Notes: a model not told the origin generated them from the sequence alone. 64,000 nt of DNA from an uncultured Gammaproteobacteria bacterium (GCA_964620905.1 CAZUKA010000001.1:222524-286523); one strand, 5' to 3'; counted from the first letter of the stretch, positions 1 to 64,000 are shown. A program made the numbers and translations.

Positions 1-1070
1 CAACTAGTAAATCTACCAATATCACGGAAAGTGACTACTAAAATCAGTAGCAATAAAAACATAAAACCTAAGTTGTGTATAATTGCTTCAATTTTTTGAT
101 TTATTGGTCGGCGCATTATTTTTTCAATTCCTAAAAACAACACTCTTCCTCCATCCAAAGCCGGAAAAGGAAAAATATTTATAATCGCCAAATTGATAGA
201 TAACAGGGCAGCAAACTGCAATATATAAATAAAACCTAAATTGACCACCTGGCCAGTCAAAACCGCAATTCCCACGGGTCCGGCAATGTCAGCTCCCAAA
301 GAACCGGTAGTAAACAAGTTTTTCAGCATATTACCCAATGCTATTAAAATTTGTAGAGTGGTAAAAAATGTAGCTTTAGCACCTTCCCATAAAGACTGGT
401 ACCATGGATAAGAAATAATACCAGTTTTAACCAAAGCCACACCCAAAACCGGTCGTTCCGCTTGGGGGAGCTGTTGAGGGGTAATTTCTTGGTTTAATAT
501 TTGTTCTCCCCTTTGTAAAGTCAGATTAATTGATTGGTTAACTTTGCCACCAATATAGCTTTGTAGTTGTTCTATTTCTGTAAATTTATTTTCGTCCAAA
601 AATAAAATAACATCACCAACCAAAATACCAGCACTAGCTGCAGGAGAATTGGCTTCTATTGAAATTACTTGAATTTTTTGATCACGAACGTATTTGCCAT
701 TTGCATCATCAACAACCTGAGGTAAACCTATACTAAAACCTATGGTAAAAAGTACCCACGCCAAAACAATATTCATTGACACACCAGCAACCAATACAAT
801 CAATCTTTGCCAAGGTTTTTTACTGGCAAAACTATCTTGTTCTTCTCGATGGTCACCGGATTCGCCTTTGATCTTCACAAAACCGCCCAAAGGCAACCAA
901 TTTAGAGTATAAAGTGTCCCCGCTTTAATAAATAATTTTTTTGCTCGTGGCGGGAAACCAAAACCAAACTCCTCAACTTTCATACCAAAACGTTTGGCAG
1001 TGGCAAAATGACCAAGTTCATGAACAAAAACTAAAATTGCTAAAATAATTAAAAAAACAAGTACAGTCAT
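1..1070 (-). CDS. rseP: Site-2 protease RseP-like zinc metalloprotease (partial; C-terminus beyond window start)
   Basis: Minus-strand translation from ATG at 1070 gives MTVLVFLIILAILVFVHELGHFATAKRFGMKVEEFGFGFPP..., with an HExxH zinc motif in the first TM helix and a PDZ-like middle region. No stop codon before position 1. Sits directly downstream of frr, the classic frr-(uppS/cdsA)-rseP neighbourhood. Confidence 0.75.
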   Translation of the reverse strand, partial: MTVLVFLIILAILVFVHELGHFATAKRFGMKVEEFGFGFPPRAKKLFIKAGTLYTLNWLPLGGFVKIKGESGDHREEQDSFASKKPWQRLIVLVAGVSMNIVLAWVLFTIGFSIGLPQVVDDANGKYVRDQKIQVISIEANSPAASAGILVGDVILFLDENKFTEIEQLQSYIGGKVNQSINLTLQRGEQILNQEITPQQLPQAERPVLGVALVKTGIISYPWYQSLWEGAKATFFTTLQILIALGNMLKNLFTTGSLGADIAGPVGIAVLTGQVVNLGFIYILQFAALLSINLAIINIFPFPALDGGRVLFLGIEKIMRRPINQKIEAIIHNLGFMFLLLLILVVTFRDIGRFTS

Positions 1071-1079
1071 AAATTTAAA

Positions 1080-1622
1080 TTAAACCGACATTATTTCTTT
1101 TTCTTTTTGTTCTCCCAATTCTTTGATTTGTTCATTATAACTATCAACCTCACTTTGCAATTGTTTTTGCTGTTTAAAAAATTCATCCTCACCAATCTCA
1201 CCTTTTTCTTTGTTGGCTTTTAAAATTTTAATAATTTCTTCCCTGATACGTCTTACGGAAATTCTTGATTCTTCCAATTTTTGATTTAATATTTTAATTA
1301 TATCACGTCGCGTTTCTTCAGTGAGAGGTGGGATTTGGATACGAATTACCGCTCCGTCATTGTTGGGAGTTAAATTTATTTGTGCTTCCAAAATCCCCTT
1401 TTCCACATCTTTCAACAACCCCTTATCCCAAGGCTCAATCACTATTAGTCGCGGCTCAGGCGTATGAATACTAGCCAACTGTTTTAGTGGGGTACGGACA
1501 TTATAAGCATTAATTGGTATATTTTCTACCAAAGCTGGAGTAGCGCGACCGCTGCGTAAAGTCTGTAATTCAATTTTCAAATGCTCTAATATTTTAGTAA
1601 ATTGTTCTTTTTTAAGATCCAT
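1080..1622 (-). CDS. frr: Ribosome recycling factor
   Basis: ORF 1080..1685. Real start taken as MDLKKEQFTKILEHLKIELQTLRSGRATPALVENI... (ATG 1622). RRF length and motifs present; the upstream in-frame extension overlaps the neighbouring gene and is not used. Confidence 0.85.
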   Translation of the reverse strand: MDLKKEQFTKILEHLKIELQTLRSGRATPALVENIPINAYNVRTPLKQLASIHTPEPRLIVIEPWDKGLLKDVEKGILEAQINLTPNNDGAVIRIQIPPLTEETRRDIIKILNQKLEESRISVRRIREEIIKILKANKEKGEIGEDEFFKQQKQLQSEVDSYNEQIKELGEQKEKEIMSV

Positions 1623-1641
1623 ATAATATAAATTAGTTTTT

Positions 1642-2712
1642 TTATTTAGCAGGCAACCAACTGCCAATATACAAAGTATTGGCATTTTCTGGATTCAACA
1701 AGCACGTTCTGATTTGTCGACTGGTTGGTGATTTAATTGTAGTCCAATTAGCCCCCCCATCTACAGTCCGATAAATACCCTTATCAGTACAGTAATAGAT
1801 CTCATTGGTATTTTGCTTATTTAAAGCTAAACCTTTGATATTAACAGTATTTGGTTGTTGCAATAAAATATAAGCTTGCCAATCAGCTCCGGAATTTTCA
1901 CTTCGCAACAAGCCATATTTAGAAGCAATTAATAACCCATCTTCAAATTCAGGCAAAAACTCCAAAGCGTAGACTTCGTCTGCGTTTTTTAAATCAAGCT
2001 CAGTAAAACGTGGGGATAAATTTTCCCAAGTTAAACCTTTATCCGGTGAACGTTGAAAGCCGTTTCGTAGAGTTGCATACATAATTCTAGGATTCTTGGG
2101 ATTGATCTTGATTCCAGTGACAGCCGAGTTGAAATTGGGTTTTATCACTTGCCAGCTTTGGCCACTGTCTTGTGATAAAATAATTTCACCACGATTACTT
2201 ACATTTGTACCCATAAAAATTCTAGTTTGATCTTCTGGATCAATATATATTTTGGTAATAGTGGCGTTGTTTCTTTTTTCAAAAAATACTGACTCCCATT
2301 TACGACCACAATCAATTGATTTAAATATTTCTTTAGCTGCTGCGGCATAAATGGTACAGGGTGATTTATAATCTACTGCCAAAGAAATTATATTACCTTT
2401 ATTGGTCAAAACTGGTCGCCAACTGTCACCTCCATCCCAAGTAACAAAGACACCTTGTTCTCTGGTACTAGCATAAATTGTTCGACTATCTGTTGGGTCT
2501 TGATATAACCATAAAACATTTTGATTGGAAAAACTGGTGCTTTCAGCTCCAACTTTCATTAAACTTGATTTTTGTTCCCAAGTAGTAGCACTATCTAAAG
2601 AACGATAGATACCACCATCAGGGGGTGCTTGAGTTTTAACTTTAAAAATACAACCGGTTAAAAACATTGGCAAAACAAAAATTAGTAAAATAAAATGTAA
2701 TTTTTTTTTCAT
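1642..2712 (-). CDS. BNR/Asp-box repeat beta-propeller lipoprotein (Ycf48/sialidase-like fold)
   Basis: Signal peptide plus lipobox (LTGC). Seven S/T-x-D-x-G-x-T/S-W Asp-box repeats (SLDSATTWEQ, TWDGGDSWRPV, SIDCGRKWESV, SQDSGQSWQV, SPDKGLTWEN, SENSGADWQAY, TVDGGANWTT). Confidence 0.6.
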   Translation of the reverse strand: MKKKLHFILLIFVLPMFLTGCIFKVKTQAPPDGGIYRSLDSATTWEQKSSLMKVGAESTSFSNQNVLWLYQDPTDSRTIYASTREQGVFVTWDGGDSWRPVLTNKGNIISLAVDYKSPCTIYAAAAKEIFKSIDCGRKWESVFFEKRNNATITKIYIDPEDQTRIFMGTNVSNRGEIILSQDSGQSWQVIKPNFNSAVTGIKINPKNPRIMYATLRNGFQRSPDKGLTWENLSPRFTELDLKNADEVYALEFLPEFEDGLLIASKYGLLRSENSGADWQAYILLQQPNTVNIKGLALNKQNTNEIYYCTDKGIYRTVDGGANWTTIKSPTSRQIRTCLLNPENANTLYIGSWLPAK

Positions 2713-2716
2713 AAAT

Positions 2717-3724
2717 TTATATAATATTTAAATACAAATTTTCCAAAGCCAACTGGGAATTTAGATTAGCTTGATTCAAATTACGTAAATCATTCATTCT
2801 CTCCAAAACATTTTTTATTTCTTGTGACGTAAAATGTCGGGCAAATTTCTCCAAAGATACTCGCAATTCTTGGTATCTTATTTGTGTTGTTAAACCAATT
2901 TTTATCAATAAAACATCTCTAAAGACTCTAGTCCAAATGTCCAACTCCTTATTGGTTAAAAGACTCCTTTCTGTAAAGAATTTTTTTGTTGTGATTTCTT
3001 TTTTTATAAACGCAAATTTTTTGTCAAGAGTTTGACTATAAAGTAATAACTTACTTTTAACATTTTCATTTTCAGCTAACCAAAAATCTTCATTTTTTAA
3101 ATACTCATCAATCAAACTTGGCAATCCTTGAGTAATTCGATAAATGTTTTCAATTTGCTCAGAATTTAATTTTTTTATTAATAAATAATTTGTCAATTCT
3201 TTTTTACCAATATGAGCAAACTGAACTATTTGACAACGGGAGACAACAGTTGCAGGCAAAAAATCTTTATGTTCGGCAGTCAATATAAAAATCGTATTAC
3301 CAGCTGGTTCTTCTAAACTTTTTAGTAAGGCATTGGCGGCTTCTTCGTTCATTGTTTCTGCCTCATGAACTATCACTACTTTGTGCTGGGCTGACATTGA
3401 CCGTAATGATAACCTTTGAATAAGTTCCCTAATCTGCTCAATTGTTATATTTTTACTATCAGCATTTTTTTTCAAAATATAAAGATCAGGATGAATACCT
3501 AATTTTACTTGACGACAATGTTCACATTGATTGCAAGGTACAATTTCTTTTTTTGAATTTTCACCACAAAAAATTATTTGGCTAAAAAAATCTGCGGTTA
3601 TATTTTTATTTGTCCCCTTTGGCCCAATAAACAAATAAGCATGAACAAAATCACGTCTTTTAGCTAGTCGTATTAAAAAATTTTGTACACTCTGACCTAC
3701 ACAAATTTCAGAAAATATATTCAT
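2717..3724 (-). CDS. holB: DNA polymerase III delta-prime subunit
   Basis: AAA+ clamp-loader fold: Walker A-like GPKGTNK, zinc module CNQCEHC, and SRC motif (TVVSRCQIVQF). Confidence 0.7.
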   Translation of the reverse strand: MNIFSEICVGQSVQNFLIRLAKRRDFVHAYLFIGPKGTNKNITADFFSQIIFCGENSKKEIVPCNQCEHCRQVKLGIHPDLYILKKNADSKNITIEQIRELIQRLSLRSMSAQHKVVIVHEAETMNEEAANALLKSLEEPAGNTIFILTAEHKDFLPATVVSRCQIVQFAHIGKKELTNYLLIKKLNSEQIENIYRITQGLPSLIDEYLKNEDFWLAENENVKSKLLLYSQTLDKKFAFIKKEITTKKFFTERSLLTNKELDIWTRVFRDVLLIKIGLTTQIRYQELRVSLEKFARHFTSQEIKNVLERMNDLRNLNQANLNSQLALENLYLNII

Positions 3725-3807
3725 AATTTAACTATAAAATAACACAAAAATGAGTTTTTGGCAAATTAAAAAAGTTCGATGTTATCAGTTTATTATTTAC
3801 TAAAAGA

Positions 3808-4905
3808 TTAACTAACCAAAAATTTTAAAGTTTTTTCTGCAACTTTTAGCCAATCAAATTGTTCCGCGTGTTTTAGACCCTGATTAACTAATGTTTGACG
3901 CGCGGCGAAATCAACATTTATTCTTTTGAGCAAAGCCACTAATTCAGATTTATTATCTGGCTCAAAATACCAAGCTGCCTGACCCCCTATTTCCGGCAAT
4001 GAGGTTGTATTGGAACAAATCACCGGACAGCCACAAGCCATAGCTTGAATAACAGGTAAACCAAAACCTTCAAACAGAGAAGGAAAAACAAAAGCTCTGG
4101 CCAAATTCAATATAACCGGAACATCTTCCTCGGCAATATATTCTAAATATTTTATTTTATCATTATGGTGGATAGCTTTTAATATATCATCCCCACCAAA
4201 ACCTAAACGACCTGCTAAGACTAAATTAAAGTCAGGATTATGACTTAAAAAAAGTTCAAAAGCAGCAACTAGCAATTTAATATTTTTCTTTTTTTCCAGA
4301 CGACCAATATAAAAGAAAAACGGTTTGTTAAAATTGTATTTTTCTTTTATTTGGGTTAATAGAGATTTATCCTGGATAATTCTATATTTTGATTTATCAA
4401 ATCCCAGCGGCATAACAGCAATTTTATCGGGAGAAACATTAAATCTATTTAAGATATCATTTTTGGTAAACTGTGAAATAGTAATTATTCTTTTAGCAAA
4501 TTTAATCGACCACCAAGCACTAAACCGATGATAAAATCTTGCAAGGGTCTGATATATTTCTGGATTGTGCAGAAAACCCAAATCATGAATAGTAACAACA
4601 CAGCGACTACGGTGAAACAAGGGCACACTATGAGCCGGAACAAATAAAATATCAGGTGGATTAATTAACATTTCCCAGCTCAATCGTAAATGAGTCCAAA
4701 TGTATTTGACTGGCCAGGATAAAATCTTGACGTGGAAATTTGTGGATAAATTTAAGGGCAAATCAAATGCATCTTTTCTGGTATATAGCCAATACTCATT
4801 AGTTTTATCAATTTTAGATAAATATGAAATTAAATGATAAGAATACCATTCTGTTCCAGTTTTATACTTTTTCCCGGCTCGTGAGGCATCAATACCAATA
4901 ATCAT
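3808..4905 (-). CDS. Glycosyltransferase family 4 (GT-B)
   Basis: C-terminal EX7E-type motif region FEGFGLPVIQAMACGCPVI typical of GT4 retaining glycosyltransferases. Confidence 0.65.
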   Translation of the reverse strand: MIIGIDASRAGKKYKTGTEWYSYHLISYLSKIDKTNEYWLYTRKDAFDLPLNLSTNFHVKILSWPVKYIWTHLRLSWEMLINPPDILFVPAHSVPLFHRSRCVVTIHDLGFLHNPEIYQTLARFYHRFSAWWSIKFAKRIITISQFTKNDILNRFNVSPDKIAVMPLGFDKSKYRIIQDKSLLTQIKEKYNFNKPFFFYIGRLEKKKNIKLLVAAFELFLSHNPDFNLVLAGRLGFGGDDILKAIHHNDKIKYLEYIAEEDVPVILNLARAFVFPSLFEGFGLPVIQAMACGCPVICSNTTSLPEIGGQAAWYFEPDNKSELVALLKRINVDFAARQTLVNQGLKHAEQFDWLKVAEKTLKFLVS

Positions 4906-4907
4906 AA

Positions 4908-5921
4908 CTATTTGGTGGCTAAAATACTTCGTTTATAGCTCTCTAAATTATCCAAAGCTATACCAGTACCTTTGACCACACATAACATCGGTTCATCAGC
5001 CACGTAAGCTGGTACACCTGTTGCTTGGGAAATCAAAGTATCTAATTTTCGCAAACTAGAAGTACCACCGGTAAACACAATACCTTTGTCTATGATATCG
5101 GCTGATAGTTCAGGTGGAGTTTTTTGCAAAACAGATTTAATGGCATTGATAATAGCTTCCAATTCATCCTGAATGGCTTCAGTTATATCATCAGAGGTTA
5201 AAGTAATAGTACGTGGTAAACCGGTAACCATATCACGACCACGAACTTCTTTACTCAAAACATCCTTGGAATCAAAAAAAAGAGCCGAACCAATATCTCT
5301 TTTGGCCTCTTCGGCTGTTTGTTCCCCGATGGCTAGATTGTACTTTCGACGGGTATAATCTTGAATTGCTGCGTCAAGTTTATTCCCCCCAACTCGAATT
5401 GAATTTGAAGCCACAATACCACCCAAAGAAATAACAGCTATTTCAGCAGTTCCACCACCAATATCAACTACCATATGACCAGAGGCAGAACCAATGGGAA
5501 TATTGGCCCCAATAGCTGCAGCAATCGGCTCTTTGATTATATAGGCTGCTTTGGCTCCCGCTGCCAAAGTAGCATCAATCACTGCTCGACGTTCTGTTGA
5601 AGTTATACCAGCTGGCACTGAAACCATGACCTCTGGTCGAAAAAATTTCACTCCACCCAATGACTTATTGATAAAATAACGTAACATCGCCTCAGTGGTT
5701 TTATAATCAGCAATTACACCATCTTTCAAAGGGCGTGAGGCAACAATCGTATCAGGTGTCCGACCTAACATTTCTTTGGCTTCCAATCCAACTGCTAAAA
5801 CCTTATTATCTATTTTTGAGACTGCTACAACTGATGGTTCATTGATAACTATTCCTCTTTTTGGTAGATGAACCAATGAATAAGTTGTCCCCAAATCAAT
5901 ACCAATTTTTTTAACAAACAT
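4908..5921 (-). CDS. mreB: Rod-shape determining actin homologue MreB
   Basis: MFVKKIGIDLGTTYSLVHLPKRGIVINEPSVVAV... with actin-fold phosphate motifs (DLGT, DIGGGTAEIAV, FTGGTS). Start chosen at the internal Met (5921), not the hydrophobic ORF extension. Confidence 0.8.
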   Translation of the reverse strand: MFVKKIGIDLGTTYSLVHLPKRGIVINEPSVVAVSKIDNKVLAVGLEAKEMLGRTPDTIVASRPLKDGVIADYKTTEAMLRYFINKSLGGVKFFRPEVMVSVPAGITSTERRAVIDATLAAGAKAAYIIKEPIAAAIGANIPIGSASGHMVVDIGGGTAEIAVISLGGIVASNSIRVGGNKLDAAIQDYTRRKYNLAIGEQTAEEAKRDIGSALFFDSKDVLSKEVRGRDMVTGLPRTITLTSDDITEAIQDELEAIINAIKSVLQKTPPELSADIIDKGIVFTGGTSSLRKLDTLISQATGVPAYVADEPMLCVVKGTGIALDNLESYKRSILATK

Positions 5922-6028
5922 AAAAATAAAATCAAAAGTCAAAATGAAAAAAATCAAAACTGATTAATATTTATACCAATTTTACTCTTTTATTTTAAAA
6001 TTGTCAATTTTTAGCTAAAATTAGATAA

Positions 6029-6811
6029 TTATCTTCTTGATTTAAATTTCCAAAAATACTTAAACCAAGACATTAGATGAATAAAGTTCAAACGAGAAAA
6101 AAATTTTTCTGCTGATTCTCGCATGTGATAATGGACCATTTTAGCATCTGATAAATAAACGATGCGCCAATTTTTTTGCCAAAAACGACGACACCAATCA
6201 GTATCTTCAACATACAAAAAATACCTTTCATCCAAAAGACCTACATCATTCAAAGCTTGTCTTTTTATCAATAAACATGCCCCCAAGGCCCAGTCAACTT
6301 CCCGGTTTGACTGATGATCCCAGTCACGATATAAATACCAATCTAACCATTTCTTAGCCCAGGAAATATCACCTAGCTTGGTCCGACGTAACAATGGTAA
6401 CCACCACTTAGGAAAATGCATCACCGAATACTGAATGCTACGATCGGGATTTAATAATTGTGGAACTACCATACCCACATCTTTATGTGATTGTAAGTAA
6501 TTATTCATTCTCTCAATTGCCTGCGGCAAAACAGCAATATCTGGATTCAAAATTAGAATTTGTTCTCCTTTAGCTTGCCTGATTCCAGCATTATTTCCTG
6601 CTGCAAAACCTTTGTTTTTTGGTAAATTAATAAACTTCACATCAGAAAAAAGTATTGGCAAATTATCCAATCCTTGTTTGGAGGCATTATCAACAACTAT
6701 GATTTCATATTCCAAACCAGTTAGGTTATTTATTATTCCTCTAAGACATTGCCTAACTAGACCTGCTGATTGATAATTTAATATTATAATGGAAAGTTCT
6801 GTTTTAACCAT
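6029..6811 (-). CDS. Glycosyltransferase family 2
   Basis: N-terminal GT-A signature LSIIILNYQSAG...IIVVDNASKQG and DxD region. Confidence 0.65.
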   Translation of the reverse strand: MVKTELSIIILNYQSAGLVRQCLRGIINNLTGLEYEIIVVDNASKQGLDNLPILFSDVKFINLPKNKGFAAGNNAGIRQAKGEQILILNPDIAVLPQAIERMNNYLQSHKDVGMVVPQLLNPDRSIQYSVMHFPKWWLPLLRRTKLGDISWAKKWLDWYLYRDWDHQSNREVDWALGACLLIKRQALNDVGLLDERYFLYVEDTDWCRRFWQKNWRIVYLSDAKMVHYHMRESAEKFFSRLNFIHLMSWFKYFWKFKSRR

Positions 6812-7830
6812 AAAGCAATACCTGCTGATTTAATTTTCTTAGTTTTAAATATATAACGACGTTTTTCTTTGATAATTTTAAAATTTTTAAATATATCAAA
6901 CCATGACTTAAATAAAATTTGAGGCTGAAAAATCATTAAATAAATAATCTTTTTGCTTTCATAAACTAATAAATAAAAAAAATTGGGTAAAAATAAACGC
7001 AGACTAAGGTTTTTTATCAAGGTAATCAGATGATTACGATAGGAATAATAATTTATATAATATGGTTTGGTTTGATAACTGTTTTTCTTTTCCCATAAGG
7101 ATAGATCACCTTTTTGACGAGTCGCTGTACGTTTATGAAAAACAACTGCTTCAGGTAAATTGACAATATCCCAATTCCGCCACCGTAGTCGCCATGACAA
7201 ATCAATATCTTCTTTGTAAGAAATAAATAATTCATCAAAAAACTCTCGATCATAAGCTACATCATACAAAGCACTACGACGTAAAGCTACGGCCGTACCT
7301 GTAAATCCAAAAACTGGTTTTATTTCTTTTTGTTTATTTATTTCTACTTCACCTTCACCTAAATTTATAAACCGAAATTTTTTGTCAAAACCTAAACCCA
7401 TACTATCAATCACCTTAGTTGTATGATTATCCAACCATTTATAAATCAATGGATTTACTGCAGCAACTTTTGGATAGGTGTCTAAAAAAATCGTTAAATG
7501 AGAAAATAAATCCGGAGCCAAATAAACATCCTGGTTTAGCAATAATACATACCTTCCGCTAGTCCAATGAATTCCCTGGTTGTAAGCTTTAGCAAAACCA
7601 ACGTTCTGTTTATTTTTTACAATTGTTAAATTATTACCATATTTTTCAGCAATTATTTGCACGGTTTTATCTACTGAGTTATTATCAATAATTAAAATAT
7701 CAAAAAATTCATTAACCCGCTTTTGATAGTCAGGTGGCAAAATCTGGTTAAAAATTGAATCAAGACATTTTTCAATATAGGCTTGTCCATTCCAAGTCAC
7801 AATAATTATTGATATTTTAGGTTGTTTCAT
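6784..7830 (-). CDS. Glycosyltransferase family 2
   Basis: ISIIIVTWNGQAYIEKCLDSIFNQ ... ILIIDNNSVDKT, GT-A fold signature. Confidence 0.65.
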   Translation of the reverse strand: MKQPKISIIIVTWNGQAYIEKCLDSIFNQILPPDYQKRVNEFFDILIIDNNSVDKTVQIIAEKYGNNLTIVKNKQNVGFAKAYNQGIHWTSGRYVLLLNQDVYLAPDLFSHLTIFLDTYPKVAAVNPLIYKWLDNHTTKVIDSMGLGFDKKFRFINLGEGEVEINKQKEIKPVFGFTGTAVALRRSALYDVAYDREFFDELFISYKEDIDLSWRLRWRNWDIVNLPEAVVFHKRTATRQKGDLSLWEKKNSYQTKPYYINYYSYRNHLITLIKNLSLRLFLPNFFYLLVYESKKIIYLMIFQPQILFKSWFDIFKNFKIIKEKRRYIFKTKKIKSAGIALWLKQNFPL

Positions 7831-9301
7831 AAATTTTTTTTTCCGATTTATTGACCACTGCGACCAACCAAAACAAAATTCCCAAGCCTAAAGGGTGATT
7901 TAGGTAAGGTGTAGTTAGATTGGTAATTAATATTGCCACAAAAGCAAGCAAAAAAGCAACCGACAAATCTGTTTTTGCTAGCCAGGCTCGACTTAAAAGC
8001 AAATAGATAAAATATAAATAGACAAAAGTACCAACTAATCCAAATTTCAAAAAAATATCAAGGTAGCCCCATTCAAAAGCGTAAGTTGAATAATTATCGG
8101 CATATTCTTGTCCTAAGGATAAAATTCTAGGATCTCTACTTTGATAACTGACAACCGAGCCAAAACCTGAACCAAAAAATAGATTATTCTTAATAGCCAA
8201 TAATAAAGGTTCTAGCTGTTGTAAACGAGTGTTACTAGCTGGTTCAGAAGAAAAATTTTGTAAGCGACCTATAAACAAATCGTTACTAGTAACTGTTACC
8301 GCTGGCCAGGGGAATCTAATAACAAAAAAAACTAAAAAAGCTGATAAGAAAATAATGCTAAATAAAATCAATTTATATTTTAAAAATTGCCATAAACTGT
8401 TTTTTTGGAAAAAAATATAAACTAATAATACTACTAAACCGCTGATTAAACCAAGCCAAAAAGACCTTGAATAACTCATCAAAACAACAGATAAACCAAA
8501 TATTGCCAGCAAACCTAATTGATAAAAAGATAAAATTTCTATTTTCTTTTGATAAGTACGCCACCATAAATAGATAATCACCAAAAGTAAAAACAATGCC
8601 ATAATCTGACTTTGCATAAAAACACGCCAAAAATTACCTGCGACAAAAGTAATTTCTCCTAGTCTAAAATCTCTTGTCCAAAGATACAACTCATTCGCTA
8701 AGACTAAAAAATTATGAGAAAAAATATATAACAATACAACAGTTTTAATCCATAACCAAATTATTCCTGATAACCATATATGCCATAAATCCGACAGATA
8801 TTTTTTATCAAAAAACAACCAAGGGATAAACAGTAATAAATAAAGCCAAGCATTGCCGTCAAAAATAACATCTACTAAATTATTTTTAAAAAAACCATTT
8901 ATAAAAACAAACAATAAATAAACCATTAAACCTAAATAAACAAAAAATATTTTTTTTTCAATCAGATTAAATTTCGTCAAACTGATTCGGTTTAAAAAAA
9001 AATATTTAACAGATGAAATGATTACAATTAACCAAATGAACATACGTAGTGACAATGTTTGACCAAATATATCAACAGAAAATATATAACCAAAAGATCC
9101 TACCAATAATTCACCACTGGCAATCAGCAGACCATAATTTAAATTTCGCCAAGTTAACCAGCCAATTATTGCCGCGACAAAAAAATATACCAACTCCCGG
9201 GTTACCGGTTGTTGCCAGGTAATAAATGACAGGACTTCTATCAACAGTATAATAAAAAAGTAAGTCAATATCTTTTCTCTTTTTATTTTTAAAAAATTCA
9301 T
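7817..9301 (-). CDS. Polytopic membrane protein, O-antigen polymerase/ligase (Wzy/WaaL)-like
   Basis: 494 aa with at least 10 predicted TM helices and one larger extracytoplasmic loop near the C-terminus. Embedded in the GT2/GT4/flippase cluster. Assignment by context and topology only. Confidence 0.4.
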   Translation of the reverse strand: MNFLKIKREKILTYFFIILLIEVLSFITWQQPVTRELVYFFVAAIIGWLTWRNLNYGLLIASGELLVGSFGYIFSVDIFGQTLSLRMFIWLIVIISSVKYFFLNRISLTKFNLIEKKIFFVYLGLMVYLLFVFINGFFKNNLVDVIFDGNAWLYLLLFIPWLFFDKKYLSDLWHIWLSGIIWLWIKTVVLLYIFSHNFLVLANELYLWTRDFRLGEITFVAGNFWRVFMQSQIMALFLLLVIIYLWWRTYQKKIEILSFYQLGLLAIFGLSVVLMSYSRSFWLGLISGLVVLLVYIFFQKNSLWQFLKYKLILFSIIFLSAFLVFFVIRFPWPAVTVTSNDLFIGRLQNFSSEPASNTRLQQLEPLLLAIKNNLFFGSGFGSVVSYQSRDPRILSLGQEYADNYSTYAFEWGYLDIFLKFGLVGTFVYLYFIYLLLSRAWLAKTDLSVAFLLAFVAILITNLTTPYLNHPLGLGILFWLVAVVNKSEKKIYETT

Positions 9302-10167
9302 TTTTTTCTATTTATTTTTTCCCAAGCTTGGACTAAAGCTGCTAAAATAATACTAAGAGGGTTAAATAGCTTTAAGAAATAATAAGCTAAACGGGAATGG
9401 TGTTTTGAAACATAATAAAATAAACTATTATTAAAAAGTCTTTGTTCGGAAATAGCAGCTAACTGTTTAAAACTAGCACCACGAAAATGAATAATTCTAA
9501 CAGCTGGTTCAAAATATATTTCAAAACCAGCTAGTCTTGCCCGTTTACAAAAATCTACTTCTTCAAACCAAATAAAAAAATTTTTGTCAAAACCATTTAA
9601 TTGCTCCCAAACTTCTCGTCGTAAAGCAAACAATGCACCCATCACTTGCTGAACATTAGCTGGCTGATCATAATTAAAATTGGAACATAAATATTTTTTT
9701 AAAACATTTGGAAACAAATGATGTAATTTTAAAAGAATAATCCACAAATCAAATACTCTGGGAAAATTTCTAACTGATGGTTGTATACTAAAATCAGGGT
9801 TTAAAATCTGTCCTCCTAAGACACCTATTTTTTTATTAGCTCTTATAGACTGATAAATAATTTCTAAAGTATCTGGATATAGCTTAATATCGTCATTTAA
9901 AAATAAAAAACACTCTCCCTGAGCAACCGCAACTCCTTGCCAACAAGCAGTGGCAAACCCTAAATTGGTATTATTCACGATCAATTTTACTTGGGAAAAT
10001 TTGTTTTTAACCATCTCTATACTACCGTCAGAAGAGGCATTATCAACCACAATAACTTCCAAAATCAAATTGGGTAAATTTTGGTAAATTGAAACTAGTG
10101 TTTGCTCTAATAAATCACGTACCCGCCAAGAAACAATAATAATTGATAAATTTATTTGTTCAGACAT
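9298..10167 (-). CDS. Glycosyltransferase family 2
   Basis: LSIIIVSWRVRDLLEQTLVSIYQN ... VIVVDNASSDGS. Confidence 0.65.
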   Translation of the reverse strand: MSEQINLSIIIVSWRVRDLLEQTLVSIYQNLPNLILEVIVVDNASSDGSIEMVKNKFSQVKLIVNNTNLGFATACWQGVAVAQGECFLFLNDDIKLYPDTLEIIYQSIRANKKIGVLGGQILNPDFSIQPSVRNFPRVFDLWIILLKLHHLFPNVLKKYLCSNFNYDQPANVQQVMGALFALRREVWEQLNGFDKNFFIWFEEVDFCKRARLAGFEIYFEPAVRIIHFRGASFKQLAAISEQRLFNNSLFYYVSKHHSRLAYYFLKLFNPLSIILAALVQAWEKINRKK

Positions 10168-10210
10168 AGATATATTTTACCTTTTTTTAACAAACAAAAA
10201 AAGTGTAAAA

Positions 10211-10230
10211 AAAGCCCCAATCAGGGCTTT
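10211..10230 (-). terminator. Rho-independent terminator downstream of the GT2 gene at 10401..11096
   Basis: Hairpin aaagcccc-aatca-gggcttt, followed on the minus strand by a T-run (plus-strand aaaaaaa at 10204-10210). Confidence 0.5.
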
Positions 10231-10400
10231 ACCAACCAGGTTTAATTTTATTTTTGTATCGCATCCTGTGGAATAATTCCCTAGGGAAAAATATCCCCAA
10301 ACCAAAGCAAATGAGCAAAAATAAAATCACAAGTAGATTACGTATCATTATCCTCCTTATTTATATGTAGAGATAATAATAAAATATTAAATACATGCAG

Positions 10401-11096
10401 TCAATATAAATTATGTTTTTTTATAATAATTTCTTTTGCATGAAAATATTTTACTATTGAAGCAGGTGTATAACCAACTAAAGGCCAAGGTAAATTATAA
10501 AAAAATTTAGGCCACCAAGTTGACATGTGCCCAGCCGAGGGTTTAATTATTTTATAACAAACTTCAAAAATATTAAAACCTTTTTTTCCCTGTTGCAACA
10601 AAGTCAACCATAAATCCCAATCTTGAAATTTTTCCAAGGATTCATCAAAACCAACAAAATCATCACGACGTAGCAATGAAGTAGTATGGATGTAATTTTC
10701 TTGTTTTAATTTACTAGCAGAAAAAGTTTGACTGAGGATCAATTTCCAGCCAAGCTTATAAGAAGAATAAACATAACTTGCTTGCGGATTAGAAAATAAC
10801 GTCTGTAACATAATTGACAACATATTTGGTTTCATTATTACATCATCATCAACAAAGATAACATACTCGCCTCGTGATAAACTAAAACCTCTATTTCTAG
10901 CTACTGGTGCACCTTGGTGATTTTGTCGATAAAAAATTATTTCAGGAAAATTAATTAATAATTTTTTTACATCATAATCAGAACCATCATCAACCACAAT
11001 AATTTCATAATCTTTATAGGTTTGTTGTCTGATACTTGCCAGGCAACGTGGAAGTAATTGTCTGTGGTTGTAGGTTGGAATTATTATTGAAATCAT
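10401..11096 (-). CDS. Glycosyltransferase family 2
   Basis: ISIIIPTYNHRQLLPRCLASIRQQTYKDYEIIVVDDGSDYD, textbook GT2 N-terminus. Confidence 0.7.
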   Translation of the reverse strand: MISIIIPTYNHRQLLPRCLASIRQQTYKDYEIIVVDDGSDYDVKKLLINFPEIIFYRQNHQGAPVARNRGFSLSRGEYVIFVDDDVIMKPNMLSIMLQTLFSNPQASYVYSSYKLGWKLILSQTFSASKLKQENYIHTTSLLRRDDFVGFDESLEKFQDWDLWLTLLQQGKKGFNIFEVCYKIIKPSAGHMSTWWPKFFYNLPWPLVGYTPASIVKYFHAKEIIIKKHNLY

Positions 11097-11102
11097 AACA
11101 GG

Positions 11103-12203
11103 CTAAGATAATAAATCAGATAAAACTTGGGCTTGTTTTTGCCAACTAAACGTTTCAGCCCAAAGTCTATTATTTTTTCCATAACTTTTTAATAATTCTG
11201 GTTTGATTAAAAGTTTAATTATTTCATTTGCAATCATCTTGCTTGAAGCATTCTCTGATAAAATAATACCGGTCTGCTGATGTAGTACTGCTTCGCTAAC
11301 TCCACCACTATCAGTCGCCAATACTGGCAAATAAAATAAACCCGCTTCCAAATAAACCATACCAAAGCCTTCAACATCTCCTTTTAAATTATGTGGCAAC
11401 ATAATAAATAAATCTTGCTTTTGATACAATTGTGCTAATTGATCATTGTCCAATCTACCAACAAAAAAAATTTTGTCTTCTGCCTTAAGCTTTTTGACTA
11501 ATTTTTCTAAACGCAATTTATCTACACCTTCACCAACAATGGTATAACTCACTTGTGGAAATTTAAACCAAACATCAGGTAGAGCCATTATCACTCGATC
11601 AATCCCTTTACGAGAAACAAGTCTCGCAACTGTTATTAGACTAAAACTTTGATCTTTTTTTTCAATTTGCTTGACTTGGTTTGATAATTTAATCAGTGCT
11701 AACTGTGGACCTGGCTTCACAACTACAATTCTGTTTTTTTTAATAAAATAACTTTCTACTATTTTTTTAGTAAATTCGGAATTGACGATAATAGTATCAG
11801 CTGAATTCATTATTATTTTGGCTAAAAATTTCTTTCTGCCTTGAAGTTGTAAAATGTCAAAACCATGACAAGAAATAAAATAATTTTCAATAAAATCAAA
11901 TTTTTTTAGTAACCATAAAACCGTACCGATCGGGAGAATTTGTCCAGCAATAAAATTGTGAAAAGAATGTTTTGTTTGTAAATTTAAAATTATAAATAAC
12001 AATTTCAACCATCTTGGCCAAATCCAATCAAACAACATTTTTCTTCTAATAACATTTTGATCTTCAAAATTTTCCTTAGCTGTTTTCGGAGCTAAAATAT
12101 AAAAAAAATCTGTAGGTAAAAATTTATTTAGACCTACCCAATAGTTAGCCACTCCACCAGTCTGGGGCAAATAATCTAATGTTATCAGAATAGTCTTTTT
12201 CAT
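11103..12203 (-). CDS. Glycosyltransferase family 4
   Basis: GT4 motif EGFGMVYLEAGLFYLPVLATDSGGVSEAV near the C-terminus. Confidence 0.65.
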   Translation of the reverse strand: MKKTILITLDYLPQTGGVANYWVGLNKFLPTDFFYILAPKTAKENFEDQNVIRRKMLFDWIWPRWLKLLFIILNLQTKHSFHNFIAGQILPIGTVLWLLKKFDFIENYFISCHGFDILQLQGRKKFLAKIIMNSADTIIVNSEFTKKIVESYFIKKNRIVVVKPGPQLALIKLSNQVKQIEKKDQSFSLITVARLVSRKGIDRVIMALPDVWFKFPQVSYTIVGEGVDKLRLEKLVKKLKAEDKIFFVGRLDNDQLAQLYQKQDLFIMLPHNLKGDVEGFGMVYLEAGLFYLPVLATDSGGVSEAVLHQQTGIILSENASSKMIANEIIKLLIKPELLKSYGKNNRLWAETFSWQKQAQVLSDLLS

Positions 12204-12211
12204 CAGGATTT

Positions 12212-13696
12212 TTAATTTTTTCTAATTGAAAATAAGACCTGTTTAATATCCCTAGAAGTAATTGTTTTAATTATAACTTGTAAAATCAAATAAGCTAGAC
12301 CTCCCAATATAGCACTCAACAACCAATTCAAATAACCTAAACTGAAAAAAATGACTATAACCATTAGACAACTAGAAAATAAAGTTTTAAAAGTTACAAT
12401 GAATAAATACTTAATATCAATTTTCAATAGACATCTCACAGCCAAACTATTTAAAATAAATAATATTAAAGTGCTTAAAAATGAAGCAATCGCCGCTCCT
12501 ACGGCTTGATAGTTTGGTATTAAAAATAAATTAAACATAATATTTAAAATCATTGCCAAACCGATATTCAAGGTATTTCGAGCCTGTTTATTGGCGGCGT
12601 TAAGCAAAGAACCTAAAGGAAAGTTTATAAATAAAAACAATAAACTGGTTATTAAAATTTGCAATGGTAGAATCGAACCTATATAGGCAGAGGTGTAAAG
12701 AGTTGAAATAAATTTATCTGCTAAAAATACAACTCCAAAAGTCAAGGGAATGGTCAATATGATTATATAATAAATCGCCCGAGTAAACGATTTATTAAGC
12801 ATTACCTTATCATGAGTAAAATAAGTGCTCATAGCCGGATAAAGCGACGCGACCAAAGCCAAGGGTAAAAATTGCAAAGCAAAAGTAAGTTTATAAGCTA
12901 CGGCATAAAAACCCAAAGCTGCATTGGAAGCTAATTTAGATAACAAAACTTGATCAAAAGCGCCATAAATTTTAGTAAAACCAGCCGCTAAAGCAAAGGG
13001 TAAAATTATAAAAAAAATTTTTTGCCAATAAAAAAAATCAAACGCCAAACTGATATTTAATTTAATTTTCCAATGGAGTAAAACAAAGACATAAATTAAA
13101 TTTATTAGATTAGCACCCAATAAAACTAACAATAAAATTTTTAAATCTGTAGTAAATTGTAAAGTTATAATACCTACCGCGCTCACCAATACTTGTACCC
13201 CAACTGTTCCAAAAGATTCATACTTAAGATTATGCCAGCCACGAATAATTGCATAAGAAGATATAACCAATGATTCAACTAACATCAAAACTGCGGCAAT
13301 CACAATTAAATGCTTGGTCAATTGTTGATACTGCAGTAAATTTATCACTAAAAAAATCAAACTAATTGAAATTATTGCACTAAATACTTTAAAACCTAAA
13401 ATATTACTAAGTAGCTTCTGAGATAGCGAATGATCTTTAGCCACTTCTCTAGTAATAAAATGATTGGTACCAAAATCAACTACAATAGAAAATATAGCTA
13501 CAAACGATAAAGCAAAAACATACTGACCCAAATTTTCTGCTCCCAAAACACGTGCCAAATAGGTGAAATAAACAAAAGATACGATCTTTTGCAAAATTAA
13601 TGCCAAGGTAAACCAGGTGGTGTTGGCGGCTACTTTCGTTTGCTCTTTGTCCATAAAATCATTATACCTTAAAATCTTTTGAAAAATAAACCTCAA
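12212..13696 (-). CDS. Wzx-type polysaccharide flippase (MOP/PST family)
   Basis: About 14 TM helices. N-terminal TWFTLALILQKIVSFVYFTYLARVLGAENLGQY is typical of PST flippases. An alternative start at the Met of MDKEQTK (13654) is possible. Confidence 0.6.
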   Translation of the reverse strand: MRFIFQKILRYNDFMDKEQTKVAANTTWFTLALILQKIVSFVYFTYLARVLGAENLGQYVFALSFVAIFSIVVDFGTNHFITREVAKDHSLSQKLLSNILGFKVFSAIISISLIFLVINLLQYQQLTKHLIVIAAVLMLVESLVISSYAIIRGWHNLKYESFGTVGVQVLVSAVGIITLQFTTDLKILLLVLLGANLINLIYVFVLLHWKIKLNISLAFDFFYWQKIFFIILPFALAAGFTKIYGAFDQVLLSKLASNAALGFYAVAYKLTFALQFLPLALVASLYPAMSTYFTHDKVMLNKSFTRAIYYIIILTIPLTFGVVFLADKFISTLYTSAYIGSILPLQILITSLLFLFINFPLGSLLNAANKQARNTLNIGLAMILNIMFNLFLIPNYQAVGAAIASFLSTLILFILNSLAVRCLLKIDIKYLFIVTFKTLFSSCLMVIVIFFSLGYLNWLLSAILGGLAYLILQVIIKTITSRDIKQVLFSIRKN

Positions 13697-13781
13697 CTTT
13701 TTTTATCAACTTTCCTCTTTACTCTTTAAGACTATGTTAAAAAAAATTTAAAGTTTTAATTAATAATATTTTTTCATAATA

Positions 13782-13805
13782 AAAGCGATACGTCGGTATC
13801 GCTTT
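13782..13805 (-). terminator. Rho-independent terminator after rpsI
   Basis: Hairpin aaagcgatac-gtcg-gtatcgcttt immediately 3' of the rpsI stop (13825), flanked by T/A runs on both sides. Confidence 0.55.
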
Positions 13806-13824
13806 TTAAATTTCCCAAAATTGA

Positions 13825-14262
13825 TTATCTTTTTTGCCACTGAGGTGCTCGACGAGCTTTCTTTAAACCTGGTTTTTTTCTTTCTTTTTTCCTTGAATCT
13901 CTGGTCAATAATAAAGATTTTTTTAGAACTGGTCGTAAGTCTCTATCCATTCCTACTAATGCCCGGGCAATACCCAATCTAATAGCATCAGTTTGTCCCT
14001 TATAACCTCCCCCACTAACTTTCACCACCAAATCATAACTCTCACTTTTTGCTGTTAAACTTAATGGTTTTTTCACATTGATTAACAATTCTTGTCTAGG
14101 AAAGTATTGTTCAACAGACTTATCATTAACAATAAACCTACCTTTACCTTTGGGATAAAATCTGACTTTGGCTACAGCGTTTTTTCTTTTACCAATGGCA
14201 GCAAAATATTTTCCTTTGAATTCACCAACATCAGTAGAGACTTTTTTTTCTTTTATAGCCAT
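13825..14262 (-). CDS. rpsI: 30S ribosomal protein S9
   Basis: GGGYKGQTDAIRLGIARAL ... RDSRKKERKKPGLKKARRAPQWQKR, the conserved S9 C-terminus. Confidence 0.9.
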   Translation of the reverse strand: MAIKEKKVSTDVGEFKGKYFAAIGKRKNAVAKVRFYPKGKGRFIVNDKSVEQYFPRQELLINVKKPLSLTAKSESYDLVVKVSGGGYKGQTDAIRLGIARALVGMDRDLRPVLKKSLLLTRDSRKKERKKPGLKKARRAPQWQKR

Positions 14263-14265
14263 AAA

Positions 14266-14622
14266 TTATTTAAAAGTTAATCTTTTAATCATCTGCTCAC
14301 GTAATTTATTTTTCGGTAACATATTATAAACTGCTTGTTTGATAACCTGTTTAGGATCATTATTTAAAATTTCTGCCAATTGCTTTCTTTTTAGACCCCC
14401 GGGATAACCACTATAGTGAAAATACTCCTTTTGTTGTAATTTATCACCGGTTAATTTTATTTTATCTGGATTTAATATAACCACCTTATCACCTTGATCA
14501 AAATAATAAGTGAAATTTACTTTATGTTTGCCACGTAAAATCGTCGCGACTTTTGTGGCTAAACGACCTAAAACAACCCCGGTCGCATCAATTTCATGAA
14601 TATGTCTTTTAACTTGTTTCAT
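14266..14622 (-). CDS. rplM: 50S ribosomal protein L13
   Basis: MKQVKRHIHEIDATGVVLGRLATKVATILRGKHK, L13 N-terminal signature. Gene order L13-S9. Confidence 0.9.
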   Translation of the reverse strand: MKQVKRHIHEIDATGVVLGRLATKVATILRGKHKVNFTYYFDQGDKVVILNPDKIKLTGDKLQQKEYFHYSGYPGGLKRKQLAEILNNDPKQVIKQAVYNMLPKNKLREQMIKRLTFK

Positions 14623-14626
14623 AAAA

Positions 14627-14980
14627 TTATTTTACCAATTCAATATAAACTTGTTCCGCACCATCACCGCGCCGCGGAGACACTTTATAAATCCTACTGT
14701 ACCCACCTTGTTTATCAAGATATCTTGGACCCAATACTTCAAAAAGTTTTTTTCTGGCATTTTCAGTCAAAACTCTCGACCGCACAATTCGTCGGTTATG
14801 CAAATTATCAACCTTGGCACGGGTAATCAAGGGTTCTAATTTAGTTCTTATAACTTTTGCTTTGGTAGGGGTCGTCTTTATTTTTTCATACAATATCAAA
14901 CTATCCACCAAGTTTTTCAACATTAAATTTCGTGGCCCTACTTTTCTTTTAAAAATTTTTCCTTTATGTAAATGCCGCAT
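14627..14980 (-). CDS. rplQ: 50S ribosomal protein L17
   Basis: MRHLHKGKIFKRKVGPRNLMLKNLVDSLILYEKIKTTPTKAK. Follows rpoA as in the alpha operon. Confidence 0.9.
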   Translation of the reverse strand: MRHLHKGKIFKRKVGPRNLMLKNLVDSLILYEKIKTTPTKAKVIRTKLEPLITRAKVDNLHNRRIVRSRVLTENARKKLFEVLGPRYLDKQGGYSRIYKVSPRRGDGAEQVYIELVK

Positions 14981-14985
14981 AATTA

Positions 14986-15741
14986 CTATTCTTTGGTTGC
15001 TTTCTTTTTGGACTTTTCTTTCACTTTTCCCGGTTCATCGTTTTTCTCCACTTGGGTATGCTCTCTCAATAATTGAAAATGTTCTAATAATATAGATAGG
15101 GCATAATCCATAGCGTTGGGTGGCAAAATTGTTCCGTCAGTCTGTATATTCATAGTTAAACGATCATAATTTATATCTTGACCCACGCGAGCTGGTGTTA
15201 CTTCAAAACCAACATTTCTAACCGGTGAAAAAAAGGCATCTAAATAAATCACTCCAACCTCTTTGGCTTCATTTTTTCTGTCCTCTACTGGTAAATAACC
15301 AAAACCTTTTTCTATTGTCATCTCGATATCTAAATCGGCTTTTTTATCAGTGATATTGGCAATGATAAAATCTTGGTCAATTATTTCAACATCTGAGTTT
15401 TTTTCTAAATCACTAGCTTTAATTGGTCCTATTTTTCCTTTAACTTTAAGATGAATTTTTACCGGCTCAGCACTTAAACAACGCAAACGTAAATTTTTCA
15501 AATTGAGCATAATTTGAACAACATCTTCTTTTACACCTACAATGGTTGAAAACTCATGATCAACTTTTTTGATTTTTATTTTGGTAATAGCCGCCCCTGG
15601 CAAAGAAGAAAGAAGAACTCGACGTAAGGCATTGCCCAAAGTAGTACCATAGCCGGCGCTACAAGGCTCAACAATAAATCTTGACTCGTGGTTGCCTAAA
15701 TCCTCCCAGGTAATCTTGTTTGGCAATGGTATGATAGACAT
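14986..15741 (-). CDS. rpoA: DNA-directed RNA polymerase alpha subunit, N-terminal domain only (no alpha-CTD)
   Basis: ITWEDLGNHESRFIVEPCSAGYGTTLGNALRRVLLSSLPGAAIT matches the alpha NTD. The protein ends after 251 aa with a Lys-rich tail (EKNDEPGKVKEKSKKKATKE) in place of the ~80-aa alpha-CTD. Confidence 0.85.
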   Translation of the reverse strand: MSIIPLPNKITWEDLGNHESRFIVEPCSAGYGTTLGNALRRVLLSSLPGAAITKIKIKKVDHEFSTIVGVKEDVVQIMLNLKNLRLRCLSAEPVKIHLKVKGKIGPIKASDLEKNSDVEIIDQDFIIANITDKKADLDIEMTIEKGFGYLPVEDRKNEAKEVGVIYLDAFFSPVRNVGFEVTPARVGQDINYDRLTMNIQTDGTILPPNAMDYALSILLEHFQLLREHTQVEKNDEPGKVKEKSKKKATKE

Positions 15742-15755
15742 AAAATAAAATTAAA

Positions 15756-16370
15756 TTATTTAGAATAAAATTCAATTATCGCCCGCGTATCAAAAAGTAA
15801 TGACTGTAAATCTAGGGCGGGACTGGTCACCAACTTGACTGACAAACTCTTCTGATCGTTTGCTAACCAAGTTGCTGTCTCTGTCTTTGTTGGCCACTTT
15901 TTAACTAAATCTTTAATCAATGATTTATTTTTTTTGTTCTCCTTAATACTAATAACATCGCCAATACGGCAAGCATAAGAGGGTATATCAACTTTTTTAC
16001 CATTAACCAAAATAAAACCATGAGTTACAAGTTGTCTAGCTTGTGCTCTGCTATCAGCAAAACCTGATCGAAAAATTACATTATCTAAACGTGATTCAAG
16101 TAATTGAACTAATATTTCACCGGTATTACCTTTACGTTGCAATGCTTTTTTATAATAATTTACAAACTGTTTTTCCATTAAACCATAAATTCTTTTGGCT
16201 TTTTGCTTTTCTCGCAGTTGTTGACCATAAGTTGACAACCGGACTCTTTGGGAAGGTCCGTGTAAACCCGGCGGGTAATTTCTTTTTTGCAAAGGATTTT
16301 TTACTTTACCAAATAAATTAACTCCTTCGCGCCTAGAAAGCTTATCTTTTGGTCCTAAATATCTGCCCAT
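15756..16370 (-). CDS. rpsD: 30S ribosomal protein S4
   Basis: [23 protein letters not shown]4 N-terminus. Alpha-operon position. Confidence 0.9.
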
Positions 16371-16388
16371 GTGACTATATAATAAATA

Positions 16389-16838
16389 TTAGACTCTTCT
16401 TGGTTTCTTTGGACGACAACCATTGTGCGGCAATGGCGTCACATCGCGAATCGAAACTACCTCAATATTGTTCGCTTGTAAAGCTCTAACCGCACCTTCT
16501 CGACCACCACCCACACCCTTAACCATCACAGCCACTTCTTTTACTCCATAATCACGAATCTTTTCAGCGGCAGTTCTTACAATAATACCAGCAGCATATG
16601 GAGTCGCCTTTTTGGGACCTTTAAAACCACATTGTCCAGCACTAACAGTTATTAAAACATTTCCGTTCATATCAGCAAAACTTACAACAGTATTGTTGTA
16701 GGTAGCCTGAATATAAACATTCCCTCTGCGGACTAATCTTTTTTTTCGGTTCTTTTTCACTTTTTTGATTCCAACCTCTTCACCACTTACCTGTTCAGTG
16801 GAAATATTATTGTTATTGGTTTTTATTGTTTCTACCAT
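16389..16838 (-). CDS. rpsK: 30S ribosomal protein S11
   Basis: KKRLVRRGNVYIQATYNNTVVSFADMNGNVL ... core S11 sequence. Confidence 0.9.
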   Translation of the reverse strand: MVETIKTNNNNISTEQVSGEEVGIKKVKKNRKKRLVRRGNVYIQATYNNTVVSFADMNGNVLITVSAGQCGFKGPKKATPYAAGIIVRTAAEKIRDYGVKEVAVMVKGVGGGREGAVRALQANNIEVVSIRDVTPLPHNGCRPKKPRRV

Positions 16839-16848
16839 TTATATTGTT

Positions 16849-17238
16849 TTAAGTCTTTTGGGCGGCCTTGGCACGACCAGATCCCATAGTTTTACGTACA
16901 TTCCCTCGTACTGTACGACTATTAGTTTTAGTTCTTTGTCCACGCACTGGTAAATTGCGGGCATGCCGACTACCGCGATAAGTACTAATTTCTTTTAACC
17001 TTTTAATATTTGTTAAAATTTCTCTTTTTAAATCCCCTTCAATTTTAAAATTCTTATCAATAAAATTCTTGATGTCATTTAATTGTTTCTCCGTTACGTC
17101 CTTAACTTTCATGTTTTTATCTATCTCCAATTCACGCAAAATTAAATTTGCTCTGGCTTTGCCAACACCATAAATATATGTCAGGGCAATTTCCATTCTT
17201 TTTTTATCAGGGATATTAATACCGGCAATACGAGCCAT
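16849..17238 (-). CDS. rpsM: 30S ribosomal protein S13
   Basis: MARIAGINIPDKKRMEIALTYIYGVG, S13 N-terminus. Confidence 0.9.
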   Translation of the reverse strand: MARIAGINIPDKKRMEIALTYIYGVGKARANLILRELEIDKNMKVKDVTEKQLNDIKNFIDKNFKIEGDLKREILTNIKRLKEISTYRGSRHARNLPVRGQRTKTNSRTVRGNVRKTMGSGRAKAAQKT

Positions 17239-17253
17239 AAATTTAAAATTAAA

Positions 17254-17367
17254 TTAACCTTGTCTTTGTTTATGTCGAGTATTTTTGCATATTACCCAAA
17301 CGCGTCCTTCTCGACGAATAACGCGACAATCTTTACACATTTTTTTTACTGATGCTCTAACTTTCAT
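17254..17367 (-). CDS. rpmJ: 50S ribosomal protein L36
   Basis: Not in the ORF track because it is under 60 aa. Minus-strand ATG at 17367 gives [37 protein letters not shown] (37 aa) with the C-x2-C-x12-C-x4-H zinc ribbon of L36, between infA and rpsM as expected. Confidence 0.85.
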
Positions 17368-17372
17368 ATATA

Positions 17373-17654
17373 TTATAATCTTCTAGTTATTCGGCCCTTT
17401 GTCAAATCATACGGACTCAGCTCAAGTTTTACTCTATCTCCCATCACCAACCTAATTTTAAACATTCTCATCTTACCTGATAAATGCGCCAAAATTTCAT
17501 GTCCGTTATCCAACAAAACTTTAAAACTTCCGGCAGGTAATAATTCTATTACCTCACCTTCCAATTCAATAAAACCTTTGTGGTTTTGACTAATGTTTGA
17601 TCCGAGAGTTGTTTTTTCTGGCTCGTCGGTTTGCTCTTTGTTTAATTGTGTCAT
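17373..17654 (-). CDS. infA: Translation initiation factor IF-1 (with ~20-aa N-terminal extension)
   Basis: S1-like OB fold: [68 protein letters not shown]. First gene of the alpha operon. Confidence 0.85.
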
Positions 17655-17674
17655 GAAAAATAAGCAAAATAAAA

Positions 17675-17699
17675 TTCTTAGTAAAGTACTTTACTAGAA
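17675..17699 (-). promoter_or_regulatory. Near-perfect 25-bp palindrome in the infA 5' leader (possible operator or leader hairpin)
   Basis: TTCTTAGTAAAGTACTTTACTAGAA, centred on GTAC, lies 21-45 nt upstream of the infA ATG and downstream of the predicted promoter. Confidence 0.35.
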
Positions 17700-17754
17700 T
17701 TTTGTTGACTTAGGTGTTTTTTTATTTATACACACTATCTAGTCTGTAATAAAT

Positions 17755-17782
17755 ATTATAACAGAAAAGGAAAACGTGTCAA
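17755..17782 (-). promoter_or_regulatory. Sigma70-type promoter for the infA-rpmJ-rpsM-rpsK-rpsD-rpoA-rplQ(-rplM-rpsI) operon
   Basis: Minus strand reads TTGACA (plus 17777-17782), a 16-nt spacer, then TATAAT (plus 17755-17760). Confidence 0.5.
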
Positions 17783-17835
17783 GGAAAAAAATAAAACAAC
17801 GAAATATTTTAAAGATTCTGCTAATTTTAGCCAAA

Positions 17836-18642
17836 TTATTCAAATAAGACTAAACCAATTTTTTTACCTATTGGTCCATTATCTGTCCAATCAGCAATCG
17901 CCTCCAACAGAACTTCAGTTTTATACAAGTAGTCTTGGCCATTTTTTGTACCCGGATCATTAGTTATAAAAAAACCATTATTATAACCTTTTATCACTAA
18001 CATGTGATAAAGTGGTCCTGGGGAACGAAAATTTGGGTTGTTTAAATTTCTACCTGCAGCCGGTACAATTATTGGGTTACCCATTCGCAATTCATTTATT
18101 ATTTTTTCTTCATCTATATTTTCAATCAACCGAAAATTAAATTGGTAATATTTATTTGCCAACTGTGCAGTTTCTGTAATAGTTAAATCTTTATGTGTAC
18201 CAAAAACATCTGATTGAAGTTGAAAATTTACCAAATTATCAATTTGTAGTTTTATTTCACTAACTGAAAAAGAATTTTTATTTTGTAAGTATCCCACCAC
18301 CATCAAAAGAGAAGCTTCTTCACAAGCTTCTTTGTAAGGCATTTCCCAATTAGCCCCAGGTGCTTGTACAACAAAAGGTACTAATAAATTGACATTTTTA
18401 TCCTCTTCTAAAAATTCTTGATTAGATGTTTTTATGGCTGCAGATTCAACAAAACTAACTTTGTCCGGACCATTGTCACTTACTTGTAAATTATTATTTA
18501 TTAAAAAATCTTGACGACTTACTGGTACTGGCAGGGTATTTTTTTCTTTAGGTCTAAAAAAATCGAATTTAAAAAAAGTATATAAAATCAAACCAAAAAA
18601 AAATCCGACTGTTAAATGCAGTTTATATTTTCCAAAATTCAT
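17836..18642 (-). CDS. Membrane-anchored papain-like (peptidase C39-like) domain protein
   Basis: N-terminal TM helix. Candidate catalytic Cys in KEACEEASLLMVVGYL and His in GPLYHMLVIKGYNNGFFITNDPG, resembling the C39_2 family arrangement (Cys ... His-x-V-V-x-GY ... DP). Confidence 0.4.
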   Translation of the reverse strand: MNFGKYKLHLTVGFFFGLILYTFFKFDFFRPKEKNTLPVPVSRQDFLINNNLQVSDNGPDKVSFVESAAIKTSNQEFLEEDKNVNLLVPFVVQAPGANWEMPYKEACEEASLLMVVGYLQNKNSFSVSEIKLQIDNLVNFQLQSDVFGTHKDLTITETAQLANKYYQFNFRLIENIDEEKIINELRMGNPIIVPAAGRNLNNPNFRSPGPLYHMLVIKGYNNGFFITNDPGTKNGQDYLYKTEVLLEAIADWTDNGPIGKKIGLVLFE

Positions 18643-18648
18643 AAAAAA

Positions 18649-18873
18649 TTAACTCTTTTTTTTCTTTTTCTTCAAAAGTAGCGCCCCTGCTGCAAAAGTG
18701 GTCAGCAATCCAACTCCCACAGCCAACTTTTTTTTGGTTTCATTGTCCAAAGATTGATAACGCTGATTAGCAGACTTGGAAAACTTTTTAATCTCTGCTA
18801 ATACTTTATCAACCTGCTTGGACAAATCGCTACTTTTTGGCTTAGTTTGCGTTTTATTTGTATTTTTTGACAT
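18649..18873 (-). CDS. Small tail-anchored membrane protein (hypothetical)
   Basis: 74 aa. Charged N-terminal region, single C-terminal TM (LAVGVGLLTTFAAGALLL) and KKKKKKS tail. Confidence 0.35.
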   Translation of the reverse strand: MSKNTNKTQTKPKSSDLSKQVDKVLAEIKKFSKSANQRYQSLDNETKKKLAVGVGLLTTFAAGALLLKKKKKKS

Positions 18874-18945
18874 AGACCTTTACAAATAATAATTATTCTA
18901 TTTTAATAATAGCAAACATTAACAAATTAATTAAGGAGACCTGTA

Positions 18946-19503
18946 ATGAAAGCATTATTTGCCACTTGGTTGTTTATTTATTTACTGATCAACGGTTGCA
19001 CTATACGTTATACAGCTTCCCAACCACTTACCAATGAAGAACTTTCTAAATTAGTTCGCCACACAATCGTTGATATCTTATCTGACCACAATAAAAAATC
19101 AAACTCTGGGGGTTATGTCCATGACAAATCTGGTTTATTGTTTTTCTACCAGGCTGACCTAGATACAATTTTATTTGAATTTAGTGGTTTTATTAAAAAC
19201 AATGAGGTAAACCAAATTGATAGCGGGTATTTTAAAATGACAGTTTATGGTAAAAATTTTTATTTTTATATTATGGATAAAAATTTTTCCAGCCAAGACA
19301 TCAGTGCAATATATCAATATATAAATATCCAAGGTGACACCATAAGTTTACATTTCAACAACCAGCAAAGATCATTGTTAAAAAATAAATATTTTATTTT
19401 GGAAACTTATGCTTTTTATCTACTGGCTTTAAAAGAATTTTACAATCTTTCAGTACTTAAAATATATCTAACAAAAACCCCCAAAAATTTGGGGGTTTTA
19501 TAA
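18946..19503 (+). CDS. Hypothetical lipoprotein
   Basis: Signal peptide with lipobox (LINGC). 185 aa with no recognisable domain. Stop codon lies inside a terminator hairpin. Confidence 0.4.
   Translation: MKALFATWLFIYLLINGCTIRYTASQPLTNEELSKLVRHTIVDILSDHNKKSNSGGYVHDKSGLLFFYQADLDTILFEFSGFIKNNEVNQIDSGYFKMTVYGKNFYFYIMDKNFSSQDISAIYQYINIQGDTISLHFNNQQRSLLKNKYFILETYAFYLLALKEFYNLSVLKIYLTKTPKNLGVL
19474..19499. terminator. Bidirectional rho-independent terminator (lipoprotein gene on plus, alaS on minus)
   Basis: aaaaccccc-aaaaattt-gggggtttt, a G/C stem flanked by A-run and T-run, sitting between convergent genes. Confidence 0.6.
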
Positions 19504-19517
19504 TATAGTAATTTTAT

Positions 19518-21278
19518 TTAATTTCCCAATATAGCTTTAATTCTTCTCACCCCAGCTGAAGAAGCTTCTTCTTTACTAATTTTAAAGCTTACTAATTCAG
19601 CTGTATTATCTACGTGCGGTCCGCCACATAATTCGCGACTAAACCAATTATCTTCATCACCAACGGTGTAAACTTTTACTTTGGCACCATACTTTTGGGT
19701 AAATAACCCCAGTGCCCCTTTTTGTTTAGCTTCTTCCACAGTCATTTCGGTCCACCAAACCTTTAGTTTTTTATTAATCTGATCATTAACAATATCTTCC
19801 ACTTGTTTGATTTGTTCTGGTGTCATTTTTTCAGGATGAGAAAAATCAAAACGCAAACGATCTTTGGTAATATTTGAACCTTTTTGGGCAACATGTTCAC
19901 CTAATACTTTTCTCAACGCTGCCTGTAATAGATGAGTGGCTGTATGCAAACGTTTTACTTCATCACTATGATCGGCAAGGCCTCCAGCAAATTTTTGTTC
20001 TCCTCCAGCTCGGGAGAGCTCTTGGTGTACTTTAATTTTTTCATAAAATGAATCCAAATCAACCTCCACACCTAAACGCTTAATCTCATCAATGGGATAA
20101 CCATAGGTAGTATAAAGTTGGAAAGCTTCTTCACCAGTCAATTTACCATCACTGATAAATTGCTGGACTTTTTTTTCTCCTTCATTTAAAACTTTACTGA
20201 ATTTTTCTTCTTCAATAGAAATTTCAGATATTATTTTTTGTTGATTTCTTGAAAGTTCCTGATAAATATCTTTCATTGTTTCAATAACCACTTTACCTAT
20301 ATTTTGTAAAAAATTATTTTCAATTCCCAATTCCCTGCCCTGTCTAATAGCTGTCCTAAGTAAGCGTCTGACCACATAACCTTGATCAACGTTTGACGGT
20401 ACTACGCCCTGATCATCACCCATAATCATTACCGCTGCCCTGACGTGGTCAGTTATGATTCTAATAGCACGAGTATTGGTTTTATCTCTGGCTAATGATT
20501 CAATTTTATTATAAATTGGTCGCAAAGTATCAACCTCATAAACATTTTTATAACCATTAAGTACTGCCACTGTCCGTTCCAAACCCATTCCAGTATCAAC
20601 ATTTTTTTGCTGAGCGGGAAGGTATTTACCTGTCTCATCTTTGTAATACTGCATGAACACGTCGTTCCAAATCTCTACCCAATTTGCTTCATCATTACCT
20701 GGATTTGATTCAAGTGGCGGTAAACCTTCACCTACCCAATAAAACATTTCGGTATCAGGACCACAGGGGCCAGTTTTGCCAGCTGGTCCCCACCAATTAT
20801 TTTTCTTCGGCAGATAAGCAATTTTGTGTTCGGGTACACCCAATGCTAACCACTTAGCAGCTGATTCCTCATCTTTTGGTGCATCTTCATCACCAATAAA
20901 TACTGAAACGGCTAATTTAACTTTATCAAGTCCAAGCCAATCAGCTGATGTTAAAAATTCCCATGAATACTCAATAGCTTCATTTTTAAAATACTCACCT
21001 AGTGACCAATTGCCAAGCATTTCAAAAAAAGTAAGATGGGTATCATCTCCCACTTCATCAATATCACCGGTACGGATACATTTTTGATAATTTACCAATT
21101 TATTACCACTAGGGTGTTTTTCACCCATTAAATAAGGAACTAACGGGTGCATCCCCGCGGTAGTAAAAAGTACAGTTGGATCATTTTCTGGCAATAAAGA
21201 GGCGCCATCAATAATAACGTGATTTTTACTCACAAAAAAATCCAGATATTTTTGTCGTAGTTCTTTGGTAGTTATCAT
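19518..21278 (-). CDS. alaS: Alanyl-tRNA synthetase, short form (catalytic + editing domains, no C-Ala domain)
   Basis: Class II motifs in MITTKELRQKYLDFFVSKNHVIIDGASLLPENDPTVLFTTAGMHPLVPY. Editing-domain zinc ligands present (HTATHLL ... CGGPHV). Only 586 aa versus ~870 in canonical AlaRS. Confidence 0.8.
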   Translation of the reverse strand: MITTKELRQKYLDFFVSKNHVIIDGASLLPENDPTVLFTTAGMHPLVPYLMGEKHPSGNKLVNYQKCIRTGDIDEVGDDTHLTFFEMLGNWSLGEYFKNEAIEYSWEFLTSADWLGLDKVKLAVSVFIGDEDAPKDEESAAKWLALGVPEHKIAYLPKKNNWWGPAGKTGPCGPDTEMFYWVGEGLPPLESNPGNDEANWVEIWNDVFMQYYKDETGKYLPAQQKNVDTGMGLERTVAVLNGYKNVYEVDTLRPIYNKIESLARDKTNTRAIRIITDHVRAAVMIMGDDQGVVPSNVDQGYVVRRLLRTAIRQGRELGIENNFLQNIGKVVIETMKDIYQELSRNQQKIISEISIEEEKFSKVLNEGEKKVQQFISDGKLTGEEAFQLYTTYGYPIDEIKRLGVEVDLDSFYEKIKVHQELSRAGGEQKFAGGLADHSDEVKRLHTATHLLQAALRKVLGEHVAQKGSNITKDRLRFDFSHPEKMTPEQIKQVEDIVNDQINKKLKVWWTEMTVEEAKQKGALGLFTQKYGAKVKVYTVGDEDNWFSRELCGGPHVDNTAELVSFKISKEEASSAGVRRIKAILGN

Positions 21279-21333
21279 TTTTCTATTATATCAGTAATTG
21301 TGATTATAAAGTTAAATTAAACGATTGGCAAAT

Positions 21334-22413
21334 TTATTTTATAATCCCTCCCCCCAAACAGACCTCACCTTGATAAAACACCACGCTTTGTCCACTAGTT
21401 ACTGCCCGTTGCGGTTGTTTAAAATTGACTACTAATTTATCTTTTTTATTATTTTTATAATCAATTTCTGCCTCTTGATCAGATTGGCGATAACGGATTT
21501 TTGCACTCAAAATCATTGGCAAATCTGGTTTAGGGATTAACCAATTTATCTGTTCAGCGATTAATGATTGTTTATAAAGTTTAGGATGATGAGCACCTTT
21601 GACCACATAAAGAATATTTTTTTTTATATCTTTAGCAACTACATACAAAGGCAGTCCAGTGCCACCAACTTTTATACCCCGTCTTTGCCCAATTGTGTAC
21701 CAAGAGAGTCCCTCGTGACGGCCAATAATCTTATTATTCTCCGCATCAATAATATTACCAGGTACAGCTTTTATATACTGGGACAAAAATAAACGTAAAT
21801 CAACCTCGCCAATAAAACATATACCTTGCGAATCTGGTTTATCTTTGGTTGGCAATTTCATCTTTTTAGCCATGGCTCTCACTTCGGGTTTATTATAATC
21901 TCCGACAGGAAATAATACCTTTTGTAAAACTTCTGGATTTATACCATACAAAAAATATGATTGATCTTTATTTTGATCTATACCTTTTAAAAGCTGAGTA
22001 GTTGATTTAATTATTTTTGTCCTGGCATAATGTCCGGTGGCAATAAAATCTGCACCTAAACTAATTGCTTGATCAAAAAATAATTTAAATTTTATTTCTG
22101 AGTTACATAAAATATCAGGGTTTGGTGTCCTGCCAGATTTGTATTCAGTAAAAAAATAATCAATCACCCGACGTTTATACTGTTGTTCAAAATTAAAAAC
22201 CTCCAAAGGAATAGATAATCTTTTAGCTACACTTTGAGCATCTTTAAAATCTTGTTGCCACGGACAGTCATCAAGCACTGCAAAACTGTCAGACCAATTC
22301 TTCATAAATACCCCGATTACTTCATAACCTTGTTTTTTTAGGAGTGCCGCAGCTACTGATGAATCAACACCACCTGACATTCCCACTACTACTTTTCCTT
22401 TTTTTCGGACCAT
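21334..22413 (-). CDS. mnmA: tRNA-specific 2-thiouridylase
   Basis: PP-loop SGGVDSS in KVVVGMSGGVDSSVAAALLKKQGYEVIGVFMKNW. Length and C-terminal features fit MnmA. Confidence 0.8.
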   Translation of the reverse strand: MVRKKGKVVVGMSGGVDSSVAAALLKKQGYEVIGVFMKNWSDSFAVLDDCPWQQDFKDAQSVAKRLSIPLEVFNFEQQYKRRVIDYFFTEYKSGRTPNPDILCNSEIKFKLFFDQAISLGADFIATGHYARTKIIKSTTQLLKGIDQNKDQSYFLYGINPEVLQKVLFPVGDYNKPEVRAMAKKMKLPTKDKPDSQGICFIGEVDLRLFLSQYIKAVPGNIIDAENNKIIGRHEGLSWYTIGQRRGIKVGGTGLPLYVVAKDIKKNILYVVKGAHHPKLYKQSLIAEQINWLIPKPDLPMILSAKIRYRQSDQEAEIDYKNNKKDKLVVNFKQPQRAVTSGQSVVFYQGEVCLGGGIIK

Positions 22414-22420
22414 ATGTACC

Positions 22421-23224
22421 CTACTTTAGCAAATAAACAAAAACCAAAAGTATAGTCCCCAATGCCAATCGGTACCAAACAAATATCTTTAAATTTCTAG
22501 TTGTTAAAATTTTCAACAACCAAAAAATTGCTAAATAACCGGATAAAAAACTAAAAATAAAACCAACAATAAGATTACTTATAATAATTTTTTCTGGCTG
22601 ATTGATCAATTCAAATAAATTTAAAAAACCGGCTGCGGCAATCAAGGGAATGCTCATAATAAAACTAAATCTAGCTGCCAATGATCTAGATAATGATTGA
22701 AATAAACCAGCAGTAATAGTGATACCACTCCGTGAAGTCCCGGGTAGTAAGCTTAGTACTTGGAAAAAACCAATTATTAAACCTTGACGCCAATTTAACT
22801 CAGTTAATTGTTCTATTTTTTTTGGCTGCTTTTCTATATAAATATCCGACCACCACATAACTAGTGCCCAAAATATTAAATTAAAAAGTACTAAACCTGG
22901 TAATCTTAAATCTTCACTAACAAAATCTTTAATTAAAAAACCAATCAGGCCAGCCGGAATTATGCTAATTAGAACAATTAGCATAAACTTCTTACTAATT
23001 TTATCTTGGGGGTTGAACACGCCTTTAATTAAAGAGTAAATATCCTGCCGAAAATAAATTAAAACCGCTAGTAATGTACCCAAATGTAAAAATGCATCAA
23101 AAGCCAGGCCAAAATCAGGGATTTGAGTAAATTTTTGTAAAAGCAATAAATGACCAGATGATGAAATTGGTAAAAATTCAGTCACACCCTGAACTATTCC
23201 CAAAATTATTGTTTGCCACCACAT
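22421..23224 (-). CDS. uppP: Undecaprenyl-diphosphate phosphatase
   Basis: MWWQTIILGIVQGVTEFLPISSSGHLLLL (BacA/UppP signature), 8 TM helices, second motif PGTSRSGITITAG. Confidence 0.85.
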   Translation of the reverse strand: MWWQTIILGIVQGVTEFLPISSSGHLLLLQKFTQIPDFGLAFDAFLHLGTLLAVLIYFRQDIYSLIKGVFNPQDKISKKFMLIVLISIIPAGLIGFLIKDFVSEDLRLPGLVLFNLIFWALVMWWSDIYIEKQPKKIEQLTELNWRQGLIIGFFQVLSLLPGTSRSGITITAGLFQSLSRSLAARFSFIMSIPLIAAAGFLNLFELINQPEKIIISNLIVGFIFSFLSGYLAIFWLLKILTTRNLKIFVWYRLALGTILLVFVYLLK

Positions 23225-23320
23225 ATATAAAAATTTTCAAATTATATAATTTTAAATTTTTTCCAAAAAGTAACTCCTCTACCTGTTATTATTAATAAAT
23301 AAACTTAAATAAGATAAAAT

Positions 23321-24817
23321 TTATTTAATTTCAACAATCACATTTTTCTCCAATGCTTTAAGAGCGAGTTTAATCCGATCCTGACTTTGTGCATAAAAAG
23401 TAAACAATTTATCTTTTACTCTCACTTTATCCTGATAATGAACATGCATATGAATTCCTGCGATTTTATCACTAGGTGCACCTAAATTTACACAAATTTC
23501 ATTGATAGCTTTGTTATTTATAAATACTACCCGACCATTTTTCTTGGCATGAATTTCATAATTCAGTGCCCCCAGTGCCACTTCATCGGAATCAATATCG
23601 GCATTACCTCCTTGAGCAGCAATAATCTTTTTCATTTGCCTATTAGCTTCACCACTAATTAATTGACGTTGAGCAATCTTTTCTCCTTGACCCAACTTAC
23701 AGAATCCAGCTAACTCTAGTAAATAGCCAGATAGCCTAACTGCTTTCTTTTCAAGATCTACTGGTCGTAATTCTTTTTGTTGTAATACTCTTAGTACATC
23801 TCTTGCTTCCAAAGCTGGTCCAATACCTCGACCGACTGGTTCAAATGATGGAGTTCTAACAACTTTCACCTTCATACCAAACTTTTTTGCTAAATACAAA
23901 AACTTTTTTTCAATTTCATCAGCAAATTTATTTTTTGGTATTTTGGTAGTTGGTCCGATTGGTAAATCAAGAACTAAATAATCAACCCCCATAGCCACCT
24001 TTTTGGCCATAATAGAGACTATCATTTTGTCATACGGTTCAATACCCAGTGGTCTAGTTATCCGTACGATTTTATCATCGGCTGGAGCTAAATTTACCCC
24101 ACCCCCCCAAACCATACAAGCATTGACCCGTTTTACAATCTTTTTTATTTCCGTCATAGAAAATGTTACTGGAGCTAAAACTTCCATTGTATCAGCTGTT
24201 CCTGATGGAGAAGTAATCGCCCGGCTGGAAGTTTTGGGAATGTACAATCCAAGCGATGAAACAATTGGTACCACGACCATTGTAGTTCGGTTCCCTGGCA
24301 GCCCTCCAACTGAATGTTTATCAACTGCTGGTACGTTCAAATTTAGCATTTCACCTGTTTCGGCAACTGCTTTTGAAGTATAGTAAAGTTCGTCTAAGGT
24401 ATAATCACGTAAATAACTGGAAGCTACATAATAAGTTGTCTCTATTTCTGAAAATCTATCATCAACAATATCTTTAATTATTGAATAGATTTCGTCGTAA
24501 TTTAATTTTTTACCAAAAATTTTTTTTCTAATTGCCTGAATGGATGGTGGCCGCGAAACAATCTCCACTTCGACTATTTCACTATCCAGAGAAGATTTTT
24601 TATTCCATAACTCTTTAAATAAACCAACTTCACCTGGTTTTACTTTGCTGGTAGTAGTTCTAATTTCAGCAATTCTTTTTAAACGATTATTCCAGGTTAA
24701 CTGAATTCTATCACCAGCCATTACTCCATAATACTCTGCTTCCTCCTCATTTATCACTACTACTGGTTCGTTGCCAGTAGAAAAATCCAATTTTTTTGAT
24801 TTTAAGAAAAAGGACAT
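23321..24817 (-). CDS. deoA: AMP phosphorylase (archaeal-type thymidine-phosphorylase family, DeoA-like)
   Basis: About 500 aa with an N-terminal extension preceding the glycosyl-transferase family-3 fold (HSVGGLPGNRTTMVVVPIV ... GIEPYDKMI). Immediately downstream of RuBisCO in the same operon. Confidence 0.7.
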   Translation of the reverse strand: MSFFLKSKKLDFSTGNEPVVVINEEEAEYYGVMAGDRIQLTWNNRLKRIAEIRTTTSKVKPGEVGLFKELWNKKSSLDSEIVEVEIVSRPPSIQAIRKKIFGKKLNYDEIYSIIKDIVDDRFSEIETTYYVASSYLRDYTLDELYYTSKAVAETGEMLNLNVPAVDKHSVGGLPGNRTTMVVVPIVSSLGLYIPKTSSRAITSPSGTADTMEVLAPVTFSMTEIKKIVKRVNACMVWGGGVNLAPADDKIVRITRPLGIEPYDKMIVSIMAKKVAMGVDYLVLDLPIGPTTKIPKNKFADEIEKKFLYLAKKFGMKVKVVRTPSFEPVGRGIGPALEARDVLRVLQQKELRPVDLEKKAVRLSGYLLELAGFCKLGQGEKIAQRQLISGEANRQMKKIIAAQGGNADIDSDEVALGALNYEIHAKKNGRVVFINNKAINEICVNLGAPSDKIAGIHMHVHYQDKVRVKDKLFTFYAQSQDRIKLALKALEKNVIVEIK

Positions 24818-24866
24818 GTCTACAAATTATAAATTATAAATTTTAAATTATTAATAAAATAATTTA

Positions 24867-26159
24867 TTAATTTTTCACATTTTGCCAATATTCAAGAGCA
24901 GTTTTGAGTTCTGGTCTGTTTTTGGCATAAGAATGTAAGTTTGCTCCCAAAGAAGCTGCTTCAACTGCATCTCTGGCAGCTACTGCCCCTGCAAAAGAAC
25001 CATCCGGATGACCATGAATACCACCGCCAAAATTGATAATTAAATTACGGCCTAAAATTTTAATAAGTTCTGATGCTAATCCAGGATGCAAACCCCCAGA
25101 AGCGATTGGCATCACCGGTTTTATTTTTGACCAATTTTCTCGCAAGTAATCTATCTCGCCGGCATCTTCTCTTAAAAAATCATTTAGGGTATCTACTTCA
25201 TGTGCGGTTCCTTCCATTTTACCCACCACCGTTCCTGTATGTAATTGATCAATACCAGCCAATCTTGATAATTTTGCTAAAACCAACATGCTCATTCCCT
25301 GGGTTGGATCTTTGGTAAACATACTATGACCCGCTCGGTGTCCATGTAAAATCAAACCTAAATTTTGTTTTCTTATTGATTGAATAGCTGACCATCCCAT
25401 TGCCACAATATCAACCATCACTACCCGTCCGCTTCTTTTTTTAACATATTTTGCTCTTTGTAAAGCAATGTCATAAGGACCAGTGATATTGAAAACAAAA
25501 ACTTTTCTTTCACCTGTCTCTTTTTCTACTTTTTTTCTGACCGCAATCAATTTATCAACTCTTTCATAAAAATTGTTAAACGTCAGCGAAGTAAGATTTT
25601 CATCATCTTTTATTATATCCACGCCCCCCCGCCAAGTTTCATAAGCTACCGCAGCAGTTTCTGCAACATCCAAACCAACTTTTGGTTTTATAATACTTCC
25701 TACTAATGCACGATTATAAACTTTCATAATTTTTCTTATCCCCCCAATCCCATGAAATGGACCTAAACAAAAGTTAATATATTTTTTTGGAAAAGCTATA
25801 TCTTCCAGCCGCAAACGTTCCACAATTTTCATACTAAATATATTGCCACCCAAAAAAGACAATAATTGTGGTAAATTACCAATTTCCGACAGCGCCAAAG
25901 GATATGCAACTTTTATAAAACCACGCCGCTTATCGACTTCATAAACATGAGGAGTCAATTTTATTTTAGTAGCTTCAGACAATGTTTCTAAGTGCGTCCA
26001 GGTACCAATCGATGATTCTCCCGCAATCGCTTCTGCTACTGTAGTAAAGGTCTGCCCTTTAGCGGGTAAAATATGATAAGTAACTAAAAACTCCTTGTCT
26101 AAATTTGGTTTATAATGTTGATCAATAAATCCTTGGTAAGAAGTGGTAAATTTTTTCAT
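24867..26159 (-). CDS. rbcL: Ribulose-1,5-bisphosphate carboxylase large subunit, form II/III-like
   Basis: Active-site motifs: KPKVGL (carbamylated Lys), GGVDIIKDDE, HGHRAGH, GGGIHGHPDG. About 430 aa, as for form III and II/III enzymes. Confidence 0.85.
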   Translation of the reverse strand: MKKFTTSYQGFIDQHYKPNLDKEFLVTYHILPAKGQTFTTVAEAIAGESSIGTWTHLETLSEATKIKLTPHVYEVDKRRGFIKVAYPLALSEIGNLPQLLSFLGGNIFSMKIVERLRLEDIAFPKKYINFCLGPFHGIGGIRKIMKVYNRALVGSIIKPKVGLDVAETAAVAYETWRGGVDIIKDDENLTSLTFNNFYERVDKLIAVRKKVEKETGERKVFVFNITGPYDIALQRAKYVKKRSGRVVMVDIVAMGWSAIQSIRKQNLGLILHGHRAGHSMFTKDPTQGMSMLVLAKLSRLAGIDQLHTGTVVGKMEGTAHEVDTLNDFLREDAGEIDYLRENWSKIKPVMPIASGGLHPGLASELIKILGRNLIINFGGGIHGHPDGSFAGAVAARDAVEAASLGANLHSYAKNRPELKTALEYWQNVKN

Positions 26160-26767
26160 AATTTATCAATTAATTGTTTTAAATTGCTTATAACCAAATC
26201 TGCTGATATTGGTTTAATATTTGTATTATCTCGATTATACCAACAGGTTTTAAAATTTATTTTCTTGGCGGCTCTGATATTTTCTATTTTATCATCAATA
26301 AACAAAGTTCGGGAGGGATTTAGTTTATATTTTTTTATCAGTTCCCGATAAATTTTTAGATCTGGTTTTTTGACATAATATTGCCAAGAATAAACTTTGC
26401 CTAAAAAATATTTTTGGAATTTAAATCTTTTTTCTAGATACTTTGACCATTCGCGAGGAATATTTGACAAAATAAAAAGGTTTTTATTTTGTTTACGAAA
26501 TAATCTTACTACTCTATGAAAATCTTTATCTAAATAATGTCTTAGATAAAATTTTTTCTCCAAAACAGTAAATTTTTTACCAACCCCCATCAACTTCCAA
26601 AATTTTTTTTGATTAATTTTACTAAGTGCATAATCATGATAAATTTTTCGGCAATATGAATGCTGCTTGTGTTGCGGTAAAATGGGGAAAAGTATATTTC
26701 TAATATTTTGTCCTTCGGAAATAATTACTCCATAAATATCAAACACAATATTTTCTATTTCAACCAT
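26156..26767 (-). CDS. HAD-superfamily hydrolase-like protein (haloacid-dehalogenase-type DxYG motif I)
   Basis: Motif I IVFDIYGVI (Asp nucleophile, D+2 replaced by Tyr as in L-2-haloacid dehalogenase-type members), motif II FILSN, motif III K in VKKPD, motif IV LFIDDKIEN. Overlaps rbcL by 4 bp and e2b2 by 13 bp. Confidence 0.45.
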   Translation of the reverse strand: MVEIENIVFDIYGVIISEGQNIRNILFPILPQHKQHSYCRKIYHDYALSKINQKKFWKLMGVGKKFTVLEKKFYLRHYLDKDFHRVVRLFRKQNKNLFILSNIPREWSKYLEKRFKFQKYFLGKVYSWQYYVKKPDLKIYRELIKKYKLNPSRTLFIDDKIENIRAAKKINFKTCWYNRDNTNIKPISADLVISNLKQLIDKL

Positions 26768-27681
26768 AAATATCTTTTTACAATGCTGGCTACTTGTTTT
26801 GGTTTTATCACGCCAAACTCTGTAATTAGACCACTGATCAACTTTGCTGGTACCCGATCAAAAGCGTAGTTCAATATTCGCACTTGCGCAGGTTTATTTG
26901 GCCAAATTTCTTTGTCTGATCTCATTTCAATTTTTACATTATTATGGTAGTCAAACTTCAATAAGCTGGTGGCAACAAAAAACGGTATTTTATTTAGATA
27001 AGCACTGGCCGCAATATCATAAGTTCCAATTTTATTGATAATACTACCATCTTTTTTTATAGCATCCGCTCCCACCACTATAGCTTGTATCATTAAATCT
27101 TTTCCAGAATATGGTGAGATTAAAAAACCACTCGCGCTATCTGCAAGCTGAGTAACAGGTATGTTTAAACGAATTAGATCTTTAGCAGTCAGTCGACCTT
27201 GGTATAAAGGTCTAGTTTCATCAGCAAAGACATGTAACTTAGGGTTTTTTTTATGTAAACTGGCAAATATTTTAACAACTATTGATGAATGACAATGGGT
27301 CAAAATATTATTGTATTTTTTCAAAGCCAAAACACCAAACTGGATTATGGAATTTTCGTTTTTTTTGATTAAGAGTTCATATTCCCCTAACCATTTTTTC
27401 AACAAAAATTTTAATTTTTTTAAATCAGTATTAGTTGGGATAGTAGAGATTTTTTGATGAAGAAATAGATATAAACTCTGGGCATACAATCCAGTCGGTC
27501 GAGCATAAGCTAAATTTTTAGTTGCTATTAAAAAATCGATTTTGAATGATTTAAAATTTTTATCAGTAGTAGTGTTGAGCAAAGACAATAATGTCTTGAT
27601 GGTTTCTTTAGCAATATTAGTTGCACCCTGAATTTCCAAATTTTTAATTTTTTTGACAACTTTGTTTATATTGATTGACAT
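26755..27681 (-). CDS. e2b2: Ribose-1,5-bisphosphate isomerase (eIF-2B alpha/beta/delta family)
   Basis: eIF2B-like fold (ADETRPLYQGRLTAKDLIRLNIPVTQLADSA ... AIVVGADAIKKDGSIINKIGT). Operon partner of RuBisCO and AMP phosphorylase. Confidence 0.7.
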   Translation of the reverse strand: MSININKVVKKIKNLEIQGATNIAKETIKTLLSLLNTTTDKNFKSFKIDFLIATKNLAYARPTGLYAQSLYLFLHQKISTIPTNTDLKKLKFLLKKWLGEYELLIKKNENSIIQFGVLALKKYNNILTHCHSSIVVKIFASLHKKNPKLHVFADETRPLYQGRLTAKDLIRLNIPVTQLADSASGFLISPYSGKDLMIQAIVVGADAIKKDGSIINKIGTYDIAASAYLNKIPFFVATSLLKFDYHNNVKIEMRSDKEIWPNKPAQVRILNYAFDRVPAKLISGLITEFGVIKPKQVASIVKRYLWLK

Positions 27682-27690
27682 GTTAATAAA

Positions 27691-29478
27691 CTAAAATTTA
27701 ATCTTATCACCGGGTTTTATTTTTTTGTCCAGTTCGGTGGTGGAAACAGGAAGAGTCTTTTTTTCTTTTGCCTTGATTTGCTCTGGTTGATTTTTAACTA
27801 AAATTTCCAATCTTCCCAACGCTTCACTAAGTGAAATTTCGGCTGGAGTTTCTTTGACCACATCTTCTACTAAAATTTTTTGACGTGACGGCTGACTAGA
27901 TTTGATCGGATGGAATGATTTTTTATTTTCTATTTTTGGCCAAGTTATCAATTTTTGCTTATATAACTTTAAGCAATCTGGACAAAATACTGGTCTGATA
28001 CCATCGGGTTGAAATTTAATCTTAACTTCCTTTTGACAATTCGAGCATTGGGCTGTATAAAAATTTTCGTTTGTATTATTTTTAGTTGTTATTATTTTCT
28101 TGGTTTGCAACTTACTGTCATCAGAAAAATTTATTTGCTTATTTTTTGTTTTTACCAACTCTGAACTTTGACTAAGTTCCTCGTTATTAAAACCAGCCCA
28201 TCGCGCAATTTTGTCTTCAATAACCTCTCTTTTGGTGGCATACCTTTCTCTGGTAACTTTGATAATTTTTTCTTCGTTCAGTTGATCTTTTGGTAGTGGA
28301 GGCAAAGTTGTTGCTGAAAAAGGCGTGGAAGCAAGACCATCAATCATTAATTTCAAATAAATATCATATTTCGCCAAATTTACTAAATCTGTCTCATCAA
28401 ACGTAGGGGTAAATTCTTTTGCTAAAAATTCAGCATCATCTGCACCTACTCGAAAAGTTACTAAAGTGCCAACATTACCAAAAACCGCGTCCCGCACGCG
28501 AGTTGAATCAGTGGTTACCAATTGGGCGATATATTGATGGGCAATAATCAAATTCAGACGGTACTTTCTGGCCTCCGACAAAATATCAGCGAAAGAATTG
28601 GTTACAAAATTTTGAAATTCATCAACATACAGATAAAAGTCCTCTCGTTTATTTTCTGGTATATCTACTCTACCCATTGCTGCCATTTGGATCTTAGTTA
28701 TCATCATGGCTCCCAGTAAAGCCGAAGCGTCTTCGCCAATTCTACCCTTTGAAAGATTGAGTAATAATATTTTCTTATTGTCCATAATTTCTCGTAAATC
28801 TATGGTCGATTTAACCTGACCAACAATATTGCGAATTAACGACAAAGATAGAAACTGACCAACTTTATTTTGAATTGGTGAAATAGCTTCCACCTGAAAC
28901 TGTTGGTTATATTTGGGATATTCTTGAGTCCAAAAACTCTTTACCACCGGATCGTTTATTTTATCAACGACTTTTTTTCGATACTCTTTATCAACTAATA
29001 TTCTAGTAACACCCAATAAAGTAGCCCCGGGGTAATCAAGTAATGCCAAGATGGCATTGCGTAATAAATATTCCAGACGCGGCCCCCAGGAGTCAGCCCA
29101 TAATTTTTTAAAAATGCCAATCAATCCAGACGCTACCAGATTTTTTTGATGTGGTTCGTCGACAGATTCTAAAATATTGAAAGCTAATGGATAATCAACG
29201 TCAGATGGATTAAAATAAACTACATCATTTATTCGCTGGGCTGGTATCGCATTTAATAAATCTTCAACCAATTCCCCATGCGGATCCACCACAGCTAAAC
29301 CATTTCCATTGTAAATATCTTGAATGGCCATATTCTTCAATACTTCTGATTTACCCGAGCCAGTTTTACCAATGACATACATATGACGACGACGGTCGTC
29401 TTTTTTTATACCAAATTCGCGCGTTTGATTACGAAAATTTGTTTTAGCAAAATAAGTTATTTCTGGATGGAAATTCAT
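27691..29478 (-). CDS. TraG/VirD4/HerA-superfamily P-loop ATPase with C-terminal zinc ribbon
   Basis: Walker A HMYVIGKTGSGKSEVL, Walker B LYVDEFQNF, C-terminal CSNCQ-x17-CPDC ribbon and Lys-rich tail. No N-terminal TM segments. Confidence 0.55.
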   Translation of the reverse strand: MNFHPEITYFAKTNFRNQTREFGIKKDDRRRHMYVIGKTGSGKSEVLKNMAIQDIYNGNGLAVVDPHGELVEDLLNAIPAQRINDVVYFNPSDVDYPLAFNILESVDEPHQKNLVASGLIGIFKKLWADSWGPRLEYLLRNAILALLDYPGATLLGVTRILVDKEYRKKVVDKINDPVVKSFWTQEYPKYNQQFQVEAISPIQNKVGQFLSLSLIRNIVGQVKSTIDLREIMDNKKILLLNLSKGRIGEDASALLGAMMITKIQMAAMGRVDIPENKREDFYLYVDEFQNFVTNSFADILSEARKYRLNLIIAHQYIAQLVTTDSTRVRDAVFGNVGTLVTFRVGADDAEFLAKEFTPTFDETDLVNLAKYDIYLKLMIDGLASTPFSATTLPPLPKDQLNEEKIIKVTRERYATKREVIEDKIARWAGFNNEELSQSSELVKTKNKQINFSDDSKLQTKKIITTKNNTNENFYTAQCSNCQKEVKIKFQPDGIRPVFCPDCLKLYKQKLITWPKIENKKSFHPIKSSQPSRQKILVEDVVKETPAEISLSEALGRLEILVKNQPEQIKAKEKKTLPVSTTELDKKIKPGDKIKF

Positions 29479-29481
29479 AAT

Positions 29482-31014
29482 TTAAAAAGGTAAATTTTCC
29501 GGCGCTTGTCCGGGAGATGTTGTTTGATCTGCAGATAAGTTTTCTGTTTTCTGTTTTTTATTTCCGTCATACTCAAACTGATTTTTTTCTGTTGGTAAAA
29601 CCACTTCAAAATCAGTTTGATCAGAAGATGAAATCCCATTAAAAATAGGTTTCGATTTAATTTCATTTTTAACCTCGCCAGGGATATTTACTGTTATGGG
29701 CTCTCCACCACGTTTCTGATCTACCGGTAACTGGGCAGGTGGCTCTGATCGTTTGCTTTCAACTTTTTTAACCAAAGGTGCTTTCACGGTTAAAGCAGGA
29801 AAATGATAAATAGTTGCTAACTCTTCAATATTTAAGATAAATGGTTTATTGCCAAAACGTAAATCGCCAATTCTTTTCTTAAAAGCTTTCATGATCTTGG
29901 TTTGCTTTTTAGCTAAACGTTTTTCCACCCGCCAATAATCAGCAGAGGTAGTTGTAGTTTTTACCTTAGCGAAATAGTTCATGTTTAATGTATTAAATTG
30001 GTTTAAACCTCCCATGATCGGAGCTACTCCCCGATTCTTATCAAAAATTTCACGTCGGGCTAAATAAATAAATCTACCTTTGACAAAAAAACCAATTTTC
30101 GACATTTTTTCTTCAATCGCTTGTAAAACATCTTTTTGACCACTAGTTAAATATAACATTTTATTTGGTTCATCACCTTTGCTTTTTTCATCAGCTGTAC
30201 CTTCAGCTTTAACAACAAAAGTATCTCCCAAAAATTTCATAAAAGACAAAAAAGGAATGGTTAAATAATAACCTAAATCTTTCTGCTGAGTTTGCTTTTC
30301 ACCAATAATTTTTTTTACTTCCTTTTCGCACTCTTTTTTCCAACTATCTCCCGTGGGTGTAATTATCCATTGCAAACAAGCAAATTCGCCTCCTTTTAAA
30401 TGTGACATCACCTCCAATAAAGATGAGATTGGATCTTTTATTTCTTGTGATAAAGTATGTTCAAAACGCGGATAGGTTCTAATAGGATAAGGGTTCTTAT
30501 TCCCCAATTTTATATCAGTGCCCCAAAGCTCATAGGTATCATTAGGAAATTCATCGGGAAAATTTTGGGCATAATCACTAAATGGCATAATTTCAGCGTC
30601 CGGATACTGGGCAAAAAAAGCCGCTTCTACCACGTCTTTATATTTTTCTGGAAAATGAACTAAATATTGGATATAACCTTCCAGACTGACCAATTCTAAA
30701 CTAAAAGGTAACTGATGCTGACCCAACCAATATTTTTCATATAAATTAGGTCCACTAAGAGTCCCGGCTAAAGTTGCGAAAACTTGTTCTACTGCTTTTG
30801 GTGATTGCTCGTTGTTTTTGGGAATATCAACCGCCAACAACATAAATTTGGTCGCACGTAAAAATTTTTCCCGACGCGCTGGTAACCAGAACCATTTAAT
30901 AAAAAAACTTAAAATAAAAAAAAGAAAAAATATTGAAAAAATTCCCAATAAAATTGGTCCGGCAACTGAGATAATTTTAGGATCTACATTTAGTGGTGAC
31001 AAATCGATGGTCAT
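29482..31014 (-). CDS. Hypothetical single-pass membrane protein (operon partner of the ATPase)
   Basis: 510 aa. One N-terminal TM (ISVAGPILLGIFSIFFLFFILSFFIKWFWL), then a large domain with no recognisable motif. 4-bp gaps to both neighbours. Confidence 0.4.
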   Translation of the reverse strand: MTIDLSPLNVDPKIISVAGPILLGIFSIFFLFFILSFFIKWFWLPARREKFLRATKFMLLAVDIPKNNEQSPKAVEQVFATLAGTLSGPNLYEKYWLGQHQLPFSLELVSLEGYIQYLVHFPEKYKDVVEAAFFAQYPDAEIMPFSDYAQNFPDEFPNDTYELWGTDIKLGNKNPYPIRTYPRFEHTLSQEIKDPISSLLEVMSHLKGGEFACLQWIITPTGDSWKKECEKEVKKIIGEKQTQQKDLGYYLTIPFLSFMKFLGDTFVVKAEGTADEKSKGDEPNKMLYLTSGQKDVLQAIEEKMSKIGFFVKGRFIYLARREIFDKNRGVAPIMGGLNQFNTLNMNYFAKVKTTTTSADYWRVEKRLAKKQTKIMKAFKKRIGDLRFGNKPFILNIEELATIYHFPALTVKAPLVKKVESKRSEPPAQLPVDQKRGGEPITVNIPGEVKNEIKSKPIFNGISSSDQTDFEVVLPTEKNQFEYDGNKKQKTENLSADQTTSPGQAPENLPF

Positions 31015-31018
31015 GGTT

Positions 31019-32137
31019 TTAAGAGGCAGCTAATTTATATGTGCCATCGGCGTTTTTAGTAAATCTTTTTTTATTCATTAGAGCCAAGGCAATAGTACTT
31101 TCCTTAACCAAGCGCTTCTGTAAAACTTCTTTTATTATTTCCTGCTTAGTCAATGGTTCAATGGAATTCTGAATAATTTCTTTTATCACCTCGGCTACAA
31201 CTCCTGGTTTATAACCCCATTCTTTCAAAGCATAAATTCCGCGACCAATCAACACATATCTACTATTATCTAAAATTAGTTCATTGTGGATAGTGGCCGC
31301 ATGCGCTTTCTTGCCGTCAAAATTTGCTTCGTTTATTTTTGTTGCTATTTCACGAAAATGCATTGGTTGACCGCCATGTTTGAGGACTAAATAAATTTTA
31401 TCATTCATCCGACGCGGTGAAATTAAAGGCCAATTATAAAAACCCCAATCGCCAAATGGATTGACTTTCAATTTTTTAGATAATTTGATGTAAGACAAAA
31501 AAATATCAAGATTTATTTTTTCTTGCCATTTCATACCAATCTCATCTTTTTTAAATTGTTGCCACAATTCTTCTGTAGTAAATAAACGATTGGCTCGTTT
31601 TATCATTTCTTCGGTTGCCAATATTACTTCGGATAAAATTTGCGAATTAAAATCCGGCAGTTGCCAACCAGCTTTGAAATTTTTATTTTCTCTTATAGGT
31701 AAAAACTGATCTTTGGCCAGTTCTAAAAAGAAAACAACAAAATTATCGTCTATTTTTTCATTAACCAATTCCTTTACTTTTCTAATTAATTCATTAGCTT
31801 CAATTACTCCACCTAAATCACGAATTATCTGTTCAACCACAATCAATGAATGGTTTAATTCTGTATTATCACGCAAAAATTTTTTTAGTTGTTTAATGCT
31901 TACTACTTCAATCTGTCGCACCCTCTCTCTAGTGATATTATAAACCTTGCCAATATCCTCCAAAGTATAACGTTTAGCTTCAATATTTAATCCATGACGT
32001 AAAGCAATCACATCTTTTTCCCTTGTTGGTAGTAGAGACAAGATTTCGTTGATAATAATTTTCGGATTAAATAAAGCTGCTTCTTCTTTAATTTGAGTAG
32101 CAATTACTTTTTCTAAAATTGAATCATTATTTGTCAT
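31019..32137 (-). CDS. Sigma-70 region-4 domain protein with C-terminal HARE-HTH-like domain
   Basis: N-terminus TREKDVIALRHGLNIEAKRYTLEDIGKVYNITRERVRQIEVVSIKQLKKF is a region 4.2 HTH. C-terminus PMHFREIATKINE ... YVLIGRGIYALKEWGY resembles the HARE-HTH of the RNAP delta subunit. Confidence 0.55.
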   Translation of the reverse strand: MTNNDSILEKVIATQIKEEAALFNPKIIINEILSLLPTREKDVIALRHGLNIEAKRYTLEDIGKVYNITRERVRQIEVVSIKQLKKFLRDNTELNHSLIVVEQIIRDLGGVIEANELIRKVKELVNEKIDDNFVVFFLELAKDQFLPIRENKNFKAGWQLPDFNSQILSEVILATEEMIKRANRLFTTEELWQQFKKDEIGMKWQEKINLDIFLSYIKLSKKLKVNPFGDWGFYNWPLISPRRMNDKIYLVLKHGGQPMHFREIATKINEANFDGKKAHAATIHNELILDNSRYVLIGRGIYALKEWGYKPGVVAEVIKEIIQNSIEPLTKQEIIKEVLQKRLVKESTIALALMNKKRFTKNADGTYKLAAS

Positions 32138-32168
32138 ACTATTACATTAATAATACCCTAATATTATT

Positions 32169-32197
32169 AGTATACCAAATTTTTGCCAATCTGTCAA
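32169..32197 (-). promoter_or_regulatory. Sigma70-type promoter with extended -10 for the 32137..27691 operon
   Basis: Minus strand reads TTGACA (plus 32192-32197), a 17-nt spacer, then TGgTATACT (plus 32169-32174 is the -10). About 30 nt upstream of the ATG at 32137. Confidence 0.5.
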
Positions 32198-32232
32198 ATA
32201 TATGTTTGTATTAAGTTTCACAAAAATTAAAT

Positions 32233-32252
32233 TCCACGGCTATACGGCCGTG
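32233..32252 (-). terminator. Hairpin downstream of the EamA-like gene (probable terminator/insulator)
   Basis: ccacggct-atac-ggccgtgg, an 8-bp GC-rich stem followed on the minus strand by a T-rich tract. Confidence 0.4.
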
Positions 32253-32345
32253 GTATCTATAAAACTAGTATTGACTAAAATATACTATCTAAAAGAAAAA
32301 TTCCCTGATTAATTATAAATTAAATATTTAATCTATCTAGTTGGT

Positions 32346-32768
32346 TTATTTTAAGCTTATTAAAATCGCACCACCAGCCATCATAATACTACCAAGAATT
32401 CCCTTCCAACCAAAGCCTTCACTTAAAAATATACCGGCGAGTAACACAACAAAAACGATACTCAATCTATCAATAGCAGCTACTTTGCTGGCTACACCGA
32501 CTTTGAGGGCATAAAAATAAAATAACCATGACAAAGCCCCAGCAACACCAGCTAAAACAATCAACCACCAATCTTTACTGGACAAAGTTTGTATAGTGAA
32601 ACCTCGCCATTTTCCAAAAATTAAACTAACTAAAACTAAAAACAAGGCCATAATTACTGACCTGATAGCTGTAGCCAGAGTTGAATCAATATTTTTTAAA
32701 CCCAACTTGCCAAAAATCGCCACCAACGCTGCGCTGATAGCAGCTAAAAATGCATAAAATTGCCACAT
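32346..32768 (-). CDS. Single-domain EamA/DMT-family small membrane transporter
   Basis: 140 aa with 4-5 TM helices, equivalent to one half of a drug/metabolite transporter. Confidence 0.5.
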   Translation of the reverse strand: MWQFYAFLAAISAALVAIFGKLGLKNIDSTLATAIRSVIMALFLVLVSLIFGKWRGFTIQTLSSKDWWLIVLAGVAGALSWLFYFYALKVGVASKVAAIDRLSIVFVVLLAGIFLSEGFGWKGILGSIMMAGGAILISLK

Positions 32769-32771
32769 AAA

Positions 32772-33749
32772 TTAATTTGTTATTCTTTTTTTAAATTCCT
32801 CCACCATTGGCACTTGTTCTTCCTCGTGACCATAGTATCTGGCAATAGAAACAGCTGTCCAATCAGCCAACAGTAAAGAATTAAAATATTTTAACCATTT
32901 TGTTTCACCCTCTAAATATATATTTCTAACTGGTAAACGTCTCTCATGATAAAGTTGAAATAAAACCTCTAGCCTTTTTTTATTTCGCGGATTATCTGTA
33001 GAATCAAGTAAAAATAAGATATAAAAACGATCAGTCAAATATTTACTTTTGTCGTTTAAATCAAAACCAGTCATCTCGTTGTGGTTGAGTTCTGGGACTA
33101 CATTATAAAAAGCCGGGATTTTACCTGTTTCATTTAATTTAATTTTCCAATTATATCCCAAACTTTTATTTTTTTGACTAGTATAAATCAGAGGAACAAA
33201 ACCCGATATTTCAGAGGCTATTTCTTGACCTTGGCTTTTCATTTTTTCAACTTCTAGTTCGGTAGTTAATTTTTTTAAAGTCAACAAAATATCCTTTTTG
33301 GCAAGTAAGGTAGCAAGAGCTATCAAGCTAAATCCCAAAGCACTGCGTGGTTGAATACCGGTTTGAGGAAGTTTTATATATGGCACGCCATCTTTTTGAG
33401 CCAAAGCTAACAATTGCCCACCTACCGCAATCACGGCTGATGATAATTTTTTAGACCGGGCCTGCAGATAACCATCAATAGTTTCTTCGGTATTACCAGA
33501 GTAAGAACTAAAAATAAATAAAGTGTTTTTTGACCTCTCAGTAGTCAGTGCAACTTCAGGTAAACCATAATCTGAATGAATTTGTAAATCAATTTCTGGT
33601 TCTAAATTTTGCAATATATCAGCCGATAAGTGCGATCCTCCCATACCACAAACCACAAAACTTTTATAGGTAGTGAGCTGGGAAGCAAATTCAACTTTAG
33701 GTGAAAATTCAAACTGCTTAGGGAAATTCAAAATAGCCTCGGTCATCAT
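32772..33749 (-). CDS. Bifunctional phosphoglucose/phosphomannose isomerase (archaeal-type SIS-domain PGI/PMI)
   Basis: FVVCGMGGSHLSADIL SIS motif. About 325 aa, as for the PGI/PMI family and unlike the 450-550 aa canonical PGI. Confidence 0.65.
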   Translation of the reverse strand: MMTEAILNFPKQFEFSPKVEFASQLTTYKSFVVCGMGGSHLSADILQNLEPEIDLQIHSDYGLPEVALTTERSKNTLFIFSSYSGNTEETIDGYLQARSKKLSSAVIAVGGQLLALAQKDGVPYIKLPQTGIQPRSALGFSLIALATLLAKKDILLTLKKLTTELEVEKMKSQGQEIASEISGFVPLIYTSQKNKSLGYNWKIKLNETGKIPAFYNVVPELNHNEMTGFDLNDKSKYLTDRFYILFLLDSTDNPRNKKRLEVLFQLYHERRLPVRNIYLEGETKWLKYFNSLLLADWTAVSIARYYGHEEEQVPMVEEFKKRITN

Positions 33750-33753
33750 AGAT

Positions 33754-34482
33754 TTATTGCTTAGTTAGATTTATCAATTCCACCCAAGAATCATAAGGCA
33801 CTACTCCAGATATTTTTTCACCGTTGATAAAAAAAGTAGGTGTTGCTTCTACACTTAAATCAAAACCATCACTCTGGTCTTGAGCAACTTCATTTTTATA
33901 TTTTTCTGTCTCCAAACATTCTTTAAAAACATTCATATCCAATTGCAATCTTTCGGCATAAACAAATAAATACCCCAAGTCTAACTTTGATTGATTTTGG
34001 AAAAGTAGATCATGGTATTCCCAAAATTTTTCTTGGTCATAAGCACACTGTGCAGCTAAAGCTGCTGTTCTAGCTTGAGGATGAATATCATCCAACGGAA
34101 AGTCTCGATAAATATAAAAAACATCATTAGGATAATTGCGCAATAAATCCCTGACAATGGTATGTGCTTGCGAACAATAAGGACATTGAAAGTCAGAAAA
34201 TTCTACTATCCGTAAAGGAGCATTTGGGTTGCCTAAATGTGGATCAGTAGTTGTGTAAATTTTTTCCAAATAACTTTGTCCATCAATATTTTGGGTTGTA
34301 TTTATATTTAAACCACTTGGCGATTTTGAAGCGAGAAATGCTAGTAGAATTGAGATACTTACCCAAATTATGACTATAGCCAAAATAAACAAAATAAACC
34401 AAAAACGCCAACGATAAATTAATTTTTTTTTCTGCTGTTTTTCCTGAGCTTGTGTAGTATTGGTATCTGTTTCAACTGGCAT
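33754..34482 (-). CDS. Membrane-anchored DsbA-like thiol:disulfide oxidoreductase
   Basis: N-terminal TM, thioredoxin-fold CPYC active site (FSDFQCPYCSQ). Confidence 0.65.
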   Translation of the reverse strand: MPVETDTNTTQAQEKQQKKKLIYRWRFWFILFILAIVIIWVSISILLAFLASKSPSGLNINTTQNIDGQSYLEKIYTTTDPHLGNPNAPLRIVEFSDFQCPYCSQAHTIVRDLLRNYPNDVFYIYRDFPLDDIHPQARTAALAAQCAYDQEKFWEYHDLLFQNQSKLDLGYLFVYAERLQLDMNVFKECLETEKYKNEVAQDQSDGFDLSVEATPTFFINGEKISGVVPYDSWVELINLTKQ

Positions 34483-34581
34483 ATTATTTTTATAATTTTA
34501 CTTTAAATTTATTATACCAAATTACCTGTAAACCAACAAAAACCCCGACGTTAGTCGGGGTTTCGTTATTATCTTATTTTG

Positions 34582-35334
34582 TTACTGTAATAGTGGATCA
34601 ATAATTGATTTAACATTAGCAATAGGTAAGGCACCACTAATTGGCACTCTTTGTCCATCACGGGTTAATACTACTGAATAAGGCGTGCCTTGTCCGCCGC
34701 TATTGATGGCGTCTTGATATTGGTTTTGGACTTTGTCTTTGAAAGTGTTAGCTTTGACACAATCGTTAAATTTAGTTTCATCCACACCAACATTTTTAGC
34801 AAAGGCAACTAAATCATCAACTTCTTGTTCATAAAGCAGGTCTAAATATTGCCAAAATACATCATTACCACCCAATGAACCAACGCATTCTGCCGCTTCG
34901 GCTTTTGCTCTAGCTTGAGGGTGAAGTGAATCAAGAGGGAAATGACGATATACCCAAGCAACTTTACCAGCATAATCACCTAGCACCTGTTTCATAGTCG
35001 GATGGAAACGAGAACAGAAAGGACAATCAATATCTGAAAATTCAACGATTACCACTTGTGCGCTATCAATGTCACCTCGAATATAATCTTCACTACTAAC
35101 CGGTTGAATATTTATCTGACCTGAGGGAGCCGCTTGGTTGTCGTCATTCGCTGCAGGTTGGGTGGGTTGATTAAATGCAGCTAATGATTTATCGTTTTTA
35201 GCTGTATTACCTTGACCATTAAATAACAACCAAAAAAAACCAATACTAAAAATTACTAAAAAAGTGGCAATTATACCTAAAACAAAAGATTTGCCAGGAC
35301 CTAAAAATTCAAATAAACTCGGTTTTTTATCCAT
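34582..35334 (-). CDS. Membrane-anchored DsbA-like thiol:disulfide oxidoreductase (paralogue)
   Basis: Start taken at MDKKPSLFEF (ATG 35334). TM anchor, CPFC active site (FSDIDCPFCSRFHP). Tandem paralogue of the preceding gene. Confidence 0.65.
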   Translation of the reverse strand: MDKKPSLFEFLGPGKSFVLGIIATFLVIFSIGFFWLLFNGQGNTAKNDKSLAAFNQPTQPAANDDNQAAPSGQINIQPVSSEDYIRGDIDSAQVVIVEFSDIDCPFCSRFHPTMKQVLGDYAGKVAWVYRHFPLDSLHPQARAKAEAAECVGSLGGNDVFWQYLDLLYEQEVDDLVAFAKNVGVDETKFNDCVKANTFKDKVQNQYQDAINSGGQGTPYSVVLTRDGQRVPISGALPIANVKSIIDPLLQ

Positions 35335-35547
35335 ATATGAATTTAAATTAATTTTTATAATTAAACTATTTGATAGTATAACAAATATTTTATTTTGGTG
35401 CAATTATGTGTGGATAAAAAATCAATTGTTTAAAATTATTAAAAATTCTTGGTTCAATATTCCAGTATATTAATAATTTCTCCAACTATACATTGACAAA
35501 AGAAATGAGTTATTTTATATTTAAATCCTATCAAACAGGAGGGCTCG

Positions 35548-35697
35548 ATGATAGACCAAATTAAAGTAATATTTAATCGTTCATTTTATTTAATTCCCTT
35601 CTGTCTTGGTACAAAGCGTACTACATGTACGCACCTAAAAAACCCGATTCAAATGAAACTGCTTGGTCACTATGATCTTTTGATAGAACCTGGCTAG
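35548..35697 (+). CDS. Candidate small ORF (49 aa) with strong Shine-Dalgarno
   Basis: AGGAGGG sits 5 nt upstream of the ATG (aaacAGGAGGGctcgATG). Encodes MIDQIKVIFNRSFYLIPFCLGTKRTTCTHLKNPIQMKLLGHYDLLIEPG. Followed by a terminator at 35727-35750. Confidence 0.3.
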   Translation: MIDQIKVIFNRSFYLIPFCLGTKRTTCTHLKNPIQMKLLGHYDLLIEPG

Positions 35698-35726
35698 GTG
35701 CCAAAAATCGTTTTGTACTTGGACAT

Positions 35727-35750
35727 AAGCGACTCTTTATTGAGTCGCTT
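35727..35750 (+). terminator. Rho-independent terminator
   Basis: aagcgactc-tttattg-agtcgctt followed by TTTTTT on the plus strand. Confidence 0.55.
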
Positions 35751-35800
35751 TTTTAACTGTTTCAATTTTATAAAAATTCTTATACTATAAATAGGACTAT

Positions 35801-35875
35801 GGCCCGTTCGTCTAGTGGCTAGGACGCATGGTTCTCATCCATGTAACAGGGGTTCAATTCCCCTACGGGCTACCA
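35801..35875 (+). tRNA. tRNA-Glu (anticodon CTC), CCA encoded
   Basis: Manual fold: acceptor GGCCCGT/ACGGGCT, D-arm GTCT-AGTGGCTA-GGAC, anticodon stem CATGG/CCATG with loop TTCTCAT (CTC), T-arm AGGGG-TTCAATT-CCCCT, 3' CCA. Closely resembles bacterial tRNA-Glu. Confidence 0.8.
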
Positions 35876-35903
35876 TTTATTTTTTATTATTGACCAATTA
35901 TCA

Positions 35904-36194
35904 ATGACCAATTATCAAGAAGAAAAAGATCTTATTCAAGATTTTTTTATGCCAATTTTACTGGGAAAATTGAGAGCTAACCGTTTTAAAAAACATTGGG
36001 GTGATGAAAGTATCGAAAATTTAATAAAAAGAGTTGACCAAGAAGTAATTGAATTAAAAGAATATATTAAAATGAATCATCGGAGTAAAATCGCTTTAGA
36101 AGCGGCTGATGTTGCTTTATTCTGTGCAATGATAGCCTATCTCTCAACTTTACCTGAATCAACAAAAACTAAACCCACGGTTTCTCCTGTCTAA
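35904..36194 (+). CDS. MazG-like nucleoside triphosphate pyrophosphohydrolase (single EE-xx-E/D domain)
   Basis: 96 aa all-alpha protein with VDQEVIELKEYIKMNHRSKIALEAADVALFCAMIAY, typical of small MazG/HisE-like NTP-PPases. Confidence 0.55.
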   Translation: MTNYQEEKDLIQDFFMPILLGKLRANRFKKHWGDESIENLIKRVDQEVIELKEYIKMNHRSKIALEAADVALFCAMIAYLSTLPESTKTKPTVSPV

Positions 36195-37482
36195 CTAAAA
36201 GTAATTTTGCATTCTCTGGCTGAGCCATAACTTCTTTAACTACTAGCTCCATGCGGGCTCCTTGTGAACCCTTAATCAATATTAGATCGTTTTTTTTAAT
36301 TAGCTGTTGCAAAAACTCACCTGTCTTTTGATTGTCAGAAAAAAAATAAACCCGTTCCTCGCCCATACCTGCTTCTTTAGCACCCCGACCAATATCTCTA
36401 GCTTTCTCTCCGACACAAAGTAAAAAATCTATATTTAACTCAGCCGCTCGGTGTCCAACCTCACGATGCCCTTGTTCGGTGTATGAACCAAGCTCCAACA
36501 TATCGCCAAAAACCGCTATTCGCCTACCTTGACCTGGTAAATAAATTTCAGCTAACACCTCGAGTCCAGCTTTAGCCGCGGCGGGAGAAGAATTATAAGT
36601 ATCATCAATAACAATTGTATCTTTTATTCCCAAAATTAAATTCATCCTGCCTTTGGGAGACTGAAATCTTTGCAGAGCATCAGCGATTTCAACTAAATTA
36701 AAATTACAAGCTATACCTACCGCAGCTGCTGACAAAGCTGCATAAACTTGATGTCTCCCTAATACTCCTGGTAAAAAAATAGGCACACTACTGCCACCAT
36801 AGACTAACTTGAAAGATAAACCTTTTACCACTTCCTCAGCACCCCAATTACCGGCAGATAAGTTTATTTCTACAGCTCGCACAATATTGTCAGGCTCCAG
36901 TCCATATGTAATAACTTGTGACCTAGCTTTCAAGCTGGTTTGTTTTACCAACCAATCATCACCATTTAAGATGGCGGTTCCTTCTCTTTTAACAGTTTCA
37001 ATAATTATTTGTTTTTCTCTTAAAATATTTTCAATTTTTTTAAAAAATTCCAAATGCACCGAAGTCACAGCCGTCAAAACACTAATATCAGGCTGAATAA
37101 AGGAAGTTAAATAACGAATATCACCTGGTCGATCAGCTCCCATTTCTAAAACTAAAACTTGCGGATACTGCTGTTTAACAATAAGTAAAATTATAGCCTG
37201 ATAAAAAACCATCAGCCAACCAAATAAATTTTTACCAGGGCTTCTAAAACCTAAAACCGTCAAAGGTACACCAATCTCGTTATTGAAATTTCCGGTACTG
37301 CGACGGACGGAAAAATGTTTTTGTAAAACCGAATAAATCGCCTCTTTGGCAGAAGTTTTTCCTACCGATCCGGTGATGGCAACTATCTTAGGCTGATATT
37401 TCTTGATCACCAATTGAGAAAATATTTTCAACCACCATATTACTATTTTTTTCATATAATTTAATTGTAAATCATTTGCCAA
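36169..37482 (-). CDS. murF: UDP-N-acetylmuramoyl-tripeptide--D-alanyl-D-alanine ligase
   Basis: Mur ligase P-loop VAITGSVGKTSAKEAI, central and C-terminal Mur ligase domains. Last gene of the mraZ-rsmH-ftsL-ftsI-murF block. Confidence 0.8.
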   Translation of the reverse strand: MANDLQLNYMKKIVIWWLKIFSQLVIKKYQPKIVAITGSVGKTSAKEAIYSVLQKHFSVRRSTGNFNNEIGVPLTVLGFRSPGKNLFGWLMVFYQAIILLIVKQQYPQVLVLEMGADRPGDIRYLTSFIQPDISVLTAVTSVHLEFFKKIENILREKQIIIETVKREGTAILNGDDWLVKQTSLKARSQVITYGLEPDNIVRAVEINLSAGNWGAEEVVKGLSFKLVYGGSSVPIFLPGVLGRHQVYAALSAAAVGIACNFNLVEIADALQRFQSPKGRMNLILGIKDTIVIDDTYNSSPAAAKAGLEVLAEIYLPGQGRRIAVFGDMLELGSYTEQGHREVGHRAAELNIDFLLCVGEKARDIGRGAKEAGMGEERVYFFSDNQKTGEFLQQLIKKNDLILIKGSQGARMELVVKEVMAQPENAKLLLVRQEKPWV

Positions 37483-37491
37483 TTAAAACAA

Positions 37492-39243
37492 TCAGCGCTT
37501 GGGAGTAACTTGATAATATTGCAAAATAAATTTAGCTATTTCACCAAATAAGGGAGCTGCTGATGATTCGGCAAACCGGGTACTGGGATGATCAAGTTTC
37601 GTGAGCATGACAAATTTTGGATCATCAATAGGACCAAAACCTACAAATGACTGAATAGTTTCCTCTGCATACCCACCTTGCGGTGACGGAACTTGTGCCG
37701 TGCCGGTTTTACCAGCTAAATAATAACCCGGTACACTTGCTCGCCAACCATGGCCTTCTTCCACTGCCGAAACCAACATACCAGAAAGTAATACTGATAC
37801 CTCGGGAGAAATTACCTGGCGAATAATCTTTTTTTCAAACTTTTCTATCTGACCATCGGGTTTTCTTATTTCTGCTACCAAATAAGGTTTTAATAATTCT
37901 CCGCCATTGGCAATGGCAACATAAGCCATCAACATTTGTAAGGGAGTAACAGTAATACCCTGACCAAAAGATGCTGTATAAGCATAAATTGGACGTACAC
38001 CAACATTATCGATGTTACCTTTAGCTTCACCAGGTAAAGTGATATTGGTTAATTCACCAAAGCCAAAACCTTCTAAATATTTTTTAAAAATATTTTCTCC
38101 AATCTGGTCTACAACGTACATAACACCAGTATTTAAAGAATTCACTAAAACATCAGTCATTGATACCAATCCGTGACCTTGGGGATTTATACTAATATCA
38201 GAATTACATATTGGCTTAGACCAACCGCTAATTTGGCGACAACCATCATCTCGATAAGTAGAACGTGGTGTAATTTTTTTCAAATCCAATGCTGCAGCCA
38301 TCGTGATTGGCTTAAAAATAGAACCTGGTTCATACAGATCAGAAACAGCAGGATTTTTAAACTCTTCAATATTTTTTACTTCAAAATATTTATTGGGGTC
38401 AAATTCCGGATATGAACACATAGCCAAAATTGCCCCTGTATTTGGCTCGATTACAATCACTTCACCACCAATCGCACCAAACTTTTCAACATATTCATTC
38501 AAAGTCTTACAACTGACATATTCGATACTTGGATCAATGGTTAAAACAAAATCAGATCCATCAATTGCACTTTCCAAACTACTGGCACCAACTGTTATCA
38601 TTCTACCTGCTGCATCGCGTTCTGAATTTATTTTTCCTCGACTACCAGCTAATTCATCATCAAAATACCCCTCCAAACCATATTGTCCTTTGGCTTGGTC
38701 TGATTTAAAACTATAAAAACCAACTAAATTTGATCCAATTTTTTGATTGGGATAATAGCGCGATTCTTCATTTAAAAAATGTAAGCCTTCGATTTGCCAA
38801 TCTTCAATAGTTTTCTTTTCATTTTCATCAATACCTTTTTTTATTTGTTCAAAAGGATCATCAGTCTGGGACAATCGTTGAACAAAATAATCTGTGGTAG
38901 TAGCATCCCATTGAAATTGTTCTTGTAATTTGTTTACTATCCCTTGTCTGTCAGCTACCAAATTTTTTGGAACAGCATAGAGCGTATACAAGGTTCGATT
39001 TTGTGCTAAAGGTTGCCATTCTCCTTCTTTATCACGCATAAAAATTTCACCTCTGATTGGCACTAATTCACGTAGTATTTCGTGTTGCCCTGATGCTAAT
39101 TTTTTATAATAATCTCGATCAATCACCTGCAATTTTAACAAACGCCATGACACCAATAAAAAAAATAAAAACATAAAAACAACAAAAAAAGTTAGCCGCC
39201 AATCAACCAACTTTATTTGATTTTTTTTCGCCTTGAACATCAA
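37492..39243 (-). CDS. ftsI: Penicillin-binding protein 2/3 family transpeptidase (FtsI-like)
   Basis: N-terminal TM anchor and dimerisation domain. Transpeptidase motifs SIFKP (SxxK), SLNTG (SxN), KTGTA. Confidence 0.8.
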   Translation of the reverse strand: MMFKAKKNQIKLVDWRLTFFVVFMFLFFLLVSWRLLKLQVIDRDYYKKLASGQHEILRELVPIRGEIFMRDKEGEWQPLAQNRTLYTLYAVPKNLVADRQGIVNKLQEQFQWDATTTDYFVQRLSQTDDPFEQIKKGIDENEKKTIEDWQIEGLHFLNEESRYYPNQKIGSNLVGFYSFKSDQAKGQYGLEGYFDDELAGSRGKINSERDAAGRMITVGASSLESAIDGSDFVLTIDPSIEYVSCKTLNEYVEKFGAIGGEVIVIEPNTGAILAMCSYPEFDPNKYFEVKNIEEFKNPAVSDLYEPGSIFKPITMAAALDLKKITPRSTYRDDGCRQISGWSKPICNSDISINPQGHGLVSMTDVLVNSLNTGVMYVVDQIGENIFKKYLEGFGFGELTNITLPGEAKGNIDNVGVRPIYAYTASFGQGITVTPLQMLMAYVAIANGGELLKPYLVAEIRKPDGQIEKFEKKIIRQVISPEVSVLLSGMLVSAVEEGHGWRASVPGYYLAGKTGTAQVPSPQGGYAEETIQSFVGFGPIDDPKFVMLTKLDHPSTRFAESSAAPLFGEIAKFILQYYQVTPKR

Positions 39244-39252
39244 GGGATAAGA

Positions 39253-39576
39253 TTATTTATTACGCGCCACCACCTCTAAACCCGATGTTAAATAAATCAC
39301 TTCGTCATTTTTTACTAAACCCAATCTTTTTGTTTCACTATCAATTCGACTGAGCGCTGTGAGTTCGGCGGCGGTAAAACTCAATTTTTCATTTTGTTGC
39401 TGCAATAAACTTATTTTTCTTTCTAGTTCTTTAAGATAATATCCTTGAGTGGAAACTTGGCTAATGTGCCAAACATAAGACAAACCAACGAGAATCAAAC
39501 AAGCCAAAGACAAAACGCGCCAGGTAAAAGAAATACTTTTTATTTTTTTATTTTTGTTATGAGCTCGACAAAGCAT
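39253..39576 (-). CDS. ftsL: Cell-division protein FtsL-like (small bitopic coiled-coil protein)
   Basis: 107 aa with a single TM (VLSLACLILVGLSYVWHI) followed by a coiled coil, in the conserved position between rsmH and ftsI. Confidence 0.6.
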   Translation of the reverse strand: MLCRAHNKNKKIKSISFTWRVLSLACLILVGLSYVWHISQVSTQGYYLKELERKISLLQQQNEKLSFTAAELTALSRIDSETKRLGLVKNDEVIYLTSGLEVVARNK

Positions 39577-39608
39577 GGGTTTTATTAATTAATTTTATTA
39601 GTGAAAAT

Positions 39609-40541
39609 TTAAATTTTTTCTACCACCCGCAATTTAGCTGACCGTGATCGATAATTTTTTTCTACCTCACTTGCGCTTGGTCTAATCGGTTTGGTAGTCA
39701 ATATTTTTAAACTGGCCTGATGCTGACAAATACATACAGCTGCTTCTTTCGGACAAATACAATCACGGGCTGAAATTTTAAAAAAATTTTTAATAATTTT
39801 ATCCTCGCCAGAATGAAAACTAACTATCGCCAACTTTGCTCCCTTGGGCATGATTTCAACGGCTGCTGGTAAAAATTTTTTTAAATTCTCAAATTCATTA
39901 TTAACTGCAATTCTTAATGCCTGCCAAGTCCGGGTAGAGGGATGTACTCGAGAATATTTCGACCAACGTCTGGCATATAAATCAGTAACAATCTTTTTCA
40001 ATAGTTTCGCAGTTATCTTACTTTTCTTTCTGAAATAAACAATTTGCCTAGCGATTGATCTGGACAAAGGCTCTTCACCAAAATTTTTTAAAATATCTGC
40101 TAATCTTTTTTCTGACCAATGATGCAAAATTTCATCAGCTGTTAGTGCTGTTTGTGGACTAAAACGGAGGTCCAGTTTTCCCTCGCTATCGAAACTAAAA
40201 CCACGTGTTTGATCTTCAACTTGTAAAGAGGAATAACCCAGGTCGCATACCACACCACTAATTTTATTAAATTTATATTCATTTATTTTTGTTTTTATTT
40301 TGTCAAAATTATCATTAATATAAATTATCCGATCTTTATAACTATGTAATCTTTTTTGGGCGTGTGAAATCGCTTCCGGATCAAGATCAAAACTCATCAC
40401 AATTCCTCTGGGACCGTTTTTTTTTAGTAAACCAAGGGTATAACCACCACCACCCAAAGTCGCATCAACAAAATCTTGATTTGATCGTGGTTCAATAAAA
40501 CGTATGACTTCTTCCAATAATACCGGTATATGGTCCGGCAT
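39609..40541 (-). CDS. rsmH: 16S rRNA (cytosine1402-N4)-methyltransferase
   Basis: MPDHIPVLLEEVIRFIEPRSNQDFVDATLGGGGYT, the MraW/RsmH N-terminus with SAM-binding motif. Confidence 0.85.
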   Translation of the reverse strand: MPDHIPVLLEEVIRFIEPRSNQDFVDATLGGGGYTLGLLKKNGPRGIVMSFDLDPEAISHAQKRLHSYKDRIIYINDNFDKIKTKINEYKFNKISGVVCDLGYSSLQVEDQTRGFSFDSEGKLDLRFSPQTALTADEILHHWSEKRLADILKNFGEEPLSRSIARQIVYFRKKSKITAKLLKKIVTDLYARRWSKYSRVHPSTRTWQALRIAVNNEFENLKKFLPAAVEIMPKGAKLAIVSFHSGEDKIIKNFFKISARDCICPKEAAVCICQHQASLKILTTKPIRPSASEVEKNYRSRSAKLRVVEKI

Positions 40542-40545
40542 AAAA

Positions 40546-40977
40546 CTAGACTCCTAATTCCCCTAACGCTTCGGCAATATCATTGCTGGAACTTTCTGTT
40601 TGTAACTTATATTTTTCCCATTCTTCTTCTGACCATAATTCCACTCGATTATAAAGACCAGCCACCACTGCTTTCTTTTTCAAAAATGCATAATTTCTCA
40701 AATAATCAGGTAAGACTATTCTACCCTGTTTATCCAAGGATAGATCCATAGCACCAGCTAACATCAATCTAGCAAAGGCTCGGGATTTACTTTGAGATAT
40801 TGGCAAACTGGATAATTTTTCTGCCAATTTTTTCCACTCGGAATTGGTATATAAAAATAATGATTTATCTAGACCCTTAGTAACTACTGCCCCACTCTTA
40901 AAAGCATTGCGAAACTTAACCGGTATTGCTAACCTGCCTTTTTCATCAATACTATGGTGAAATTCGCCGATAAACAT
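40546..40977 (-). CDS. mraZ: Transcriptional regulator MraZ
   Basis: MFIGEFHHSIDEKGRLAIPVKFR, with duplicated SpoVT/AbrB-like halves (second DKQGRIVLP). Confidence 0.85.
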   Translation of the reverse strand: MFIGEFHHSIDEKGRLAIPVKFRNAFKSGAVVTKGLDKSLFLYTNSEWKKLAEKLSSLPISQSKSRAFARLMLAGAMDLSLDKQGRIVLPDYLRNYAFLKKKAVVAGLYNRVELWSEEEWEKYKLQTESSSNDIAEALGELGV

Positions 40978-41012
40978 TTAATTTATAGATATTTTTATCT
41001 TTGGGATATTAG

Positions 41013-41062
41013 TTATCCACTTTTAACCTGACTTATCCCCACTTTTATCCACTTTTCACCCT
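41013..41062 (-). promoter_or_regulatory. Candidate MraZ operator: three direct GTGG(G) repeats in the mraZ leader
   Basis: Minus strand reads aaaaGTGGataaaaGTGGGgataagtcaggttaaaaGTGGataa, located between the predicted -10 and the mraZ ATG. Confidence 0.5.
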
Positions 41063-41070
41063 CTATAAAC

Positions 41071-41099
41071 ATTATACCCCACTAAACCAAAAAAATCAA
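41071..41099 (-). promoter_or_regulatory. Sigma70-type promoter of the mraZ (dcw) operon
   Basis: Minus strand reads TTGATT (plus 41094-41099), a 17-nt spacer, then TATAAT (plus 41071-41076). Confidence 0.55.
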
Positions 41100-41157
41100 C
41101 CACTCCTCTCCCCTAAAATTAAATAAAAAAATAAATAAATCTTAGTAAAAATAAAAA

Positions 41158-41176
41158 ACACCGCTTTAAGCGGTGT
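41158..41176 (-). terminator. Rho-independent terminator after the HD-domain gene, insulating the mraZ promoter
   Basis: acaccgc-tttaa-gcggtgt, followed on the minus strand by TTTTTTATTTT. Confidence 0.55.
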
Positions 41177-41194
41177 ATAAGGTGTGGAAAAATT

Positions 41195-42007
41195 TTATTC
41201 GATAACTGAATTATCATTTTTTATTTTATTTTCCTGATAAATAATATCTGCGGCAATTTTTAAAGCATCAGGAATGTCTTTATTTGTTTCCAAAAAACTT
41301 TTAATGATATTATAATCATCGTCAGAATAAAAATAAGAAAAACCTTTTATTTCAAGGGCATATCGGTGTAATTCCTCAACATGTTGACGTAATGGCAACA
41401 ATAATACCGGCAATGCTTTAACTGGATCAGTCAGATATTCCTGGTAAGTAAAAATTACATAACCCAACCTTTCTATGGCAGTAAAAATTTTAGCCTCAAG
41501 TTCTTTATTATAAAACAATAATTCAGTCCAATCAGTATAACCCAATTTGTTGAGCAATCTTTCTCCTTCATTTGGTTCTGCACCATACTGCATAAGATAA
41601 TAAGGGAAAAGGTCAGCTTTTATCAGTTCTGATTTTTTAAAAATATTTAATAATTTATCAAATACTTTAAATTCACCTTCGCGATGATTGTTGTTGTTTT
41701 CTTTTCGATCAAAGGAAATATCACCCGGACTAGTATCATCAAAAATTATTTCACCAAAGTCATGTAGAAAAGCGCCTTTTAAAAGAATATATTTATCCAA
41801 ATTGGGATAAAAATTTTCTAAATAGTCTGACACAATAATAGTCAGCCAGGTTATATCCACAGTATGGTCAAAAGATGTTTGCCATCGACACATTTTAGCC
41901 TTAGGCAGTATATCCCAACGAAAAGTTCCTTTCATGCCTCTTTCTTGAACAGTTAAAAACTTGGCTAATTGATCAATTAGCCCTAATTTAATCTGAGTTT
42001 GTTTCAC
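41195..42007 (-). CDS. HD-domain phosphohydrolase-like protein
   Basis: H ... HD spacing (FDHTVDI ... GAFLHDFGEI) with later conserved His/Asp candidates. No further family assignment possible. Confidence 0.4.
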   Translation of the reverse strand: MKQTQIKLGLIDQLAKFLTVQERGMKGTFRWDILPKAKMCRWQTSFDHTVDITWLTIIVSDYLENFYPNLDKYILLKGAFLHDFGEIIFDDTSPGDISFDRKENNNNHREGEFKVFDKLLNIFKKSELIKADLFPYYLMQYGAEPNEGERLLNKLGYTDWTELLFYNKELEAKIFTAIERLGYVIFTYQEYLTDPVKALPVLLLPLRQHVEELHRYALEIKGFSYFYSDDDYNIIKSFLETNKDIPDALKIAADIIYQENKIKNDNSVIE

Positions 42008-42087
42008 TTCATCCTCCTATGATTTATTTATTTTTTAAGATTCAATTTTACTATCTTATTATATTATTCAAAAAAAGCAAATAAAAT

Positions 42088-42624
42088 TCATAAATCTGTT
42101 TTCAATAGTGAATACCATAAAATATCCTGCCAACTACCAAAACGATAAAATGACTGACGCTGTTTGCCTTCTAAAACAAATTTATTTTTTTTCAATACCC
42201 GTTGTGAACCAATATTAGCAGCGAAACAAAAAGCATAGATCCGGTGTAGTTTCATTTTTTTAAAACCATACTTAACTACCAATTTAACCGCTTCCGTAGT
42301 CAAACCTACCCCCCATTTGTCTGGATGCAACCAATAACCCAGTTCGGCTTTTTTGTTCTCTTTACTTATATGATGTAAACCAATACCACCAATAATCAAA
42401 CCAGAATCTTTTTCAGTTATAAACCAAAACTGATCAGTGCCTTTTTTCAGTTTGTTGGCTTGTTCACGAATAAATTTTTTGGCATCAGTCAAACGATATG
42501 GATAAGGAATATGTGTTGTCCATTGCCCTATTTTTTTGTGATTTATTTGTCGCGCCAATTCAACAGCATCTTTAGGTGAAGCTGATCTTAAAATCAGACG
42601 CTTACCAATTACTTTTGATTTCAT
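42088..42624 (-). CDS. GNAT family N-acetyltransferase (RimJ/RimL-like)
   Basis: Acetyl-CoA binding region LHRIYAFCFAANIGSQRVLKKNKFVLEG and overall ~180-aa GNAT layout. Confidence 0.6.
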   Translation of the reverse strand: MKSKVIGKRLILRSASPKDAVELARQINHKKIGQWTTHIPYPYRLTDAKKFIREQANKLKKGTDQFWFITEKDSGLIIGGIGLHHISKENKKAELGYWLHPDKWGVGLTTEAVKLVVKYGFKKMKLHRIYAFCFAANIGSQRVLKKNKFVLEGKQRQSFYRFGSWQDILWYSLLKTDL

Positions 42625-43037
42625 CAGATTTTATTTTTAATATTTATTTTTGGTGCCTGATTATAAAAAGGCAAAACTAAAGAAAACTTACTTCGCCGAC
42701 TCAAATATTTCTTACCCAACTTATATAGCTCTTCAACCGAACCAAACAATTCTTTACTTATTCCAACAATAGGTATATTTAGCTGCCAAGCAATAGTATT
42801 AGCCACAGCTAAACCAATTCGCAAAGCAGAAAAACTACCCGGTCCAGATACTACTATTAAACCAGTCAATTTAGTCAATTTTATCTTTTTTAATCTTAAA
42901 AGTTTATCGATTGTGTTCAATAATTTTTCTTCGTGGGCGAATTTTGCTTTGACAACAACTTTAATAACAATTTTATTCTGATCAGCCAAAGCGACCAGCA
43001 AACCCTCCAGCTCACTACTGTTGATAATTAAAATCAT
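42624..43037 (-). CDS. tsaB: tRNA threonylcarbamoyladenosine biosynthesis protein TsaB-like (short form)
   Basis: MILIINSSELEGLLVALADQNK ... LTGLIVVSGPGSFSALRIGLAVANTIAWQLNIPIVGIS, the YeaZ/TsaB N-terminal ASKHA half only (137 aa). Confidence 0.5.
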   Translation of the reverse strand: MILIINSSELEGLLVALADQNKIVIKVVVKAKFAHEEKLLNTIDKLLRLKKIKLTKLTGLIVVSGPGSFSALRIGLAVANTIAWQLNIPIVGISKELFGSVEELYKLGKKYLSRRSKFSLVLPFYNQAPKINIKNKI

Positions 43038-43720
43038 ATGAAATACTTTTTTATATCTTTAAAACTAAGTTTTAAATATTTACCGACCGGTAAATCACGC
43101 AAAATAAATCTACCCAGTCGTACCCGACATAGTTGTAAAACCTGATAGCCAAAAAAGCCAAACATTAAACGTATTTGTCGGTTATAACCTTGGTGTAAAA
43201 TAACCTGATAAGTAAAATCATCCTTTTCAACAATTTCATCAAATTTCATTATTTTACCAGATAAATCAATACCCTTAAGCATCACTTGGCTATCAGTTGC
43301 AGATATTTTTTTATCACAAACTACTAAATATTCTTTTTCAGTTTGATGCTTGGGATGAGATATGATTTGTGCCAATTCTCCATCATTTGTTAAAACAATC
43401 AAACCGGTTGTATTTTTATCCAAACGACCAACCGGGAAAACTGGGACATCACTCGGTACTAAATCAGTGACAAGCAAATCTGCCTGCTCTCTGTTGGCAG
43501 TACAAACATAACCCAAAGGTTTATGTAAAACATAATAAACTAGTTTAAGAGGCTTAATAACTTTCCCATGCAATTTTACAATATCAGTATAATTTACTTT
43601 GGTGGCTAAATCACTAACCAGATGGCCATTGATACTAATATCACCGCGCCTGATAAATGATTCGGCCTGACGACGAGAAAAATTTGTGGCGGAAGCTATA
43701 TAACGATTCAAACGAATCAT
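43034..43720 (-). CDS. Pseudouridine synthase, RsuA/RluB family
   Basis: N-terminal S4 domain (MIRLNRYIASATNFSRRQAESFIRRGDISINGHLV) and catalytic-Asp motif VGRLDKNTTGLIVLTNDGE. Confidence 0.75.
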   Translation of the reverse strand: MIRLNRYIASATNFSRRQAESFIRRGDISINGHLVSDLATKVNYTDIVKLHGKVIKPLKLVYYVLHKPLGYVCTANREQADLLVTDLVPSDVPVFPVGRLDKNTTGLIVLTNDGELAQIISHPKHQTEKEYLVVCDKKISATDSQVMLKGIDLSGKIMKFDEIVEKDDFTYQVILHQGYNRQIRLMFGFFGYQVLQLCRVRLGRFILRDLPVGKYLKLSFKDIKKYFI

Positions 43721-44289
43721 TTTTTTACCCGGAAAATTTTATCAACAACAACAATTTTTTGTCCGTTGAGAATATTGTAAATAAAACGATCTGTCATTTG
43801 ACTTCGAGCTTGAAATTCATGGGGTGAAAGTATAGTATAATTTATTTCCTGATCAAAATTTTTTTCCAATAATTTCAAAATGTTTTTTAATTTATCCACT
43901 GGTATCTTATCGCCCACTACCAAAATATCTGTCAAAGTATCAACCCGACGAACAAACTTTCCAGTCAGTAAACAATATTTTATTTGTTTGATATTTCTTA
44001 TTCTTTCTAAAATACGATCCTCTATCAAACCTTGTGATTTTATAATCAAAGCTTCAATCTCCGGATACAACAAAAAATCTTTATTGACTTGGTAATATTT
44101 TTTTTGTTCTTGATTAAAAGTTATTAAAAAACCAATACTTACAAGATTCTCCAATTCGCGTCTAACAGAATTTATTCGCTCATCAATTTCTCTAGTAAGC
44201 TCTCGAACAAAAAATTTACTTTCCGGATTTAGTAAGAATTTTTTTAATAATTTGACTCTAGTTCTTGAACTAAATAGTTGTTCAAGCAT
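43717..44289 (-). CDS. Hypothetical protein with N-terminal winged-helix-like region
   Basis: 190 aa (MLEQLFSSRTRVKLLKKFLLNPESKFFVRELTREIDERINSVRRELENLVSIGFL). 4-bp overlap with the downstream pseudouridine synthase gene. Confidence 0.35.
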   Translation of the reverse strand: MLEQLFSSRTRVKLLKKFLLNPESKFFVRELTREIDERINSVRRELENLVSIGFLITFNQEQKKYYQVNKDFLLYPEIEALIIKSQGLIEDRILERIRNIKQIKYCLLTGKFVRRVDTLTDILVVGDKIPVDKLKNILKLLEKNFDQEINYTILSPHEFQARSQMTDRFIYNILNGQKIVVVDKIFRVKK

Positions 44290-44422
44290 ATTGAAAAAAG
44301 TAAAAATAATCAGTATAATTTTTTATATTTTCATACTAACTCACTATCTAGCGACTGTCAATATTACCAAAAATAAAATATACTATCAATAGGCCCAATC
44401 GCTTTAAATAATTTGCTATTTT

Positions 44423-46558
44423 ATGAGTCTGCTGAGTCAAAATATATTTCTTCCCGCTGATAAACCGATCAATAACGCAACTTTCTTTTATACTCATTTA
44501 CCTGAAATTAATGAGTTGGGTTATTTAATCTTTGGAGTTGATACCTATCTTCCACTTTCTCAACACCATACTATTATAAACCTACTAAACTCATTGAGTG
44601 ACAACTATTTTTTACGACAAGATATCGCTGATCCACTGGGTTGCTTGGAAAAAGTCATCAATCAATTTAATTTGGAATTCTTACAAAATTTTTTAGAACA
44701 AATTAGTTGGTCAAGAAAAATAAATATCACATTAGCTTTATTAGTTGATCAAAAACTCCACTTTGCCAATTATGGTAATAATCACCTACTGCTGCTAAAA
44801 CAAAAAAATTATATTGATATTATTAGACAGGTATCAGCCAACCTTCACTTATCTTCTAAAAAAATATTTGACCAAATTTATTCAGGTGATATAAATCAAT
44901 TCAATCGTTTAGCTCTATGCAACCAAGCGGTTTTAGATTATATTTCATCTGAAAAAATTAAAAATATTTTCAATATTTTACCTATACAAAATATTCCCGA
45001 ACAATTAATACAACTTACCAAACAAACTTTTCGTAATCAAAATATGTCGGGTATTATTATCTTGAATCCCGAATTTAAAACAATCAACAATGATTTGGGC
45101 GAAAAAAAGGTTTTTTTAACTGATGACACAATAAAAAATTTACAAATCAAAACTGCTGAAACGCAAAAATATCTTCACCCCAAATACCTGCCCGATATAG
45201 AACAAATCAAACAAAAATTTTTAAAATTATTACCTAAAACAAAAAATCAACTTGTCTATCAAAAAGAGAATAAAAATATATCGGGCTTTAAAAACTATTT
45301 AAATAAGTTTAGAGGGTTGCCTGCTAATGTTTCTTTTTTAAATCGTAAATATAAACACCAAATTTTAGATTTAGGTCAATTTTTAAAAAATGTGCCGGTT
45401 GATTTATTATTTTCTTTAAAACAGTTACATCTAAAAATAAAATCTTTGTCAAAGTTAAGCAAATTTTTATTAGCGGCATCGTTAATATTGATATTTTCCT
45501 TATTATTTAATCTGTCAGTACTGGGTATTAAAAAAAATACCAATATTAGTACCGAATATTTCAACCAAACTGTAAATCAAATTCAAGCCTTACAAAGCGA
45601 AGCTCAAGCGGCTATTATCTATGGTGACAATCAAAAAGCCAAACAAGTGTTAAACCAAGCACTAAACTTGACCTTCAACTTACCAAAAAACAATAGTGAA
45701 AGAGAAAAAATAAATTTTGATTTATTACAAAAAAATGAGCAATTATTAAATGAGGCTAACCGATTAATTGTTCTTTCTTCACTTTCACCTTTGATTAGTA
45801 TTGATAGTATCACCAACGAAAATCCAATAAAAAATAGCCTCTATATCAATGGAAATAATTTATTTTTTTTAACAAACAATTCATTGTTTAAAATAAATTT
45901 AAATGACCGAGCTATTACCAAATTAGACTTGCCCGACCAAAAACCTGAATTATTGATTACGGAAAAAGAAAATTTGTTTGTCTTTTTTTCTGAAAATAAA
46001 ACTCTCTACCGTTTAGACGTTGATTCCAATGAATGGCAAAACACCCTACTCCCTTGGACAGAAAATAAACCCCCCAGTAGCGGCGGTATTTATAACAATA
46101 ATATTTATTTGAGTACAGCAGATGATAATAAAATATTAAGATACAACAATATCGGCAATAGTTTTACCGGACCACAAATTTGGCTTGGACCAAATAAAAT
46201 AAGCGAGGTTTCCAGTCTAAGCATTGATGGATCAATTTACACATTGCAAACAAATGGTCAAATATACAAATTTACTCGGGGTGAACAACAAATTTTTTCA
46301 GTAGAGCCAATAGAACCAAATATAAAATCCGGAGGTCAAATAATCACCAACAACGATCTTACGGTTATTTATATACTAGATCCGTCCAATAAACGACTAG
46401 TCATTATTAATAAAGAAGGTAAACTTGTTCAACAGTATAAATCTGATGTTTTTAGCAACCTTGAAGCTGTGGCAGTCAGTCAGAAAAAGGAAAACAATAA
46501 ACGAATCATTTATTTGTTCGCTGAAAAAAATATCTATGAATTGTTAGTAGCTGAATAA
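44423..46558 (+). CDS. Large bitopic protein: N-terminal degenerate PP2C-like domain, central TM, C-terminal extracytoplasmic repeat domain
   Basis: ITLALLVDQKLHFANYGNNHLLLL aligns with the PP2C motif around VANVGDSRAVL, with the metal-binding D/S replaced by N/N. Single TM (LAASLILIFSLLFNLSVLGI) at ~aa 350, then ~340 aa of repetitive beta-rich sequence. Confidence 0.45.
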   Translation: MSLLSQNIFLPADKPINNATFFYTHLPEINELGYLIFGVDTYLPLSQHHTIINLLNSLSDNYFLRQDIADPLGCLEKVINQFNLEFLQNFLEQISWSRKINITLALLVDQKLHFANYGNNHLLLLKQKNYIDIIRQVSANLHLSSKKIFDQIYSGDINQFNRLALCNQAVLDYISSEKIKNIFNILPIQNIPEQLIQLTKQTFRNQNMSGIIILNPEFKTINNDLGEKKVFLTDDTIKNLQIKTAETQKYLHPKYLPDIEQIKQKFLKLLPKTKNQLVYQKENKNISGFKNYLNKFRGLPANVSFLNRKYKHQILDLGQFLKNVPVDLLFSLKQLHLKIKSLSKLSKFLLAASLILIFSLLFNLSVLGIKKNTNISTEYFNQTVNQIQALQSEAQAAIIYGDNQKAKQVLNQALNLTFNLPKNNSEREKINFDLLQKNEQLLNEANRLIVLSSLSPLISIDSITNENPIKNSLYINGNNLFFLTNNSLFKINLNDRAITKLDLPDQKPELLITEKENLFVFFSENKTLYRLDVDSNEWQNTLLPWTENKPPSSGGIYNNNIYLSTADDNKILRYNNIGNSFTGPQIWLGPNKISEVSSLSIDGSIYTLQTNGQIYKFTRGEQQIFSVEPIEPNIKSGGQIITNNDLTVIYILDPSNKRLVIINKEGKLVQQYKSDVFSNLEAVAVSQKKENNKRIIYLFAEKNIYELLVAE

Positions 46559-46576
46559 ACATGATCAAAGCAAAAA

Positions 46577-46606
46577 AAACCGTCCCGAACAAATCGGGAC
46601 GGTTTT
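46577..46606. terminator. Bidirectional terminator between the 711-aa gene (+) and rplL (-)
   Basis: aaaaccgtcccg-aacaaat-cgggacggtttt, a 12-bp stem flanked by an A-run and a T-run. Confidence 0.6.
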
Positions 46607-46616
46607 AATATAATTG

Positions 46617-47018
46617 TTATTTCAAATTTACCGTAGCTCCTGCTTCTTCCAATTTTTTCTTCATTTCATCTGCTTCCTCTTTTTTCAAACCTTCTTTCAA
46701 TACTTTTGGTGCACCATCAACTATGTCTTTTGCCTCTTTCAAACCCAATTGAGTTACTTCGCGTACTACTTTGATAACACCAATCTTATTCTCTCCAGCA
46801 GAAGCTAATTCCAAAGTAAACTCTGATTTTTCTTCTGCCGCGACTGCTCCAGCGCCGGCAGTAGACGCTGCCATGGCGACCGGAGCTGCTGCTGATACAC
46901 CAAATTTATCTTCCAAGACTTTCACCAATTCAGATAAGTCAAGGACAGACATTTTTTCAATTTCTTCAACTAATTTTTTAAATTTTTCCGGTACGGAAAC
47001 TTTTTTTTCTTCACTCAT
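46617..47018 (-). CDS. rplL: 50S ribosomal protein L7/L12
   Basis: [46 protein letters not shown] ... Ala-rich hinge, then C-terminal domain [42 protein letters not shown]. Confidence 0.9.
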
Positions 47019-47027
47019 AAATATAAA

Positions 47028-47552
47028 TTAATTTTTAGATAATTTAATTGCCTGCAAAGCGTAAAGTAAACTGCGCAAACTACCGGCAAACACATTTACT
47101 AAACCTGATACTGGGGCATTGATAGAACCAACAAATTTTGCCAATAATTCTTCCCTACTAGGTAAACTGGCCAGAGCTTTAACCCGAGAATCGTCGATAA
47201 AATTATTTTCCAATAGACCTCCAAATATTTTCATATTACCGTTGGTTTGACCAAACTTGGCAACCACCCGGGCAGGAGCAACTTCATCCTGATAACCAAA
47301 AGCAACCGTCACATTACCTAAAAAATCATCAACAATTGTATCAGATATTTCCTTTTGTTGTAGAGCAATCTTCAATAAATTTTTTTTGGCCATCTTCAAC
47401 TCTCCACCAGATTGACGTAATGCCTTGCGTAATTCTTCGGTCTGACTGACTGTCAAACCTTGATAAGAAGCAAATACAACTGCTTTGGCTTGAGCCAATT
47501 TATCAGTCAAATCTTTTACTTCTTGATCCTTTTGTTGTTTAGTTTTAGCCAT
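47028..47552 (-). CDS. rplJ: 50S ribosomal protein L10
   Basis: Start at MAKTKQQKDQEVKDLTDKLAQAKAVVFASYQGLTVSQTEELRKALRQSG. Immediately precedes rplL. Confidence 0.85.
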   Translation of the reverse strand: MAKTKQQKDQEVKDLTDKLAQAKAVVFASYQGLTVSQTEELRKALRQSGGELKMAKKNLLKIALQQKEISDTIVDDFLGNVTVAFGYQDEVAPARVVAKFGQTNGNMKIFGGLLENNFIDDSRVKALASLPSREELLAKFVGSINAPVSGLVNVFAGSLRSLLYALQAIKLSKN

Positions 47553-47732
47553 AAAATATAACAAAAAAACTGCGTAAAACGCAGACTATTTGTTGGTATT
47601 CGACCAAAAATCCAATAATTGGACTTTCTACCTCGATAGGCGATCATGTTCATTAACCCTAGTTTTTGGGACCTATTGTCTGCGGTGTATATAAATATTA
47701 TAGTAAAATATTAATTCGGTCAAGGATAAAAT

Positions 47733-47758
47733 AAAAACCCCGAAAATCGGGGTTATTT
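47733..47758 (-). terminator. Rho-independent terminator downstream of the 47892..48104 ORF and upstream of the rplJ leader
   Basis: aaaaccccg-aaaat-cggggtt with T-runs on both strands. Confidence 0.5.
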
Positions 47759-47891
47759 TACAAAATAGGGTTTTTTTTCACTTTTTTTGTTATAATAACT
47801 TTTTTGGAAAATAAATTTTCCTTAAATTGTTTTTCAATGTAATTGGCCAAAAAATTATTATTGGCTTTTTGTCTTTTTTTGGTTTTTCTAT

Positions 47892-48104
47892 TCATAATGC
47901 ACCAGCTTCAATACCGGCAGTAAATTCTTCTCTACTTAAAAAAGACGTAAAAGGAAAATTCATTTCCGTAAAACCATGGTATTCCAAGAATTTTTGATAT
48001 TCTTTTTTTAAATGGTCTTGTGTTAATAACAAGAATTTTTTAGTTGGTTGGTCAGTTAATACAGCTTGTGGTACTGTGGCCTTCTCTAAATTATCTGAAT
48101 GCAT
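47892..48104 (-). CDS. Hypothetical small protein (70 aa)
   Basis: ORF with no recognisable motif. Followed by a terminator, preceded by the terminator at 48162-48179. Could be non-coding. Confidence 0.25.
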   Translation of the reverse strand: MHSDNLEKATVPQAVLTDQPTKKFLLLTQDHLKKEYQKFLEYHGFTEMNFPFTSFLSREEFTAGIEAGAL

Positions 48105-48161
48105 AGGAACCTCCTATAAATTGTTGAATAAATGATTTGTTAAAGGACTAAAATAAAAAAA

Positions 48162-48179
48162 CTGGCTTTTTGTAGCCAG
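48162..48179 (-). terminator. Rho-independent terminator
   Basis: ctggc-tttttgt-agccag, followed on the minus strand by TTTTTTTATTT. Confidence 0.45.
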
Positions 48180-48344
48180 CTAATAAATATGCAAAAGATG
48201 CTGACTACACCGCCAGAATAATGATAATAATAACAAACAAAGAAGTTATAATCTCTGAAAACATTTTAATTTTTGACCGGTTGGTAGTCATATCAAGATT
48301 TTAACAAATTAATAGACTAAAACAAGATCATACTTGTGGATAAA

Positions 48345-49352
48345 TCAGCGCAAATATTGACGATTGATTGTATGTTCAGTAAAGGTCTTGGCATAATAAG
48401 TTGTGCCATCAGGTGAAGTCAAAAAGAACAAAAAGTCATTTTTTTCTGGATAAACTGCGGCTCTGATAGCTTTTAAACCGGGATTGGAAATTGGTGTAGG
48501 CGGTAAGCCATAATATTTATAAGAATTATAAGGGCTATCAATCGCTAATTCTGCCGCTGATAGACTAGAATTTTTACCTCCAGTTGCATAATTCAAAGTA
48601 CTATCAGCTTGTAAAAGCATACCTTGCTGTAAACGACGTAAGAAAATATCAGCTACTAAACTCATATCTTTTTCCGTTTTTACTTCTTTTTCTAACATTG
48701 ATGCTAATTTAATAACGTCATAAATGCTGCGGTTCTGGGAGACCACTGCCTGTTGTAATTCTTCGCTGAATTTTTGTGAAAAATTAAACAATAACTTATC
48801 AACTATTTGATTTGGGGTGACTTGCGGCAAGAAATGATAAGTATCCGGAAATAAATAACCTTCCAAGGTATTGTCAGGATCTAAATCTTTTAAAAAGTCA
48901 TATTGCTGCTGCCACTGACTAACTTTAATAACATCCAAAAAATCTTGTTCATCAGTTATTACATTTAAATCCAATAGATAAGCGGCCATATCACTACTAG
49001 TCCAGCCCTCAATAAATCGGATAGTCAACTGACTATCAGCTTGAAAAGAGGTTAAAATACCAACCAGATCAATATTATTTTTATTGGCAGGTATAACAAA
49101 ACTGCCAGCAATAAATTTTTTTTCCAAATCTTTATACCAAATATAAGTTTCAAATACAAAACGACTGCGGATAAGATTTTGCTGATATAAACGCTGACTG
49201 ATTTGATGTACCCCATCCCCGGGTTGGACAATAAAAGATTGAGCGGTATTATTGGCCAAGGGCATTTTCAAACAATAAAAAAAAATCGCTATGGCTATCA
49301 CTGGAATTAAAAATAAAACTAAAACAAAATAATATATAAATTTTATATTCAT
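48345..49352 (-). CDS. mltG: Endolytic murein transglycosylase MltG (YceG-like)
   Basis: N-terminal TM anchor, YceG-like domain with LQADSTLNYATGG ... YNSYKYYGLPPTPISNPG. Confidence 0.75.
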   Translation of the reverse strand: MNIKFIYYFVLVLFLIPVIAIAIFFYCLKMPLANNTAQSFIVQPGDGVHQISQRLYQQNLIRSRFVFETYIWYKDLEKKFIAGSFVIPANKNNIDLVGILTSFQADSQLTIRFIEGWTSSDMAAYLLDLNVITDEQDFLDVIKVSQWQQQYDFLKDLDPDNTLEGYLFPDTYHFLPQVTPNQIVDKLLFNFSQKFSEELQQAVVSQNRSIYDVIKLASMLEKEVKTEKDMSLVADIFLRRLQQGMLLQADSTLNYATGGKNSSLSAAELAIDSPYNSYKYYGLPPTPISNPGLKAIRAAVYPEKNDFLFFLTSPDGTTYYAKTFTEHTINRQYLR

Positions 49353-49354
49353 AG

Positions 49355-50416
49355 CTATAAATACTCGTTTAATTTTTTTTGTTTTAACATATTGACAATT
49401 TCTCGTACTGATTGTGTTTTATTTATATCAGCTACCAGAATTGATCGATCAGTAGTCACAATCACGCAATTTTTTAAACCAATGGTTGTCACCAACTTTC
49501 CTGGTGAGGCAAAAACCACATTCTGCTGACTGGCAACGGACAAATAATTACCCGCAACCCAATTATTTCCTTGTTTATTAAAAAGCTGACTAATCGACTG
49601 CCAACTGCCGATATCACTCCAACCAAAACTGGCTGGCATAACCAATAAATCTTGGTGGGCTTTTTCTAATATCCCATAATCTATGGAAATGCTTTCTAAC
49701 TTTTGGAATATTTTTTTGACTGATGTTTGATCTAATCTTTTCTCAACAATTTTTTGCAAGGTGAAATAATGAATCGGTAAATATTTCCTGTAAAGTTCCA
49801 ACATCTTTTGAATAGAAAAAACAAAAATTGCTGGATTCCATAAATATTTTTTATTACGATGATAAACTCGGGCTTTTTTAATATTTGGTTTCTCCACAAA
49901 ACAGTCCACTTGATAAATATTAGATTTTGCCATGGTTAATACTTTGCGACCCAACTTTATATAGCCGTAACCAGTTTCTGGATATTCAGTCGGCACTCCG
50001 ATTAATAAAATTTTGTCTGGTTGTCTAGTAACTATTCTTTCGGCTAACTTTAAAATACGACCATACTCGCGAGAATCTTTAATAAAATGATCAGAGTTGA
50101 TTGTGGCAACTATGCTTTTTTTATCAGTCAAAAAAATATTATGCAAAGCTAAGCCAATTGCAGCTGCTGTATTGCGAGCCAGCGGCTCAAGAGAATAATT
50201 TTTTATTTCCGGTACATCGCGACGACAAAGGGATTGATGTTGAGTAGCGGTTGCCATCCAAATATCTTTATTCTTAAAAATGCCATCTAACCTTTCGTAA
50301 GTATGACGCAACAATGACTTTTGTTGATAAATTTTTACAAACTGTTTTGGTACCTGGGCACGCGACAACGGCCATAATCTAGTGCCACTACCACCGGCCA
50401 AAATAAGTGCTTTCAT
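49355..50416 (-). CDS. Mannose-1-phosphate guanylyltransferase (GDP-mannose pyrophosphorylase)
   Basis: Nucleotidyltransferase N-terminus MKALILAGGSGTRLWPLSRAQVPKQF, followed by the left-handed beta-helix region typical of ManC/GMP enzymes. Confidence 0.7.
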   Translation of the reverse strand: MKALILAGGSGTRLWPLSRAQVPKQFVKIYQQKSLLRHTYERLDGIFKNKDIWMATATQHQSLCRRDVPEIKNYSLEPLARNTAAAIGLALHNIFLTDKKSIVATINSDHFIKDSREYGRILKLAERIVTRQPDKILLIGVPTEYPETGYGYIKLGRKVLTMAKSNIYQVDCFVEKPNIKKARVYHRNKKYLWNPAIFVFSIQKMLELYRKYLPIHYFTLQKIVEKRLDQTSVKKIFQKLESISIDYGILEKAHQDLLVMPASFGWSDIGSWQSISQLFNKQGNNWVAGNYLSVASQQNVVFASPGKLVTTIGLKNCVIVTTDRSILVADINKTQSVREIVNMLKQKKLNEYL

Positions 50417-50425
50417 AAAAATGAT

Positions 50426-51055
50426 TTAGTTATCTATCAAGGGCACAAAAATAAAACCTGGAAATTCCTGATATTTAAAATTTTTTTCGCTTTCCCTTTT
50501 GATCAAAAAAATACTTTGCCGATCTTCACCAATTGGCATAACCAAACGACCGCCAACTTTTAACTGACTAAGAATTTTTTTTGGTAAACTCGGAGCGGCT
50601 GCCGCAGCTATAATAGCATCATAAGGTTCAAATGGCGAATAACCATTATAACCATTTGCCCTAATTAATTCCACATTGTCCAAATTATATTTATCCAAAT
50701 TTTGTCGACAAAAATCGACAAGTTCAGGAACTCTTTCCACTGCGATGATTTGTCCATTTTGCCCAACTAACTTTGCCAGTAAGGCAGTTTGCCAACCTGA
50801 TCCAGCTCCGATATCCAATATTTTTTCTCCAACTTTAGGTTGTAATAATTCAAGCATAAAAGCTACCGTGGCTGGCTGAGAAATAGTCTGTCCATAACCA
50901 ATAAGTAAAGGAAAATTGTAATGTGCTTCGTCTTCCAAACCGCGCATAACAAAATCTTTTCTTTTAATGTGTCGAAAAGACGCAATAATTTCTGGCGTTT
51001 TCAAAAAGTCTTCTTTTACCAACTGATCAATTAATGATTGATAGGTATGACTCAT
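50426..51055 (-). CDS. pcm: Protein-L-isoaspartate O-methyltransferase
   Basis: SAM motif I ILDIGAGSGWQTALLAKL, PIMT-type pre-motif (GYGQTISQP) and length ~210 aa. Confidence 0.75.
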   Translation of the reverse strand: MSHTYQSLIDQLVKEDFLKTPEIIASFRHIKRKDFVMRGLEDEAHYNFPLLIGYGQTISQPATVAFMLELLQPKVGEKILDIGAGSGWQTALLAKLVGQNGQIIAVERVPELVDFCRQNLDKYNLDNVELIRANGYNGYSPFEPYDAIIAAAAAPSLPKKILSQLKVGGRLVMPIGEDRQSIFLIKRESEKNFKYQEFPGFIFVPLIDN

Positions 51056-51168
51056 AGTTTTATTTTAGCAAATTTAACAACTTTTCAAAACTGCCGTCTT
51101 GATTTTTTCATATAAATATGCTATAATGTATATAGTGGTAAAAATAACCACTTAAAATAAAAACAAAA

Positions 51169-51774
51169 ATGACAGATTTAAAACAAAATATTTCTACATT
51201 TTGGGGTGAAAAAATCACTCTGCAAACAAAAAAATATCTAGTGACTTATTTAGTCGCCAATATATTTTTAGTATTACTATTACAAGTATTCTTCATGGGA
51301 ATGCTTTTTTTTATTCCTGCCAGTGCCCAAATATCTCCTCTATCTCCACTACCCGAATCTGAAAGCCAATTTGTAAATCCAGATAAAATATTAAATTTGG
51401 TAAATAATGTCAGAACCAAATATAATTTACCAATACTTAAAATAAATAATGATTTACAAACAGCTGCCAACTCTAAAGCCAATTATCTAATGACGGAACA
51501 AATTTTTTCCCACTCAGGATTAGTAGGTGAGCCATTTTCCAGTTGGGTAAAATATACGGGTTATGACTATTTACGTGTGGGGGAAAATTTGGCCATATTT
51601 TTTACCAAGGAAGAAAAAATTGTAGCTGCTTGGTTAGCTTCAGAAACACATCGTCAAAATATTTTAAACCCCTATTATACCGAAACTGGCCTTGCTTCGA
51701 TAGCAGGAATATATCATAATCAAGATGCACAAATTGTGGTACAAATTTTTGGCCAACCAAAATATCAAGATTAA
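51169..51774 (+). CDS. CAP (SCP/PR-1-like) domain protein with N-terminal TM
   Basis: CAP signatures NxxR ... (VNNVRTKYNLPIL), HSGLVGE, and YTETGLAS (CAP3/4-like). Confidence 0.55.
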   Translation: MTDLKQNISTFWGEKITLQTKKYLVTYLVANIFLVLLLQVFFMGMLFFIPASAQISPLSPLPESESQFVNPDKILNLVNNVRTKYNLPILKINNDLQTAANSKANYLMTEQIFSHSGLVGEPFSSWVKYTGYDYLRVGENLAIFFTKEEKIVAAWLASETHRQNILNPYYTETGLASIAGIYHNQDAQIVVQIFGQPKYQD

Positions 51775-51783
51775 AACAAAATC

Positions 51784-52212
51784 ATGTCATATAAAATTTT
51801 TATAATCCCTCTCTTGGTTGTTGTTATCGTACAGTTAATCAAAACTTTTTACGATTTAAAAAAGAAAGAATTAAGTTGGAATGTTTTTCTTAATTACGGC
51901 GGTATGCCTTCCGGACACACTGCCCTGGTAGTTTCCACTGCCACCACCATCGGCTTGTTTGATGGGTTCAATTCCCCTATTTTTTTACTTAGTTTAATTT
52001 TGGCAATCCTTACAGTAAGAGATGCGCTAGGATTTAGAATGCAACTATCAGAACATGGAAAAATTATCAATAAGTTAATCAAAGAACTGCCTGACCAAAA
52101 AGAATATGACTATCCCTACTCGCCAGAAAGACTTGGACATACTTTTAATCAAGTTATGGTCGGAGGAATTTTGGGTCTAGTTATAACTTTCATTTTATAT
52201 TATCTAATCTAA
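51784..52212 (+). CDS. Divergent PAP2 / acid-phosphatase-vanadium-haloperoxidase-related membrane protein (DUF212-like)
   Basis: GGMPSGHTALVVSTATTIG motif and four TM helices in a 142-aa protein. Confidence 0.6.
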   Translation: MSYKIFIIPLLVVVIVQLIKTFYDLKKKELSWNVFLNYGGMPSGHTALVVSTATTIGLFDGFNSPIFLLSLILAILTVRDALGFRMQLSEHGKIINKLIKELPDQKEYDYPYSPERLGHTFNQVMVGGILGLVITFILYYLI

Positions 52213-52246
52213 AAATTATTTAAAAAATACCCTGGCAGGATATTTT

Positions 52247-53818
52247 TTAAATTAGAGACTTTCCGGTCATGTCCGAAGGTATGGGTAAATTTAATAAAGT
52301 AAGTATAGTTGGCGCGACATCAGCTAGTACTCCTACTGGGGTGCTCAAATGCAATTCATTTTTGTTGTTTAGTCTACCCTGACCTAACCAGGGTTTACCC
52401 AACAAAATAAATGGAACTGGTGAGGAAGAATGTTCTTTATCTATTTCCCCACTCCTTAATTTTATTAACTCCTCAGCATTGCCATGATCAGCAGTTATCA
52501 GAAGTGCTCCCGCACGAGTTAATACCGCTTCAGAAATTTTACCCAGACATTCATCTACTACCTCAATAGCTGTGATAGTGGCTTTTAAATTGCCAGAGTG
52601 AGCTACCATGTCGGGTGGGGCAAAATTTACTAAAATAAACATATAACCACCTTGATTAATGGCCTCAATCACTTTTTTTGTTACTTCATAAGCTGACATC
52701 TCGGGTTTTTTATCATAACTGGAAATTTTTGGCGAAGGAACCATAATATGTTCTTCGCCATCAAAAGGTTTTTCTATACCACCATTAAAAAAAAATGTAA
52801 CATGAGCATATTTTTCTGTTTCAGCAATATGAATTTGTCGACCGCCATTTTCGGAAATAACTTTTGCCAAGGGCATCGAAACTACTTCTGGAGGAAAAGC
52901 AATCGCAACTGGTAAATCTTTTTCATACTCGGTCATAGTAGTAAAAAATATATTTTGACACACTTTAGACCTAGTAAATCCAGTAAAATCAGTTTGGACA
53001 AAAGCTTTGGTCATTTCTCGAGCCCGATCGCTACGAAAATTAAAATAAATTATCGCATCGTTATTAGAAATCAAAACTGGTTGATTTTTTTGATCTAATA
53101 TAACAGTCGGTTCAAATTCTTCATCAAAAACGCCTCGCTGATATGATTCCTCTACTGCCCGTAGCGGATCAGAAGAACTATATTTTGCCTCGCCCAGCAC
53201 CATTGCCCGATAAGTAAGTTCAATCCGCTCCCAACGATTATCGCGATCCATAGCATAAAACCTTCCCGAAATTGTAGCGATTCTGCCTAAATTAATATTT
53301 TGCAATACTTTTTGCAACGCTGAAATATAAGATAAACCACTATTTTTTGCTGTATCTCGACCATCAAGAAAAGCATGTACATAAACCTGTTTGACCTTAT
53401 ATAATTTAGCCGTTTCCAATAAAGCAAATAGATGTTCAATATAACTATGAACTCCGCCATCAGATACTAAGCCCATGATATGCAAATTTGAATCATGCTT
53501 TTTGGTATGGTTAAAAGCATCTAAGAATGCTTGATTTTTTATAAAACTACCATCCGAAATTGATCTGGTGATGCGAGGTAAATTTTGATATAAAATCTTT
53601 CCCGAACCCAATGATAGATGTCCTACTTCCGAGTTACCCATTTCACCCCAAGGTAAACCAACCGATTCGCCTGAAGCTTGTAAATTAAAAGTGGGATAAT
53701 TTACCAAAAAATTATCATAGTTTGGAGTTTTGGCTAGTGAAATAGCATTACCAATTGACGGCGGAGCAACTCCCCAACCATCCAAAACAACTAAAACTAC
53801 GGGACTAATTTTATTCAT
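52247..53818 (-). CDS. gpmI: 2,3-bisphosphoglycerate-independent phosphoglycerate mutase
   Basis: VVLVVLDGWGVAPPS ... catalytic Ser in MGNSEVGHLSLG ... ITADHGNAE. Full-length iPGM. Confidence 0.8.
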   Translation of the reverse strand: MNKISPVVLVVLDGWGVAPPSIGNAISLAKTPNYDNFLVNYPTFNLQASGESVGLPWGEMGNSEVGHLSLGSGKILYQNLPRITRSISDGSFIKNQAFLDAFNHTKKHDSNLHIMGLVSDGGVHSYIEHLFALLETAKLYKVKQVYVHAFLDGRDTAKNSGLSYISALQKVLQNINLGRIATISGRFYAMDRDNRWERIELTYRAMVLGEAKYSSSDPLRAVEESYQRGVFDEEFEPTVILDQKNQPVLISNNDAIIYFNFRSDRAREMTKAFVQTDFTGFTRSKVCQNIFFTTMTEYEKDLPVAIAFPPEVVSMPLAKVISENGGRQIHIAETEKYAHVTFFFNGGIEKPFDGEEHIMVPSPKISSYDKKPEMSAYEVTKKVIEAINQGGYMFILVNFAPPDMVAHSGNLKATITAIEVVDECLGKISEAVLTRAGALLITADHGNAEELIKLRSGEIDKEHSSSPVPFILLGKPWLGQGRLNNKNELHLSTPVGVLADVAPTILTLLNLPIPSDMTGKSLI

Positions 53819-55403
53819 GGTTATTGATATTTAATAAATTTCGACCAGTCATTTCTCTGGTTTTTGGAACATTCATAACCGATAAAATAGTCGGGGCAAC
53901 ATCAGCTAAACGACCGGTGGGTAATTTATGTATCTGAGATAATACTTGTTCTGAAATAATATAAAAAGGTACTGGGTTGCTTGAGTGTTCCGTATCAATT
54001 TCTCCTGTTTCAACATTTATTATTTCTTCCACATTACCATGATCAGCTGTAATGAATACAGTACCATTTTTAGCTAAAACTTCTTTGACAATTAAACCGA
54101 TATTCTTATCAACACATTCAATTGCTTTGACCGCTGCTCCCAAATTACCGGTATGGCCAATCATATCAGGGTTGGCAAAATTTATTCCGTAAAAATCATA
54201 TTTATCGTTTTTTATATTTTCTAAAACAATTGTTGTGATTTCATCGGCTGACATTTCGGGTACCTGATCATAACGATCGACGTTTGGTGAAGGAACAAAA
54301 ACACGATCCTCACCACCCACTGGATGATCGTGACCACCATTAAAAAAATAAGTGATATGAGCATACTTCTCTCCCTCGGCAATATAAAGCTGTTTTAGCT
54401 GCCGCAGAGCAAAAGGTAAAGAGCCATCAATATTTGCTGAGGGATAAGCTGTTAGAACATGGTCAAGATCTGGACCAAAATCGGTCATTGCCACAAAAAC
54501 AATATTTTTCAAAAATTTTTTTCTCAAAAAAGATCCAGGATTTTTTTTCTCAAAATCTTTTTGTACAAAAGGCTTAGTAAGTTGTCGGGCTCGGTCAGAA
54601 CGTAAATTATAAAAAATAACCGCATCATTATCTTTAATACGTCCATAAAACGGATCGTTGTTTAAACTAATAATTGTTGGGCTAATAAATTCATCCGTCT
54701 CACCGTTGGAATAAGCCTCCTTAATTGCTTTTTCAGGTTTAATAACCATTTTACCTTTACCTAAAACCAAACTGTCATAAGCAGTCATGGTTTTGTCCCA
54801 ATTTTTTTTCCGGTCCAAATAAACTCTGCCCATGATAGTAACGATTCTTTGATTGGGTTGAAGTGATTCTTCCAAATTGCGTAAAAAACCAAGACCAGCA
54901 TGTTTAGGTGTGTCACGTCCATCAGTAAATAAATGTAAATATACTTCTTGTCTTAAATTTTGCCGACGAATTATTTCCAATAAAGCCTGCAAGTGTGTGG
55001 GATTTACATGACCGGAATTTCTATCTGACAACAGACCTAATAAATGCAAATTACCACCGGTTTTTTGTACATGCGAAATAGCTGCAATAAAAGCTGAATT
55101 TTTAAAAAAAGTACCATCGTGGATGCTGTGATTAATTATTGAAACATCCTGACCAACCACCCGACCGGCACCTATATTCATGTGTCCGGCCTCACTATTT
55201 CCATCTTGATTGGGCATCAATCCCACATCTTCACCAGCAGCCGAAAGTGAAGTATAATAATACTTTTCGCGTAAACTACTCAAAATGGGAGTAGCGGCCA
55301 TTTCGACTGGATTATCAGGTTGATCATTGGCGATACCTAAACCATCTATCACAATCAAAACATAAGGTGTTTTTGTTTTTTTACCGTTAGCTAACTGATT
55401 CAT
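53811..55403 (-). CDS. iPGM-family phosphoglycerate mutase paralogue
   Basis: YVLIVIDGLGIANDQ ... DGNSEAGHMNIGAG ... ITADHGNVE. Same domain layout as the downstream gpmI but highly diverged. 8-bp overlap. Confidence 0.7.
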   Translation of the reverse strand: MNQLANGKKTKTPYVLIVIDGLGIANDQPDNPVEMAATPILSSLREKYYYTSLSAAGEDVGLMPNQDGNSEAGHMNIGAGRVVGQDVSIINHSIHDGTFFKNSAFIAAISHVQKTGGNLHLLGLLSDRNSGHVNPTHLQALLEIIRRQNLRQEVYLHLFTDGRDTPKHAGLGFLRNLEESLQPNQRIVTIMGRVYLDRKKNWDKTMTAYDSLVLGKGKMVIKPEKAIKEAYSNGETDEFISPTIISLNNDPFYGRIKDNDAVIFYNLRSDRARQLTKPFVQKDFEKKNPGSFLRKKFLKNIVFVAMTDFGPDLDHVLTAYPSANIDGSLPFALRQLKQLYIAEGEKYAHITYFFNGGHDHPVGGEDRVFVPSPNVDRYDQVPEMSADEITTIVLENIKNDKYDFYGINFANPDMIGHTGNLGAAVKAIECVDKNIGLIVKEVLAKNGTVFITADHGNVEEIINVETGEIDTEHSSNPVPFYIISEQVLSQIHKLPTGRLADVAPTILSVMNVPKTREMTGRNLLNINNHE

Positions 55404-55485
55404 AATATTTGAAAAAGGAGCCTAATTTTACTCCTTGGAATTATTAAATATATTTTAACACATTTTAACAGTATGGTAATAAACC

Positions 55486-56724
55486 TCATTTTACTTGTTC
55501 TATTTTCAGTAAACGATTATATTTTGCCAATCTTTCAAAACGAGCCGGGGCACCACTTTTTATATATTCAGCTCCGACCGCTACTGCCAAATCAGCTATA
55601 AAATCATCAGCGGTTTCACCGCTCCGGTGAGAGACAACTATTTGGTATTTATTCTTTTGTGCAGTAATAATAGTTTGCATCGTTTCTGATACCGTGCCAA
55701 TTTGATTTGGTTTAATCAAAATAGTATTGGCAACTCCCAGTTCAATACCACGTTGTAATCGCTCTTGATTGGTGACAAAAAGATCATCTCCAACCAACAA
55801 AAGTCTTTGACCTAATCGTTTAGTCAAAATTTGCCAATTGGACCAATCATCTTCAGCTAATCCATCTTCCACCAAAAGCAATTGATATTTTTTTATCCAG
55901 CTTTGATAAAGCTTTATTAATTTTTCAGCATCTATATTTTTACCTTCAAATTCATATTTTTCACCATTGAAAAATTCCGAAGCGGCAACATCTATAGCTA
56001 ATTTTACTTCGTGACCAAAATCATAACCCGCCCGCTTAATTGCTTCAACCAACAACTGCAAAGCGACTTCACTGTTTTTCAATTTTGGGGCAAAACCACC
56101 TTCATCCCCCAAACCAGTTGAAAGATTTTTCTGACGTAATATTTTTTTTAACTCATGATAAATCTCCGAACCAGCCTGTAAACGTTTAGTAAAAGTTGAT
56201 AACTGGGGTACAATCATAAACTCCTGGATAGCTAGACCATTATCAGCGTGCCGCCCACCGTTTAAAACATTGAACATTGGATAGGGTAAGCGTGTTGATT
56301 TTTTAAAACCGTAAATCCGACGTAAGTATTCATACAAAGGTAATTTAAAATAAAAAGCACAAGCTCTGATATAAGCCAACGACACTGCTAAAATAGCATT
56401 GGCTCCGAGGAATTTTTTTGCTATGGTACCATCCAAAGCACAAAGATTATAGTCCAGATCAATAGGATCAGAAAAAGCTTTATTAATTAATTCCGATGCA
56501 ATAATCTTGTCAATATTAGCAACTGCTCTTTTTACACCTAAACCCTGATATCTTTTTCCGCCATCGCGTAACTCATGAGCTTCATGACGACCGGTAGAAG
56601 CACCGGATGGCACCAAGGCGGTTGCTTTAATACCAGAATTTAGTTCGATCAAAGCAGCCACAGTGGGATTGCCCCGTGAATCAAGTATCTCCAGTCCGCG
56701 TAATTTTTTTATTTTTGGTGTCAT
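55486..56724 (-). CDS. eno: Enolase
   Basis: ILDSRGNPTVAALIEL N-terminus, metal and substrate motifs (SHRSGETAD, IKPNQIGTVSE). Confidence 0.9.
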   Translation of the reverse strand: MTPKIKKLRGLEILDSRGNPTVAALIELNSGIKATALVPSGASTGRHEAHELRDGGKRYQGLGVKRAVANIDKIIASELINKAFSDPIDLDYNLCALDGTIAKKFLGANAILAVSLAYIRACAFYFKLPLYEYLRRIYGFKKSTRLPYPMFNVLNGGRHADNGLAIQEFMIVPQLSTFTKRLQAGSEIYHELKKILRQKNLSTGLGDEGGFAPKLKNSEVALQLLVEAIKRAGYDFGHEVKLAIDVAASEFFNGEKYEFEGKNIDAEKLIKLYQSWIKKYQLLLVEDGLAEDDWSNWQILTKRLGQRLLLVGDDLFVTNQERLQRGIELGVANTILIKPNQIGTVSETMQTIITAQKNKYQIVVSHRSGETADDFIADLAVAVGAEYIKSGAPARFERLAKYNRLLKIEQVK

Positions 56725-57230
56725 CTTAATACTTTTATAATATCATCGGTATTATATTGATTTGGGCCTACACCGTCAGGGCCAAATGATCCAATCACCG
56801 CCACTACTTGGCAACTGCTACCGCCAGCACAAGGTTCATCATCTTCATTAATATAATAATCAGTATCAAAAAAATAATCATTTCCCCAGGCATCTGTTGG
56901 TATGCTGACTAAATATGGTCCTTGCCAGCCAAAATAATTGCCATCGGTGGCAACCAAACCAGCAGCTGGGGTAGATAAATCCCAAATTTCATTACCATTG
57001 CCTTGATTTATCTCTTCAGCGGTCTGATGCCCTGGCCATTCTCCAGTATCAATCATCAACTGACTAAAGGTTTTATATAAAGTATCAATTTCACTTTGCG
57101 CTTTGGCAATTTTAGCTTTTTCTCTGGCTGATTTAACTGACGCCACGGTGATGGTTGCTAAAGTACCAATAATAGCAATGACGACTAAAACTTCTATTAG
57201 AGTAAAGCCTTTTTTATTTATTTTTCTCAT
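56721..57230 (-). CDS. Type IV pilin / pseudopilin (prepilin-type N-terminal cleavage-methylation domain)
   Basis: KKGFTLIEVLVVIAIIGTLATI class-III signal peptide (G^FTLIE). 169 aa. Start and stop each overlap pgk and eno by 4 bp. Confidence 0.75.
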   Translation of the reverse strand: MRKINKKGFTLIEVLVVIAIIGTLATITVASVKSAREKAKIAKAQSEIDTLYKTFSQLMIDTGEWPGHQTAEEINQGNGNEIWDLSTPAAGLVATDGNYFGWQGPYLVSIPTDAWGNDYFFDTDYYINEDDEPCAGGSSCQVVAVIGSFGPDGVGPNQYNTDDIIKVLR

Positions 57231-58420
57231 CTAATTACTAAAGGTTTAATACCTGGCAAATTTTCACTCTCAAGAAATTTAATCATCGCTCCACCGCCAG
57301 TTGAAACATAATCAAAATTTTCAAAAATATTCATATCTTGCAATAACCAAACCGTTTCTCCCCCACCAACCACGCTAAAACATTTACTTTTTGATCGCGC
57401 GGCAATTAATTCGGCTAAAGCGCGGCTGGCATGACTGGCGGTTCTATTTTCCACTATTCCCAATGTGCCATTCCAGACTATTGTTTTAGCTTGTTTGATA
57501 ACTGCTGACCATTGCCTTACTGTATTAGTTCCAATATCAATAATTTTTTCTCCTGCTAGTACAGCTGAAACATCTTTTTGCCAAGTCTCCAATTTTTTTG
57601 TTCTGACATTGTCAACGGTTACATCAACTGGAACCAATAATTTCTTGTGGTAACGTTTTAAAATTTTTCGACAAACCGGTAAATAATCCTTTTCCACAAT
57701 TGATTTGCCTATTTGGTTGCCTTGGGCTAACAAAAAATTATTTGCTAATCCCCCACCCAGCAACACCCAATCGGAAATTTTTAAAAATTTTTCCACCAAT
57801 TCAATTTTAGTACTGATTTTAGATCCACCTAAAATAGTCAAAAGCGGCCGCTGAGGTTTGGTCATAAGTTTCTCCAGGGCTTTAACTTCTGCCGCCAACA
57901 ACCAACCGGCATAAGCAGGTAAAAATTTTGTAATACCAACCATTGAGGCGGTTTCGCGGTGGCTGGAAGCAAAAGCATCATTAACATATATATCAGCCAA
58001 CGAGGCTAAATATTTGGCAAATGTTTTATCATTTCTATCTTCTCCCGGAAAAAAACGTAAATTTTCCAATACTACTATTTGGCTGTTTTTTAAATTGTTG
58101 ATTTTTTTTTCTAATTTTCTAAAATCTTTTTCATACCATAATGGCAAAGGCCGTCCAAGTAAAGAAATTAGACGTTTGACTACCGGTTGCAAAGACAAAT
58201 TTTTAACATATTTCCCCTGGGGTCTACCTAAATGAGAAAGTAAAATAATAATTGCTCCCTGGTCAGATAAATATTTAATAGTTGGTAAAATCCTCTGCAA
58301 TTTAAAATCCTCTTTACAATCTACTAAATTGTCAGAACCAATTTTGACATTCATGTCGACCCGGAGTAATACTTTTTTTCCTTTCCAGGTTTTATTTTTA
58401 TCAATGGTTTTCAGGTGCAT
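57227..58420 (-). CDS. pgk: Phosphoglycerate kinase
   Basis: KKVLLRVDMNV N-terminal motif, C-terminal GGGA nucleotide-binding motif (STGGGAMIKFLE). Confidence 0.85.
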   Translation of the reverse strand: MHLKTIDKNKTWKGKKVLLRVDMNVKIGSDNLVDCKEDFKLQRILPTIKYLSDQGAIIILLSHLGRPQGKYVKNLSLQPVVKRLISLLGRPLPLWYEKDFRKLEKKINNLKNSQIVVLENLRFFPGEDRNDKTFAKYLASLADIYVNDAFASSHRETASMVGITKFLPAYAGWLLAAEVKALEKLMTKPQRPLLTILGGSKISTKIELVEKFLKISDWVLLGGGLANNFLLAQGNQIGKSIVEKDYLPVCRKILKRYHKKLLVPVDVTVDNVRTKKLETWQKDVSAVLAGEKIIDIGTNTVRQWSAVIKQAKTIVWNGTLGIVENRTASHASRALAELIAARSKSKCFSVVGGGETVWLLQDMNIFENFDYVSTGGGAMIKFLESENLPGIKPLVIR

Positions 58421-58466
58421 AAACTTATCTGCATTTTAACATATTTATTTGATTTTTTCTATATTT

Positions 58467-58985
58467 TTAAAAATGATAAATAAAAATTGGCAAATGGTTA
58501 TTATCCGGTTTATCAATTTGTGTTGGTTGGAGATCGTGAAATTTAAACGCTTGAGATATAAGAATTGTCCCAGGAACAACTTCCTGCCTGATTTTAGTGG
58601 CTAAACGATTTTTTATGCTACGCGGATAACCATAAACAAAAATTACATCAAAATCATGCAAATTTAGCTTAAATAGATCCTGATAATACAATTTAATATT
58701 TGTTAAACCGGTCAGTTTTATTCGGCACCAAGCAAAAATAAACAAAGGTAGAGCAATTTCTACACCAATAAATTGACCAGTTGGATTTTTTCTAGCCAGA
58801 TAAATTAATAAGCCAGCTGTGCCACAACCTAAATCAATAAATTTCTTGTTTTGAATATTAATCAAGCCATTGATCCGTTGATAATCTTTGGTGCTGGTTG
58901 GCACCCAAGGCGCCAATGAAGTCGCTCCCCGTACAAATCCGTAAACTACAGCTATTAATATCAATAAATATATTATTTCCCACAT
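58467..58985 (-). CDS. Class I SAM-dependent methyltransferase
   Basis: Motif I FIDLGCGTAGLLIYLAR. About 170-aa Rossmann-fold MTase. Substrate unknown. Confidence 0.55.
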   Translation of the reverse strand: MWEIIYLLILIAVVYGFVRGATSLAPWVPTSTKDYQRINGLINIQNKKFIDLGCGTAGLLIYLARKNPTGQFIGVEIALPLFIFAWCRIKLTGLTNIKLYYQDLFKLNLHDFDVIFVYGYPRSIKNRLATKIRQEVVPGTILISQAFKFHDLQPTQIDKPDNNHLPIFIYHF

Positions 58986-59026
58986 ATAACTTTATTAATC
59001 ATATCCTGATTTAACAAATAAAAAAA

Positions 59027-59043
59027 GGGCACGGATTGTGCCC
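59027..59043 (-). terminator. Rho-independent terminator after the 59050..59397 gene
   Basis: gggcac-ggatt-gtgccc, followed on the minus strand by TTTTTTTATTTG. Confidence 0.5.
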
Positions 59044-59049
59044 TAATAT

Positions 59050-59397
59050 TTACTTCAACCAGGGGTTTTTATTGATCGTAATAGTAAAATATTTTTCATG
59101 GTTTATCCTTTCAAGGTAAATTTCTTCTTCATTATAATTGTTCACAAAATAATTTTTTTGTGTCAAAGCTAATTTTATTAGATAAACCATGTGTGCCAAT
59201 GAGAAAATTTTCTCCAATCTGGCTAAATCATACTTATTTTGATCTCCTTTTGCTATTCCGGGAAGAAGAACTTGTTCGTGGGGATAATAAAAAAGGCAGC
59301 CATAACCTTTATTTTCTATTTCTTTTAAAAAATCTTCAATAAATTTTTTGAAGTGTTCAGGTAAAACTACTAGGTCATAATATTTGGAGTTTAGCAT
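59050..59397 (-). CDS. Hypothetical protein (115 aa)
   Basis: ORF with flanking terminator. No recognisable motif. Confidence 0.35.
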   Translation of the reverse strand: MLNSKYYDLVVLPEHFKKFIEDFLKEIENKGYGCLFYYPHEQVLLPGIAKGDQNKYDLARLEKIFSLAHMVYLIKLALTQKNYFVNNYNEEEIYLERINHEKYFTITINKNPWLK

Positions 59398-59486
59398 TGC
59401 TATTCCTCATTTTTATTTATGAATTGTTAATTAAATAATAAAAAATTATAGCATAATTGTATTTTTTGTCAATCCTCAAAAAATAA

Positions 59487-59506
59487 CCCCGGTTTATAAC
59501 CGGGGG
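59487..59506 (-). terminator. Rho-independent terminator after the acidic-peptide ORF (end of the 64.0..59.5 kb operon)
   Basis: ccccggtt-tata-aaccgggg. On the minus strand the stem is followed by TTATTTTTTGAGG. Confidence 0.55.
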
Positions 59507-59512
59507 TATATT

Positions 59513-59629
59513 TTACATATCTTCATCCTCATCGTCTATATCCTCATCCATATCTTCCTCATCCATATCTTCCTCATCAGTACCTTCTTCTTCCATATCA
59601 TCACCTGTCAAAAAATCTTCATTTGACAT
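59513..59629 (-). CDS. Candidate 37-aa hyper-acidic peptide
   Basis: Manual minus-strand translation gives MSNEDFLTGDDMEEEGTDEEDMDEEDMDEDIDDEDEDM*. No clear Shine-Dalgarno. Sits 85 bp after the histidine-kinase stop, same strand, with a terminator immediately 3'. Confidence 0.35.
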   Translation of the reverse strand: MSNEDFLTGDDMEEEGTDEEDMDEEDMDEDIDDEDEDM

Positions 59630-59720
59630 ATTGGTTATTTAATTATTAAAAAGGAACAAATATTGTAAACATTATAACAAAAAAAACAAACTTTCCGAAC
59701 AAAAGATATCCACAGAAAAT

Positions 59721-61340
59721 CTACTCTAAAGGTAAAGTAAATTTAAAAGTTGTACCTTTATTTTCGCCCTCGCTCTCGGCCCAAATATTACCACCGTGTC
59801 CTTCAATAATTTTTTTGGCAATATAAAGCCCTAACCCCACACCGGATGTATCAACGCGGTTAATATCTTTGCCCCGACGAAATTTTTGAAACAGTTGATC
59901 AAGTTCATCATAAGAAATTCCTTTACCGTTGTCTTGAACTTTAACTAAAATATATTTATCCATATTTTTTACCGAAACACTGACCCAACCGCCAATTGGT
60001 GTATATTTAATTGCATTATCCACTAAATTCATGATGACATCGGTCATTTTATCACTATCAAATTGGAATAAAGGTATGTCGTTTTCTTTAAATTCAACCT
60101 TAATATGTTTAGTAGCAGCTTCAATGGCTAGGGATTTAACAATATCCCTGACCAGCTGATTTATATCAGTTAAACTCTTATTTATTTTTAGACGACCTGA
60201 TTCAATCCGAGAAATATTTAGAAAAATATTTATTAATCGAATTAGCCGTTCAGAATTGCGTAACAACACCCCAACTATGTCGGCTTGTTTTTTGGATAAT
60301 TTTCCAAAATCACCCTCTTGTAACATTGATAAATAACCCTTAATAGCTGACAAGGGGGTACGTAATTGGTGAGAAGTAATTGATAAAAATTCGGTCTTAG
60401 CTTCATCTAATTGTTTAAGACGTTCATTGGCTGCTTGTAAATCGGCGGTCAATTTTTCCAATTTTTCTCGTTGTTCAACTTCTTTTCTCACACTTTTGAT
60501 CAGAAAAAAACCAACAAACAATAAGGCATTAAAAATAATTAAACGTAAAACTATGACATTAATATTGTTGGTAAAGAAAACTTCGGCTAATGAACTAAAT
60601 GCAAGGACGAAAACCAATATTTCAGTAGCAACAACTTTAATATTTAATAAATGATGTTTTAAAATTGCATAAGCAGTGAAAACAATAAAAGGAAAAAAGA
60701 ATACCGCGCCTAAGGCAGTATAAGTAGGATTATTCAAAAAAGCCGGAAAAATAAAATTAAAAATAATTATCAAACTAAAAGTTAATACCGTTCCGGTCAG
60801 AATTAAACGCAATGGTAAAATTTCTTTGGTTTTCAATTTTTTAATTTTTTTTATCAAAATATAAATCGCACTAGCTACCAAGCCAATATTCAACAGCCCA
60901 AAAAAAATAATACCCGGTCCATTGGTTACCGAAGTTGCTCCACCAGTTATTAGCACTCCGTTGATTTCTTTGAGTATAAAAGGTGTTAAAGTTAGAACTG
61001 AAACTAAGCTAACAACGGGAAATAACAAAAATTTATAATATTTTGAAAAATCAATCCGATAATTTGGATAAACGTAAAAAAATTGAAAGATAAAAAAAGC
61101 TTGCCAAACAGCAAAAAATAGCACCAGACGAAGTAGCCATAAAATAATTTGAGGATTAATAATACTGTAACTTAAATAATTTACTCCACCCCAAACTACA
61201 GTAACTAAAACAAATAAAGCAAAGGAAATATTGGTAATACTACGAATATTTCTAATATATACAATTATCCCCAAAATTACTGAGATTACTGTGACCAAGC
61301 CAACCGTAAACAAGTTTAAATTAAAAACAATACTATCCAT
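59721..61340 (-). CDS. Sensor histidine kinase with polytopic N-terminal membrane domain
   Basis: About 7 TM helices in the first ~290 aa, then coiled coil, HisKA (ITSHQLRTPLSAIKGY) and HATPase_c (N, G1 DNGKGI, G2 GVGLGLYIAKKI boxes). No response regulator gene is adjacent. Confidence 0.75.
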   Translation of the reverse strand: MDSIVFNLNLFTVGLVTVISVILGIIVYIRNIRSITNISFALFVLVTVVWGGVNYLSYSIINPQIILWLLRLVLFFAVWQAFFIFQFFYVYPNYRIDFSKYYKFLLFPVVSLVSVLTLTPFILKEINGVLITGGATSVTNGPGIIFFGLLNIGLVASAIYILIKKIKKLKTKEILPLRLILTGTVLTFSLIIIFNFIFPAFLNNPTYTALGAVFFFPFIVFTAYAILKHHLLNIKVVATEILVFVLAFSSLAEVFFTNNINVIVLRLIIFNALLFVGFFLIKSVRKEVEQREKLEKLTADLQAANERLKQLDEAKTEFLSITSHQLRTPLSAIKGYLSMLQEGDFGKLSKKQADIVGVLLRNSERLIRLINIFLNISRIESGRLKINKSLTDINQLVRDIVKSLAIEAATKHIKVEFKENDIPLFQFDSDKMTDVIMNLVDNAIKYTPIGGWVSVSVKNMDKYILVKVQDNGKGISYDELDQLFQKFRRGKDINRVDTSGVGLGLYIAKKIIEGHGGNIWAESEGENKGTTFKFTLPLE

Positions 61341-61341
61341 A

Positions 61342-62424
61342 TTAATTTATAAATTCAATATTTGGTACACATTTCAAAGCTAAGGCTCTAACTCGAGGTG
61401 CTAAACCAAGACGAAATGACATAGCAATAAGACCATCTTGAACATTAAATGAGTCGCTTAAAATTTTATAGTTAGTAATAATATTTTTGGTTTGTTCAGA
61501 ATTAAAGGCATTTCCCCCACCAGCCACTATTCGCAAACGAGCAAAACTAAGAGCGCTAACTGGGTGAAAAGCCAGACCGAGACCGTTGGCCTGTAACCAA
61601 ACTCTTTCCATAATTCTACCTGCCGTAACAAAATTTTCTTGGGTATCCTCAGGAATAATAATTGCTCCAACTGCTGCGCCAGTTGAATATAATTTTGCAT
61701 CTTCCTTAGCAACCATTTTAGCTAAACCTAATTTATTTAACCACACTGCTCTTGACCAATTACTGGCCAAAAAAAAGACAAATTTTTGTATGGGATTAAA
61801 TTCCATTGTACCAATATAAAACCCTTTTTTTAATTTAGCAAATTCTGCCGACGACCAAATTATATCTTTAAACAATAAAGCATGTAAATCTGGATGTTTT
61901 AAAATAATTTCTTCAATTGAACTCATGGCCCTGCCGACTATTTTTTTCTGCTCTAACTTTTCAAGCAAAACCAATTTTATTTTATTAGTTGGATCAATTT
62001 TAGATGAAGTTGAAGTTAAAGCTATTTTTTGTTCTGAAGTCAACAAATCATTTCTATACTTTCGTCGGTTTGTATGTCGTTGAGATAAATATGGCAACAA
62101 CGGATCAGGTAAAATATCACCGATATCTAGTGTTACTATGGCTACTAAATCGACTTGTTGTAAATCAGGAAATAAAACAATTTTAACATAAAACTTATGT
62201 TGAGAAGCTGCAATACAAATATTTTCAAGTAAAGCACCGTGGCCAATATAAGAGCCTCTTTGGTTGATGTTTAAAATCGGATTGTCTGACTTAGGTAAAT
62301 TGTAAATAAAAATTTGATTGTTTTTCACCTCAAACCGCCAAGGTTGAGAATTATCACCCGAAGGCGCATTTACTGCGGACGATAAAATTTTTTGTATAAT
62401 TTCTTTCATATTTTTATAAACCAA
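61342..62424 (-). CDS. Nitroreductase-superfamily protein with tandem (degenerate + canonical) lobes, SagB/ThcOx-like layout
   Basis: VNAPSGDNSQPWRFEV (APS-x2-N-x-QPW nitroreductase motif) at aa ~20-35. A second-lobe FMN motif LSQRHTNRRKY sits at aa ~108. 360 aa total. Confidence 0.5.
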   Translation of the reverse strand: MVYKNMKEIIQKILSSAVNAPSGDNSQPWRFEVKNNQIFIYNLPKSDNPILNINQRGSYIGHGALLENICIAASQHKFYVKIVLFPDLQQVDLVAIVTLDIGDILPDPLLPYLSQRHTNRRKYRNDLLTSEQKIALTSTSSKIDPTNKIKLVLLEKLEQKKIVGRAMSSIEEIILKHPDLHALLFKDIIWSSAEFAKLKKGFYIGTMEFNPIQKFVFFLASNWSRAVWLNKLGLAKMVAKEDAKLYSTGAAVGAIIIPEDTQENFVTAGRIMERVWLQANGLGLAFHPVSALSFARLRIVAGGGNAFNSEQTKNIITNYKILSDSFNVQDGLIAMSFRLGLAPRVRALALKCVPNIEFIN

Positions 62425-63508
62425 TAATATTTAAAAAATTATCCAATTCTTTTTTTCTGTATCTGATTTTGTTTGGCTGGTGAAAGGTTGGATCAAAAAT
62501 TTCATCAAAATTAATCTCATATTGGCCTGATTTTAAGGGTTGGTGGTTTGCCAACCTTCTAACTAAATAAGCAATCGACACACCCGATAACATCGCTGCA
62601 TCACCCAATTGTGGCCAAGAATAAATTGTTTTTCCAACCCGCAATAACGACCGCTGCATTCGTGGTGCAACTTTATCTTGACCAGCTATTTTTGTAGACA
62701 AACGCGGCAGCTCACTGGGCTTTATTTTTTTAAAATCACTGAGGGTGAAATTACCAATCCGACCATTAAATATTTTTAAATTTCTATTTTGATCATATCT
62801 TTCTACATCAACCAAAATATTATCAGCATTGTCAGTTGCCATAATCACCGGTATTCCCAGTTTACGCGCTGCCAATCTAATTTTAATTTTCATCTCCAAA
62901 TTATCCATTTCTTCAATTAGGACATCCAATTTGGGCGGACCGGCTAAAAAATTATACAAATTCTTATCTGTTATCCCCTGAGAAAAAATTTTAATATTGG
63001 CATAGGGATTTATTTGATAAATTTGTTGACTAGCTAAAGTACATTTACTCTTCCCGATATCAAATAAGGTATATCTGACACGATTCAAATTGGATGGTGA
63101 TAAAATATCCAAATCAGCCAATTTCATAAATTTACTACCCCCCATCACGGCTATGGAAATAGCAGCATGACTACCAACACTTAAACCAGCTACTCCAACC
63201 TTGCAATCATAAAATTTTTTTTGTTCTACTTGGGTTATAATTTCTCTGTTTCTCCCAGTTCTGACAGTCAAAAAATCTTTTTCTGGCAAAACGTGTACAT
63301 ATTTATCTAACCATGGAAAATAGAGCCAATTACCTTTTCTTGCTCGACGAATAAATTCAGCCAATGGCTGATGATAATTTTTATTAAATCGACACTGCGG
63401 ATTTTGCAATAAAAATAAATCAACTAATTGGTCATAATAAGTGTCAACCAATTTAGACTGACTTATAGATTTAATATTTTTTACAATTATTGGTTTTTCT
63501 TTATCCAT
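62414..63508 (-). CDS. E1-like (ThiF/MoeB/MccB-type) adenylyltransferase with ~100-aa N-terminal extension
   Basis: TGRNREIITQVEQKKFYDCKVGVAGLSVGSHAA (Rossmann GxGxxG) ... KLADLDILSPSNLNRV (Mg/ATP Asp and Arg finger). The N-terminal ~100 aa has no E1 homology, i.e. MccB/PaaA-like peptide-clamp/RRE position. Confidence 0.6.
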   Translation of the reverse strand: MDKEKPIIVKNIKSISQSKLVDTYYDQLVDLFLLQNPQCRFNKNYHQPLAEFIRRARKGNWLYFPWLDKYVHVLPEKDFLTVRTGRNREIITQVEQKKFYDCKVGVAGLSVGSHAAISIAVMGGSKFMKLADLDILSPSNLNRVRYTLFDIGKSKCTLASQQIYQINPYANIKIFSQGITDKNLYNFLAGPPKLDVLIEEMDNLEMKIKIRLAARKLGIPVIMATDNADNILVDVERYDQNRNLKIFNGRIGNFTLSDFKKIKPSELPRLSTKIAGQDKVAPRMQRSLLRVGKTIYSWPQLGDAAMLSGVSIAYLVRRLANHQPLKSGQYEINFDEIFDPTFHQPNKIRYRKKELDNFLNIIGL

Positions 63509-64000
63509 TTTTGTTTTGTACCTGGTTTAAAATATTTTTCGTGTTCATACGGCCAAAAAATTATTTTGGGAATTGTTCGGTTAGGATATTCTTCAGCTGT
63601 CCGTCGATACGATGAGTTATCAATTTTTAGTTGTTCAACTACTACATGCTTAATCCTACTGACTAATTTACTACTGCTTTTAACCTGGGGTAATAATTCA
63701 ATATTTAGTTCTAAATATTGATCAACATTTTTATCATACCTAATCATCATGGTGAATTTTCCCGTGATACTTTTCAACAAATCTTTTTGCCACAGCGCTT
63801 TTCTAATTGTTTCCGGATAGATCTGAAAGCCAAAAAAGCTTACTGAAAAATCTTGCCGTTCAAACACATAAACAAATGGTAAATTCCATAAGGTATCACC
63901 TAAATGATATTTTTTTATATAACTATTCAAATTTATCCCCTGTTCAGTCAATTTTTTATCAGCAGTTGCTAATGTAAAAACACCACCGTAGTCATGTAAA
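63487..64000 (-). CDS. Hypothetical protein, 3' part only (gene continues beyond window end)
   Basis: The minus-strand frame stays open to position 64000 (... LHDYGGVFTLATADKK-LTEQGINLN ...). The track's TTG start at 63951 is probably internal. 22-bp overlap with the E1-like gene implies the same operon. Confidence 0.4.
   Translation of the reverse strand, partial: LHDYGGVFTLATADKKLTEQGINLNSYIKKYHLGDTLWNLPFVYVFERQDFSVSFFGFQIYPETIRKALWQKDLLKSITGKFTMMIRYDKNVDQYLELNIELLPQVKSSSKLVSRIKHVVVEQLKIDNSSYRRTAEEYPNRTIPKIIFWPYEHEKYFKPGTKQKWIKKNQ

Follow-up and report, generated by a model that had tools for sequence, protein, structure and literature searches.

Gene content and conservation of the locus

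Investigation of the minus-strand genes at the end of the window (the whole stretch of DNA analysed, 64,000 nucleotides) revealed genes encoding a PaaK-family adenylate-forming ligase, a ThiF-like E1 protein, a nitroreductase-superfamily flavin oxidase and a membrane histidine kinase, followed by a hyper-acidic small gene and an intrinsic terminator (Table 1). The ligase and E1 genes overlap by 22 bp, a single nucleotide separates the nitroreductase and kinase genes, and the E1/nitroreductase junction is either an 11-bp overlap, if the nitroreductase starts at a TTG (61342-62424), or a 4-bp gap, if it starts at the ATG (61342-62409) favoured by gene callers and homolog alignments. An earlier, sequence-only reading had described these genes as one operon with 22-bp, 11-bp and 1-bp junctions; this layout was borne out, with small coordinate corrections, in that the spacing between the kinase gene and the acidic ORF is 91 nt, not 85 bp, and the ORF has 38 codons, not the 37 residues proposed. 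Contigs L001, L004, and L006 are identical to the window and extend the locus past its edge at position 64000, where they complete the first gene as a 503-aa PaaK-family ligase and show a gene encoding a Leu/Phe/Trp-type amino-acid dehydrogenase 1 nt upstream of it, so that the operon comprises at least five genes.

Table 1. Features of the locus, in window coordinates
Feature	Position	Strand	Remark
Gene 1 (PaaK-family adenylate-forming ligase), C-terminal 170 codons of 503 aa	63487..64000	-	open to window end
E1, ThiF-like ATP-dependent cyclase (predicted), putative N-terminal half of a split TrzS/OxzB-type enzyme, 364 aa	62414..63508	-	
Nitroreductase-superfamily flavin-dependent oxidase, Acg-like fused two-lobe fold, putative C-terminal half of a split TrzS-type enzyme, 355 aa	61342..62409	-	
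Membrane histidine kinase, HisKA_7TM-type, 539 aa	59721..61340	-	
Extended -10 element TGTTATAAT, ahead of acidic ORF	59671..59679	-	read from sequence
Hyper-acidic small gene, 38 codons, 63% Asp+Glu, lineage-specific	59513..59629	-	
Intrinsic terminator hairpin and T-run	59487..59505	-	operon's first terminator downstream

Regarding conservation, the neighbourhood of the four-gene block was compared across loci of 80 Patescibacteria species (E1 identity 43-76%), in which the order ligase, E1, nitroreductase and 7TM histidine kinase is kept and the genes flanking the cassette differ, giving many distinct contexts. The ligase is present in all 69 evaluable loci, the nitroreductase lies directly 3' of E1 in 74/77 and the kinase is found downstream in 57/61. 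The cassette was also detected in Microgenomates-type, Saccharibacteria and Woykebacteria contigs, and the enzyme pair together with a membrane sensor kinase, often with a stand-alone receiver in addition, occurs in at least 183 Patescibacteria species. An operon of five to six genes that is kept across Parcubacteria, Microgenomates and Saccharibacteria despite their tiny genomes is likely to be important to their lifestyle.

The ThiF-like cyclase and the flavin oxidase

E1 matched the NCBIfam model NF005901 ("Rv1355c family") at 1.6e-84 (284.5 bits, model positions 35-347), and the nitroreductase matched the C-terminal half of the same model (4.9e-43, 147.4 bits, positions 373-706) as well as NF011424 (4.9e-54) and the Acg family (7.9e-34; nitroreductases with two fused lobes), in agreement with the two-lobed nitroreductase fold originally assigned to the third gene. 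Rv1355c is TrzS, in which a ThiF-like cyclase is fused to a flavin oxidase and which was shown biochemically to convert N-acyl-Trp to N-acyl tryptazolones by ATP-dependent cyclisation and O2-dependent desaturation (Kleetz et al., J Biol Chem 2025, PMC12856293). Fusions of E1 and nitroreductase were found in cassettes of at least six lineages (L025, L034, L054, L076, L087, L089), and the four fused Patescibacteria orthologs scored against NF005901 reached 534, 450, 381 and 351 bits over the full length, of which only the first clears the curated cut-off of 476 bits. E1 and the nitroreductase thus appear to be a split copy of a Rv1355c/TrzS-type enzyme, and the chemistry suggested for them below rests on this homology; since the two window proteins and three of the four fused orthologs score under the cut-off, their substrate could differ from that of TrzS.

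The adenylation site of E1 is intact, the GxGxxG-like and DxDxxxxSNLNR motifs (GVAGLSVGSH and DLDILSPSNLNR), K155 and ATDN (D226) being invariant in 25 homologs. D226 is the putative equivalent of TrzS D217, as judged from the ThiF motif rather than from direct alignment. The Pfam ThiF domain starts at residue 90, which gives the N-terminal extension a length of ~90 aa, so the description of this protein as an E1 with an intact ATP site and a non-E1 extension holds. In the nitroreductase, conservation of APSGxNSQPWxF, R111, N114, R115, and Y118 is 94% or higher (n = 70 sequences).

Generic ThiF and MoeB models also match E1 (1e-22 to 1e-9), as would be expected of an ordinary sulfur-carrier activator in thiamine or molybdenum-cofactor synthesis, but these matches lie under the models' cut-offs and are far weaker than that to the Rv1355c family. 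No ThiS, MoaD or rhodanese gene was detected in Pfam lists for 10 kb either side of the cassette, no ORF of 55-120 aa with a Gly-Gly end was found in the window, L001 or L002, and the E1 sequence has no CxxC zinc site. Such a role, already doubted in the sequence-only reading, is effectively refuted.

A second possibility is an MccB/PaaA/TOMM-like module for RiPP-like or ubiquitin-like activation or modification of a peptide or protein C-terminus, the substrate being the acidic 38-aa peptide, as had been suggested initially. The acidic ORF is a genuine small gene. Its orthologs in L007 and L008, of 42 and 45 codons, are located ~100 bp after the kinase gene; all indels are multiples of 3, the N-terminus M[SP]N[DE]D[FY] and the C-terminus [DE]DM are conserved, an extended -10 (TGnTATAAT) is kept ahead of the ORF, and the terminator stems differ in sequence but retain their pairing. 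In the window the ORF is followed, as previously noted, by a hairpin (59505-59487; 8-bp stem with six G-C pairs, followed by a T-run); with no terminator detected between the kinase gene and the ORF, read-through from the operon is probable. However, no comparable ORF was detected in the other 78 species loci, so that it occurs in three closely related species, this one included, among 80+ loci, against near-universal enzyme and kinase genes; the ORF is best regarded as a lineage-specific, separate small gene that happens to share the operon terminator and is not a core component of the cassette.

The E1 extension likewise speaks against peptide modification, as it falls inside the NF005901 match, and one fused ortholog clears the cut-off of this model full-length (534 vs 476 bits). 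Similarity of E1 to PaaA (3.4e-7) and MccB (2.5e-5) is confined to the core; the extension adds no alignment to these clamp-bearing proteins, no match to their RRE-like peptide-clamp domain being seen in these comparisons, and the cassette has no conserved precursor peptide. Neither E2 nor JAB genes nor a beta-grasp partner were found within 10 kb either side (Pfam lists), and YcaO (PF02624) was absent from precomputed Pfam matches of the called genes in the same interval and from six other cassettes. We therefore consider a peptide-modifying module very improbable. Two specific candidates were rejected: TOMM (SagBCD-type) azoline machinery, for which the YcaO cyclodehydratase was not found in the regions named, and bacterial E1-E2 conjugation (CBASS Cap2 or Bil), for which PADLOC models matched ~90 residues of the E1 Rossmann core only, at 6.8e-11 or weaker, with no E2 or JAB nearby. 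The operon hints instead at a small-molecule signalling system.

Ligase, sensor kinase and a possible pathway

The ligase has a PaaK fold with intact adenylation motifs and shows the features of the PaaK/F390-synthetase family (ANL fold, P-loop and C-terminal lid domain). In 58 loci it takes the position of an OxzA/TyzA/TrzA-type N-acyltransferase, and no N-acyltransferase was detected in Pfam lists around the cassette, here or in the other cassettes inspected, which suggests a different, possibly CoA-independent, entry to N-acyl amino acid chemistry. We know of no PaaK-family enzyme that feeds an oxazolone synthetase, and the acceptor of the ligase could also be CoA, with an unlinked acyltransferase performing the N-acylation. 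The slot 5' of the ligase gene holds an ELFV dehydrogenase in 24 loci, a HisC-like aminotransferase in 15/67 and, once (L096), an aromatic ammonia-lyase; the three are mutually unrelated and all are amino-acid-deaminating. Structurally, the ligase is closest to 4r1l, a PaaK-type enzyme of Bacteroides; this and the deaminating enzymes would fit catabolism or salvage of hydrophobic or aromatic amino acids by deamination and subsequent activation of the acid to a CoA thioester, E1 and the oxidase having a detoxifying or redox function. This is improbable, however, since the cassette lacks oxidoreductase or thiolase partners, known arylacetate catabolism has no place for E1 and the oxidase, and the deaminating enzyme is missing from ~40% of cassettes in which E1 and the oxidase are constant.

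Regarding the histidine kinase, HisKA (3.3e-18) and HATPase_c (6.8e-29) domains were detected, and HisKA_7TM was matched at 24.8 bits, under its cut-off of 28.6, which orthologs clear. Hydropathy indicates ~9 hydrophobic segments, followed by a coiled coil, the DHp and the catalytic domain, and no periplasmic, PAS or GAF domain was found in the protein. No variation was seen in H324 or in the N, G1, and G2 boxes; the transmembrane region matches the catalytic core in conservation and contains invariant polar residues. In a reciprocal test, four of four homologs of the sensor domain sit within the same cassette, which, with the constant position noted above, supports assignment of the kinase to the module. 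The kinase had been called an orphan, and indeed no receiver domain was found in the 64-kb window (tblastn, 17 receiver queries) and no response regulator within the ~74 kb examined in this genome (the window and a further 10 kb in L001). Stand-alone receivers adjoin the cassette in 10/80 loci and also in L087, L089, L093, and L096.

We favour, at a probability of roughly 0.55, the reading that the region is the 3' part of a Patescibacteria-conserved operon of at least five genes that makes a small heterocycle derived from an acyl amino acid (an oxazolone or close analogue) and is linked to a two-component sensor. The dehydrogenase, or in other species the aminotransferase or ammonia-lyase, would interconvert an amino acid, hydrophobic or aromatic, and the corresponding 2-oxo acid. 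The ligase may adenylate a carboxylic acid, possibly the deaminated skeleton from this step, and pass the acyl group to an amine (or CoA), giving an N-acyl amino acid and substituting for the acyl-CoA-dependent N-acyltransferase of known pathways. By homology to the TrzS, TyzB and OxzB systems, E1 would then cyclise this product at the expense of ATP and the Acg-like oxidase would desaturate it at C-alpha/C-beta. Lacking an extracytoplasmic domain, the 7TM kinase may detect this lipophilic product, or an analogue of it, within the membrane, or couple the pathway to signalling in another way. Many Patescibacteria live without oxygen; the characterised oxidases are O2-dependent, which counts against this reading.

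The same enzymes might instead make a non-signal product (such as a lipid of the envelope, an antimicrobial compound or some other heterocycle), with the kinase answering an unrelated cue and merely regulating expression of the operon. Homology fixes the reaction type, carboxylate adenylation and flavin desaturation, and not the substrate; nitroreductase-family oxidases such as AlbA desaturate diketopiperazines too. A methyltransferase-like gene is found in 11 loci, in one case as a fusion with the oxidase, and L087 has an alpha/beta hydrolase; such variation of accessory genes among species is typical of tailoring in secondary metabolism. A dehydro-diketopiperazine derived from a ligase-made dipeptide is one example of such a heterocycle. 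Retention of the kinase in the operon across deep Patescibacteria lineages and the location of all four examined sensor-domain homologs in the cassette would, however, be unusual for a generic regulator, and the purely intramembrane sensor fits a lipophilic ligand, so that a non-signal product is possible but somewhat unlikely.

A more specific form of the favoured oxazolone-type reading, a phylum-wide, self-contained signalling module in which a CoA-independent ligase/ThiF/flavin-oxidase route turns amino-acid-derived acids into an oxazolone-type autoinducer that is perceived by a dedicated intramembrane receptor kinase of the same operon, is speculative and rather unlikely in full. In lipophilic-autoinducer systems such as CqsA/CqsS and LuxM/LuxN, the synthase gene adjoins that of a histidine kinase with several membrane passes, which uses its transmembrane domain for sensing; the proteins are unrelated to those of the cassette, which is known here from its genes and has no known ligand or phenotype, so the likeness is one of layout only. 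In Patescibacteria, which are host-dependent and have tiny genomes, hardly any signalling or secondary metabolism has been characterised; if the signalling module were real, it would give oxazolones their first assigned receptor and these episymbiotic ultra-small bacteria their first described native system of chemical communication.

Relationship to known oxazolone systems

Oxazolone biosynthesis by ThiF-flavin-oxidase enzymes was discovered between 2021 and 2025, and the characterised enzymes use small N-acyl amino acids as substrates (PMC12856293; PMC10404671; bioRxiv 10.1101/2020.06.11.147165). Oxazolones were proposed as possible signals by the authors, although their physiological role has yet to be settled even in mycobacteria, which also leaves room for a non-signal product. 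The cassette bears on this question, as an enzyme pair hard-wired to a membrane sensor kinase provides a concrete, testable candidate receptor.

OxzA/OxzB of Pseudoalteromonas rubra (de Rond et al. 2020/2021, bioRxiv 10.1101/2020.06.11.147165) has the same ThiF-nitroreductase domain pair, OxzB turning N-acyl amino acids into oxazolones with the use of ATP, but OxzB is fused, proteobacterial and paired with an N-acyltransferase, with neither ligase nor kinase. The tyrazolone pathway TyzA/TyzB/TyzC (Rv2336/Rv2338c/Rv2337c; Grigg et al., J Biol Chem 2023, PMC10404671) is likewise a small-molecule pathway of analogous chemistry, and its cyclase and nitroreductase-superfamily oxidase are, as here, encoded by split, neighbouring genes of one operon. 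It differs in using a FeeM/AHL-synthase-like acyltransferase (TyzA) with acyl-CoA and in having no kinase, and a published similarity network places TyzB in another ThiF subcluster than TrzS.

The closest counterpart is TrzA/TrzS (Rv1356c/Rv1355c) of Mycobacterium, the TrzS family being the one that both proteins of the window match best. Common to both are a ThiF-like cyclase with the same N-terminal extension, an Acg-like flavin oxidase and signalling neighbours (cyclic-di-GMP genes flanking mycobacterial trzAS, as in M. tuberculosis, and the kinase here), and some Patescibacteria orthologs are fused exactly as TrzS. In contrast to TrzS, the window pair is split in two genes that score under the family cut-off (284.5 and 147.4 bits vs 476); the Patescibacteria cassettes lack a TrzA-type N-acyltransferase and always have the 503-aa PaaK-family ligase upstream instead, often add an amino-acid dehydrogenase or aminotransferase, and embed a 7TM histidine kinase in the operon, and the hosts are Patescibacteria rather than mycolic-acid bacteria. 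Thus, the early impression of a system not described before stands for the cassette as a whole, i.e., ligase, E1, nitroreductase and kinase in Patescibacteria, whereas the E1-nitroreductase pair within it belongs to a type that has been known since 2021.

Operon layout and the genes at its 3' end

The minus-strand reading frames are tightly packed: the first ORF overlaps the E1 gene by 22 bp, the E1 and nitroreductase genes are separated by 4 bp or overlap by 11 bp depending on the start codon, and 1 nt separates the nitroreductase from the kinase. The genes and their order had been read correctly from the sequence alone, while the gap behind the kinase is 91 nt rather than 85 and the acidic peptide has 38 codons rather than 37. 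No terminator-like site is present between kinase and acidic ORF in the window.

Features of the operon and its downstream region (window positions)
Feature	Position	Strand	Remark
First ORF, open to window end	stop at 63487	minus	ORF reading
E1, ThiF-family, 364 aa	62414-63508	minus	ORF reading
Nitroreductase-superfamily protein, 355/360 aa	61342-62409 (TTG start: 62424)	minus	ORF reading
Membrane histidine kinase, 539 aa	59721-61340	minus	ORF reading
Conserved 15 nt after kinase stop	59700-59715	minus	intergenic
Acidic ORF, 38 codons, 63% Asp+Glu	59513-59629	minus	91 nt after kinase
Hairpin, 8-bp G+C-rich stem + T-run	59505-59487	minus	terminator after acidic ORF
Promoter of 115-aa ORF	59472-59445		TTGACA-16-TATAAT, extended TG
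115-aa ORF	59050-59397	minus	no family match
Hairpin terminator of 115-aa ORF	59044-59026		
Type IV pilin/pseudopilin-like gene	56721-57230	minus	N_methyl, T2SSG

An identical E1 sequence is present on seven public contigs, six of them the loci L001 to L006, and extension past position 64000 on L001, L004 and L006 completed the first gene, which encodes the PaaK-family ligase of the cassette, 503 aa long. On the same three contigs a gene for a 350-aa ELFV (Glu/Leu/Phe/Val-type) dehydrogenase lies 1 nt upstream of it, and the operon therefore comprises at least five genes. Upstream of the dehydrogenase is a divergent gene of the vitamin K epoxide reductase (VKOR) family (L001 6906-7358); several lineages (L001, L007, L008, L031, L044, L053, L057, L095) have a VKOR gene next to the upstream end of the cassette, transcribed divergently in the window's clade and in the cassette's own direction in others.

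The peptide encoded by the acidic ORF contains neither Lys nor Arg. In two relatives, L007 and L008 (E1 76% identical), orthologous ORFs of 42 and 45 codons follow the kinase at a distance of about 100 bp. All three peptides begin with M[SP]N[DE]D[FY] and close with [DE]DM, their length differences are all multiples of three, a TGnTATAAT element upstream is conserved in L007 and L008, and the terminator stems of these two have changed in sequence with pairing kept. Judged by this comparison, the acidic ORF is a real gene and no artefact. A tblastn search of the peptide against 80 related loci gave no match, a false negative due to its composition, and the orthologs were found by direct ORF inspection. 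In the other 78 species loci no ORF 20-90 aa long reached 50% Asp+Glu, and the acidic ORF is therefore a lineage-specific small gene using the operon's terminator. Thus, of the earlier proposal that it encodes a candidate E1 substrate, the genuine small gene stands but a substrate conserved with the E1 does not.

The 15 nt directly after the kinase stop (TTGTGGATATCTTTT) are nearly invariant among the three related species though intergenic (~13790-13805 in L007 and L008); the conserved leader motif after the kinase stop, TGTGGATATC (core 10-mer), was not enriched elsewhere in the window. Just downstream, the 115-aa ORF has a perfect promoter and its own terminator, with an ortholog (38% identity) at the same position in L007 and none in L008. 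Further on, the pilin-like gene is situated between the phosphoglycerate kinase gene, which it overlaps by 4 bp, and the enolase gene, within an otherwise glycolytic gene string that includes two tandem iPGM paralogs (L002).

Family assignment of the E1 and the oxidase

In profile searches, positions 35-347 of the 722-position NCBIfam model NF005901 ("Rv1355c family protein") aligned with the E1 at 1.6e-84, against only 1e-22 to 1e-9 for ThiF/MoeB models. The nitroreductase matched the C-terminal half of the same model (4.9e-43), the C-terminal half of NF011424 (4.9e-54) and, at 7.9e-34, the Acg family of FMN oxidoreductases with two fused lobes. Its motifs APSGxNSQPWxF and R-x-x-N-R-x-x-Y are near-invariant among 70 sequences. 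Fused E1-oxidase proteins from Patescibacteria cassettes span the full NF005901 model with 534, 450, 381 and 351 bits, of which only the first exceeds the model's cut-off of 476 bits.

The N-terminal extension of the E1, to which a peptide-clamping role had been assigned, is indeed present and is well folded in an AlphaFold model (pLDDT > 90), with many invariant residues in the homolog alignment. The Pfam ThiF match begins at residue 90, and the extension therefore falls within the Rv1355c-family match and is not foreign to that family. The closest solved structure is AclA (PDB 9egb), for which no publication was found in a literature search. The adenylation motifs of ThiF proteins are retained in the E1, the ATDN Asp among them, and the protein has no CxxC pair. 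An ordinary role in thiamine or molybdenum-cofactor synthesis is in practice excluded. Scans for ORFs ending in Gly-Gly and for defence systems (PADLOC) were negative or returned generic results only.

Rv1355c is TrzS, which converts N-acyl-tryptophan, supplied by the acyltransferase TrzA, to N-acyl tryptazolone through ATP-dependent cyclisation and O2-dependent desaturation, and whose cyclase activity is abolished by mutating the Asp of the ThiF motif (Kleetz et al., PMC12856293); by motif, the ATDN Asp of the E1 would be its counterpart. The same chemistry was demonstrated for the split pair TyzB/TyzC, acting with TyzA (PMC10404671), and first of all for OxzB/OxzA of Pseudoalteromonas rubra (bioRxiv 10.1101/2020.06.11.147165). 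TrzS, TyzB/TyzC and OxzB are small-molecule enzymes, not peptide-modifying ones, and the E1-oxidase pair is of this already known kind; the peptide-activating module suggested by the sequence-only reading is disfavoured by the match to a family whose characterised members act on small molecules.

Conservation of the cassette and its kinase

With one genome scanned for each species, relatives of the E1 were found in 183 species, and the best 80 of these 183 loci, all from Patescibacteria-type MAGs with E1 identities of 43-76%, were analysed by tblastn and ORF clustering. The four-gene block proved to be conserved: a PaaK-like ligase was present in 69/69 loci with upstream DNA (directly upstream in 58), the oxidase lay directly downstream of the E1 in 74/77, and a full-length 7TM kinase ortholog followed on the same strand in 57/61, less than 400 bp from the oxidase in 48. 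Around it the neighbours differ widely across the 80 loci, with DnaK/DnaJ, tRNA synthetases, bactofilin and ABC transporters among them; selection, not a recently shared ancestry of the region, therefore holds the block together. Searches seeded with distant ligase homologs also recovered the cassette on contigs of Roizmanbacteria-type, Saccharibacteria and Woykebacteria. The Roizmanbacteria-type and Saccharibacteria versions encode fused E1-oxidase proteins of 761 and 718 aa and kinases with an additional GAF domain, and they have genes for stand-alone receivers on their flanks. In L094, two kinases of the cassette type (2888-4129 and 9053-10663) bracket the ligase-E1-oxidase block.

Tryptophanyl- and aspartyl-tRNA synthetase genes (ORF clusters 10 and 4, identified by motifs) occur within a few genes downstream of the kinase in about a dozen species (L010, L028, L038, L039, L043, L058, L063, L068, L071, L074, L082, L083). 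This may be plain synteny; the tryptophanyl-tRNA synthetase is a curious neighbour, since tryptophan is the amino acid used by the nearest characterised relative of the E1-oxidase pair.

The kinase has about nine hydrophobic segments with no sizeable loop, followed by a coiled coil and a DHp domain, and a domain search detected no PAS, GAF or HAMP domain in the window's protein. Its membrane region is conserved to the same degree as the catalytic core and includes the invariant polar residues N54, Y55, R71, K165 and K235. A search for sensor-domain homologs gave 32 mostly fragmentary proteins, used only to choose four long contigs; in this reciprocal test all four lay within the cassette. No response regulator was found in the window or a further 10 kb of L001, yet receiver-only regulators occur within 2.5 kb in 10 of the 80 loci; the kinase, earlier described as an orphan, is therefore one locally and not family-wide.

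The proposed pathway and known oxazolone systems

Among 67 evaluable loci, the slot directly upstream of the ligase is taken by an ELFV dehydrogenase in 24 and by a HisC-like class I/II aminotransferase in 15; in L096 it holds an aromatic amino-acid ammonia-lyase. About 40% of cassettes have no gene for an amino-group-removing enzyme. The dehydrogenase is closest to leucine (7e-48), tryptophan (9e-43) and phenylalanine (3e-32) dehydrogenases in the PDB and matches the ScyB model at 2e-57. That three unrelated amino-group-removing enzymes share one slot points to a carboxylic acid, the deaminated skeleton of an amino acid, as what the ligase is supplied with. Between oxidase and kinase, a methyltransferase-like protein is encoded in 11 loci (fused to the oxidase in L033) and an alpha/beta hydrolase in L087. 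An ApbE-type flavin transferase-like protein (ORF cluster 26, ~248 aa, by sequence reading) is encoded in L030, L036, L041, L049, L051, L064 and L065. In two of the seven loci it adjoins the ligase on the upstream side, in two it lies one gene further upstream, and in the others it is several genes away, once downstream; its role might be to serve the flavin oxidase.

Judging by its fold and by the invariant gene order, the PaaK-type ligase would adenylate the acid and transfer it to an amino acid, yielding an N-acyl amino acid; alternatively, its product may be a CoA thioester that an unlinked acyltransferase uses. To our knowledge, Patescibacteria generally lack fatty-acid and CoA metabolism, and direct ligation would suit such organisms. 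By homology to the characterised enzymes, the ThiF-like protein would then adenylate the free carboxylate of the small N-acyl amino acid, with closure of the ring, and the flavin oxidase would add the C-alpha/C-beta double bond, although the product may be a different heterocycle or not a signal. Gene order and domain architecture are consistent with a kinase that senses the product, or a lipophilic molecule related to it, within the membrane; alternatively, the kinase may simply regulate the operon. The cassette brings forward a candidate oxazolone receptor together with a conserved pathway linked to signalling, in a bacterial radiation about which little is understood.

Published analyses of the ThiF/flavin-oxidase pair centre on Actinomycetota and Proteobacteria. 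A literature search, with little coverage of subscription journals and hence no proof of absence, found no ThiF-nitroreductase or oxazolone system tied to Patescibacteria, a PaaK-type ligase or a histidine kinase. Compared with the known pathways, the PaaK-type ligase of the cassette would replace the acyl-CoA-dependent acyltransferases OxzA, TyzA and TrzA. The sensor kinases CqsS and LuxN are encoded beside their synthases, and the kinase of the cassette, encoded beside its biosynthetic genes, is proposed to sense in a similar way.
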